From Octopus vulgaris (taxonomy: Eukaryota): a stretch of DNA of 64,000 nucleotides. The notes under the pieces are model-generated. The model searched no databases and was not told the DNA's origin. It saw only the letters and a list, made by a program, of their open reading frames with translations. Below are positions 1-64,000 of this stretch, piece after piece. Position numbers and translations under genes: made by a program. The DNA is taken from positions 5,952,001-6,016,000 of the forward strand of contig OX597831.1 of NCBI GenBank assembly GCA_951406725.2, given 5' to 3'. Within the stretch, counting starts at the first letter, position 1. The number at the start of each line of letters is the position of its first letter.

Positions 1-526
1 TCTACTATAGCCTCGGGCCAACCAAAGCCTTGTGAGTGGATTTGGTAGACGGAAACTGAAAGAAGCCCGTCGTATATATGTATATATGTATATGTGTGTG
101 TATGTGTTTGTGTGTCTGTGTTTGTACCCCCAACATTGCTTGACAACCGATGCTGGTGTGTCTACGTTCCCGTAACTTAGCGGTTCGGCAAAAGAGTCCG
201 ATAGAATAAGTACAAGGCTGACAAAGAATAAGTCCTGGGGTCGATTTGCTCGACTAAAGGCGGTGCTCCAGCATAGCCGCAGTCAAAATGACTGAAACAA
301 GTAACAGAGTAACAGAGTACAGAGTATATAAACACACATATAGACATTTGGTGTTAGGAAGGGCATCCAGTCATAGAAGCCATGCCAAATCAGATGAAAT
401 AAACGAGTGCCCCATTCAGGCCTATGTTCTTTTCTTTCTTATTATTGATGTGCTCTTTATATTATGTTATGTTACAGCCCTCCTCAGGATGCATAGGATA
501 TTATATGATCACACAATGGTGAGTGT

Positions 527-1162
527 TTAATCCTTTAGCATTTAATCCAGCCATATCCGGCCCAAATATTCTGCTGGCTATTTTATGCTAAAACTGGCCA
601 GATCCAATCTCTCACACCTACCCTACTATGTCATTCTAAAAATTTTACAAATACACCATTGAAATCTAGAAGCTCTGAGATACTCTTTACTCTTTCCTTG
701 TTTCAGTCATTTGACTGCGGCCATGCTGGAGCACCATCTTTAGTCAAGCAAATCGACCCCAGCACTTATTCTTTGTAAGCCTAGTACTTATTCTATTGGT
801 CTTTTTTGCCGAACCACTACGTTACAGGGACATAAACACACCAGCATCAGTTGTCAAGTGATGTTGGGGGAACAAACACAGACACACAAACATATACACA
901 CAGACATACATATATATACATATATACAACGGGCTTCTTTCAGTTTCCGTCCACCAAATCCACTCACAAGGCTTTGGTCGGCCCGAGGCTATAGTAGAAG
1001 ACACTTGCCCAAGGTGTCACACAGTGGGACTGAACCAGGAAACATGTGGTTCGTAAGCAAGCTACTTACCAAACAGCCACTCCTACGTCTATGATTAATT
1101 CAAAACAATGTGAATAATTAGGATTACATTTGACAAAAGAAATCAGAATGCTAAAGGGTTAA
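527..1162. mobile_element. TTAA-flanked MITE interrupted by a SINE
   Basis: Ends TTAATCCTTTAGCATT / AATGCTAAAGGGTTAA; related copy at 16377-16602. Confidence 0.6.
682..1089 (-). mobile_element. tRNA-derived SINE family A
   Basis: Pol III A/B boxes (TGGCTGTGTGG..GGTTCAGTCCC), central (TA/TG)n, (AGTAAAAG)n tail. About 15 copies in the window: 1-320, 5824-6218, 10368-10760, 12258-12600, 16720-17048, 17137-17516, 19345-19925, 27056-27460, 29295-29677, 36045-36580, 40043-40433, 40889-41281, 45776-46074, 57285-57660. Confidence 0.85.
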
Positions 1163-1329
1163 CGTGATTAACAACAATATGAGTTGAAACCTGAAGGGTA
1201 AAATCTTTGCATACTGAGCACAGCCATTCCTCTGTGTGTTTGCACATGTGTGTGTGTGTGTGTGTGTGTTTGTGGGTGTATGTGTGTGTGTGAGTGTATG
1301 CATGTGTGTGTGTGCATGTGTGTGTGTGC

Positions 1330-1367
<38 letters not shown>

Positions 1368-1732
1368 ATGTGTGTGTGTGTGCGTGTGTGTGTGTGTGTG
1401 TTTATGTGTGCGCTACTGTCTACTTGCTTTGATATTTTGTGATAGTTGTAAGCAAGTGTCAACCTCATTCAAACTGTCTTTCATTTCCAATCTTCTGGTT
1501 GGGGAGGTGGGAGGGGCGCTGATATTACCTTACCTGGAAACAGGTGAATGTTGTTGGTGACAGGAAGGGTACCTCAGCAAATTCCATCAGAAGCAATGAT
1601 ACAGAGAAATGGGGACATTAAACAATGACGATGGTGATGACGACGAAGAACTATCATCATGACCACCTCTATGTCAACTGACGACAAAACTTAAAACCCA
1701 GACAACAGAAAACAAGATGAGTTGATGCTTAC

Positions 1733-1846
1733 CTTTTTCACTCCAGGTATCTCTATCAGTGGAATAAGATCAAGAATGGTGCTGTATGACAGTTGCTGAA
1801 TGAATGGCTCAAATAAGGCACTGAGGCCCCAGAATTCTTTCATTTC
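1733..1846 (-). CDS. HELQ: HELQ exon 17 (start of HhH region)
   Basis: [23 protein letters not shown]|GTAAG donor. Confidence 0.92.
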
Positions 1847-4800
1847 CTGCAATATTTACAAAGATTCTTTCACAATATGTCAACAACACATTATTATCTA
1901 CATTATTTACATTTGATGGATATTTGTCCTCATCTTGTTTGTTGTTAACACAACGTTTCGGCTGTTATATCCTCCAGCCTTCTTCAGGTGTCTTGGGGAA
2001 ATTTCGAACCTGGGTTCTCATTCCTAGGGTATTTTTCGATGTTATTATTATTATTATCATTATTATTATTATTAGTGTTCAGGTCACTGCTTGGAATTGA
2101 ACTCGGAATCTTGGGGTTAGTAGCCCGCACTCTTAACCACTATGCCATATGTCAGGTTCAAAATTTCCCCAAGACACCTGATGAAGGCTGGAGGGTATAT
2201 AAGCCGAAACGTTGTGTTAATAACAAACAAGATGAGGACAAATATCCATGAAATGTACATAATTCCTCATCTCTTAAATACAGAACTACATTATTATCTG
2301 TTTTATAAATTACAAAATTCTAACTGATTAGCATTTTGATTACAACGTTAAATGTAATGCTTATTATTTCCATTGTTTTTAATTAATAATTCATTATCCC
2401 ATAGCTTTAAGATTTCAATGTTGTGATTACTTTTAGAATGATATCGTCCATGCCAGTGTCACATAAAAAGCACCCGCTACTCTCTCGGAGTGGTTGGCAT
2501 CAGGAAGGGCGTCCAGCCATAGAAACCATGCCAAACCAGATTGGAACCTGGTGCCACTCTCCAGCTTACCAGTTTCAGTCAAATTGCCCAACCCATGACA
2601 GCATGGAAAGCAGACGCTAAATGATGATGGTGATGGTGATGGTGGTGATGATGGTGGTGGTGGTGGTGGTGGTGGTGGTAGCGGTGGTGGTGGTGATGAT
2701 GATGATGATTGTAGGGTAGCAAAGTTAGATCTGGCCAGTTTGAACATAAGACAGGAAAGATATTTTGACCAGTTGTGGTCAGTTTACATACTGCTAAAGT
2801 GTAAAACCAGTGGTTCTCAATTGGGGTGTCCATATGATCCCTAAATTACTACTGTGGATCCCCATCATTGTCGTTTAATGTCCGCTTTCCATGCTGGCAT
2901 GGGTTGGACAGTTTGACTGAGGGCTGGCAAGCTAGAAGGCACCGCCAGGCTCCAATCGAATCTGGCAGAGTTTCTACAGCTGGATGGTCTTCCTAACGCC
3001 AACCACTCCCACTACACTCATGGAGTGTTTGGTGTTAGGAAGGCCATCCAGCCGTAGAAACTCTGCCAGATTCGATTGGAGCCTGGCGGTGCCTTCTAGC
3101 TTGCCAGCCCTCAGTCAAACCGTCCAACCCATGCCAGTATGGAAAGCAGACATTAAACGATGTTGGGGATCCACAGTAGTAATTTAGGGGTCCATGAAAA
3201 AATGTTACTTTGGATGTATTTATAGCAAGAAACAACAAGGGTTTCTTTCTCTGACTTTTTACAGGGTTCAACTTATTTCGGGTGTTAAACAAAATAGGAA
3301 TTTTGAAAGAAGAATCTATAAAACTAGTTTTTAAAGATCAAATGGCTTTAGGGGTCCAACAGAATAGAATAGAAATCAAAGGGGTCCATAGATAAAAAAA
3401 ATTGGTTGAGAACCCCTGGGTTAAACGAAAAAAAAAACTAACTTGAAACTTACATTTATGTTTGGTTTTATGTAATTTCAGTGAATCTACATTTTTCACA
3501 TTAACAATTAGTTTTATCATTTATGTTATGGACCTGATTTCTTGAGGATTTTAAAAGATGGTAGGTAACCAAACTTGGAATTTAAATCAAGATAATACCA
3601 ATAGAAGCAATGAAGCAGATATATTATAAAATTTAAAGGCAGCTTCGGGTTTCACAGTTTGTGCAAGAACCACCATGCATATAGAGAAAAAAATGCTCTC
3701 CAAATTTCTAATATTTAAACTTTCATACATACTGTTGATATTTTGGCATTAGGAAGGGCATCCAGCCACAGAAAACCATGCCAATTCAAACTGGAGTCTG
3801 GTGCAGCATCCCAGCCCAGGCAAACTGTTCAACCAATCCCAACATGGACTACAAATGTTAAATGACAATGATGATGATGATGATGATACCAGCATGAAAG
3901 GTGGATGTTAAACAATGATGAAGATGATGATGATGATGTGCAAGAATTCAAAGGAACATTGTTTACGCATATGTAACCTGCACAAACCTTGCAGAAGTAA
4001 GAAATGCATGTAGCAAAACTCGAAGCACTGCTGACCAGATTCTGCACAAAACCTCTTGGCACTTGGAAGATTTCAGCCACTTCCCAGATGGTCTTCTGTT
4101 TCCACACTTCAAACAGCATCAGGGTTAGATAAAATCTGTTCACAGCAAATTCATCAACAGACTACAAGATAAACAACAGAGAAAAAGAAAAATTGTGGCA
4201 ACGAGTCATACAGTCTTCAGATGCTGAAATTTTGAAAGATATTATTTACATTATTTACATTCGACGGATATTTGTCCTCATCTTGTTTGTTGTTAAAACG
4301 TTTCGGCTGATATACCCTCCAGTCTTCATCAGGTGTCTTGAGGAAATTTCAAATCTGGGTTCTCATTCCTAAGGTATTTTTTGATGTTATTATTATTATT
4401 ATCATTCAGGTCACTGCCTGGAATCGGATTCAGAATCTTGGGATTAGTAGCCTGCACTCTTAACCACTATGCCATGTGCCCATGTAATGTTCTCTTTCTC
4501 ACACACACACTACAATGCTTACAGAAGGGCTACTGAATTGTAATCTCTATGTTGCTTGAGGGGAAGGTAAAACTTGACAAACTGCTTCTCCCTCTGTTGT
4601 TGGACTACAGTGATGTTTGTTTAAAAGAGAGAGATTATGACTGTGATAAAATAATGAAAGCAATATTTACTAAGCAAGTGAGCACTATTATACAAAGAAA
4701 TAGACATAAAATATAATTGGGAATCAAATGTGAAAATATTATCAAGAGACTAGCAGAAAACAGCCTGGAGGGCAGTCTTTCTGCTATTTCAATGAATAAT

Positions 4801-5163
4801 TTTTTTACATTAGAATAAACTGTGGGTTTTACAAATAGCAAATTAAAACTTGAAATTAAAACATTGAAATGAATATCTATTAAGTAATTATTAGTGAAAA
4901 TAGAGGCAAGAGAGAGTGAGAGACTTGTAAATGAATAATATTGTTTATTAAACATTAAAATCTACTCTGCAGTGAATGCAATGAATATTTAAATTTGTGA
5001 AAAACTTGTAGTCCAAATATTCAGTAAACTTCAGAAATCAAATTTACCCGGAATTTCTTGGAACATGAATTTATAAAATATTTCCAGACAGTCAAGTCTT
5101 TCATAATTGCTTTCTGTTAGTAACTATAACATACCAAATTAATAAGCATCTTTCTCCACTATA

Positions 5164-5224
<61 letters not shown>

Positions 5225-7983
5225 TATACACTCTCCCAAAATTGTGGAGGCACATGGCCTAGTGGTTAGAGCAGCGGACTTGCAGTCAAGGGATCGCGGG
5301 TTCGAATCTCAGACCGGGCGAAGTGTGTGTTTATGAGCGAAACACCTAAACTCCACACAGTTCCGGCAGAAGGTAATGGCGAACTTCTGCTGACTCGTTG
5401 GCCAAAACTTTCTCCCACTCTTTCCTCCTGCATCTTACAGCTCACCTACAATGGACCGGCATCCCGTCCAGGTGGGGAACCTATACGCCAAGGAAACCGG
5501 GAAACTGGCCCTTATGAGCCAGGCATGGTTCGAGAAGGAACAAACAAACTCTCCCAAAATTGCTGGCTCTGCGCCAAAATTTGAAACCTGTATTAAAATA
5601 CTTTTTTAACAGTTCTTACCTGTTTCACCACTTGACCAGAAGCTTTCCGAGCTACATAGTTCACGGTGACCCCCATGTGATTGGCAACAGAGAGTTCGTC
5701 TGATTTTAGGCTACTCAGCTGGAAATATATACATACAACAGACAGTCATACATTAATACACATATATATACTGTTAAAACTGAGATGTGAATAAACAATT
5801 TCTTAGCAAATTCTTTTGGTCATTACTCTTTACTCTTTTACTTGTTTCAGTCATTTGACTGCGGCCATGCTGGAGCACCGCCTTTAGTCGAGCAAATCGA
5901 CCCCGGGACTTATTTTTGTAAGCCCAGTACTTATTCTATCGGTCTCTTTTGCCGAACCGCTAAGTGACAGGGACGTAAACACACCAGCATCGGTTGTTTA
6001 GCAATGCTAGGGGACAAACACACACATAAATATATATATATATATACATATATATGACAGGCTTCTTTCAGTTTCCGTCTACCAAATCCACTCACAAGGC
6101 ATTGGTCGACCTGGGGCTATAGCAGAAGACACTTGCCCAAGATGTCACGCAGTGGGACTGAACCCGGAACCATGTGGTTGGTTAGCAAGCTACTTACCAC
6201 ACAGCCACTCCTGCGCCTCATTGAGCAGTTTTATAAATTCATTTTTTTTATCAAGAGATGTCTGTGGAATTGCCAACAAAATTCAATTGATATCATCACC
6301 ATCATCGTCATTTAATGCCCTCTTCCCATGCCGTCTTGGGTTGGTCAGTTTGACAAGAGCTAGCGAGCCAGAGGGGAGTGCCAAGTCCCACTCTCCGCTT
6401 TGACATGGTTTTCTCAGCTGGATACTCTTCCTAACACCAACCACTTTCCAGAGTGTGTTGGATGCTTTGTTTACATGGCACCAGGACGAATGCGGTCACA
6501 AAGTAACCCACAATACTACTCCTTCCCGACTCAACTGACATGGGGAATAGTCCTGATGGAGGTGGCTTTGTGCCAGGTGATGAGCGGTTAATGCATGATA
6601 GGGGGACAAAAAGAGGTGCCTTGCTGCTTCACTTGGAAAAGAGGGGGAGAGAGAGAGAGGGGAACAGGGACAGACAGATAGACCAACAGATACAGAGAAA
6701 AGATGGTGGTGAAGATGTGTCAGTGATGCTCTCAAGGTATGGAAAAAAGGTTAAGGTTACCAGGGTCGCCTTACTGGCACATGTGCCAGTGGCACGTAAA
6801 AAATAACATTTGAGTGTGGTCGTTACCAGTGCCGCTGGACTGGCTCCCATGCAGGTAGTACGTGAAAACACCTTTGAGTGTGGTCGTTACCAGTGCCGCT
6901 GGACTGGCTCCCATGCAGGTAGCACGTGAAAACACCTTTGAGTGTGGTCGTTACCAGTGCCGCTGGACTGGCTCCCATGCAGGTAGCATGTGAAAACACC
7001 TTTGAGTGTGGTCGTTACCAGTGCCGCTGGACTGGCTCCCATGCAGGTAGTACGTGAAAACACCTTTGAGTGTGGTCGTTACCAGTGCCGCTGGACTGGC
7101 TCCCATGCAGGTAGCATGTGAAAACACCTTTGAGTGTGGTCGTTACCAGTGCCGCTGGACTGGCTCCCATGCAGGTAGCATGTGAAAACACCTTTGAGTG
7201 TGGTCGTTACCAGTGCCGCTGGACTGGCTCCCATGCAGGTAGTACGTGAAAACACCTTTGCGTGTGGTCGTTGCCAGGACCGCCTGACTGGCTGGCCCTC
7301 ATGCCGGTGGCACGTAAAAGCACCCACTACACTCTCAGAGTGGTTGGTATTAGGAAGGGCATCCAGCTGTAGAAACACTGCCAGATCAGATTGGAGCCTG
7401 GTGCAGCCTTCTGGCTCACCAGTCCTCGGTCAAACCGTCTAACAAAGAGACAGATGCAGGGGTCTTTCAACAACAGAGGGAGCATTAAAGGAAGAGATCC
7501 AATACCATATAATGAAAGGTTAGAGTGTAAAAGAGAAATAGAGAGGCAGAAATAGGTGTCTTGCTATAGAGGGGGTACATGGAGAGAGAGAGAGAGAGAG
7601 ATAGAGAGAGAGAGTGGTACAGGAATGAGGCCAGAAACATGTATAAGTATAATGAAAATATACGAAGTCAGAAACTAAAGAACATGAGCCCAACTAATTA
7701 GCCATACCTGTTTGAAATAAATTATCCAAGAAGGTGTTATTGTAGAGACAATGTCATAGGGTGTCGTAAGGGCCAGCATGTGTAAATAGTTGGACACAAT
7801 CAGCATCTCAGTGGACTTCTTTAAATCATTATACAGCTTGTTACTGATATCAATATCAATGGACCCTGAAATAGAAAGGTTACACAATGTACATGCATTT
7901 AAGGAGAGTAGTGTGAAGCAGGAATAATACTACAATTACACCTACTATTGTACAGGTAACGAGAAAAAGTAAATGAGGCCAAT

Positions 7984-8017
<34 letters not shown>

Positions 8018-11000
8018 TTATATATAAAAGAAAGGTTGTGTGTCTGTCTACTCCGATTTAGATTCCTAACTACTCCCACATTTTGCGGTGCAGTTTAACC
8101 AAAACCGGGTATCTTATAGTCGTGATTCATATCGAGCCCTTCTGGGTATAAGCGCACGTCTACGATGAGTCTACGATTTTAAAAATAATTTACGATCATT
8201 TTTTTCCATTTTAATGCATATTTTTTAAATATAAGGGAAGTAACTCTCTAAAAATGTCTACGATGAGTCAACGATTTAAAAAAATATTTACCATAATTTT
8301 TTTTCCATTTTTAATGCATTTTTTGCTATTTTTTGTCTATAACTCTCTAAAAATGCTTTATAGCTATTTCCCTTACAAACCCGAGCAACGCCGGGCGATA
8401 CTGCTAGTACATATATATATATACATATATATATAGTTGAAAAAAGATTAGAGATCTATAGGAATCAAATTTTTATGTATAAAAGATGGAAATGGAAATA
8501 GCAGAGAAGTTTAAAAAATTTCAATTTAGGAGGGAATTCAATAACAAGGATTTAAAAATGCTATTTCAACCTCCATCTTTTATGTGTGTGTGTGTGTGTT
8601 TGTCCCCCCCCCCCATCACTGCTTGACAATCAATGTTGGTACCGTCCACTACCTGTCATTTGCATCTCTTCTCCATTACTGTAAGGCTTTGCTTCCTGAT
8701 TGTGCTCCAGTCTGTGCAATCCGATCCTCCTATCCATTAGACTTGGAGGTCTGACTGCAGTGGTTCTGTGGGCTAAAGACCGTTGCAGTGACCAACAAGT
8801 TGTTGGTTTTACATTGGAGTGGCCATCTCCAAGGTAGAATACCTCACACGCCTGGAGAGCTCTAGCTGGTGTTGTTGGAAGGGTGCCAAAGAGGGTGCTG
8901 GACCACCTTAGAAACTCCACCCCGTGATCTGCAGCTGAAGGTGACTCCCTCAGCCTTTTTCCTTTCTCAAGGCACTCACAAACCAAATAGGATTTATGCC
9001 CAGAGTTTCTTCCATAACATGCTAATTTACCCACAGCCAGGACTGGACAAATGTAACTACTCCAGGTCAGTGAAGACCTGGAAACGACAGTGGCCAAGAG
9101 ATGGTTCCAAACTCCTCAAAACCTTGGAACTCCTGAATCAGGGACCGCTACAGGATGCAGTTTAAAGTTAAACAAAGGACAAATATTGAAAATTAAATCA
9201 GCATTAACCTACCTTTATATACTGCCCTTCCTAAATCACTGATATCCAAATTAAAATTAGCAGAACTAGAACTGTTTTCTGCTTTATCATCAGCATTTTC
9301 TACAGGTGAAGCAGTATTTCGTTTCTGTTTAACAAGGCCCAAGTCCAGCAGGGACTGAAGGCAGTTTTTCGTTTGTTCATTGATATCACATTCCAGTTCT
9401 TTACTCTGGACACTCAACAAGCTATTAGAGATTATCACAAAGAGACTTGAAACATCTGTAGCAATCTGTGAAGAGAATCAAAAAAATTCTTCGATATTTT
9501 TATATAAAACTTCCACAAATAGTGTCATACATTTAAATTGATCATCATCACATCATCATCATCATCATCATCGTTTAACGTCAGTTCTCCATGCTAGCAT
9601 GGGTTGGACGGTTCAACCGGGGATCTGGGAAGCCAGAAGGCTGCACCAGGCTCCAGTCTTATCTGGCAATGTTTCTACAGCTGGATGCCCTTCCTAACGC
9701 CAACCACTCCGTGAGTGTAGTGGGTGCTTTTTACGTGCCACCTGCACAGGTGCCAGGCGAGGCTGGCAACGGCCACGGTCGGATTGGTGTATTTTATGTG
9801 CCACCGGCACGGAAGCCAGTCGAGGCGGTGCTAGCATCGGCCACGAGTCGGATAGTGCTTTTTACGTACCACCAGACCAGGGATCCTGGCTGGTTCAATT
9901 CAATTTCGATTTCGCTTGCCCCAACATGTCTTCGCAAGCAAAGGGGGTTGGGATGGGTGCCTGTCGTACGGTCAGATTGGTGTATTTTACGTGCCACCAG
10001 CACGGAAGCCAGTGGAGGCGGCGCTGGCATCGGCCACGAGTCGGATGGTGCTTTTTACGTACCACCAGACCAGGGATCCTGGCTGGTTCAATTCGATTTC
10101 GATTTCACTTTCGCTTGCCCCAACATGTATTTTAAAAACATCGAATGACTACTAGGGTTCAGCTGAATAAAATAGGATTCAAGGGTCCATAGTTAAAAGA
10201 ATTGGTTGAGAACTGTTGTTCTAATTCCACTGTTAATATTTTACTGTGAAACAGTATTCTATTTTCCCTTTTACAGGCGTACCTTAACTTAGCAACTTCG
10301 GTTGTTTTGAGTTATATCTTTTTTGACTTTCTGTCATTTTTCTAATGAAATTAATGGAAAAAAATAAAGGAGTGGCTGTGTGGTAAGTAGCTTGCTTACC
10401 AACCACATGGTTCCGGGTTCAGTCCCACTGCATGGCACCTTGGGCAAGTGTCTTCTACTATAGCCCCTGACTGACCAAAGCCTTGTGAGTGGATTTGGTA
10501 GACGGAAACTGAAAGAAGCCCGTCATATATATATATATATGTGTGTGTGTGTATATGTTTGTGTGTCTGTGTTTATCCCCCCCAACATCACTTGACAACC
10601 GATGCTGGTGTGTTTACATCCCCGTAACTTAGCAGTTCAGCAAAAGAGACCGATAGAATAAGTACTAGGCTTCCAAAGAATAAGTCCTGGGGTCAATTTG
10701 CTTGACTAAAGGCGATGCCTCAGCATTGCCGCAGTCAAATGACTGAAACAAGTAAAAGAAACGATAACAAAAAAGACTAAATTTTCAAAAAGCTTTCTAC
10801 ATATTATGTTGTTTCTCAAGTAAAGTTCCATGTTTCGGAATCATTTACCTGTGTAAGCTGAGGTATGCCTGTCCTGCTTTTCGTTCAAAGAGTGAAAGAT
10901 TTTGTTTTCCAGTCAGTTGACAGGTTGTCGTCATCATCATCATCATCATCATTGTTTAACATCCATTTTCCATGCTAGCATGGGTTGGACAGTTTGACTG

Positions 11001-12360
11001 GGGACTGGCAAGCCGGAAGGCTGTACCAGGCTCCAATCTGATCTGGCAATGTTTCTACAGCTGGATGCCCTTCTTAATGTCAACCACTCCAAGAGTGTAG
11101 TAGGTTCTTTTTACATGTCACTGGCACAGGAGCCAGTCAGGCGGCACAGAAGCCAGTCAGGCGGCACAGGAGCCAGTCAGGCGGCACAGGAACCAGTCAG
11201 GCGGCACAGGAGCCAGTCAGACGGCACTGGCATCTGTCACATTCAGATGGTGATTTTTACATGTCACTGGCACAGGAGCCAGTCAGGCGGCACAGAAGCC
11301 AGTCAGGCGGCGCAGGAGCCAGTCAGGCGGCACAGGAACCAGTCAGGCGGCACAGGAGCCAGTCAGACGGCACTGGCATCTGTCATATTCAGATGGTGAT
11401 TTTTACATGTCACTGGCACAGAAGCCAGTTGGAGCAGGGTGGCTGGTATCAACCATGTTCAGATAGTGCTTTTTACATGCCACTGGCATGGGGAGCCAGT
11501 CAGGTGTCACTGGCAACAGCCCACACATGAATGGTGCTCGTTGTGTGCCACCAGCACAAGAGCCAGTCAGGTGGCACTGGCATCAGCCACAACTACAATT
11601 TCCATTTTAAAAAGCGCTATCCGAATCGTGGCCGATGCCAGCCCCGCCTTGACTGGCTTCCGTGCCGGTGGCACGTAAAAAGCACCATCCGAATCGTGGA
11701 TGATGCCAGTGCCGCCTCGACTGGCTTCCGTGCCGGTGACACGTAAAATGCACCAATCCGATCATGACCGTTGCCAGCCTCCACTGGCACGTAAAAAGCA
11801 CCCACTACACTCACGGAGTGGTTGGCGTTAGGAAGGGCATCCAGCTGTAGAAACACTGCCAGATCAGACTGGAGCCTGGTGCAGCCTTCTGGCTTCCCAG
11901 ATCCCCGGTCGAACCGTCCAACCCATGCTAGCATGGAGAACGGACGTTAAACGATGATGATGATGATGATGATTGTGATTTTAATTTTTGATTTTACTTG
12001 ACTCAATTAGAATAAACCAACGGAATGGCAAATCTTTAGCTGAAAGCTTATGGTGGAATCGTGATTACCTGAAGACCAACAAGAGACAGGATTAGCAATC
12101 GAATCCCTTTGCCATCATCAAATGCCAAACTGCTGTGGCAACTTTCCATTGGCTTACTGATCAGATCTTTAACCTGAAGGAAGACAAAATGGAAAAAGTA
12201 AAAAAAAAACAACAAAAAAAAAACATTATAGACTTAATAAATGAATTTCATCATCATCGTGGCATCTTGGGCAAGTGTCTTCTGCTATAGCCCCGGGCTG
12301 ACCAATGCCTTGTGAGTGGATTTGGTAGACGGAAACTGAAAGAAGCCTGTCGTATATATG

Positions 12361-12391
<31 letters not shown>

Positions 12392-15300
12392 CTGTGTTTG
12401 TCCCCCTAGCATTGCTTGACAACCGATGCTTGTGTGTTTACGTCCCCGTCACTTAGCGGTTCGGCAAAAGAGACCGATAGAATAAGTACTGGGCTTACAA
12501 AGAATAAGCCCCGGGGTCGATTTGCTCGACTAAAGGCGGTGCTCCAGCATGGCCGCAGTCAAATGACTGAAACAAGTAAAAGAGTAAAAGAGAAAAAGAG
12601 TATCATCATCATTATTGTTTCAATGTCCATTTTCCCATGCTCGTATGGGTCAAATGGAATTTTCTCTAGTTGGATGCCCTTCCTGTCATCAACCCTGACC
12701 CGTCTCCAAGCAAGGAGAAACATATCTGGCCCCCATGTTTCCCACAAAAGACTGGAAGTGTACACCCTCACTTACATGACAATGATACTCATTTATGACC
12801 ATTACATGATGACAAGACAAGAATACATACACACACACACATATATATAGATACATACACACACACACTTACACATACATACATACACACATGTGTGAGC
12901 ATACGCAATAGGTTTTTACCAGTTTCATCATCATCATCATCATTTAACATCCGTTTTCCATGCTGGCATGGGTTGGACAGTTTGACTGAAGAATGGTAAG
13001 CTAGGGAGCTGCACCAGGTTCCAATCTGATTTGACACGGTTTCTACAGCTGTTGGAAATGTTCAGCTTTCTTTAAGTCTCATCGATACAACACCCACCCA
13101 TATATCCTTTCCTACTTTAGGGCACAAGACCCGTAATTTTTGGGGTGGGGACCAGTCAATTAGATCAACCCCAGTATGCAACTGGTACTTAATTTATCAA
13201 CCCTGAAAGGATAAAAGGCAAAATCGACCCCTTTGTACATATTCACGCCAAAGAAAATTTAAGGTGAACATCTGAATGAATTATGTAAAAATATTTTTCT
13301 TACATCTTTAAGAATCCACAGAAATTTAGTTTGCAAAACCTTAGCAAAACTCATTACCTTTTCTTTGTCCCTTGGTGCAACTATCAGAATGCTTTCTCCT
13401 GATTCATCAATACCTGCTCTACCAGCTCTTCCAATCATTTGTAAATACTGACATCTGCTGATGAAGTTCTTACCAACATAAGGGCTGCGCAATATAACTC
13501 TAAGCAAAAAAAAACAAAAATAAATAAATATTTGAATTTTGTCATAGAAGCTGCTCTATAGTAAAAACTTTATTAATATATTTAATATAAGGTGGCAACC
13601 TGGCAGAATTGATAGCACGCCAGGGAAAAAGCTTAGCAGTATTTCATCGAGTTCTATATTTAAGAGATGAGGAATTATTTACATTATTTACATTTGACGG
13701 ATATTTGTCCCCATCTTGTTTGTTGTTAACACATTTCAGGTGATATACCCTCCAGCCTTCATCAGGTGTCTTGGGGAAATTTCCAACCTGGGTTCTCATT
13801 CCTAAGGTATTTTTCGATGTTGTTGTTATTATTATTATTATTCAGGTCACTGCCTGGAATCAAACTCGGAATCTTGGGGTTTGTAGTCCGTGCTCTTAAC
13901 CACTACGGGCATATGGCACAGTGGTTAAGAGCACAGGCTACTAACCCCCAAGATTCCGAGTTTGATTCCAGGTAGTGACATGAATGATAATAATAATAAT
14001 ATTGCATAAACCAGTAGATTGAGAGAAAGATGTACAATTATAAATTTACAAAGTAAACTTTAAAATTTCTTACCGTAAATCCTTGAGTATAGTCCGCCCT
14101 TGAGTATAATACGCAGGGGGATTTTTAGGGAGATGTACCTCTGAAAAACCTAAACCTTGTGTATAATACGCACCCTTTCTCTAACTTAAGTCGTGCGTAA
14201 TGAAGCCAGCAGCACCTGATCGAACAAACACTTCCACACATGCGTAATACAATAATGGTGATGTTCTTAACTGTTATATGGGAATGTAAATATGTTTGCA
14301 AATTGTTTTTGTTACATGTTATACTGTGTTCTGAATACTTTTATTTTAATAAATGTTGCTTACTGCAAGTTATGGATGATTCTTTTATGACTTCATTGCT
14401 TTCAGGCTTAGCTTAAGGTATTTTCATGCCCGACATCACAAAATGCGCCTGAATAAACATTGCCGGACAGCAAATGGAGACTAGGACATTGCTTAGAAAA
14501 TATTTTTCATTTTTAACCTCGTATATAGTACGCACTAGGGATTTTGACTGTTAAATTTTGGGGAAAAAATGCAGATTATACTCAAGGATTTATGGTACTT
14601 TCATTTTGAATGATAAATAATTCAAAACAAACCGTTTAGCAGGAAGATTGACGCCTGCCGCCAATGTTGAGGTACAAGCTAATAAACACAGAATGTTAGA
14701 TGAGTATGCATCTTCTATCAACCTCCGTTCATCACTTGTAAGCCCGCTGTGGTGGTAAGCAATACCAAAAGGAATTGTTTGTGCTAAAACTGGGCACAAA
14801 TGGCCATTGTTGTCAGCTTTCAAATCTTTCAGCAGTTGCTTTTTTTGAGATTTGTGAATATCTAAGAAGTTCCTGCAAATAGAGATAGCCAAGATATAGA
14901 AGAAAGGAAAAGACATTAGCTGCATTTAACAAAAAGATGTTCCATTAACCAATGAGGGAATTTTAGCTGCTTCACTAAAAGGAAGCACCGTCTTTAGAAT
15001 GAAAACTGCAGGCTTATAGCACCAAACCAGAAGACTAACTTAGCTAGAAATACTAATAAAATGAATCATATGGAAGAGTATGGAAGAGAATGATGGCTGA
15101 AATGGGGTTCCTCAAAAGGATCTTTGGAGTAACATTACTTGACAGAGATTGAGGAGCAGCTACTTCTCCACACTGAAAGGTCACAGCTCTGGTACTATGG
15201 ACACATGATGAGAATATCACAGAAAAGAATTGCAGGATCCTTTTCTGTTTGGCTGCCACTTTTTCAATTTCCTCAATTTCTGTTCCAATTCATTTCATAT

Positions 15301-15510
15301 TAGGTGTAATGGTGTAGTTTTGTATGCTAATCATTGACATATAGTAAATCCAAACAAAACGATGAACAAACACAAAAAAATAACAATGCAAGGACGTGGG
15401 ACATGTGAAGTATTAGCAGACGCTCAGGGAAGGAAAGAAAGGTGGTTTTATGTTTCGAGTAAAGCTCTTCTTCAGAAACAGAGGAAAGTCCAATAGAAAA
15501 GGAAGACAGA

Positions 15511-15547
<37 letters not shown>

Positions 15548-18500
15548 AGGTTTGAAAATGCAATTTAAACGATGTTTATTTACTTAACCGGTTTCACTCT
15601 TTGGTAAAAGATTGTCAAAAGTTACATTTAAGGAAACATTGAATAATATGGGTTCAAAAAAGTTTTTTACATAATTGTCACATTGAATATTATGCATTCA
15701 AAAAAGTTTTTCACTCTTTTACCAAAGAGTGAAACCGGTTAAGTAAATAAACATCGTTTAAATTGCATTTTCAAACCTTTTTCTTATATAATCCCACTCG
15801 TGCGATACCCCACAACTCAACTTTTTTATATATATATATATATATATACATGCATATACACATATATACATACACACGCACACACACACACATACATATA
15901 TATATAGATATATATCTACACACATGCACATATATACATTTGTGTGTATGTGTATCTTTGTGTTTGTCCCTCCAACATCACTTGAATACCAGTGTTGGTT
16001 TGTTTATGTCCCTGTAACTGAACAGTTTGAGAAAAGAGTCCAAATGAATGAGCACCAGACTTTAAAATCAAGCACTGGGGCCGATTTGTTCAACTAAACA
16101 CTGCAAGGCTATATCCCAGCATGGCCGCAGTCCAACGACTAAAACAAGCAAAACGTAAAATATAAATCAAAATGATATAAAGACATTGGATACCTTTTAT
16201 ATTTGGCCAACATTTTGGTCAGCATGGTGGCCACATTTTCACAGTTTTTCTTTGTGGAACAAAACACCAAACAGGAGTTGTCAGGAATGACTTCCAATAC
16301 AAGACCCAGCAGATGGTCAGGATCTATTTTGCACATTTCTTTTTTGTACTGAAATAAGGAAAAACACAAGAATCTTTAACCCTTTAGCATTCAGGTTGTT
16401 CTGTCCATGTGTAATGCTTATTTATTCATTGCTTTGAAATTAATTATGCATCACCTTATAACTTCAAGACTTCGGTGATGAGGCTGTTTGCTTTTAGAAT
16501 GACATTGCAGAGTGGATGCAGGATTCCAGATCTGGTTGGTTTGGACATAAAACAGGTGGAATGTCGTAGCTGGACATGGCCATTTTGAATACTAAAGGGT
16601 TGAAAAGAATATTAAGAGGTTCAAGCTGGTCAGCCGAGGTGCTTTCCACCATGATGCATGCCTTAAATGGAGTTCACAGAGATTGTCGGGTGCCTGGTGG
16701 AGACCAACGCATAAGCAAAGGTATGGCTGTGTGGTAAAAAGCTTGATTCTCAACCACATGGTTCCAGGTTCTGTTCCACTACATGGCACCTTGGGCAAGT
16801 GTCTTTTACTATAGCCTCAGGCCAACCAAAGCCTTGTGAGTGGATCTGGTAGATGGAAACTGAAAGCAGCCCATCGTGTGTGTGTGTGTAGGCATGTATA
16901 TATGTATATCTATCTATGTGTGTGTGATTTTGTGTTTGTGTTGTATTTATCCCCCGCCACTGCTGGACAGTGAGTGTTGGTTTGTTTACATCTTCGTAAC
17001 TTAACAGTTAGGCAAAAGAGACTGACAGAATGAAATACCAGACTTAAACAACAAAACATGTTTACTGCTCTTGTGAAGTAATTGCAAATCTTCATCTCAC
17101 CCATCAATGCAGAAAAATGAGAAGAAATTCTCATAGGGGTAGGAGTAGCTGTATGTTAAGTAGTTTGCTTATCAACCACATGGTTCGGGGTTCAGTCCCA
17201 CCATGTGGCACCTTGGGCAAGTGTCTTCTACTATAGCCTCAGGCTAACCAAAGCCTTATGAGTGGATTTGGTAGACAGAAACTGAAAGAAGCCCATTATA
17301 TATGTGTGTGTGTGTGTGTGTGTTTTGTGTCTGTGTTTGTCCCCACAAGACTGCTTGACAACTGGTGTTTTACATCCCCATAACATAGCAGTTCAGCAAA
17401 AGAGATCGATTGAATAAGTACTAGGCTTACAAAGAATAAGTCCTGAGGTCGATTTGCTCGACTAAAAGCAGTGCTCCAGCATGGCTGCAGTCAAATGACT
17501 GAAACAAATAAAAGAATAGCCCACCTCTAAAGCGGTCAGAGAAATCGTTTAAAAATCAGTTACCAAATGTTTTTTTTTTAAATGTGTAAAACAAAATACA
17601 AAAGTTCATAACAAACCTGAAATGTGGCCACTCTGTTATGAACCAGGATCTCTTCTGAAAATTTTGGACACACACGATAGATATTGTCGTCAAGCTTGAT
17701 GTATTCAGTGAGTGTAACCTTTTTTTAAAAACAAAATATAGTAGATCAAAAAATAAATGAGAAAAGATTGAGTTTAGAGACCACTGCTCCTCCACTTCCC
17801 CTCTACACGCACACACATAAACAAGAGGTCAAATCTTACCAGTAAAGCCATAGTGGTATGTCCCTGGACAATAATTGCTATGTAACTCAGACTATATTTT
17901 CTTAATGTATGTTTAAGCAGCATTGACCGTGGAGTCAAATGTGCTGGAGCAATGCTTTGTACTGGACTATATGAGAATAAATACTTATTCATCTCACACA
18001 CGTGCGTACTTTATGTAACCAAAAGAAAGGTAACGACCACTGGGGGATTGGGGAACAAGGAAAGAAGAATTATAAGATTGCGATCCCTCTCAAGGTCTTA
18101 AAATGAATAACACAGCTACACACATTAATCATCCTCCCACCCCTTCTCTGCCACCATCCTTGATCGAAATATACATGAGTTCACTCCCTTGGCAACTCAT
18201 ACTGAACTTCCTTCTTAGTATATAAATACAATAGGGCGGCGAGCTGGCAGAACCGTTAGCACGCCGGGCGAAATGCTTAGCGGTATTTCGTCTGCGTTAC
18301 ATTGTGAGTTCGAATTCCGCCGAGGTCAACTTTGCCTTTCATCCTTTCGGGGTCGATAAATTAAGTACCAGTTACACACTGGGGTCGATGTAATCGACTT
18401 AATACCTATGTCTGTCCTTGTTTGTCGCCTCTGTGTTTAGCCCCTTGTGGGTAATAAAGAAATAGGTATTTCGTCAATTTTTACGTTCTGAGTTCAAATT

Positions 18501-21500
18501 CTGCCAAGGTCAACTTTGCCTTTCATCCTTTCAGGGTCGATTAAATAAGTACCAGTTACGCACTGGGGGTCGATGTAATCGACTTAATCCCTTTATCTAT
18601 CTTTGTTTGTCCCCTCTATGTTTAGCCCCCTGTGGGCAATAAAGAAATGAATATATAAATATGATACCTGGGTGTGCCTCTTTCTGCTCCCACATAAGCA
18701 TATGTATGCATGAGAATGTGTACACCTTGCTCAGAGTTGCACTAAACACTAACTGAGATGTTGTAGCCTTGTTTACACTGCCCTAACTTCAGTGGTTTGG
18801 CAAAAGGGACCTATACAATAAGCACCAGGCTTAAAATAAATACCAGGATCACTTGTTCAACTAAACCCTTCCTAAACCCTTCAAGGCAGTGCCCCAGTAT
18901 GGCCAGTAAAAGATGAAAGATATTACTCACAGGTCGAAAATCATTCGTGTAAAGCTCTGCCCTCAGGAATGTCTTCAGGTCACTGATGTTGCTTAATGTG
19001 GCGCTCATACCAATTATTTGGCAGGAGTCTGTAAGAAGGAAAACCAACCATCAACAACAACAATATGTAGCAGATGACAAATGAGACAAAAGCAAAATTA
19101 CTTTCAACTAGAAACAGTCAAATCATTTTTCCTACTTTGGATGTTTTGCAAACAACTTGCACGTGCAAGTGGTACCAGTCAAAAGTGCTACTGGAAGCCA
19201 GCACATGTGTATGGGGTCATCAGGAGAGAATGCATGCTGTTTCAGGGCCTACCTCTCGACGGCATCATTGTGCACTGGTTCCCCTCACTGATACGAGGCC
19301 CCACTTGCTAGATCAACTGATTATCAAATAAAGCTCAATAGAGATGCAGGAGTGGCTGTGTGGTAAATAGCTTGCTTACCAACCATATGGTTCTGGGTTC
19401 AGTACCTATTTCTTTACTACCCACAAGGGGCTAAACACAGAAGGGACAAACAAGGACAGACAAACGGATTAAGTCGATTATATTGACCCCAGTGCGTAAC
19501 TGGTACTTATTTAATCAATCCCGAAAGGATGAAAGGCAAAGTCGAGCTCGGCGGAATTTGAACTCAGAACGTAACGGCAGACGAAATACCGCTAAGCATT
19601 TCGTCCGGTGTACTAACGATTCTGCCAGCTCGCCGCCTTTCAGTACCACTGCGTGGCGCCTTAGGCAAGTGTCTTCTACTATAGCCTCGGGCCGACCAAA
19701 GCCTTGTGAGTGGATTTGGTTGACAGAAACTGAAAGAATACCGTGGTATATATATACATGTTTGTGTATGTGTCTGTGTTTGTTCACCCACCATCGCTTG
19801 ACAACCGATGCTGGTGTGCTTACGTCCCTGTAACTTAGTGGTTTGGCAAAAGAGTCCGATAGAATAAGTACTAGGCTTACAAAGAATAAGCCCTGGGGTC
19901 AATTTGTTTGACTAAAGGTGGTGCTTCAGTAAAAGAATAAAAGGAAAAGAATTCTTCTAGCCATCACTCATCGTCTCTTTTTAACCAAATCCAGTGGCTA
20001 GCCTTTTCCACTGTAGTTTGGATATCGGTCATGGTGGTATTTACAATAAAGTTGAGTTAGGCCTAATGATAATAACAGTCACCTCACACTGTGTCCAACA
20101 AAACCTCTACATCCGACTTCAATTGGAAAATTTTACACTTTAATCTGTATATATAAAAGGCAGGATGTGGGTGTGGGTGTGTGGGTGTACTTGAATGTAA
20201 TTTATACACGTCTACAAATTAGCACGTATGTTGCTCCAATTTTAGGAGGACATTCGTTATGACCCTAGCTGTATTTTTGTCAACTTATTTTTCCCAGAGG
20301 CACAAGCGGATAGCAGTAAAAATAAATTTTCAACCAAAACTTTTAAGAATTTTCAAGCCGGAGAAATCACCATTGTTTGCAAACAGGAGTTAAGTCCCCT
20401 TCTAGCGACGAGTAAGTTTTTGTTAAGACTTTTGTTGTTTTTTTTTCCATTGAGGAAAAAAGTGTTTTGTTGATATACGGGCAACACACACACATACACA
20501 CAAACATGTATGCATATACAAAAAACATGTATGCAATAGGTGTATGTAACATATATATATATAAACCAATTTTAATGTATTTCGCCCAAATTTGATGCTG
20601 ATATTACTTAGTTTGGTTTGAAATAAAGAACTTGATTAGCTTAATAATCCTAACTTAATCCCGGACAAAGCCAGGTTATACTGCTAGTATACTCTAAATT
20701 ATTATCCTGTATTTTATCGTAAGTCAATATCAACAAAATTTAGGACGATGAACTGCTAGAAAGAAGAGTTGACATGTCACAAATAATGCATTGCAACATT
20801 TCTTCTAACTTGACGTTTTGAGTTTAAATTCTGACAATAACTTTACCTTCCGTCCTTTCGGGGTCGATAAAATAAGTACCAGTTAAGCACTGGGGTCAAT
20901 GTAATTGACTTACCCCCCACCCCACCCCACCAGAAATTACTGGACTTGTACCAACATTTGAAACCAATATTAAGAAAATTTATAGATCAAAACAATTATG
21001 GTGTCAGTGGTGGTAGTGGTGGTGGTGGTGGTATCCAAAAGAAAAGTTCCCAGATGGAATGACAGGCTTTTCTCCTTCATCACAGTAAATTAATTTATTC
21101 TACTTTTGAAATGTTTCTGCTCACTAATTGCTGAAATAAGTCAACACAAGTCTCTTCTGATCCTATTGTTCTCCTTAATGTATAATAATGCCATAAAACC
21201 ATAAGAATGTACTTCAATAGTTCAAGTCGAAGTTACTTACATCCATAACTTAAAGTTTTAATTAAAGTTGCTTCCAGCACAGCACCTCTGCGCCCACCTT
21301 CACCCAACATGTGCAGCTGAAACAGAAAGTTGAAATTTTCTTATATTAAATATATTTTACAGAAAATTCTAGATTAAAATCTACATATTTAGAATCAGTG
21401 CTTCATTGAGATAGTTGTTACAGTACTTGACAACAAACCAAGAGGTCATTGGTTCATATTTCATCGAACCTGGGTTCTCATTCCCACAGGCATACAGCAT

Positions 21501-24500
21501 AGTGGTTAAGAGTGTGGGCTACTAACCCCAAGATATCAAGTTCAATTCCAGGCAGTGACCTGAATAATAATAATAATAATAACATCGAAAAACACCTTAG
21601 GAATGAGACCCCAAGACACCTGATGAAGGCTGGAGGGTATATCAGCCGAAATGTTGTGTTAATAACAAACAAGATGAGGACAAATATCCGTCAAATGTAA
21701 ATAATGTAAATAATATCCATAAGCATGTTTAACTCTTTCATTACCAACCTGGCTAAACCCGGCTCTGGCTCTGAGTATAAATGCCTTCTTTTCATAAGTT
21801 TTGAATTAAAATCTTCCACCAAACCTTAGTCACTGTTTGTGTTCCTAATACTAGCTGAATGGTAACTAAGTTATTTTACTAAATTCTTTGTTATATTTAA
21901 AATTAATTGAAAGAAACACAGAGCATCTCAACAGAAATACGGTAATGAAAGGGTTAAGATATATAAAAGAAACAATTCTTAACCATTTCGATACCAGCCT
22001 GGCTGAAACTGCCTCTGGCTCTGTAGTATAAATGCCTTCTTTTCATAAGTTTTGAATTAAAATCTTCCACCAAACCTTAGTCACAATTTATGTTCCAAAC
22101 ACTAGCTGAATGGTAACTAAGTTATTTTACTAAATTCTTTGTTATATTTTAAAATAATTGAAAGAAACACAGAGCATCTCAAAATAAATACGGTAACGAA
22201 AGTGTTAAGCATTTTTACATTTTGTCAAATATAATCATGAACATACACATCATAATTACCATTGCTTAACCCCTTACCCAACAATTATTTTGAAAATAAA
22301 TGTATTTTTTCAGACATATTTTTTAATTGTTTTATTTTACTATGATTTTGGCGAGTCTATCTTTTAACGAGTTAACTCGCCAGAGATAGAAAAAAACGAT
22401 TTCGGTCAAGACGCATATATTCGTTTCTGCCGGGTAAGGGGTTAAATAAATTTTTTTTTTTAAATTAACAACAAACAAAAGCCTTACTTCATCAACAACC
22501 ATCAATCCCAATTTGCCCATTCGATTCAGTTCAATAAATTGATTGATCAAACTGTGGGCTTTCTCAATGGTTGCAATATACAGGGTTCCCTTCTGGTGAC
22601 GATTAAGTGGTGGGTATCGACCTTTGCTCCCTGCATACTCTTCTACATGGAAGTTCAGTTCAACAGCCAGTTCTGCAATGGTCTTCACCTTGGTTGAAAG
22701 ACAACAAATGAGGATTATGGACTTATCTCTATCCTTAGATAGCTGAAACAATAGACTTCTAGACTTTAAAAGCATTATTCACAGCAACATCGGGTGCACC
22801 CATCTCCTTTGTTTTATTATATTCTATAATAAGTAATAAATTACTAACATGTCTGCATTGATATTCATAGAATCTTTAAATTAATGCAGATATTAAGCAA
22901 GGATAAGTGCATGTGTATATAAGTATATATATGCATGTGTACATGAGTATGTGTTTGTGTGTTTGTGTGTGTGCATATGCATGTTGTGTGTGGAGTGTGC
23001 GCAAGTGTGTGTAGTAAATATAAAGCAAACAAGGTATCATCATCGTTTAGCGCCCGCTTTCCATGCTAGCATGGGTTGGACGGTTCAACTGGGGTCTGGG
23101 AAGCCAGAAGGCTGCACCAGAACCAGTCTGATTTGGCAGAGTTTCTACGGCTTGATGCCCTTCCCAACGCCAACCACTCCGAGAGCGTAGTGGGTGCTTT
23201 TTACGTGCCAGACGAGGCTGGCAAAGAGCCTCGATCGGATGGTGCTTTTTACGTACCACCGGCATGGAGGGCAGGCGAGGCTTGCAACGGCCATGATCGG
23301 ATGGTGCTTTTTACGTGCCACCGACACGGAGGCCAATGATAAAGTGAGGGTCAGTGTATGACACCTAAAATACAAAAGTGATAATGATGATAGTGAAATC
23401 ATCAGACCACTAGCATACATTGGGGGCGAGGTAGGGGCAGTCCACTCTGGGTGGCACTTTTGGGTCTGGTATAGGCAATATGTGTTTTTTGCGGGATCCA
23501 GGAGCAGCAAATGGAAGAGCCACCCCGGGTGGTGCACACTCAGGCTACACTAGTGCATTAGACATAATATGGGATGATTTTGATAATAAATATTTGTGGT
23601 CAGACTTTACCTTTTCTTGTACGATTGAAACATAAGGTAGGACTAACATGGCATTTTTCTTCTGGCACAGCAACTGACGAAGAATGAGTATTTCAGCAAC
23701 AAGAGTCTTGCCACCACTTGTAGGTAAAGAGTAAATGAGATTCTGATTGGTTGATTGTTCAGCCAATGACAAACACTCCTCCTGCCAATCTAAGATGAAG
23801 ACATAAATAAACTGGTTTTGATAAAACAATGTGGCTGATCAGAATGTACAGGTTGTTTACAAGTGTTCATCAACAAAACAGCCAATGGTTTAACAAACAC
23901 ACATGCAATCATAAACACATACACACACACACACACACATATGCATACTATTTGGTTTCTGTCAACTTTTGGTCAGCCCATTGCTATTGGTGACATGTGA
24001 AAAGCACAATTCGAGCGTGATTGTTGCCAGTGTCGCCTTACCGGCAAATGAGCTGGTAGCACATGAAAAGCAACATTCAAGCGTAGTCATTGCCAGTGCC
24101 GCCAGACTGGTTCCTGTGCAGGTAGCACTTAAAAACACCTTTTGAGCATGATCGTTGCCAGCCTTGTCTTACTGGCACATGAAAAGCAACATTCAAGCGT
24201 GGTCGTTGCTAGTGCCGCTGGACTGGCTCCCATGCAGGTAGCATGTAAAAACACCTTTTGAGCATGATCATTGCCAGAACTGCCTGACTAGCCCTCATGC
24301 ACAAAGACGTGTGTCGCCATTTCCATGAGTGGTCGTAACACCTGCGAGAGGAAGGAGAATAATTACCGTTATATAGAGTGAAATCTGGTTTACTACAACC
24401 AGCTGACTGGCCCTCATGCCAGTGGCACGTAAAAGCACCCAGTACACTCTCGGAGTGGTTGGCATTAGGAAGGGTATCCAGCTCTAGAAACTTTGCCAGA

Positions 24501-27500
24501 TCAGATCGGATTGAGCCTGGTGCACCTGTGACTCACCCTTCCTCAGTCAAACTGTCCAACCCATGCCAGCATGGAACAGACGTTAACGATGATGACGATG
24601 TCGACGTTTATAGACTTCAGCATATGGAGCATATACGTTATATGGTTTTTCGAAAATTTTCACCAAATTTTACCCAAAAATTTTTTGAAAATTTTCACCA
24701 AAGATTTTACCTAACAATTTTTCGAAAATTTTCACAAAAATTTTTCGAAAATTTTCCCCAAAAATTTTCACAGAAATTTTTCGAAAATTTTCCCCAAAAA
24801 TTTTCACAGAAATTTTTCGAAAATTTTCGAAAATTTTTACCAAAAATTTTACCCGAAAATTTTTCGAAAATTTTCCCCAAGAATTTTTAGAAAATTTTTG
24901 CCGAAAATTTTACCCAAAAATTTTTAGAAAATTTGACAACTCTGGTGAAACCATCCAACCCATGTTGGGTAAAATAGACAACGGATGTTAAATGATGGTG
25001 ATGGTGGCGGTGGTGATAGATAATCATAGAATTCAGTGTTTCATGCATGACATGGCTGTTTGTGTAATGCTAGGATGAAGAAGAGAAATCTAAATTTTTT
25101 CGCAAGTTGAATCTGCATCTCAACAAGTCTGTGAGATGAAGATGGCTTTGCTTATGAAGTCTTCAGTATTTCGAGCATTTTTGATAGCATCTGAATGTGC
25201 ACATGTGTGTGTGTGTGTGGATGTGTGTGTGTGGATGTATGTGTATGTATGGATGTGTGTAAAAGTGGATGTGTGTGTGTGTATGTGTGCGTGCGTGTGT
25301 GTGTGTGCATGTGTGTGTGTGTTTGTCTGTCTGTGTCTGTCCCCACATCGCTTGACAACCGATGGTGGTGTGTATACATCCCAGTAACCTAGCGGTTCAG
25401 CAAAAGACACCGACAGAATAAGTACTTGGTTTACAAAGAATAAGTCCTGGTGAATATTTGCTCAACTAAAGGTGGTACTCCAGCATGGCCACAGTCAAAT
25501 GACCGAAACAGGTAAAAGAGTAAAAGAAAAACAGAAAATCAACAGAGTCTTGACTCACCATAAAGTTTCTTGATGCCTCTCTGCTTTTCAAAGAGTTCTT
25601 TGACTTTCAAAGGAAGACCATAGAATGGTCCGATATCAAAATTGCCAAGGCCCGTTTCCTTCTCTTTCTGCACAATTTCAAGACCTGCTTCTGCCTCAGC
25701 TCGCCTATAATGTTGCATTTTCTCAACGTATTTAGCAATGTTTTGTGAAATGTGTCCCTGAGCATTCTGGAATAGGCGCTGGTGGATGCGTTTCTTTAGA
25801 AAAGATGTACCCGTGGTCTTTGGATTTGAAGAAGTTTTGGAATTTATGTCATCTTCCTTAGAAAGGACACTTTCTTCCTAAACAATTTGAAAACAAAGAT
25901 TATGATTCAAACACGATAAGGACAAATATCCGTCAAATGTAAATAATGTGTAAATAATATGAGTTGAGAAAAAATATCATCATCATCAGCATCGTTTAAT
26001 GTCCACTATTCTATGCTTGCAATGAGTCAGATGGAGTTTATTTGAGGCAGATTTTCTTGCAGCTGGATGACCTTCCTGTTGCCAACCCTTGTCTGTTGCT
26101 AAGTAAGGTAAGATTTTCCCATGGCCAGACATCCTTGCAGAATATTGGAACTGAATGTAACTGCTTGAATGAAACCGTCACTCATTTACAACTAAGACAA
26201 TGTCAAGACAAGGAGACACAAACACATGTGTGTGTGTGTGTATGTATGTGTGTGTGTATGTGTGTATGTATGTGTGTATGTATGTATGTGTGTGTATGTA
26301 TGTATACTTGTATGTATGTATTTGTGTATGTATGTATGTGTGTATGTATACATGTATGTATGTATGTATGTATGTATGTATGTATGTATGTATGTATGTA
26401 TGTATGTATGTATGTATGTATGTATGTATGTATGTATGTATGTATGTATGTATGTATGTATGTATGTATGTATGTATGTATGTATGTATGTATGTATCAT
26501 CATCATCATCGTTTAACGTCCGTTCTCCATGCTAGCATGGGTTGGACGGTTCGACCGGGGATCTGGGAAGCCAGGAGGCTGCACCAGGCTCCGGTCTTAT
26601 CTGGCAATGTTTCTACAGCTGGATGCCCTTCCTAACGCCAACCACTCCGTGAGTGCAGTGGGTGCTTTTTACGTGCCACCTGCACTGTATGTATGTATGT
26701 ATGTATACATATATGCATGTTTACATGTATACATGTATGTATGTATGTATGTATATATGTATGTATGTATGTGTGCATGCATGCATGCATATGTGTGTCT
26801 GTATTTAAAAGTTTTAGCAAAAGAATACTTGATACAGTTATAATGTTTAAAGAAGGATTTTCTTAAAAGTTTTAATTGTTTAAAATAGTTTTTTAAGCAA
26901 CAGTAAAGCGCTTACACACAATACAAAAACTAACTTCCAAAATGTTTGTCATTTTGCTTTTCAAAAAAGCATTTTGAAATAATTAATAATTTTCAAGAAA
27001 CTCTTTCTTAAAATTATATATATACATTATTTATTCTTTCTTTTCTTTCTTTCTAGGTGCAGGAGTGGCTGTGTGGTAAGTAGCTTGCTTACCAACCACA
27101 TGGTTATGAGTTCAGTCCCACTGCATGACACCTTGCGCAAGTGTCTTCTACTATAGCCTCGGGCCAACGAAAGCCTTGAGTGGATTTGGTAGACGGAAAC
27201 TGAAAGAAGCCCATCGTATATATGTATATATATATATGTATGTGTATGTTTGTGTGTCTGTGTTTGACCCCCCAATATCGCTTGACAACTGATGCTGGTG
27301 TGTTTACATCCCAGTAACTCAGCGGTTTGGCAAAAGAGACCGATAGAATAAGTACTAGGCTTACAAAGAATAAGTCCTGGGGTCGATTTGCTCGACTAAA
27401 GGTGGTGCTCCAGCATGGCCACAGTCAAATGACTGAAACAAGTAAAAGAGTCAAGGAGTAATGAAGGTAATCACACTAGACACACCTGATCATTTTTTTA

Positions 27501-29466
27501 ATAGAAAACCTTTCTCACCTTTGAAGAATTTTTGATTTGTTTCTCCTCCTGATTCTTGAAATGATTCTGTGACTTCTTTTTGATTTCAAAATCATCATTT
27601 CCAAAGATTGAATCTAACATTGTTGAGATTGATGAGGAGAAAATATCCCTCTGGGAACTACGAGTTGGTGAAAAATGGTCGGCATCAACTGACTCTTTGG
27701 AAAGCTTTCTTCGGAAAGGACTGGATTCTGATACTTTTGCACCACTGGTTTTAGCCGAATCCTTTGCTGGTTTTTGAGGTGGAGACAGACTGAAAAGTTC
27801 GGTCGAATAAGTTTTGACCGAGTGAGGAAGATGCTGACCAGAAAAGAGGTCAGCGCTCTCAGGTTGAGCAATAATTTCATCTGGTGGTGTTTCATATAAT
27901 CCAGGAACTGGTTTGTTTCTTTGAAATTCTTCTGTTCTGTCATTACAGAATTTTTTCTGTTGCTGGACGGCATCAGCAGAATGTGTGAGCTGAGCTGTTT
28001 GTAGAGCACTTTGCTGCCTGTCGTACTGTGTGGTAATTCCAGAAATATCAAGTTCTGCTAGATCAGCATCACTGTTCTCAAATAAATCTCTCTCATCATC
28101 ACAATCACCATCGTCTATTAAAATATCCTGAAAATAAAATAAAACGTTCCAAAGAAAAGTATGTAAATATTCTTATATGTTAATTTATATTCTAGTGACT
28201 ACACTATTAACTGTTTAGCATTTGAACCGGTCATCCCTACCAAAATATTCTTTTCTACTCTAGACACAAGGCCCAAAATTATGGAGGAGGGGACCAGTTA
28301 ATTAGATTGACTCCAGTACACAACTGGTACTTAATTTATCAATCCCAAAAGGATGAAAGGCAAAGTTGACCTCGGTGGAATTTGAACTCAGAACGTAAAG
28401 ACAGACAAAATACCACTAAGTATTTCGCCCGGTGAGCTAACGTTTCTTATTTCTTTATTGCCCACAAGGGGTTAAACATAGAGGGGACAAAAAAGGACAG
28501 ACAAAGAGATTAAGTCGATTATATCGACCCCAGTGCGTAACTAGTACTTAATTTATCGACCCCGAAAGGATGAAAGGCAAAGTTGACCTCGGCGGAGTTT
28601 CAACTTAGAATGTGATGACAGAAGAAATACCGCTAAGCATTTCGTCTGGCGTGCTAACGTTTCTGCCAGCTCACTGTCTGGCCAAAGTATTCTGCCAGAT
28701 GTATGTTCAAACTGGCCAGATCCAGCCTCTCACACCTACCCAACAGTGACATTCTAACAATAAACAGTTACATCATCAAGCATCTATTTTTCACTGACAC
28801 AAGAGGCCAAGCAAAAGAAGCTTACCAAGAAGCTCATGATGACCCATTTTTTCGACAGCAAGAACAGCATCTACATCCACAGAGTTTCTACTCACCAGAT
28901 GTTCAACAAAAAGTACTTTTATGAAGATTTTGAGGGAGTTCAGGAAGAGATTTCATTACAAAAGACCAGAGAGCATCTGAACCAGGACAATGCACCACTC
29001 CACGATTCCATCCTAGTAACCAACAACTTAACAGAAATAGGCATCAAATCTGTCCCTCACCCTCCCTCCAGTCCTAACCATGCTCCCTGTAACTTTTGGT
29101 TGTTTTCCCAAGATGAGGCAGATGAAGGAGGCTGTGACCCCTTTAGATACCTTCGGTTTGGAAGACTTTCATGAGGCCTTCATGAAGTGGCCAGAGCACT
29201 ACAACAAATGCAATGAAGTCATCATATCTTACTTTGAAGGAGATTAGAGTTTTGTACTTCTTTGAAATTAATAAATTAATTAATTAATTAATTAGGCGTA
29301 GGAGTGGCTGTGTGGTAAGTAGCTTGCTTACCAACCACGATTCCGGGTTCAGTCCCACTGTGTGGCACCTTGGGCAAGTGTCTTCTACTATAGCCTCGGG
29401 CCGACCAAAGCCTTGTGAGTGGATTTGGTAGACGGAAACTGAAAGAAGCCCGTCGTATATATGTAA

Positions 29467-29498
<32 letters not shown>

Positions 29499-30488
29499 GT
29501 GTCTGTGTTTGTCCCCCCAACATCACTTGACAACCGATGCGGTTCAGCAAAAGAGACCGATAGAATAAATACTAGGCTTACAAAGAATAAGTCCTGCAGT
29601 CGATTTGATCAACTAAAGGCGGTGCTCCAGCATGGCCGCAGTCAGATGACTGAAACAAGTAAAAGAGTAAAGAGTAAATGTCACTCCTGGAAAAGTCTCA
29701 AAACTTCTGGAATGTAATACAGGTACACTATAAAGCAGTAATAAGTTTGAGGAATCATGTCTTTCGTTTCTTTTGTAGAGAAACCAACTTTAACCCACCT
29801 CTAAATGTATATGTTGAACTAGAGGTAAAAATTAATGAAGGTGTAGCGGTCTCTGATATCCTCACTGTTTGAGAGACACGGCAGGAATGATCTCGTTTGA
29901 GATTACAGCCATCTTTGGCCGAGTTGTTCCTGTTGTAACCACTGACCTGATTGGTTGACATGTGGCGCGATTTGTCTCTACTTATTTCGCGCCACTGGCC
30001 AAAGCCAACCAATCACAGCCTTTGGTTAAGGTCCCTTTTTCCTAGGCTCTGTTGAGCCACCTTACCTATTTCCTACAAAGGTAAATAAATCATATATAAT
30101 TTTTCACAGTGTCAATAAAGGAAAACTTTTTTTTAAGAAATACCTGAGATAAAGGTGTTGATGACAGTTTTTTAGATTCTTTTCTACGGTAGCCACTTGT
30201 TTTTATTGGAGATATCACCTGTTCTGGATTTTGGGGATTCGGGATGTTTGCATAACCTTCCTCCGCAAATGTGCTCTTAAACCAAATTTGTTTCTTTTGA
30301 GGGGAAATTTTTGATGGTGAAGCTTTAGTGGCATCTTTTGGTGAACATTGTGATGATGAGCTTTCTGTTTGATTATCTTCAGTCTTCCTTCTGCTTGCTG
30401 ACGGAAACTGAAAGCTATAATGAGACAATGCTCTTTTCTGTACTCTCGCCTTACGGCATGGACCTTCCTCAATAAAGTCATCATTCAT
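1733..30488 (-). CDS. HELQ: Helicase POLQ-like (HELQ/HEL308), 17 coding exons in window, 3' end beyond the left edge
   Basis: Join (minus): 30488-30144, 28127-27519, 25877-25559, 23789-23611, 22688-22488, 21316-21241, 19028-18931, 17718-17617, 16348-16194, 14872-14633, 13499-13358, 12173-12069, 9465-9213, 7865-7708, 5718-5620, 4161-3988, 1846-1733. All GT-AG, phases match, 3369 nt open. Motifs: [69 protein letters not shown]. The start ATG is inferred because the frame is open up to the acceptor at 30534. Confidence 0.95.
2173..2218 (+). ncRNA. Minimal type I hammerhead ribozyme motif
   Basis: Stem I GACAC/GTGTT, core CUGAUGA, stem II GGCT/AGCC, GAAA, palindromic ACGT stem III, cleavage triplet GUU. 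Confidence 0.65.
2808..3418. mobile_element. hAT MITE with a nested fold-back retroposon
   Basis: TIRs CAGTGGTTCTCAA / TTGAGAACCCCTG; degenerate 8-bp TSD. Confidence 0.65.
3988..4161 (-). CDS. HELQ: HELQ exon 16
   Basis: [32 protein letters not shown], phase 0/0. Confidence 0.93.
5245..5547 (+). mobile_element. tRNA-derived SINE family E
   Basis: TGGCCTAGTGG A box, GGTTCGAATC B box, (AAAC) tail, 15-bp TSD ACTCTCCCAAAATTG; relatives at 42172-42520, 43670-43925, 49163-49460. Confidence 0.85.
5620..5718 (-). CDS. HELQ: HELQ exon 15
   Basis: [26 protein letters not shown], phase 0/0. Confidence 0.9.
5824..6218 (-). mobile_element. SINE family A copy
   Basis: Full-length match to the other copies. 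Confidence 0.85.
6812..7259 (+). repeat. 7 near-identical 64-bp tandem units inside a family C element
   Basis: Unit GAGTGTGGTCGTTACCAGTGCCGCTGGACTGGCTCCCATGCAGGTAG(C/T)A(C/T)GTGAAAACACCTTT starting at 6812, 6876, 6940 and so on; no spacers. Confidence 0.95.
7708..7865 (-). CDS. HELQ: HELQ exon 14
   Basis: [32 protein letters not shown], phase 1/0. Confidence 0.92.
8015..8407 (+). mobile_element. Non-autonomous Helitron
   Basis: A|TC 5' end, 3' hairpin CCCG-AGCAACGC-CGGG followed by CTAG|T; same family as 58923-59723. Confidence 0.8.
9213..9465 (-). CDS. HELQ: HELQ exon 13 (winged-helix region)
   Basis: [18 protein letters not shown], phase 0/1. Confidence 0.9.
9541..10130 (-). mobile_element. 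Retroposon family C with (GAT)n tail and internal ~60-bp tandem subunits
   Basis: Conserved 3' part GAGTGGTTGGCGTTAGGAAGGGCATCCAGCTGTAGAAAC..CCCATGCTAGCATGG..(GAT)n. Other copies: 2448-2710, 6772-7440, 10929-11600, 11608-11972, 23037-23337, 23990-24600, 26496-26686, 30620-31186, 34238-34470, 37950-38583, 54885-55280, 59913-60066. Confidence 0.8.
10368..10760 (+). mobile_element. SINE family A copy
   Basis: Full-length match to the other copies. Confidence 0.85.
11121..11372 (+). repeat. 20-bp tandem repeat (GCGGCACAGGAGCCAGTCAG) in two duplicated blocks
   Basis: Directly visible, within a family C element. Confidence 0.85.
12069..12173 (-). CDS. HELQ: HELQ exon 12
   Basis: [25 protein letters not shown], phase 0/0. 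Confidence 0.9.
13358..13499 (-). CDS. HELQ: HELQ exon 11 (motif VI)
   Basis: [30 protein letters not shown], phase 2/0. Confidence 0.95.
14073..14595. mobile_element. Tc1/mariner-superfamily MITE
   Basis: TIRs CCGTAAATCCTTGAGTATA / TATACTCAAGGATTTATGG flanked by TA. Confidence 0.8.
14633..14872 (-). CDS. HELQ: HELQ exon 10 (motif V)
   Basis: [32 protein letters not shown], phase 2/2. Confidence 0.95.
16194..16348 (-). CDS. HELQ: HELQ exon 9 (motif IV)
   Basis: [32 protein letters not shown], phase 0/2. Confidence 0.95.
17617..17718 (-). CDS. HELQ: HELQ exon 8
   Basis: [20 protein letters not shown], phase 0/0; A-rich acceptor TTTTAAAAAAAG. Confidence 0.88.
18234..18650 (+). mobile_element. 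SINE family B with a tandem partial duplicate
   Basis: Full copy followed by a 5'-truncated second body. Confidence 0.8.
18931..19028 (-). CDS. HELQ: HELQ exon 7 (motif III)
   Basis: [18 protein letters not shown], phase 1/0. Confidence 0.95.
20144..20687 (+). mobile_element. Non-autonomous Helitron (second family)
   Basis: A|TC start, imperfect 3' hairpin CCCGGACAAAGCCAGG then ATACTGCTAG|T. Confidence 0.65.
21241..21316 (-). CDS. HELQ: HELQ exon 6 (completes DELH)
   Basis: [20 protein letters not shown], phase 0/1. Confidence 0.93.
21491..21715 (+). mobile_element. Retroposon family D: tRNA-like head, (AAT)n, hammerhead-bearing Penelope-like tail
   Basis: A/B boxes, then GACAC-CTGATGA-A-GGCTG..CAGCC-GAAA. 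Other copies: 1898-2287, 4240-4475, 13655-13998, 39157-39780, 42728-43283. Confidence 0.75.
21729..22445. mobile_element. Three adjacent TTAA-flanked MITEs (piggyBac/Kolobok-type): 21729-21957, 21979-22208, 22266-22445
   Basis: TTAA at both ends of each; TIRs of type CCCTTTCGTTACC (first two, near-duplicates) and CCCCTTACCC (third). Confidence 0.7.
22488..22688 (-). CDS. HELQ: HELQ exon 5
   Basis: [30 protein letters not shown], phase 0/0. Confidence 0.93.
23611..23789 (-). CDS. HELQ: HELQ exon 4 (Q motif, Walker A)
   Basis: [31 protein letters not shown], phase 1/0. Confidence 0.95.
24646..24934. repeat. A/T-tract low-complexity array (TTTTCGAAAA / AAAATTTT)
   Basis: Repeated AAAATTTT with ~11-12 bp spacing. 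Confidence 0.85.
25559..25877 (-). CDS. HELQ: HELQ coding exon 3
   Basis: ..[27 protein letters not shown]|GTGAG donor, phase 0/1. Confidence 0.92.
26226..26496. repeat. (TG)n/(TATG)n microsatellite
   Basis: Long pure TATG run at 26353-26496. Confidence 0.95.
27056..27460 (+). mobile_element. SINE family A copy
   Basis: Full-length match to the other copies. Confidence 0.85.
27519..28127 (-). CDS. HELQ: HELQ coding exon 2 (acidic/Ser-rich)
   Basis: 609-nt open frame [24 protein letters not shown] acceptor, AAG|GTGAG donor, phase 0/0. Confidence 0.8.
28800..29270 (+). mobile_element. Decayed mariner transposase fragment
   Basis: FFDSK.., [25 protein letters not shown] (degenerate HDNAxxH and HPPYSPDLAPxDF). 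Confidence 0.85.
29295..29677 (+). mobile_element. SINE family A copy
   Basis: Match with an internal deletion. Confidence 0.85.
30144..30488 (-). CDS. HELQ: HELQ coding exon 1 (low-complexity N-terminus)
   Basis: Acceptor TTTCAG with exon starting at 30534, ATG at 30488 (MNDDFIEEG..), donor CAG|GTATTT, phase 0. Confidence 0.7.
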
Positions 30489-31472
30489 AGCAGTCCCTAT
30501 CAAGGGTGCATGAACTAACAGCAGGCAGACAGATCTGAAATAAGTTATGCGCATATATTAGCTAAACCAAAATCAAATCAAATCAAATCAAATCAAAACA
30601 AATCAAAATAGATGAACATCTTGTGAAGACCTGTTGAGGCAAGTGAAAATCAAAATCAAAATCAAATCAAATCAAATCAAAATAGATGAACATCAATGGA
30701 ATTTGTATCTTTGTGGTACCAGTGCCGGTGGCATACAAGAAAACCATCCGAACGTGGCCGTAGCCAGTACCGCATCAACTGGCCTCCGTGCTGTGGGCAC
30801 GTAACAAACACCATCCGATCGTGGCCGTTCGCCAGCCTCACCTGGCACCTGTGTCGGTGGCACATAAAAACACCATCCGAGCGTGGCCGTCTGCCAGCCT
30901 CGTCTGGCACTGTGTCAGTGACACATAAAAAAAAAAAAGAAAAAAAAAAACACCATCCGAGCGTGGCCATTCGCCAGCCTCGTCTGGCACCTGTGTCGGT
31001 GGCACATAAAATCACCCACTACACTCTCAGAGTGGTTGGCGTTAGGAAGGGCATCCAGCTGTAGAAACACTGCCAGATCTGACTGGCCTGGTGCAGCCTT
31101 CGGGCTCCTCAGACCCCAGTTGAACCGTCCAACCCATGCTAGCATGGAAAGTGGACGTTAAATGATGATGATGATGATGATGATGATACAAGACAAATGG
31201 AATACAATGCAATATTTGCTGTAAACTCTAACAAAAACTATTTTTTGGGTTCATATTCCATCAGAGACGACTTCACCTTTCCTCACTGCATCCGTCTGGA
31301 AAAGTAACTGTCACTCACAAACTAGTTTCTTTGAGATTTGCCTCTAAACTTTCATCCTGTATTGATCCCTCCTGTTTGAACTTGGAATCGTGGACAGGCT
31401 AAAATTATGAAACATGGTAACATTAGCCAAATCACAAGCCCAAATCCTAAGAGAATATTTTAGAACAGCAAA

Positions 31473-33088
31473 CCCGTCCACCCAGATAACCCATCCACCC
31501 AGATGTCCTATCCACCCAGATGTCCTATCCACCCAGATGTCCCATCCACCCAGATGTCCCATCCACCCAGATGTCCTATCCACCCAGATGTCCCATCCAC
31601 ACAGATAACCCATCCACCCAGATGTCCCATCCACCCAGATATCCCATCCACCCAGATGTCCCATCCACCCAGATATCCCATCCACCCAGATGTCCCATCC
31701 ACCCAGATAACCCATCCACCCAGATAATCCATCCACCCAGATATCCCATCCACCCAGATATCCCATCCACCCAGATGTCCCATCCACCCAGATGTCCCAT
31801 CCACCCAGATATCCCATCCACCCAGATAACCCATCCACCCAGATGTCCCATCCACCCAGATAACCCATCCACCCAGATAATCCATCCACCCAGATGTCCC
31901 ATCCACCCAGATGTCCCATCCACCCAGATGTCCCATCCACCCAGATATCCCATCCACCCAGATATCCCATCCACCCAGATGTCCCATCCACCCAGATGTC
32001 CCATCCACCCAGATAACCCATCCACCCAGATTTCCCATCCACCCAGATATCCCATCCACCCAGATAACCCATCCACCCAGATGTCCCATCCACCCAGATA
32101 ACCCATCCACCCAGATTTCCCATCCACCCAGATATCCCATCCACCCAGATATCCCATCCACCCAGATGTCCCATCCATCCACCCAGATATCCCATCCACC
32201 CAGATAACCCATCCACCCAGATGTCCCATCCACCCAGATAACCCATCCACCCAGATTTCCCATCCACCCAGATATCCCATCCACCCAGATATCCCATCCA
32301 CCCAGATGTCCCATCCATCCACCCAGATATCCCATCCACCCAGATAACCCATCCACCCAGATAACCCATCCACCCAGATGTCCCATCCACCCAGATGTCC
32401 CATCCACCCAGATAACCCATCCACCCAGATGTCCCATCCACCCAGATAACCCATCCACCCAGATTTCCCATCCACCCAGATATCCCATCCACCCAGATAT
32501 CCCATCCACCCAGATGTCCCATCCATCCACCCAGATATCCCATCCACCCAGATAACCCATCCACCCAGATAACCCATCCACCCAGATTTCCCATCCACCC
32601 AGATATCCCATCCACCCAGATATCCCATCCACCCAGATGTCCCATCCACCCAGATAACCCATCCACCCAGATAACCCATCCACCCAGATAACCCATCCAC
32701 CCAGATATCCCATCCACCCAGATGTCCCATCCACCCAGATGTCCCATCCATCCACCCAGATATCCCATCCACCCAGATAACCCATCCACCCAGATAACCC
32801 ATCCACCCAGATTTCCCATCCACCCAGATATCCCATCCACCCAGATATCCCATCCACCCAGATATCCCATCCACCCAGATAACCCATCCACCCAGATAAC
32901 CCATCCACCCAGATAACCCATCCACCCAGATATCCCATCCACCCAGATATCCCATCCACCCAGATAATCCATCCACCCAGATATCCCATCCACCCAGATG
33001 TCCCATCCACCCAGATGTCCCATCCACCCAGATAACCCATCCACCCAGATATCCCATCCACCCAGATATCCCATCCACCCAGATAACC
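31473..33088. repeat. 17-bp minisatellite, about 95 units
   Basis: Unit CCCATCCACCCAGAT(AT/GT/AA/TT) with occasional 21-bp variants. Confidence 0.97.
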
Positions 33089-34037
33089 AACACATCTTCT
33101 GGCATATTACAATTACATTTTGTGGCAGTCATCAAAAACGTCAGTAAATATCAAAAGATCAGCTTTGGTCTTTGTGCCAAAATACAAATATTTCAAAACA
33201 TTCACCATTCTGTTATAGAAGACTGCAATTCAATCTCTCATCAGAGATATCTTAACAGCGAAGTCAGGCTGTTAAAAGGCATTCTCTTTCCTTTCTCTTT
33301 CACTTGCATCATTTTCTGTCACTCTTTCTCTCCAATATATGCAAGAGTCAGCAAACACGAGTATGATATACATTGCTTTTTCAGCATTCTTTTGTTAGAA
33401 ACATACATCTTTTTTGTATGTATGTGTGCGTGCATGTTTGTGTGAGAGAGAACAAGTGAGTGCCACTTACACATATATGCAAAAATATATATACACGACA
33501 ACACACACCTTCACTCACACTCTCTCTCTCTTCCTCACACATGCGCACGTGCACACACACACACGTCCATTTCATATACACGTACTTTCATCTTTAACTT
33601 TCTGCTCTCCCTTCAAAGCAAATATTGCCTTTTCACTTTCTCCTCCCTTTCAATTTCCACTCTCACTTGAAAGCAAATGTTGCCTTCCAAAGGGGAGTAA
33701 GGAGATAAAAATTTTTTACAGAAATTAACGTACAATCATATGATCAAGATGACAGCTAAGGCGACATTTGCTTTGAAGTGAGAACAGAAATTGAAAGAGA
33801 GGAGAAAGTGAAAAGGCGACATTTGCTTTGAGGTGAGAGCTGAAAGTGAAAGATGTATGTATGTGTATATGAAATGTGTGTGCATGTGTGTGAGTGAGTG
33901 AGTGAAGGTATGTGTTTTTTTTGCCTGTATGTGTAAGTGGCTCTCTCTCTCTCTCACGCATACACACACACACACACATTACCTTTCATATACAAATACA
34001 TACATAAATACATATGTATACATCTTTTTCGTATGTA

Positions 34038-34069
<32 letters not shown>

Positions 34070-34827
34070 GATGAGAGAGAATGAGTGAGTGCCACTTAGA
34101 TATACATGCAATAAAAAATACACACACCTTCACTCTCTCTCACACTCTCTCTCTCTCTCTCACACACACACACGTACATACATACAAAAAAGATGTATGC
34201 AAATGTATTTAAAGAATGCCCTTTTCCTACCTCTCTTGCTAGCATGTGTTGGACGGTTCGACCGGGGATCTGGGAAGCCAGAAGGCTGCACCAGGCTCCA
34301 GTCTTATCTCGCAATGTTTCTACAGCTGGATGCTCTTCCTAACGCCAACCACTCCGTGAGTGTAGTGGGTGCTTTTTACGTGCCACTTGCACTGGTGCCA
34401 GGCGAGGCTGGCATCGGTCACGGTCGGATTGGTGCATTTTACGTGCCACCTGCACATTTTACGTGCCACCTACACAAAAGAAATAAATATTTTAATATGC
34501 TCTTATCCAGTTATCAACTCCACTCCTTGCTACATTTTTACTTTTCGATGATTATTTTCTTCAAACATCGATACAGGCCCCGAAGCTTTTCTCATCGTCG
34601 TTCATTCACCACACCACTAAACCTTATACTCAGGGCTCGTCTTAACAGTATCATCAACTGTATCAGATCCCGGGCAAATCAGTGAACGGGCCCCAATAAT
34701 ACATATTCACTGACAGCAAGCCACAGTAGATACAAATGAGAATTGAGTCCCTAGATCTGTGTCCTACTACCGGACAGCTGTCTAACGTACCCTTGCCCTT
34801 AAAACGGTACTAGTTATAATCGGAAAA

Positions 34828-35060
34828 GGCGGCGAGCTGGCAGAATCGTTAGGACGCCGGGCGAAATGCTTTGCGGTATTTCGTCTGTATTTACGTTCTG
34901 AGTTCAAATTCCGCCGAGGTCGACTTTGCCTTTCATCCTTTCGGGGTCGATAAATTAAGTACCAGTTACGCACTGGGGTCGATGTAATCGACTCAATCCG
35001 TTTGTCTGTCCTTGTTTGTCCCCTCTGTGTTTAGCCCCTTGTGGGTAGTAAAGAAATAGA
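34828..35060 (+). mobile_element. tRNA-derived SINE family B (Nin/Deu-like core)
   Basis: GGCGGCGAGCTGGCAGAA..GAGTTCAAATTCC..GCCTTTCATCCTTTCGGGGTCGATAAA; 18-bp TSD TACTAGTTATAATCGGAA. Other copies: 18234-18650, 19403-19637, 28260-28675, 37178-37408, 46670-46885, 50115-50344, 61228-61445, 63629-63858. Confidence 0.88.
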
Positions 35061-35322
35061 TACTAGTTATAATCGGAATAAAAGAAGAAATAAATTAACT
35101 GTCTCTCATTGCTTTACTCTTTTTTCTGTTTAATTAAGTTCGGATTAACATCAAGCACACACAAAACTCCGGCCAGAAAAGCTGTCAAAACTTGTTTAAA
35201 CAAGTAAACTATTAATTAAAATATATCTTTAAGAAAACTTTTATAGGAATTTAAAAGAAAAGAATCCAGCAAAAAAAAATACAACGGACAGATACGATGG
35301 CTTGAAATATTAGAAAACTAAC

Positions 35323-35572
35323 CTTTTCTTGTTTTGTTTTCTTTTGTTTTACATCAGAATGTGTTGAATTTGTTTACATTATTAGAATTGTTGGATCACA
35401 TCTGCCAAAAATTTGAAAATGTAAATAAAAACTTTTTCTGCTGAGGAAAAAATGTTTGTTTCGTTATTCGACTCTCAAATTAACGCGGGTCACTTATATC
35501 AATGACAAAATTAAATTACACTAAATTAAACACTTTTCATTGATGATATTTATACGTGTAAGTTATACACAA

Positions 35573-35635
<63 letters not shown>

Positions 35636-35770
35636 CACATCCATAAACACTGATAGAGAGTGAGAGGGTGGGGCGATTTTATTTTTTATTGTTCTAAGCG
35701 GTTTCATAGTCGGACCCAGACCGCAAAACGATTTTTAAGTAAATGTTGTTCTGATTGATGAATCTGTCAG
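35323..35770. promoter_or_regulatory. Putative bidirectional promoter and non-coding first exons of HELQ (-) and the CYREN-like gene (+)
   Basis: Unique CpG-containing DNA between divergent genes. Outward-facing donors: AAG|GTTAGT on minus (35322) and CAG|GTAATA on plus (35771). GC box GGGTGGGGCG near 35666 and a central (TG)n. Inferred, no transcript data. Confidence 0.45.
35575..35632. repeat. (TG)n microsatellite in the putative bidirectional promoter
   Basis: Pure TG run. Confidence 0.95.
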
Positions 35771-36231
35771 GTAATACGACTTATTTATTGTCTTTGCTTT
35801 GTTTTTTTTCCACCCGGCTCTTCTTCCCTCCCAAGATGAAGTCCCAAACAAGAAACAGTTCATTACAATTATCATTAAAAAAACGAACGAACATCACACG
35901 ATCCTATCTCTTATTGTTATTGTTTAGCACCAGTTCAACCACCCCGCCAATAAAAGTTGTTCCAATCGTTATTATCCAGTGTTTTATTGCGACAGTGTAT
36001 CTAGGAGTATAATCTCCAATGCATCCGCTCTATATTTGTTGGTCGTATTTGACTGATCATGCTGGAGCACCACCTTTAGTCGAACAATTCGACCCCAGGA
36101 CTTATTCGTAGTAAGCCTAGTACTCATTCTATCGGTCTCTTTCGCCAAACTAAGTTACGGGGACACAAACAAACCAACATCGATTGTCAAGCGATGGTGG
36201 GAGGACAAACACAGACACAAACATATATATA

Positions 36232-36269
<38 letters not shown>

Positions 36270-36382
36270 GGGAGAATTTGCGAAAAAAACATAAGACGAA
36301 GACAGGTGGTGTGCAAAACAAACAGATGTATTAGTATAACGCTCAGGAATAGAAAAAGTCTTTTACGTTTCGAGCCTACGCT

Positions 36383-36423
<41 letters not shown>

Positions 36424-39298
36424 GGCGGGCTTCCTCCAGTTTCCGTCTACCAAATCTACTCACAAGGCTTTGGTTGGTCTGATGCTACAGAAGACACTTG
36501 CCCAAGATGCCATGCAGTGGGACTGAACTCAGAACCTGTTGGTTGAGAAGCAAGCTTCCTACCACACACCCACTCCTGTGTTTGATAATTTGTTTGACAA
36601 AAACCCTTCTAGGTTGTGTACATATATATGTATGTATGATAGTGTCTTGTTAAGACAGAAATTCTGATGTAGACATTAAAGTGTGGTTGAAGGAAATTTG
36701 CTTGCTGTTTACATTTCGTCCAGTGATCGTGGGGAGTGGGGTGGGGTCACTTAATTTGTTCTTCACAGATTTTAGTTGTTGCAAAACATCAGTATTTGTT
36801 ATTTTGAACTATTTCATAATGTATTGATATTTCCTGATATGTTTGTTCGTTTCTGTTGTACGCCGAGGTCAACTTTCACTTTCATCCTTCCGGGGGTCGA
36901 TGAAATAAGTACCAGATGAACACTGGGGTCAATGTTATCGATTTATACCCCCCGTTCCAAAATTTCAACCTTTTTATCCCTTCCTTTGAAGTAAGTGTGA
37001 CACACACCACAGGTACATATGGGATAAAACAAGTTTACATATTAATATTGAGGATAATAATAATAATGATGATGATGTTTTCATATTTTGGGCCCAAGGC
37101 CAGCAATTTCATGGGAGTGGGAGTGGGTGAGTTAATTATATTAACCCAATGTGTCACTGGTACTTACTTTATTTCAAGGCGGCAAGCTGGCAGAAACGTT
37201 AGCACGCCGGGCAAAATGCTTAGCGGTATTTCGTCTGTGTCACGTTGTGAGTTCAAATTCCGCCGAGGTCGACTTTGCCTTTCATCCTTTCGGGGTCGAT
37301 AAATTAAGTACCAGTTACGCACTGGGGTCGATGTAATCGACTTAATACCTATGTCTGTCCTTGTTTGTCTCCTCTGTGTTTAGCCCCTTGTGGGTAATAA
37401 AGAAATTGGTACTTACTTTATCAACCCTGAAAGGATGAAAAGTAAAGTCGACCTTGATGGAATTTGAACTCAGACCATAAAGATAGGCAAAATGCTTAGC
37501 ATCATTTTGACTGACATGCTAATGATTCTGCCAGCTCACCACTAATAATAATAATAATAATAATAATGAGTGACAGTTGCTGAGTAATTAAAAAATTAAT
37601 AGAATTTGTCGATGTGGCTTTTCACTAAAATACAAGGTCTGATCAATAAGTATCCAGATTGTTGCCATAGTAACAAAGCTAAAGCACGCAGAGTGAAGCC
37701 GTTTGACACAGATTGACCTTGGATTTGGCTGTGCATGCCCACTAAATTTTAACATTCTAGCTTACTTCCACTGTTTACAGCAGTGCTTGGAAGGAACAAG
37801 TGTAGTGTGTGATTATTGCATTGACCATAACAGAAAGTTGTCATGACGATACCTGCTCAGAGGCCTCTGCAAAGTTGTAGGAAGTGTATGAAGAGAAGGG
37901 TATGGGCCACTTGGTCAGAATTATCTTTTACATGGCTCGCAGGATGGCCTGTTGTGCTTGAGGAGACCTATTGTGTCAAGTACATCAACATCAAAATAAA
38001 AATCAAATGGTTATTGTAGTTGTAATACCCGTGCCGGTGGCATGTTGGGACTCACAGAGGAAATGACGAAGACCGAGACCTCTGAGATATGCTGTGACTG
38101 TGAAGACCCAACAAATGAAGTGAGTTCATGGCTTGCAGGACAACCTGCTGTGCTAATCTTGGATCGTAGAGTGACCTGCTGTTCTTGAGGGGACCTACTG
38201 AGTCAAGTACATCAACATCAAAATAAAAATCAAATGGAAATTTTAGTTAAACTACCCGTGCCGGTGGCACGTAAAAAGCACCATCCGAACGTGGCTGATG
38301 CCAGCGCCATGTGACTGGCATTCGTGTCGGTGACACGTAAAAAGCACCAACCAATCGTGGCCGTTTGCCAGCCTCCTCTGGCTCCTGTAGCGGTGGCACG
38401 TAAAACGCACCCACTACACTCACTGAGTGATGATGCAACAAGGAAGGGCATCCAGCTGTAGAAACACTGACAGATCAGACTGGAGCCTGGCGCAGCCTCC
38501 TGGCTTCCCAGACCCCGGTCGAACCATCCAACCCATGCTGGCATGGAAAACGGACGTTAAACGATGATGATGATGATGATGATATGTCTCTTAATCTATC
38601 GGTCTCCATTCATTTATATCTTTCTGGGTTGATTTTGTTGTTGTGTATGTCCACTTGTCTGATTTAAATATTCCTACTCATACTTTGTCAAGGTCAATCT
38701 GTACCTGGCGGCTTCACTGTATGTGCTTTACCTTCATTACCATGGCAACAGTCCGGATACTTATTGGTCAGACCACGTATCTGGTCTATTGGCTTGAATA
38801 GCTTAATCAGCTTGAACACTAAAGTTCCTAAGAAAAATGATGTCTTTATTTTCTACTACTTTGGCAGGCTTTTGTTCCCATCAGAACTCATTTGGGAGTC
38901 CAGACTTACAGCATGTGACCCAGTGCAAACACTAATTAGGCCTATCATGGCAATTGGTTCACTCAGTTGAGGCTAACACAGAACAGCCAGAGATGAGGTC
39001 AGTTAATCGTTTCTCTGATGGTACCACAAAAGTGGCAGGTAGGATCAGCAAATATTTTTCAGAATGTTACTTTGCTAATTTCTAATTCCCCCCTTCCGTA
39101 AACCACCTGTTCTTGTCCCTTTATCATACTTTCACCTTTCTTAATACTATACTCCAATTATTTACATTTGACAGATATTTGTCCTCATCTTGTTTGTTGT
39201 TAACACAATGTTTCAGCTGATATACCTCCAGCTTTCATCTGGTGTTTTGGGGAAATTTCAAACCTAGGTTCTTGTTCCTAAGGTATTTTTCGATGTTG

Positions 39299-39347
<49 letters not shown>

Positions 39348-41803
39348 CATTATTAAGACAAAGAGCGCGATTCGATTGTAAGATATTTTATTAGTTGAAT
39401 GATATTTCAACAGTACGTCTGTCTTTGTCAAGTTCAAAATAAGAAGTGATAAGAATTCAAAATTACAGAAATTTAAATGTAAAGTATGAATGAGAGCAAC
39501 CAGCGTCCACACATCATCATTATTATTCAGGTCACTGCCTGGAATCAAACTCGGAATCTTGGGGTTAGTAGCCCACGCTCTTAACCCAAATGTAAATAAT
39601 GTAAATAATAACAACATTGAAAAATACCTTAGGAATGAGAACCCAGGTTCGAAATTTCCCCTAGACACCTGATGAAGACTGGAGCGTATATCAGCTGAAA
39701 AATTGTGTTAACAACAAACATGATGAGGACAAATATCCGTCAAATGTAAATAATTCTTCATCTCTTAAATATAGAACTGTACTATACTCCAACTCACTTG
39801 AGAAGCTCTTGTCTTGCAAGTTACTTGGGGACTTCCCTAGTACTGGTACCATTAAAAAAAGCACACAGTACACGCTGAAAAAGTGGTAGATGTTAGGAAG
39901 AATATCAAACTGTAGAAACCACAACAAAGCAAGACATCGAAAGTTGGCACAGTCCTCTGGCTCTTTGTTTCTTGTTGATCCATCCCACTAAAACTGGAAT
40001 GGAAAAAGAGATGTTAACTTATGATGATACATGCACACACATTCTTTTATTTGTTTCAGTCATTTGACTGCAGCCATCCTGGAGCAACGCCTTTAGTCAA
40101 ACAAATTGACCCCCAGGACTTATTCCTTATAAGCCTAGTACTTATTCTATCAGTCTCTTTCGCCAAACTGCTAAGTTACAGGGACATAAACACACCATCA
40201 TCAGTTGTTAAGCAATGGTAGCAGGGGGACAAACACAGACATACAAACACACACACACACATATATATATGACGGGCTTCTTTCAGTTTCCATCTGCCAA
40301 ATCCACTCACAAGGGTTTGGTCAGCCCGAGACTATAGCAGAAGACACTTGCCCAACATGCCATGCAGTGGGACTGAACCCAGAACAATGTGTCTGGTCAG
40401 CAAGCTACTTACCACACAGCCACTCCTATGCCTATACATAATATACACATGCATTGTGTATGTATGTGCGTGTGTGTGTGTGTTGATAAATGACAAAAGA
40501 ACAGGTGTTACATAATCACTCTCATTAGCTTACAGCTGTTTCTGCCGTAATAAATATTGCACGCAGAGCTGCATGCTTATAGCTTTCTTGAAGCCATTTA
40601 TAGTGCAAAGCAATTAGATGCACAGAATTGGTTACATACAGAACAATATATTTAATAATATAATGCAGTTTGAGAGTGAAAAGCCTGTCCAGAGATATAC
40701 AAATACACATATATATATATATATATTTATATAATTGAGGCTCAGTTGAATTAGGTACTTAAGGTGAAGCACCAAGTCAGTCCGGTATTATCTGCACAGC
40801 CCGAAGTAAGGTGAATAAAATTGAAATAAGCAACAGGATATCAAGCAGTGATATTCTGTTGCTTCTTTTCATTTTATATAGATATGTATTCTTTTATTTG
40901 TTTCAGTCATTTGACTGCAGCCATGCTGGAGCACCACTTTTAGTCAAACAAATCAATCCCAGGACTTATTCTTTGCAAGCCTAGTACTTATTCTGTCGGT
41001 CTCTTTTGCTGAACTGCTAAGTGATGAGAATGTAAACATACCAACATTGGTTGTCAAGTGATGGTGGTGGGTACAAGCACAGACACAAATAACAAACACA
41101 CACATACATAAATATAAATGACAGGCTTCTTTCAGTTTCCGTCTACCAAATCCACTCACAAGGCTTTGGTCGGCCCGAGGCTATAGTAGAAGACACTTGC
41201 CCAAAGTGCCACACAGTGGGACTGAACCCGGAACCATGTGGTTGGTTAGCAACCTACTTACTACACAGCCACTCCTGTGCCCTTAGTTTGACATGTCTTG
41301 TCAAATACAGCAAATTGCCATATCGATTTTTTGTGTTGTTATATATATATATATATATATATATAACAACATATATATATATGCTCGAATATAACAACAC
41401 AAAAAAAAACGACCCTTCATCAGTTGTTGAATGTTTTTCTATTCTCGTATGCTAGTCCTTCATAAAAGAAAGATAGAAAAGAAAATATAAGGGAAAGGAA
41501 TGAGAAAAGGTGTTTGGGGACATAATATACGTACATGTGTATATATATGTATTGAAAGATAGAGGGAAAAACTCACATGCACAAACGCACACACGCACAC
41601 GAATATACATAAATACATGCAAATAGATAGACATGTACTTATACAGATATACATCTATGATTTTTTACAAAGAATCTATATTAAAATACAAAAAATAAAC
41701 AACTGTTTTTTCTTCATTTATTGGTTGATTTTGTTCTTTCAGGGACAAACTAAATTCTTAACTTGTTCTATCTTGGGGCCACACCACTAAACATTCCAAC
41801 ACA

Positions 41804-41952
41804 ATGTCAAAGAGGTCTAATAGAAAGCGGATACTTCCACAGTGGATGCTGTCTACAAGAGATTCTGAAACTACAAGAGATTCTGCTGATGATCAGCTTG
41901 ATGCCGATTGTGATGTTGAGTCAGAAGATAATGACCAAGAAGGGAATTCTAA
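41804..41952 (+). CDS. CYREN: CYREN-like coding exon 1 (Ku-binding motif, acidic tract)
   Basis: Acceptor TTCTTTCAG ending 41742, ACAATGT start, donor AA|GTATTG. Confidence 0.8.
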
Positions 41953-44900
41953 GTATTGGTTTATCTTTTATTAAATGTTTTTGGTTATCTCTAACCCTGT
42001 GCCTGTCCAAAGAATTTACATAAGTTTGTCTCAAATGTCCATACTTTTTTTCAAGCTTTAGTTTAACCATTGTTTCATACATTCTGAGTAATATAAAGCT
42101 ATCCTTTCTTATGTCCTAAATGATGAATAATTCTCCAAAGGTGGGAGATCTCTAAGGGTTATTTGCAGAAAGTGGAGCCGCAATTGCCCAGTGGTTAGGG
42201 CAGTGGACTCGCAGTCATAGGATCACGGTTTCGATTCCCAGACCAGGTGTTGTGAGTGTTTATTGAGCGGAAACACCTAAAGCTCCACGAGGCTGCAACA
42301 GAGGGTAGTGGTGAACCCTGCTGTACTCTTTCACGACAACTTTCTTCTTGTTTCTGCTGTACCTGTATTTCAAAGGGCCAGCCTTGTCACACTGAATCTC
42401 CTCAAGAACTATGTTAAGGGTACACACATCTGTGGAGTGCTCAGCCACTTGCACTGAGCAGGCTGTTCTGTTGATCGGTTTAACTGGAACCCTTATCACT
42501 GTAACCGACAGAGTGCCACGATTTGCAGAAAACCCACAAAACCATGATCACCTTGACCACTAGGACACATGTTGGTGGCTGAACAAAACCGGGAATGTGT
42601 ATCATAATATATGACCTATAGACACTAGGAAAATATGTTCTGTATATCACATGTAATACTAAGAACAGACAAAGAGTTAAGAATTCAAACATAAAGATTC
42701 AAAGTTTTACAAAACAAATTAGCATGTACATTATTTACATTATTTACATTATTTACATTTGACGGATATTTGTCCTCATCTTGTTTGTTGTTAACACAAC
42801 GTTTCAGCTGATATACCCTCCAGCCCCTTCATCAGGTGTCTTTGGGAGATTTCAAACCTGGGTTCTCATTCCTAAGGTATTTTTCAATGTTATAATTATT
42901 ATTATTCATCGTTTAGCGTCCGCTTTCCATGCTAGCATGGGTTGGATGATTTTGGCTGAGGGCTGGCGAACCAGATGGCTGCACCAGGCTCCAATCTTGA
43001 TCTGGCAGAGTTTCTACAGCTGGATGCCCTTCCTAACACCAACCACTCCGAGAGTGTATTATTATTATTATTATTCAGGTCACTGCCTGGAATCGAACAC
43101 AGAATCTTGGGATTAGTAGCCCACGCTCTTAACCACTACACCATATGCCCGTGGGCACTTGATGAAGGCTGGAGGGTATATCAGCCAAAACATTGTTAAC
43201 AACAAAGAAGATGAGGACAAATATCCATCAAATATAAATAATGTAAACAATGTACATAATTCCTCATCTCTTAAATATAGAACTAAATTAGCACGTATTA
43301 GCCCATGGTTGGGAATCAAGCTTCTTAACCTCACTGCTATGCCTGCACCAAATTTTTCCAAATTGCAGTTGCCGTAATTAATTAGTTACATGCTGCCTTA
43401 TTGCATTATTTTTGATATAACGATTGTTCATTATGAAGAAATGTAGTTGGTTTACCATATTTCCACCAGCCTTGACCGAGCCAACACAGTAATGTATATG
43501 ATGAGTGAACAAGAGCTGCTACATGTTGCCATGAAAACACTTCATACGGTAAGACTAAAGTTGTATATGATGCTTGTCCTAATTCAGCATGAATCACCAT
43601 TTCCAACTAATAGGGTTTGGACAATCCCCACATTATCTCACCATTCATTTCACATTGGTCACATGTTTATTCCTTCTCGAGCCATGCCTGGCTCATAAGG
43701 GCCAGTTTCCCGGTTTCCTTGGTGTATAGGTTCCCCACCTGGATGGGACACCGGTCCGTCGCAGGTGAGCTACAAGATGCAGGAGGAAAGAGTGAGGGAA
43801 AGTTGTGGCGAAAGAGTCAGCGTGGAGCTTAGATGTTTCGCTCATAAACACACATTTCGCCCAGTCTGAGATTCAAACCCACGATCCCTCAAGTGCTAGT
43901 CCGCTGCTCTAACCACTAGGCATTGGTCACATTGGTCACATACAGCAACTGAGAAAATCTTCCATTTCTAACCATAAATTCCATAAGCCTTCATATATTT
44001 GACCAGCAGTGCTACATAATAGTGAAACATGTGTAGAGAGATGTGTGAAGAAGTGCCACTCCCAAACAGTTGAAAGAATCCGGGGTAGGGGTAGCCTCAG
44101 GAAGACATGAGATGAAGTGGTCAAGCATGGCCTTCGAACGTTGGGCTTCACAGATGATTTGTCTGTAAAATTAAGCACTTTATGGATATGAAACCATTGG
44201 TCACTCTCTGACTGGACATAGACTTAACGGCATGTCAGTATATTACTGCTCTAGCCTTTGGAGGGTGTTTCTTTTCTGGATATATAATACACTGATGATA
44301 TGTATTTTTGTTGGTCTTTTTATATGTGTGTGTGTGTGTATGTGTAAAAGCATCCATTACACATTACACTTTCAGAGTGGTTGGCATTAGGAAGGGCATC
44401 CAGCTGCTGAAAATCATGCCAAATCACACTGGAGTCTGGTGCAGTATGCCAGTATAGATAACAAATATTAAATGATGATGATGATGATGAGGGTGTGTGT
44501 GTGTATACACATGAATTTTAATTGCATATATTATCCTTAGTTCTTTCCTATTTTTGATTTGATTTTAGGAAAAGGAAGATCTTTGTTCTGATGAAAAACC
44601 CACCACAAAACCTACCAAAATATGTTTCAAAAACAAAACTCTTGTTGACTTTCAAACATCCAGTCATCGGAACCGAGTAAATTCTGTTGCTATTAACGAT
44701 AACAGCATCGATGATAATGACAACAACAGAAGGGTTGACACGAGGCAACAAATCAACAAAAGTCGTCACACGAAAATCAAATCTCATAAGAAAATTAAGG
44801 ATTCTGTTAAAAACAAAAAATTAAAAACCAAGACACCAAAGACTTCAAGAAAAGATATTGAACCTGTTCCTCCAGATACATTGTCTGGTCACAGCCATCA

Positions 44901-45123
44901 AAAAACCACAAGAGTTTCAGGTACCATATTGACTAACCGAGATGTTGAGACAGATCAGATAGCAACAGACAAAGACATTCATATTAATAACAAACAGCGG
45001 ACAGATGAAAATATTCAAAAGGATAAAAATGGACCCACTTTACCCTTTACTATATTCAGCTCCAGAGAAACAATCTCTCGTCAAAAACCCGATTTATCAA
45101 TTTTAGATGAAATATTTTTGTAA
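41804..45123 (+). CDS. CYREN: CYREN/MRI-like NHEJ adaptor, 260 aa, join(41804..41952,43470..43548,44569..45123)
   Basis: Phases 2 and 0 match across GT-AG introns. N-terminal MSKRSNRKRILPQWML (APLF-type Ku-binding motif RxxPxW), middle TVMYMMSEQELLHVAMKTL, C-terminal DLSILDEIFL*. Same three-motif order as vertebrate CYREN (recalled, not searched). Confidence 0.8.
43470..43548 (+). CDS. CYREN: CYREN-like coding exon 2 (MRI central motif)
   Basis: TTTCCACCAG acceptor, ACG|GTAAGA donor; 79 nt restores the frame. Confidence 0.82.
44569..45123 (+). CDS. CYREN: CYREN-like coding exon 3 (disordered, C-terminal LDEIFL)
   Basis: TTTTAG acceptor, 555-nt open frame, TAA overlapping AATAAA. Confidence 0.8.
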   Translation, partial: EKEDLCSDEKPTTKPTKICFKNKTLVDFQTSSHRNRVNSVAINDNSIDDNDNNRRVDTRQQINKSRHTKIKSHKKIKDSVKNKKLKTKTPKTSRKDIEPVPPDTLSGHSHQKTTRVSGTILTNRDVETDQIATDKDIHINNKQRTDENIQKDKNGPTLPFTIFSSRETISRQKPDLSILDEIFL

Positions 45124-45993
45124 TAAATTTGAAAATCTGATTAAATTTGATTCTTTTCTTCTTTCCTTTTAATTGATTTTACATCCAGTTTTCCTTTTCC
45201 CTCATTTTTTCTGGGAGTTGAATAATGAGTCCAAAAATTTAGACACCATTTTGTTCTAATGAACTTTCTTGGTGAACATGATCGCTTAAAAATAATTAAG
45301 TTTCTTTCTTTAGAACTAGAAAATGCATTTTTGCTCTGAACAATTATGGAATTAAAAACTAAGATAATGAAGACCCTGGTAAATATTAATCAAGAAAGAT
45401 ACTTCTTAGAGTGAATAGCTCAGATATCAGGGGTACTACTTAGCATAGAGGTGTCACAACTCTGATACTACAGACGTGATTAGAATGACAAAGGAAAGAA
45501 TCATAAGACAAATTCTTTGAGCAAAGCCAACTGCTAAGAGACCTAGGGGTAGACCAAGAACAAGATGGTTGTATAATATCCATAATCTCGGTTAGTCATG
45601 GTTGGGAATCCAGCTGAAAAGTGTAATGGCAGTTGCTACAGATAGGACCCTATGAAGTGCCTGAGGACTCCACCCGCAACAACCATTCCATGAATAGTGG
45701 CAGTGAGAATGGATGGAGAGATATTGAGCTGCTTTCTAATATGTAGCACACATATAAACATTCTAGACCAAGGGTTACTCTTTTACTTCTTTCAGTCATT
45801 TAACTGTGGCCATGCTGGAGCACCGCCTTTAGTCAAGCAAATCAACCCCAGGACTTATTCGTTGTAAGCCTAGTACTTATTCTATCGAAGTCTTTTGCCA
45901 AACCGCTAAGTTACAGGGTACGTAAACACACCACCATCAGTTGTCAAGTGATGTGGGGACAAACACAGACACACAAACATATATATATGTATG

Positions 45994-46055
<62 letters not shown>

Positions 46056-46601
46056 CACACATATATATACGACTGTTCAACCAGGTTTTTGAATGAGAGT
46101 AATTTTTCCCTAGTTTCAAGTCTATGAGGGTTTTATCCTGTGCTTTTTAGTCAGGATTAATGTGACTGTGTCTCTCAATAAGAAACTTCAATAATAAATA
46201 AGAACTGCCAGAATGTATTCACCTGTATAATACACAACAAGAACAATTAGGCTACGATTTCTCAATGATGACTTTTTTTTATCCAATTTGTATTCATCTC
46301 GGGACAACACCTATAGACTTTTTATTTTTCTCACATTGAATGATACCCTACATATGTCCCATTTGTATAATTTTTTCATCTGATGTCAAGAGTAAATAAT
46401 CCAAATAATAAAAAGACAAAGAAAATTCTTCAACACAACTTTAATGATTCGTTACAATTGTTTCTGTAGCAACTCTATTCGCAACACCAGTTTACACAAA
46501 TATTCAAAGTGAAAATTTACATAAAGTTTGTGGTTTTAGACATTAGAGAAGCATTTCATCAGACTTGCAACACACACACACATATATATATACACACACA
46601 C

Positions 46602-46641
<40 letters not shown>

Positions 46642-47103
46642 TCACACACAAAATAGATTTCTGTTTAGTTTCTTATTTCTTTACTGCCCACAAAGGGCCA
46701 AACAAGGACAGACAAAGGAATTTAGTCGATTACATCGACCCCAGTGTTTAACTGGTACTTATTTAATCGACCCCGAAAGGATGAAAGGCAAAGTCGACCT
46801 CAGTGGAATTTGAACTCAGAACGTAGCGGCAGATGAAAAACTGCTAAGCATTTCGCCTGGTGTGCTAACGACTCTGCCAGCTCGTTTAGTTTCTATTACC
46901 CAAATTCCCTCAACATATCGTTTGGCCTGCAGCTACCACAGAAGACACTTGTCCAAGGTGCAGTGCAACAGGATTGAACCTGAAATCACGACTGTAAGGC
47001 AAGCTTCTTAACCACACAGCCATCACTAATAAACTTCTTGTAATAATTAGTTTGTTTGTTGTACAACAAATTTCAATTTGCCAGAGAAGGGTTTCTCCAC
47101 CCT

Positions 47104-48351
47104 TCAGTTTAAGGGTTTCCCTCCAGCATGTATCCGTTCGTGTCTTTTTAAAAGGGTGCTTGTGATAAACGATTTCTCACAGATGTCACAGTGATACGGT
47201 TTCTCTCCGGTGTGAACCAGTTTGTGTCGGTTTAAGTCGCTGTTATTGACAAATGATTTCCCACAGACTTCGCAAGGGCAGGGTTTTTCCCCGGTGTGTC
47301 TACGTTTGTGACTTATAAGATCAGAATTCCGATTGAACGATTTGCCACACATCTCACAAAGATAGGACTTTTCTCCCGTGTGAATCTGCTTGTGGACGAC
47401 CAGAGTCGAATTTTTACAGAACGAATTGCCACACACATCACAGCAATACGGCTTTTCTCCCGTATGTATTTGCGTGTGACGTTTTAAATCATGGTTTTTA
47501 AGGAAAGCTTTCCCACAGATTTCACAAGGATACGGCTTCACCCCCGTGTGTATTTTTTTGTGTGTATTCAAGTGGCCGTTGGTGAGGAAGGCCTTGCCAC
47601 ACACTTCACAACAATAAGGTTTCTCACCAGAATGCATGAGTACGTGTATCGCAAGTTGTGAATTCACATAGAACGACTTCCCACACAAATCACAGTGATA
47701 AGGTTTTTCTCCAGTGTGAACCCGCTCATGGCTTTTCAAATCACTACTATTCACAAAAGTCTTCCCGCACAGCTCACAGTGATAGGGCTGTTCTCCCGTG
47801 TGTCTACGTATGTGGATGGTAAGCTTGGAATTTTCAATGAAAGACTTTCCACATATTTCGCAATGGAACGGGTTTTCCCCTGTATGGATTCGTTTATGTC
47901 TCGTTAAATTACTGCTATCAACAAAACATTTCCCACAAACTCCACAAAGATATGGTTTCTCCCCCGTGTGACTACGTATGTGGATAACAAGAGCCGAATT
48001 ATTAATAAAAGATTTTCCACAAATTTCACAGTGAAATTGTTTTTCTCCCGTATGGATTCTCTTGTGATTCGTTAAAACACTGTTATACACAAAAGACTTT
48101 CCACATATATCACAGTGGTACGGTTTCTTCTTATTGTGTATTTCTTGGTGTGTGAAAAGTTCATGTTCTGAAGAGAATGTTTTCTTGCAGTTCACACACT
48201 TATATTCCGGAATTTTTCTTTCCACTGAACTTTGATTTGTAAACGTTTTAGTAAGTAAAACTTTCTCTCCGATGCATGTCTGTGTAACTGAACCTACACT
48301 GTTGAAAACGGGTGTCTTGTTACAAGACTCCAAGTAATTCACATCCTCCAT
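47104..48351 (-). CDS. C2H2 zinc-finger protein, 13 tandem fingers, single coding exon
   Basis: 415-aa ORF with 13 CxxC-x12-HxxxH units and TGEKP-type linkers; no recognisable effector domain. Confidence 0.95.
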   Translation of the reverse strand: MEDVNYLESCNKTPVFNSVGSVTQTCIGEKVLLTKTFTNQSSVERKIPEYKCVNCKKTFSSEHELFTHQEIHNKKKPYHCDICGKSFVYNSVLTNHKRIHTGEKQFHCEICGKSFINNSALVIHIRSHTGEKPYLCGVCGKCFVDSSNLTRHKRIHTGENPFHCEICGKSFIENSKLTIHIRRHTGEQPYHCELCGKTFVNSSDLKSHERVHTGEKPYHCDLCGKSFYVNSQLAIHVLMHSGEKPYCCEVCGKAFLTNGHLNTHKKIHTGVKPYPCEICGKAFLKNHDLKRHTQIHTGEKPYCCDVCGNSFCKNSTLVVHKQIHTGEKSYLCEMCGKSFNRNSDLISHKRRHTGEKPCPCEVCGKSFVNNSDLNRHKLVHTGEKPYHCDICEKSFITSTLLKRHERIHAGGKPLN

Positions 48352-50114
48352 ATTAATTCTAAGGGAATTCTTAAAAACTGAGAAATGTCAACGAGCGTAA
48401 TCTGGATCAGCTTCCTCGTCTTGGCTTCATAGAGTTGCGTCTACATGTGTAGAAAATATGCAATGTAGAGATATTTTCAACTTACCACTAGAACGCTTGT
48501 GGATGATTTGGTCCTTTCCAAAATATTGTGATTTGTAAACCAAAATATTGCGATTTCTTGGCTTAAAATTGTGGATATTGTTAACTGGTGCTTTGTGGAG
48601 TAAAATAAAATATTTTGTCTATAGTGTGAGCAATCACTCTGGTGAAATGTGTGGGGGGTTTTTTCTTTCTTTTTTTATTGACAGTTTAAAACCGATGACT
48701 AAGAAATACAGACCAGTTTACACACGACTCCATATATATAGTCTTGTAGTCGTAATAAATGAAGGTTGTTCACAACGTATGGTAGAAAGGTGTACAATGA
48801 GTGGGATGATCACAATTCAACAAAATTCTGGATTTCAACTTGAAGGCTGCTGAGGCAGTTTTTTCCATGTTCAGCAAATTGGGGCGAAACCAATTCACGT
48901 TGTAATGTAATTTGGGGAGAACCTAAATATATGATTGATGGAACATCGACCGAAAAACATGTGATCCACAAAACATTTAAAACTCAACTTAACATGAGAC
49001 GATCATAATAAACGATTCGGTCTTAATTAATTAGTAATTAAATACAGACGCTTTACAGGCGGTGCCAGTTAGAATTTTCCCCACTCGGATGATACCGGTG
49101 GCATATGTTGCATGTCCCTATTAAAATTTAATGTATTGAGAAACACTTCGTTATTTAGATTTTGTTTGTTCCTTCTCGAGCCACACCTGGCTAATTAGGG
49201 ACGGTTTCCCCTGTTTCTTTGGCGTATAGGTTCCCCACCTGGACGGGACGCCGGTCTGTCGCAGGTGAGCTGCAAGATGCAGGAGTGAGAGAAAGTTGTG
49301 GCAAGAGAGTCAGCAGAAGTTCGCCTTAACCTTCTGCCGGAGCCGCGTGGAGCTTAGGTGCTTCGCTCATAAACACACACATCGCCCGGTCGGAGATTCG
49401 AACCCGCGATCCCTCGACCGCGAGTCCGCTACTCTAACCACTAGGCCATGTGCCTCCACAAATAAATAATAAATGCGACCTTTTTAAAGCCTAGTCAGGC
49501 TCATGGGACGGTTTCCAGGTTTCAATGGCGTGTGTGTTCCCCAGATGGACGGGATGCCACTCCATCGCAGCGTTACTCATTTTTGCCAGCCGAGTGGACT
49601 GAAGCAACGTGAAATGAAGTGTTTTGCTTAAGAACACAACGCGTCGCCCGGTCCTGGAATCGAAACCACTCCATCGTTTACTGAACTTATTAAACTCGCA
49701 ATTTATTCGATTCGCGTTAAAAATAAATGATTCCGGTATATATCGGGAATCGCGAACTGCAAAAAAAACAACTGTAAGAATATCGTAGTTTATTTGAAAT
49801 ACGGAAACGAAAACAAACTATTGTTTACAATCTTAAACTACAAAGAGAAACAAAAAATATTTTAAAAGTATGGAGAGCAAAACGACCCTTTTGGTAATTT
49901 AGAGGTATTTAATTAAGAACAACGTTAAAAAAAAAAAAACATAAATTGTAAGATGAATCGGTGTATAAGTCTGCAGTAATTATCTTAAGTAACAATGAAA
50001 CAAGCAATGAATCTTTCGTTTCGCTATTTCAGGAAAACACGAAGTGTTTATACAATCTCAATTTTTAGCTGGTTAGGTCGCGATTCTCTCTATTTACCGA
50101 TATTTCATACTTAA

Positions 50115-50344
50115 GGCGGCGAGCTGGGAGAAACGTTAGCACGCCGGGCGAAATGTGTAGTCGTATTTCGTCTGCCGCTACGTTCTGAGTTCAAATTCCG
50201 CCGAGGTCGACTTTGCCTTTCATCCTTTCGGGGTCGATTAAATAAGTACCAGTTACGCACTGGGTCGATGTAATTGACTTAATCCCTTTGTCTGTCCTTG
50301 TTTGTCCCCTCTATGTTTAGCCCCTTGTGGGCAATAAAGAAATA
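50115..50344 (+). mobile_element. SINE family B copy
   Basis: Full length, TSD CATACTTAA. Confidence 0.85.
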
Positions 50345-50639
50345 CATACTTAAATTAACTCAATTCAAAAACTAAATACATCTACGATTATTTCAAAGTT
50401 TTCGCTGGAGATATTTTAGAAAGTAGATGCACGTCTCTCTTGACAAAAAGTTAAATATACATTACAAGATGTAGAAATGTATGACAGTCAAAATAAATTT
50501 TGAATTTAGACGTAAGTATTTCGTTTCGGTTATTCTGTATAGCCAAATTATTTTTGTATATTCCCCATTATTGTTGGTTTCATTTTAATTGACGCCGCTT
50601 TTTGCAAGGATTACCATTTTCTTTTAAATTTTTAACATC

Positions 50640-52064
50640 ATGTCACCACGCGGGAGGCGATTAAGCCCCAAAACTTTATGCACCGATATCGTTGACGATG
50701 AAAAAACTATTCGCGAGTCTTGGACATTTTGTGAACTCGTTCAACATATTTCGACAAATGATAAAGCAATTGAATGGTTGGCGAAATATAAGCTTATAAG
50801 CAATTCTGTTACATGTCCAGCTTGTGGGAACCCGTGTACGATTATCGGCTATAAGCAAGGAATTGACGGGAAACGATGGAGATGCCCGAATCATAATTTC
50901 TCTCGATCAATTCGTAAAGGATCCGTGTTCGAGAACAGTCGTCTCTCGCTGACAACATTCACATGGCTTATGTATATGTGGTCGAGGGATTATCTGCTTT
51001 TCGAAATGGCCCATGAGACAAACGTTTGTATGAAGTCGATTATTGATCTGATCCGACTGGTCCGAGAACTATTAGAACGGTTCCTGGAAGATCATCCGGC
51101 AGAATTAGGTGATGTCCCACCCGAGATTGGAGGGTTCGATTTAGAGACAGGTGAACCCAAAATCGTTGAAATAGATGTAACAAAATTTGTTAAATCTAAA
51201 CGCAATGAAAAGAAACATGCGAAAGAATTTTGGGTTTTTGGTGGAATCGAACGGGGAAGTGAGAAATGCTTTCTAGTACCGATTGAGTATCAAAATAAAG
51301 AAGCTTTCGAAGCTGCGATTATCCGATGGATTTTACCAGGTATGGTTTAGAAAATCCGGTTTCTCTTTTATTTGTATCATCTTCAATCTGTTTTTAAATT
51401 TGGCTTCACAGGGACCATTCTTTACCCCTCCCCTTTAATTACACCTGTCGTTCTTTAGTTTTAACGCCAATGGCTCGTTAATATCTGTGGTGTGTTAAAC
51501 TTACAGGAAGTTAGTATCATTAAAGCCAATGGTCATATCTGGCGGGTTGGTACTAAGTACCAACGCACCTGTGATCACCCTTCTAAGATACAAACTTCTT
51601 GTTTTAAAGTTATCTAAATTCTTCCATCAAAATCTCTTGTGAATTTATGTTCCATACACCAGCTTGATAATGTTAAGTTTTTTGCTAAATATGATATTTT
51701 CGAAATTATCTAAAGCAAAGGCAATTTATTTCCACAGAAATAACAATAGGGTGTTTTGGCATAAGTACAGATTAGTGCCTCAACTTTTCGTGTAACTTTC
51801 TGAAAAGGGCAACTTTTTAAACGAAACTCTCTAGAAGTATGCTTGGGAGGGTATAAATTACAATTGTTCACACGAAACTATATATTTTATGTATATATGA
51901 ATGAGTATATATACACACACACATATATATCTAAATGTATTTATTATATCAGTCTCTTTTGCCGAACCGCTAAGTTACGGGGACGTAAACACACCAGCAC
52001 TGGTTGTCAAGTGGTGGTAGGGGTCAAACACAAACAAAAAAACACATACATACACGCACATGTG

Positions 52065-52105
<41 letters not shown>

Positions 52106-55100
52106 GGCTTCTTTCAGTGTCTGTCTATCAAATCCACTCCCAATGCTTTGTCAGAGCTGTAGAAGCCATGTACAGTGGTGCTGTCAGTAGGGTGAGTGCC
52201 AGCCATGAGTACAGTGATGAATTTAGTGTACAGGTAGGCGTTCACCAGGACTCAATTCTCAGTCCACTCTTATTCGTCATAGTCCACCAGGCCATAACAG
52301 AGGAATTCAGAACTGGATGCCCATGGGAACTACTATATGCTGACGACCTTGATCTTATTGCAGAATTGGAGAAGATATTCCAGGTATGGAAGCAAAACCT
52401 GGAATCAAAGGACTTTAAAGTTAACCTGGCAAAGACCTAATTTTTTTGTTTACAAGAAAGCAGATAAGACTCTCTTTCCATTAGGTAAACAGCCCTGCTC
52501 AATATGTAGGAAAGGAGTTGGAAGTAATTCCATTCGCTGCATCCAGTGTAAGCTATGGACACATAAGAGGTGCAATAGAATCACAGGTAGATTACCAGAT
52601 AAAGTCATCTTTGTTTGTGGTAGATGTGCAGGAACAATAAGCACTAAGGACACATAGGAATTAGACTCTCTCAAATGCCCAAGTGGCTTTCTTTAGGTTG
52701 TAGATAGTTTCTGTTACCTAGGTAACCAAATTAGCAATGGTGGAGGATGTTCTGAAGGTATTGTTTCTAGAATAAGAATAGGATGGAGGAAATTCAGAGA
52801 GCCATAACCTCCGTTGACAACAAAAGGACTCTCTGGGAGTGAAAGGCAGATTGTACAAACAGCTATACTTTATAGTAGTAAGACATGGGCTCTGAATGCA
52901 AAAGACATGCATAGACTAGAGAGGAATAAAGGTAGTATGCCTTGATGGATGTGCAACATCAGTGTGCATGAACGACGAAGTGCAGATGTGTGGTTTGGAC
53001 ATGTGATGCATATGGATGAAGATAACTGTATAATGAAATGCCTACTACTGAAAGTGGATAGCACATGTGGAGGAGGGAAACCCTGGAAGACATGGGATGA
53101 AGTGGTGAGGACCAATCTCAGGACGTTGGGCCTCACAGAGGAGAGGACAATGGAGTTAGATGTCTGACGAGATGAGGTTCTTGAGAAGACCCACTCACTT
53201 CAACGAAACTGAGTTCTAGTCTCCATTTTTAGGCCTGCATATGTAATTTGAGAGAGATTTGGCTGCTAAATTTAACAAGTGAAGAGACCAAGTAGTGACC
53301 TCATTTATTTACGTACATATACACTCACTGTGCGTGTCCACAATATGTCTTAGTTAAAGGACAGACTTGAGAAAACCTGGAATGTTCCGTCCACTGAGAA
53401 AGTGTTAAGTTTATATTAAATTTCTAAGTTACCTCCCTTACTACGAGTTATCCTCAGCAAACCTTGCATTTTATTTGAAATATTTTGTCTTTTTCTTTTT
53501 TCCAAGAAAAAACTCTGGAACTACTTTCCTGCCCATTTTTTTCTTTTCCCAACAGTCATCATCATTATCGCCATCGTTTAACGTCCGCTTCCCATGCTAG
53601 CATGGGTTGGACGATCTGATCTGGCAGAGTTTCTACAGCTGGATGCCCTTCCTAACGCCAACCACTCCGAGAGTGTAGTGGGTGCTTTTAAATGCCACCT
53701 GCACAAGGGCCAGTCAGGCGGTACTGGCAGTGGCCACGCTCAAATGGTGCAAGAAAAAAAATTGGGTTCCTTATGACCTTTGGGGATCCATGTAAGATTT
53801 TCTTATTAAAATTTATGTGTAATAAATTGATTATATTTCTGAAATGCGCAAAATAGTTTAACACTTTATTTTTTATACAATTGGCGTTAGGAATGGCATC
53901 CAACTGAAGAAACCATACCAAATCAGACTGGAACCAGGTGCAGCTCTCCGACTTACCAGTTCCAGTCAAACCGTCCTACCCATGCCAGCATGGAAAGCAG
54001 ACGCTAAATGATGATGGTGGTGGTTGTGGTGGTGGTGATTATGAATACCTAATGATATTTAATTATAAAATTACAATAGGATTTTTTAAAACATTGAATG
54101 ACTATGGGGGTCCACCTGAGTGAAATAGAAATGAAAAGGGGTCCGTAGGTAAAAAATGGTCAAGAACCCCTGCTCTAGTCCAGTCAGCTGTAAACAAGTA
54201 TCCCTGTGATAGACTGTGTCCTGTTCAAGAAGAATGTTCTGGTTGCGTTCAATATGCCATGGTAACTTGGTAACTGAGACCTGAGACTCTAGACCAGTGG
54301 TTTTCAACCAGGGTCCCACCAGTACAGTCCAGGGGTTCCGCAAGAAGTTACAAAACTGCTAAAATCGGCAGTAATTTTTAATTCTCCTGTGCAGATATGT
54401 GTGCATAAGACTATTAAATTATTGCACAGGGGTTCCTCGAGCCAGTGGAATGTTTCCTTGGCGTTCCGCTCCAGCAAAAAGTTTGAAAAGCACTGCTCTA
54501 GACAGTAATATCCAAGGGGTTGATGATTGTGAGGAATATCTCCTTTTAGATGCCATGTCCAGAATGTAGGACATTGGCACTCATACCCTGCCGTGATTCC
54601 GTGTTCTTTGTTTTCTATAACAGTTTCACTTCCTGATGGTTAATGCCTGTTTCTTCCAACCAGTTTCTCAACTTTGACATCCCTATCATCCTTCACCTTC
54701 TTTTCCTTGTGTTCCCTTCAGTCTTTCTTGTCATCACTAAATTCTCCAGGCCCTCCTTCTTCACCACATGACCAAGAAATCTTAGTTGCTTGGCCCTTGA
54801 CTCACAAAGCAGTTTCCTACGTACAACAGCCCAGTCTCATCACTTCTACATTAGACACTGTCTTTACATGCTAACCTCAATATTTTCCTTACTGCTAGTA
54901 GGGTGCTAAGAGCACCATCCGAGTGGGATCATTGCCAGAGTGGTTAACTGGCTTCCGTGCCAGTGGATTGTAGGAGGCACCATTCGAGTGTGATCATTAC
55001 CAGCATCGCCTTACTGGCACTTGTGCCGTTGGCATGTGTAAACAAATTCGAATGAGGTCATTGCCAGTACCACCTGACTGGCCCCTGTGCCGGTGGCACG

Positions 55101-55815
55101 TAAAAGCACCCACTACACTCTCGGAGTGGTTGGCGTTAGGAAGGGCATCTAACTGTAGAAACTCTGCAGATCAAGACTGGAGCCTGGTGCAGCCATCTGG
55201 TTCGCCAGCCCACAGTCAAACTGTCCAACCCATGCTTGCATGGAAAGTGGACATTAAATGATGATGATGATGATGACGACTACCACATATCCTCTGGATG
55301 GGGAACATAGCCATGCCATTCTCCCCATTGTTTGTGCAATCCCTATAGTGTTGTAGTGAATGTTAACAGCCAAGTTTATGAGCAAGATTTGGTTTTTGTT
55401 TTAATCAGAATCCATTTTCATCTTTGAGTTCTTGGAAAATGTAGGAATGACACAAACCTTCATTTCACATCCTCTATAAATATAAAGGTTCATGACAGCT
55501 TTTTTTGTTTTTCTTTTTTGTCTTGTAGGTACCCTCATTGTGTCTGATATTTGGGCAGAATATCTGGAAATCGATCAAATCCAACAAGGCATATATACTC
55601 ATGAATTAATAGATTATAATGATTCAGAAGACACAGAAATCCACACCAGAAATATAGACAAGTTGTGGATAAGATTAAAAAAACAATTTCAAAGAAAACA
55701 TATCAAATTTCTATTTCAGTCTTTCTTAACGGAATTTACATGGAGAGCTCACTTTAAAAATACCGACAAATTTGCTGCTTTAATTTATTGTATAAAACAT
55801 TTGTATAAAGTTTAA
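50640..55815 (+). CDS. Merlin/IS1595(ISXO2)-like transposase-derived protein, 328 aa, join(50640..51339,55529..55815)
   Basis: Zn ribbon CPAC..WRCPNH, IVEIDVT, WVFGGIERGS, WILPG|TLIVSDIWAEY, HTRNIDKLW, FLTEFTWR. Phase-1 intron CCAG|GTATGG..TTGTAG; probable 5'UTR intron 50512-50608; AATAAA overlapping the stop. Confidence 0.88.
52150..53190 (+). mobile_element. Decayed RTE-clade LINE 3' fragment (RT) inside the Merlin-gene intron
   Basis: VGVHQDSILSPLLFVIV, PWELLYADDL, KVNLAKT, Cys-rich CSIC..CIQC..HKRC, WFGHVMHM, GKPWKTW; several stops and frameshifts. Confidence 0.9.
54295..54495. mobile_element. hAT (Charlie-like) MITE
   Basis: TIRs CAGTGGTTTTCAA / TTGAAAAGCACTG, perfect 8-bp TSD CTCTAGAC. 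Confidence 0.85.
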
Positions 55816-57474
55816 TAAAGTTCTTGTTTTCTTTTTACTTGTAATTACTTTTAACCCATATATACCTCTGGTTGTGTTTTCGCAACGCAAAACCTGCTCT
55901 TACTTGTTTGGACATGAATTCACCAGGAAGCATCTGGCTGAGCTTATGAAATGTTCAGTGGGTGGTCGACACCTGTAGCTAACAGCTGCATACTGTCCTT
56001 CTCCTCCAGGTTGTAAAAGCTTACCATAATGTTTAATCCAAATACAGTGAAATTTTACGACTTCATTTTTTTATGAGCATATATGGGTTAATTGTAGTTA
56101 ACTATCGAGTCTCAGGTCACTTGTGAGATCTCTGATGAGTGCTACATGTAACATGGGATCCAGTACAATCTGCTACATGATCAACTCGCTGGCAACTAAA
56201 TTGGCACTCCTGTTAAGCTTGCCTGGTGAGTAGGATTGCTAGAAACCCAACAGGATTAATAACAAGACCTGTCAAAAGGGGTGCTATGTCTTTTCATCTG
56301 ACGTCCTTTTGTCCAATTTTAGATAAACTCTTCAGAAAACAAGGTGAAATATCTCTAATGATATATTCGCAGAACTATAACAAGCCTTGTTACAAGATTG
56401 TTATTATTGTTCATTTTACTTCTTTTTCTTTCTCTCTCTTAAGTACAGTGCTGTGTATAGAGAGTGCTGCAAATTTTGTGTACACATTTTTAATTTACCC
56501 ATCCCCAAATGACAAAGTTCATAGTATTGACCAAAAGCGAAAGAAAAATAGTTGATGAAAGTAATTACATCTACGATTTTCATTCATTTAAGTGATCATA
56601 ATAAATCATTAATTATATCTAATTACTTTTTAAAATACATTTCCCCCCAATATTTTACTTGAATCCTATCAGTAAAATTCTCAATAATTATTTGATTTTC
56701 CTGTTCACCTTGTTTTCTAAAGAGTTTATTTAAAATTGGACAAAAAAATCATCAGACAAAAATTTATGGGCAAAGTGACATCAGACAAAAAGTCGGGTCA
56801 CAGTCGAAAGGACAGATGAAACTGATGTAGGTTCAACAACTGTCTAGCAATAGCACCATCCCTCAGAAATTATGGGCCGGTGTTTGACATGGTGGGAGAC
56901 CACTGGGAGTGAGGCACCCTTTAGCTTTTGTTACAACATGTCCCTAGAAGCCACTTCAAATGCAGGCTATGTTTTCTCGAATAATCAGTGATAACTTGGT
57001 CAGTGAATCTTCTGCAATGGTCGACAATCGATGCTAAGATCAGCTGTTACAGATTACATTACCCCAAAGTGTGTATGCACGTGATTAGGGACCACATGTG
57101 AACTTGTATCCCCACTAAAACTCTAACCCATAGGTTGGAGTTAGCTCAACCCATCCCAGGTGAATGCCACAAGTACAAGCCAGTTGAACCTCAAAAACAA
57201 TAAACCCACTGCATGGTACCTTGGGCAAGTGTCTTCTGCTGTGGCCCCAGACCATCCAAAACCTTGTGACAGAAACTGAAAGCCTCTTTTACTTTTTTCA
57301 GTCATTTGACTGGAGCACTACCCTTAGTCAAACAAATTGACCCCAGGACTTATTCTTTGTAAGCCTAGTACTTATTCTATCGGTCTCTTTTGCCAAACCG
57401 CTAAGTTATGGGGACATAAACACACCACCATCGGTTTTCAAGCGATGGTGGGGGGGACAAACATATACACACAC

Positions 57475-57522
<48 letters not shown>

Positions 57523-58922
57523 GGCTTCCTTCAGTTTCTGCCTACCAAATTCACTCACAAGGCTTTGGTCGGCCTGAGGCTATAGTAGAAAACACTTGCC
57601 CAAGGTGGAATGAACCTGGAACCATGTGGTTGATAAGCAAGCTACTTACCACACAGCCACTTGTAAACACATTTGCGAAGGATGCCGCTGTACTCTGTCC
57701 CTGAATGCAAGAGTCAATGTCCCATAAGGCTTTGAAGCAGTTCTGTAGGTGTTTTGACCTTTACCCTATGACACCAGAGCTTGCTGGGGGCCACCCACTG
57801 ATATATGACAAAACACTTGCACAACAGCATGAGCTTTGTTGAGTCAGATGTTGCAGCTCTTTTGTTTAATACCAGGCTATTGAACAACCAGCTGTTTCTA
57901 TCACCCTCAGTGCTCCTCTTGAGTCCAATGTAGTAGCTTGGTTCCTTGGTGGCAATGGACAATTTTCTAATGATGGTCTTTTCTCTCCTTCGCACTTTTA
58001 ATTGTAATTAACTTTTAAGCTTCAAAAATACCATACCTACTTAAAGAATATTGGGAAAGTGTCTTATACTATGGCCTTAGGCCAGTCAAAGTCTTGTGTC
58101 TGAAACTGAACAAAGCCCATTGTATGTGTATATGTGTGGATGTGCATGGCTTAGTGGTTAGGGTGTTGGATTCATGATTGTAAGATTGTGGTTTCGAATC
58201 CTGGACTGGGTGACACCTCATGTTCTTGGGCAAGACACTTCATTTCATGTTGCTCCAATCCACTCCCCTGGCAAAAATGAATAATCCTGTGATGGACCAG
58301 TGCCCCATCCAGGTGGGGACAATCAAATGGAAATTGTAGTTGTGGTCCCCATGCTGGTGGCACGTAAAAAAGCAAAATTACGAACATGGTCGATGCCAAC
58401 CCCTTCACCCCGAATGGCTTCTGTGCCGGTGGCACGTAAAATGCACCATCTGAACGTGGCCGATGCCAGCACCGCCTTGACTGTTGTCAACCTGCTTTAA
58501 CTACTAAACTACTCACTACCACTATAGCCTTGTATACTGACTCTATCTGCAAATGAAATCTGTAAGGTCAACACTCACCTTTTATTCTTTTGGACTGGAC
58601 GTTCCAAATCTTTACATTCTGAATTCAAATCCCTTTATGATCTATTTTATCCATTGTTTAATTTGGTGCCTCTAGTGGGGATCTGCTCTATTGCAAGATG
58701 TGGGACCAAGTCTCTCGTCTGATCATACCTTCCTCCTTCGTTTTCTCCCTTAGCATTAAATAGCTCAGCAGTGCATGTATGAATTTTCTGTGGTCGAATC
58801 CTAAACATTAACTTTACTTGTTTTTGAACAATTTTACTGTAGCATAACCTGTTTTATATATATATATATAACCATCCGATTTTCTGAGTACCTCATTTCT
58901 TCTAATATATATATATAAATAA

Positions 58923-59723
58923 CTAGCAGTATCGCCCGGCGTTGCTCGGATTTGTAAGGGAAATAACTGTATAAACATTTTTAAAGAGTTACTTCCCTTA
59001 TATAAACCGAGCAAAAATCATTAAAAATGCACAAAAATTATGGTAAATTTTATTTTAAATCGTAGACTCATCGTAGACGCGCGCTAATACCCAAAAGGGC
59101 TCGATATGAATCACGACTATAAGATACCCGAATTTGGTTAAACTGCACCGCAAAATGTGGGAGTAGTTAGGAATCTAAATCGTAGGAGACAGACACACAA
59201 CTTCATTTTTATATATAACTAGCAGTATCGCCCGGCGATGCTCGGGTTTGTAAGGGAAATAACTATATAAGCATTTTTAGAGAGTTACTTCCCTTATAAA
59301 TTCGGGCTTTCTTAGCCATTTTTGTTTTGGTGTCTTCAAGCCATGAAGTCGTTGTTCTAAAAGAACGCTGGTTTCCTTCACAACGCATTACGACGTTGAT
59401 TTCTTTACACTCCCTTCCCCACAGCTTCACGAGGTAGGGAAGGGGAGAAGCAAACAGGTGCAGCTGTGAGCGTGGACGCCAACTCCGCCGCCATCGACAC
59501 ACGATACATTTTATGCATTAAAATGGAATAAAAAATGATGTTAAATTATTTTTAAAATCGTAGACTCATCGTTGACGCGCGCTAATAGTCAGACGGGCTC
59601 GATATGAATCACGACTATAAGATACCCGAATTTGGTTAAACTGCACCGCAAAATGTGGGAGGAGTTAGGAATCTAAATCGAAGGGGACAGACACTCACAC
59701 AACTAGAGTTTTATATATATAGA
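58923..59723 (-). mobile_element. Two head-to-tail non-autonomous Helitrons
   Basis: Two 3' ends (CTAG plus hairpin) at 58923 and 59219, TC 5' end at 59723; homologous to 8015-8407. Confidence 0.8.
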
Positions 59724-62700
59724 TGATATACTTCACAGTATGGAAAGCAGCGAGCTGGCAAAATGTTCAGTGGCATTTCGTCTGTCTTCATGCTCTGTGT
59801 TCAAATTCCACCAGGATCAACTTTACCTTTCATCCCTTCGTGGTCGATAAAATAAGTATCAGTTGAATACTGGATTGTTGTAACCTCCTTATCCCATCCC
59901 TAAAATTACTGACACTACACTCTCGGAGTGGTTGGCGTTAGGAAGGGCATCCAGCTGTAGAAACTCTGTCAGATCAGATTGGAGCCTGGTGCAGCCATCT
60001 GGCTCGCCAGTCCTCGGTCAAACCGTCCAACCCATGCCAGCTTGGAAAGCGGACATCAAACGATGATTATGTGTGTGTGCACTTTTCTTGACATCATGTG
60101 ATTGCTGTAAATGAGTGTCAGCTTCATACATGCGATGTTATTTATTTCCATCTTCTGTGTAAAAAAAAAAAAGCCTCTGGTTATGGGAAAATACCACTTT
60201 GCTGGAAAACAGGTATAGGCTGACGATTGGAAGGGTATCCAACTGCGTAAAATATGCCTCAATAGATTCCATCTGCTCTATACAAGCATGGAAAAGTGGA
60301 TGATAAATGATGGTGGTGGTGATACATATGATATTATTTGATAATCTCCAGGTTATAGGGTTTCTTGCTTTGATGGTATCGCCGTTGACTTCCTGAAACA
60401 ACAAGTAAAGTTAAGGTTTAGAATTTGGTCAGAAAATTCATACTCGCACTGCTGGCCGTCTTACTGCTAAGGGAAACAACTCTGTCTGGGCTTAATTGGT
60501 CATTTCAATGGTAAAATACTTCGTAATTATAAGAGTATAATTCAAAAAATTCCATGTTCCTGACCCTTAACACAGTTTCTGAGATTGGGACGAAGGTATC
60601 ATTAAATCAGAGATTTGGTACACAGAAATTTTGCAATAGAGCAGACACCGCCACTAGCACCAAATTCAATAATGAATAAAGTAGACTACAAAGAGATTTG
60701 AACTCAGAATGTAAAGAGTTGAAAAATCCGATCCGAAAGGATGAAAGGTAAAGTTGATCTGGGCAGGATTTGGACTCAATGCGAAGAGAGTCGGAACAAA
60801 CACTGTGAAGTATACTGATTTCAAATTTTGGCACAGGGCCAGCAATTTTAGGGGTTGGGTAAGGAGATTGCAACGATCCAGTATTCAACTGATACTTATT
60901 TTATCGACCACGAAGGGATGAAAGGCAATGTTGATCCCGGTGGAATTTGAACACAGAGCACAAAGACAGACGAAATGCCTTCCATACTGTGAAGTATATT
61001 ATCCGATGTTTTAATGACTGCCAATTTGTCGTCTCTTACAGACGAGAAAAATTGTAGTTTCTGCTTTATGCATATTTTCGATAAATCTCTGCCCACTCAC
61101 CCATCAAATCATTCATTCATTCATGAATACATACACACACACATGCATGCATACATACGTACATACATACACACGTACGTACATGCGTGCGTACGTACAC
61201 ACATACATACATACATCCGACGAGCAAGCAGAAACATTAGCACGCCGGGCGAAATGCTTAGCGGCATTTCGTCAGTCTTTACGTTCTGGGTTCAAATTCC
61301 GCCGAGGTCGACTTTGCCTTTCATCCTTTCAGGATCGATTAAATAAGTACCAGTTACGCACTGGGGTCGATATAATCGACTTAATCTCTTTGTCTGTCCT
61401 TCTTTGTCCCCTCTATGTTTAGCCCCTTGTGGGCAATGAAGAAATAACACATACATACATACATACAAGCATGTGTAGATATGCAAGTATATGCATGAGA
61501 ATGCATGCATAAAACAAAACATACAAGTCTGTCCACATACATACAAACAAACAAAAATACCCTGTTGTTGATGTTGAAATTCCAGTGAAGGAGCCTTGGA
61601 TCTAGGTTAGAAACCGGCTCATTCTCTATTGGCAAGAAATCATGAAATAAAACTGAACAATGACATACATGCATTTCGTAAGATTGTGGTTTTGATCCCC
61701 CGAGCAGGCGATGGGTTAGGTTCTTGAGCAAAACACTTCATTTCACTGATATCTAACGTATGGCATACAGTGCATCTGTGCGGGCAATATCAATCTGGTG
61801 GATGTTATTGAATTACGGCTCAAACATTTCATTATTATTATTATAAACCATCTGTGCATGTTGTTGAGCCAGAAATTGAGGAACTCTCATCTGTCGTTGG
61901 AGAGTTCTACATAAATAATGCAGGGAATAATCAGATTGCTGTGATTTTTGGAGGTTTTGTGTGGTTTTTAAAACCCATTTTATAGAATACTGGTTTTGAA
62001 TTAAAAATAAGCCAAGACAAGACGATGCTGCTTAGTTCCAGATCAGTGTGATGTAACAAGCCTATGATCAGAGGGTTACCAGCCAGTTTCTTTCTTTTCT
62101 TTTAAAACATTCCTGCTTTAAGACAGTATGTTGTGATGTGAGGGGATTTGCTCCTTATATTCAGCAGTTCAAGCGACCACATAGACGCATTGTCATGTCT
62201 GTAAAAGTTTTTTTTCTTTTTGAGGTGAGTTGCTTATTGATTTACTGAAACTGGACATATATTTCTTCATTGCCCACAGGGGACAAACAAAGAGATTAAG
62301 TTGATTACATTGACCCCAGTGCGTAACTGGTACTTTATTTATCGACCCCGAAAGGATGAAAGGCAAAGTCAACCTCAGCGCTGGACATTAATATAAGAAG
62401 CAACCTAGTTATTGTTTCCGATTGTATGAAATTTAAATGGGGACACATTACATCTATTACCGGTATCATTCAGGTTGGCGAAAACTGTGAACGGAGCCGC
62501 CTTGGAAGCAGCGTGATTAATTTCAATTAGATTAATTAAATATATCCTGTCTAATAATTAACTCATTAAGGTGATCTTTGATATTTCTGGATAGCATGTT
62601 GATCTACGAGTTTTAGGGTCTATGTTCCATTGCCTGCGTGTCTTATTTCTTCACTAACTACATTACACCATGAACTGGTTTCGTTCCCTAATTTGCTGAA

Positions 62701-63184
62701 CAAATTAAAATGTGTTTTTTTAATGATCTTCAAATTGAAACTCAGTATTTATTGGATTGTGATCACATCTCTTGTTGTACACTTTTCTATCATCCGTTGT
62801 GGACGGCCCTGATTTCTTAGGACTACAAACACACACTAACACACGTTTCTTTCTCAGACATTGGTCTTAAACAGTTTATTTTTTACTTTATTTACACTTG
62901 TACTGAGTGTACCAGATTTCACCAGAGTCATTACATAGTCTATATTTTTCTACCTTACCTAGTACCTGTTAACAATATCCACATTCGTTGATATCAGAAA
63001 TGAAAATATTTTAGTCTACAATACTTGTGCCACCTGGAAAGGACCCCAGGCATTCTAGTAGTAAGCAGAAAACCTATACGTATGGCATATTTTCTACACA
63101 TGTAAACGTAATCTTGTGATATCAGATGGCAAGCTGAACCAGACTACGCTCACAGACATTTCTAAGAATTCCCTTAGAATTAAA

Positions 63185-63415
63185 ATGGAGGATGTGAATT
63201 ACTTGGAGTCTTGTAACAAGAAAACACCCGTTTTCGATAGTGTAGGTTCAGTTACACAGACATGCAGCGGAGAGGAAGCTTTATTTGATAAAATGTTTAT
63301 GAATCAAAGTTCAGTGGAGAAAGAAATTCCTGAATATAACTGTGAGAATTGTAGGAAAGCATTCTCTTCAGAACATGAACTTTTCACACACCAAGAAATA
63401 CACAATAAGAAGAAG
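63185..63415 (+). pseudogene. Paralogue of the 47104-48351 zinc-finger gene, interrupted after finger 1
   Basis: MEDVNYLESCNK..FSSEHELFTHQEIHNKK is highly similar to the first copy. Homology stops at 63414, where repeat sequence begins. It could instead be an exon (AAG|GTGATC). Confidence 0.7.
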
Positions 63416-64000
63416 GTGATCTTTTCCTTTTTGAACGGCAGTTTTCAACACAATTTCTAGATAACTAAACACTTTTAAACTTCGTATACTGGTAGAATGT
63501 GTTTATAAAACATCATTTTTTCTTGGCTTTATTGAGAAAATTCTATAGTTTGTAACATATTTCCACTTTAAAATCGAGCATTTCGGCAATTTTAACCAAT
63601 CAAATACGTCCATTTGGGGTGAAAACATACCTATTTCTTTATTACCCACAAGGGGCTAAACACAGAGGGGACAAACAAGGACAGACATAGGTATTAAGTC
63701 GATTACATCGACCCCAGTGCGTAACTGGTACTTAATTTATCGACCCCGAAAGGATGAAAGGCAAAGTCGACCTCGGCGGAATTTGAACTCACATGGTAAC
63801 GCAGACAAAATACCACTAAGCATTTCGCCTGGCGTGCTAACGTTTCTGCCAGCTCGCCATGCTGTATGAATATGTCCCTCGTTTAAGAAACAGATTGGGT
63901 TTATTTACATTTGCGAAGAAAAAAAGATACCCTTCCCCCACCCCTAAACCTAACCCTAAAATAGATTGAAATGCAATAGATCGATACTAGGGTTATAATT
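63415..64000. mobile_element. Non-autonomous DNA element (Helentron/HINE-like?) with a nested SINE at 63629-63858
   Basis: Abrupt break of ZNF homology in an A-rich site; short CCCTAA-type repeat near 63941-63958; runs off the window. Confidence 0.45.

Follow-up and report, generated by a model that had tools for sequence, protein, structure and literature searches.

A three-exon gene in the 64,000-nucleotide stretch of Octopus vulgaris DNA analysed here (hereafter, the window) encodes a 260-amino acid protein that is probably a CYREN/MRI-type end-joining adaptor tethering ERCC6L2 to Ku. By analogy with the mammalian protein, it probably works like CYREN. The initial annotation of this DNA had proposed a mollusc orthologue of this regulator of NHEJ; the functional side of that proposal is well supported by analogy, while true orthology to CYREN/MRI is likely but not formally established. 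The gene, its motifs, the order of these motifs, their conservation within Octopus and the conserved surfaces of the partner proteins were all observed directly.

A splice-site and frame check of the window yielded the 260-aa product from 783 nt joined across three exons, in which all of the junctions are canonical (GT–AG) and the two introns lie in phases 2 and 0, in that order. The parts of the gene are as follows.

41743–41803, plus strand: probable 5′ UTR portion of the first coding exon, suggested by a pyrimidine tract and an AG at 41742 upstream.
41804–41952, plus strand: first coding exon (149 nt), from ATG to GT, residues 1–50, ending in phase 2 and in agreement with CAI9735740.1.
43470–43548, plus strand: second coding exon (79 nt), from AG to GT, residues 50–76, nearly all of it taken up by the conserved central segment.
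44569–45123, plus strand: third coding exon (555 nt), from AG to TAA, residues 77–260 and the stop codon, with a low-complexity polar linker.

The exons, splice sites, phases and product length given in the initial annotation, as well as the start, middle and end of the protein that it quoted, were all reproduced, and the translation is identical to a database protein, the O. vulgaris hypothetical protein CAI9735740.1 of NCBI. The same joined protein is modelled in RefSeq for O. sinensis (LOC115219763, 92% identity) and O. bimaculoides (LOC106877878, 86% identity), where both orthologues bear the label "uncharacterized" that had been foreseen for such a gene. With gene models in three Octopus species, the gene is not hidden, as it had been called; it is already annotated, but without a name. 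Expression rests on these existing gene models. The gene occupies a single locus: apart from its three exons, a whole-protein search of the genome matched just one chance stretch, riddled with stop codons. Its minus-strand neighbour, in head-to-head orientation, is a HELQ-type helicase gene, and the following element lies between the two genes.

34500–36500, no strand: CpG-richer stretch with opposed donor-like sites at 35322 (minus strand) and 35771 (plus strand).

This stretch may possibly be a promoter shared with the HELQ-type gene.

The proposed identity of the protein is based on three short motifs.

41822–41851, plus strand: APLF-type Ku-binding motif (R-x-x-P-x-W-M), residues 7–16, found by comparison with the literature; 2 of 20,000 shuffles score at least as high.
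43486–43542, plus strand: central segment resembling the multimerisation/ERCC6L2-binding segment of MRI, residues 56–74, identified from published residues, shuffles and a model.
45091–45120, plus strand: C-terminal motif resembling the XLF-like motif of MRI, residues 251–260, with four of 10 positions identical; 1,902 of 20,000 shuffles do as well or better.

According to the literature, the core of the Ku-binding motif is R-x-x-P-x-W, which occurs in >600 human proteins, and the motif is common to APLF, WRN and MRI; the N- and C-terminal peptides of MRI have been printed in the same study, and the motifs were described as conserved among vertebrates (Grundy 2016, PMC4831024). Methionine after the tryptophan leads to >30-fold tighter binding to Ku80, and residues 49–81 of human MRI constitute a strand-plus-helix multimerisation segment that is required for end joining (Vu 2026, bioRxiv 10.64898/2026.07.22.740027). 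Residues T52–Y54 of MRI bind the C-terminal domain of ERCC6L2, and MRI bridges ERCC6L2 to Ku (bioRxiv 10.1101/2025.11.28.691009). The human motifs that the initial annotation had given agree with these three sources, and its claim that the octopus motifs stand in the order of human MRI was borne out by the positions of the best matches, at residues 8, 57 and 251.

The core of the Ku-binding motif spans residues 9–14, close to the N-terminus as in MRI, with R9, P12, W14 and M15 of the octopus protein corresponding to R11, P14, W16 and position 17 of human MRI. R9, P12 and W14 are kept in all three of the Octopus species, and the motif carries Lys at position 10 in both O. sinensis and O. bimaculoides. 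The central segment aligns to human MRI without gaps at an offset of +5, and four out of ten published residues are identical (octopus Y59, M61, V69 and L74 to human Y54, M56, V64 and L69), the remaining ones being substituted (human to octopus: T52 to V57, V53 to M58, C55 to M60, N57 to S62, L66 to M71 and I68 to T73). The spacing from the tryptophan of the Ku-binding motif to the tyrosine of the central segment is 45 residues in octopus and 38 in human. The C-terminal motif shares L, E, I and F with the published terminal peptide among 10 positions, and both the terminal position and the EIF are present. The human isoforms diverge after residue 46, eight residues before Y54, and the octopus intron splits codon 50, nine residues before Y59; this likeness is suggestive only, the human boundary being itself deduced. 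Exon sizes are not given in the available portion of PMC6995585.

Comparison with the O. bimaculoides protein revealed 25/26 identical residues in the part encoded by exon 2 (residues 51–76) and 34/35 at residues 226–260, compared with 23/34 in the acidic linker and 121/149 in the long middle; 13 of the first 16 residues are identical. In the two other Octopus species, the segment of the second coding exon is identical at 26/26 and 25/26 positions. The motif-bearing parts are thus the best kept, with exon 2 and the C-terminus clearly above the linkers. The expectation that the motifs would be kept in other cephalopods held within the genus Octopus (three species), but no relative was found beyond it among 1.84 billion proteins.

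For statistical evaluation, the published residues of the three motifs were scored in the octopus protein and in 20,000 shuffles of it. The summed score of 67 was reached by none of the 20,000 shuffles, the best of which attained 51, and three unrelated control proteins scored 35–48. The score of the central segment alone was reached by 69 shuffles and that of the central and C-terminal motifs as a pair by 11, whereas the C-terminal motif on its own is not significant, its score being reached by about one shuffle in ten. One unrelated control protein, longer at 1,009 aa, scored 38 for the central and C-terminal motifs (36 in the octopus protein); this pair is therefore not enough to distinguish the octopus protein within a proteome, and the portion of the motif signal specific to CYREN is modest. 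Patterns for the three motifs, drawn up after the sequence had been seen, give a single match each across the six frames of the window, in every case within the gene (shuffle means of 0.06, 0.05 and 0.20). The bare R..P.W core says little by itself, since it occurs seven times in the six frames against a shuffle mean of 5.

A match to the MRI profile, set beforehand as a test by the initial annotation, was obtained neither with Pfam nor in a genome search with PF15325. No Pfam MRI match was found for the exons or the three full-length Octopus proteins at E-values up to 10, and no Pfam match of any kind under an E-value of 0.1. The PF15325 search of the O. vulgaris genome missed the locus and gave four weak matches elsewhere; as none of the four passes the cut-off, there is no better PF15325 candidate in the genome. 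Since the profile test failed, formal membership in PF15325 is not claimed. A phmmer search of 1.84 billion representatives with residues 1–80 found one protein, the O. bimaculoides orthologue, and a search with exon 3 led to three confirmed sequences out of 48 candidates, all of them from Octopus. Against the PDB, sequence searches with the full-length protein or residues 1–80 gave no matches at E-values up to 10, and none of the 579 pattern matches in a metagenome scan with protein alignment was confirmed.

That neither profile nor pairwise searches connect the protein to vertebrate CYREN would be in keeping with an unrelated, disordered Ku-binding protein, in which an APLF-type motif had been gained independently and the central and terminal likeness had arisen by chance. 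That the Ku-binding motif is common to three repair proteins, and that so many shuffles attain the C-terminal score, would fit such an origin as well. However, the central segment is found at an MRI-like spacing, is the best conserved part of the protein and scores above 19,931 of the 20,000 shuffles, and two further results, from the ESM Atlas and from modelling with ERCC6L2, also speak against independent gain, which is considered unlikely.

In the ESM Atlas, a CYREN cluster, 26% of whose 102 members carry PF15325, is the best Pfam-bearing match when the whole protein is the query (0.85, 163 features) and ranks first with residues 1–82 (0.81); by the calibration of the Atlas, both scores fall below 0.9, where a match is a lead only. 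Four of the ten best named matches share a family, a result for which the reading of the tool is "probably wrong". The CYREN match gains weight because this name had been put forward before the 7.7 million clusters were searched. An unnamed plant cluster (328 members, 200 residues) scored above CYREN with the whole protein (0.92), and 0.80 with residues 1–82.

Both of the partners expected of a CYREN/MRI-type adaptor were identified in the O. vulgaris genome, which contains exons of Ku80 and of what we take to be Ku70. In Ku80, aligned to the human protein, seven of the eight named pocket residues are kept (L68, D106, D109, I112, D116, Q119 and I150), and S143 is replaced by Val. In O. vulgaris, the modelled ERCC6L2 has 834 aa, with the RHH_ERCC6L2 domain at 613–663, and the contacts, located at 1213–1263 in the human protein, align without gaps, Y657 being the equivalent of human Y1263 and the others being Q607, M608, I609 and V617. 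Two of these five named contacts are identical, two are hydrophobic changes and one is of another kind. Genome searches for Ku_PK_bind, VIGSSK and PAXX gave nothing, but the controls were equally silent, and this does not demonstrate absence; Ku80 and ERCC6L2 were then located through other profile families. XLF is encoded separately, on contig C3, and FHA-like and PBZ exons are found together on contig C4, in what looks like an APLF gene.

The pairing with ERCC6L2 was chosen for complex prediction since it separates CYREN from other Ku-binding proteins. Run without alignments and with no interface in the output, the prediction for ERCC6L2 590–678 and octopus residues 48–84 scored 0.57, versus 0.02 for the best control, with a contact agreement of at least 81% and a partner pLDDT of at least 62, and the verdict was weak support. 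In calibration sets that contain no peptides or disordered chains, 51 of 78 solved pairs and 2 of 108 mismatched pairs reached the mark; the eukaryotic figures were 39 of 65 for pairs lacking a like complex and 2 of 126 for unrelated ones, and scores up to 0.60 comprised 5 of the 78 solved pairs and all four of the passing mismatches. The pass carries some weight because the pairing had been guessed beforehand from the MRI literature.

The protein is predicted to be mostly disordered, with no globular domain. The FoldIndex-type score of the whole protein is −0.138, and the charge-hydropathy index is negative throughout, save near residues 55–80 and in the last 25 residues. The AlphaFold2 monomer has a mean pLDDT of 42.9 and a pTM of 0.14, with 219 of 260 residues below 50, values obtained with a three-row alignment that is itself shallow enough to lower the pLDDT. 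The best-scoring block of this model is a helix at residues 63–79 (pLDDT 64); residues 50–60 were modelled from the three-sequence alignment as helix, not strand, with a pLDDT of <50, and a helix at residues 253–259, near the C-terminus, is of low confidence. Net charge by block revealed one further element.

44746–44850, plus strand: lysine-rich stretch, about residues 136–170.

This stretch may possibly serve in nuclear localisation or DNA contact.

Taken as a CYREN/MRI-type adaptor, with the repair role transferred from work on human and mouse, the protein would dock through its N-terminal motif (residues 7–16) in the vWA pocket of Ku80 at a DNA break. The central segment (residues 56–79) may pair with the C-terminal domain of ERCC6L2, as weakly predicted, and so tether the ERCC6L2 motor to Ku; perhaps it also self-associates, as human MRI is reported to do. 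The C-terminal motif could make a second, weaker contact, either to Ku or to damage-response kinases, over a linker of ~170 residues. The protein may stimulate joining or, as has also been reported for CYREN, restrain it in S/G2 (PMC13276856).

A real gene with no role in end joining, in which the basic N-terminus would act as a nuclear localisation signal and in which the motifs would serve other partners, is quite improbable: the core motif is common in the human proteome and the case for a repair function is by analogy, but the three motifs stand in MRI order, the partner surfaces are conserved, and the head-to-head position beside another repair gene, suggestive only, points the same way. 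An APLF that has been truncated or has degenerated, or part of a longer repair gene that was wrongly split, is very improbable, for although the O. vulgaris motif is APLF-like in its Met after Trp and closely matches the APLF letters given in the initial annotation, Pfam finds neither an FHA nor a PBZ domain in the three Octopus proteins, gene models in three species contain this same full ORF, an APLF-like gene lies elsewhere (contig C4), and O. sinensis and O. bimaculoides have the Lys at position 10.

The octopus protein resembles vertebrate CYREN/MRI (C7orf49; isoform 1, 157 aa, PF15325) in being disordered, without a folded domain, and in having an N-terminal APLF-type motif, a central segment ~40 residues on and a terminal EIF. 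It differs in its length of 260 aa, ~100 residues more than human MRI1, with a longer basic/polar linker, in having Met where human MRI has Leu after the Trp, in an acidic C-terminal motif without the basic patch, and in falling below Pfam and phmmer detection. It shares with APLF the class of Ku80-binding motif, including the Met after Trp, but lacks the FHA and PBZ domains that APLF carries. WRN, with a C-terminal KBM and an XLF-like motif, and the tails of XLF and PAXX likewise have short Ku-directed motifs in disordered tails; these, however, are tails of folded enzymes or scaffolds, whereas in the octopus protein the motifs are the whole protein. The ERCC6L2–MRI–Ku complex has been seen in mammalian cells only (bioRxiv 10.1101/2025.11.28.691009), whereas the octopus complex is weakly predicted, with all three partners in the genome and the named contacts largely kept.

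CYREN/MRI has been called the least conserved NHEJ protein, and the sole non-vertebrate case named in the available text of the PAXX preprint is a fusion in sea urchin that carries just the N-terminal motif (10.1101/2023.05.26.542399). In the literature searched, mostly titles and the beginnings of abstracts, there was no report of a mollusc or cephalopod CYREN; species alignments and tables of the MRI and PAXX preprints may list invertebrate members. One apparent paper on an insect CYREN actually concerned the species name cyrene. In public family databases, MRI includes some invertebrate proteins. Octopus is not known to have V(D)J recombination or class switching.

The mechanism is already known from mammals, and what is new is its extension to a new phylum and, possibly, to a plant family. 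It is conceivable, if somewhat doubtful, that the ERCC6L2–MRI–Ku bridge is an ancient end-joining module and that the unnamed plant family of the Atlas is a plant CYREN/MRI, which would have been missed because only the three short motifs are conserved. For the CYREN/MRI family, calls of absence made from profiles are unsafe. An anonymous gene in three octopus genomes gets a name, and its product offers a natural variant for asking which residues of MRI matter. If the assignment is true, a three-motif CYREN in a mollusc, together with a matching ERCC6L2, would place the origin of the module no later than the bilaterian ancestor and make it older than the rearrangement of antibody genes in vertebrates; its basic job at awkward DNA ends would then be separable from the immune roles in which CYREN is studied.

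Besides the 260-aa product (CAI9735740.1) of the CYREN-like gene, a second O. vulgaris model of the same gene (CAI9735741.1) is available, which is 203 aa long, starts at Met58 and does not include the Ku-binding motif. In the absence of this motif it resembles human MRI3 (residues 56–157), and it may represent either a true short isoform or a prediction artefact. When features were compared in the ESM Atlas, the full-length CYREN-like protein scored highest (0.92) with an unnamed cluster from plants, which has 328 members and a length of 200 aa; for residues 1–82 the same cluster ranked second (0.80).

The octopus Ku80 models (P0008 in O. vulgaris, with its locus on contig C3 near 90.0 Mb) are short (590–602 aa), and no Ku_PK_bind match was found in them. 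Their tail is acidic-hydrophobic, with ADDLLDEM as the last residues, and is similar in character to the C-terminal end of the CYREN-like protein. Residues 803–813 of the O. vulgaris ERCC6L2 model (P0009), located near its C-terminus, score 20 against the human MRI terminal motif, compared to 14 for the CYREN-like protein. The ERCC6L2 gene, near 44.83 Mb, shares contig C18 with the window and lies approximately 39 Mb from it; the DNA contains helicase exons that are missing from the model. A search of the O. vulgaris genome for the PAXX family, performed without a positive control, yielded no match.

Apart from the CYREN-like gene, the following features were recorded in the window:

3829–30557, minus strand, and on into the adjoining DNA: multi-exon Ski2-type helicase gene with DEAD, HTH_61 and POLQ_helical matches
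31344–33150: tandem array of about 1.7 kb, CpG absent, with spurious long ORFs on both strands
47104–48387, minus strand: C2H2 zinc-finger ORF with 11–12 fingers
50628–51350, plus strand: ORF without a Pfam match, apparent part of an ISXO2/IS1595-like transposase-derived gene
55486–55815, plus strand: ORF with a Pfam match below the cut-off, apparent part of such a gene
63065–63460, plus strand: near-copy of the start of the C2H2 ORF, leaving frame after one finger

The ORFs at 50628–51350 and 55486–55815 look like pieces of a single transposase-derived gene.

The helicase gene has one more exon in the adjoining DNA and seems to stop shortly beyond it, and no polymerase part was seen. This minus-strand gene is most likely HELQ. 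This gene and the CYREN-like gene are arranged head-to-head; thus, a promoter near 35.3–35.8 kb may be common to the two break-repair genes.
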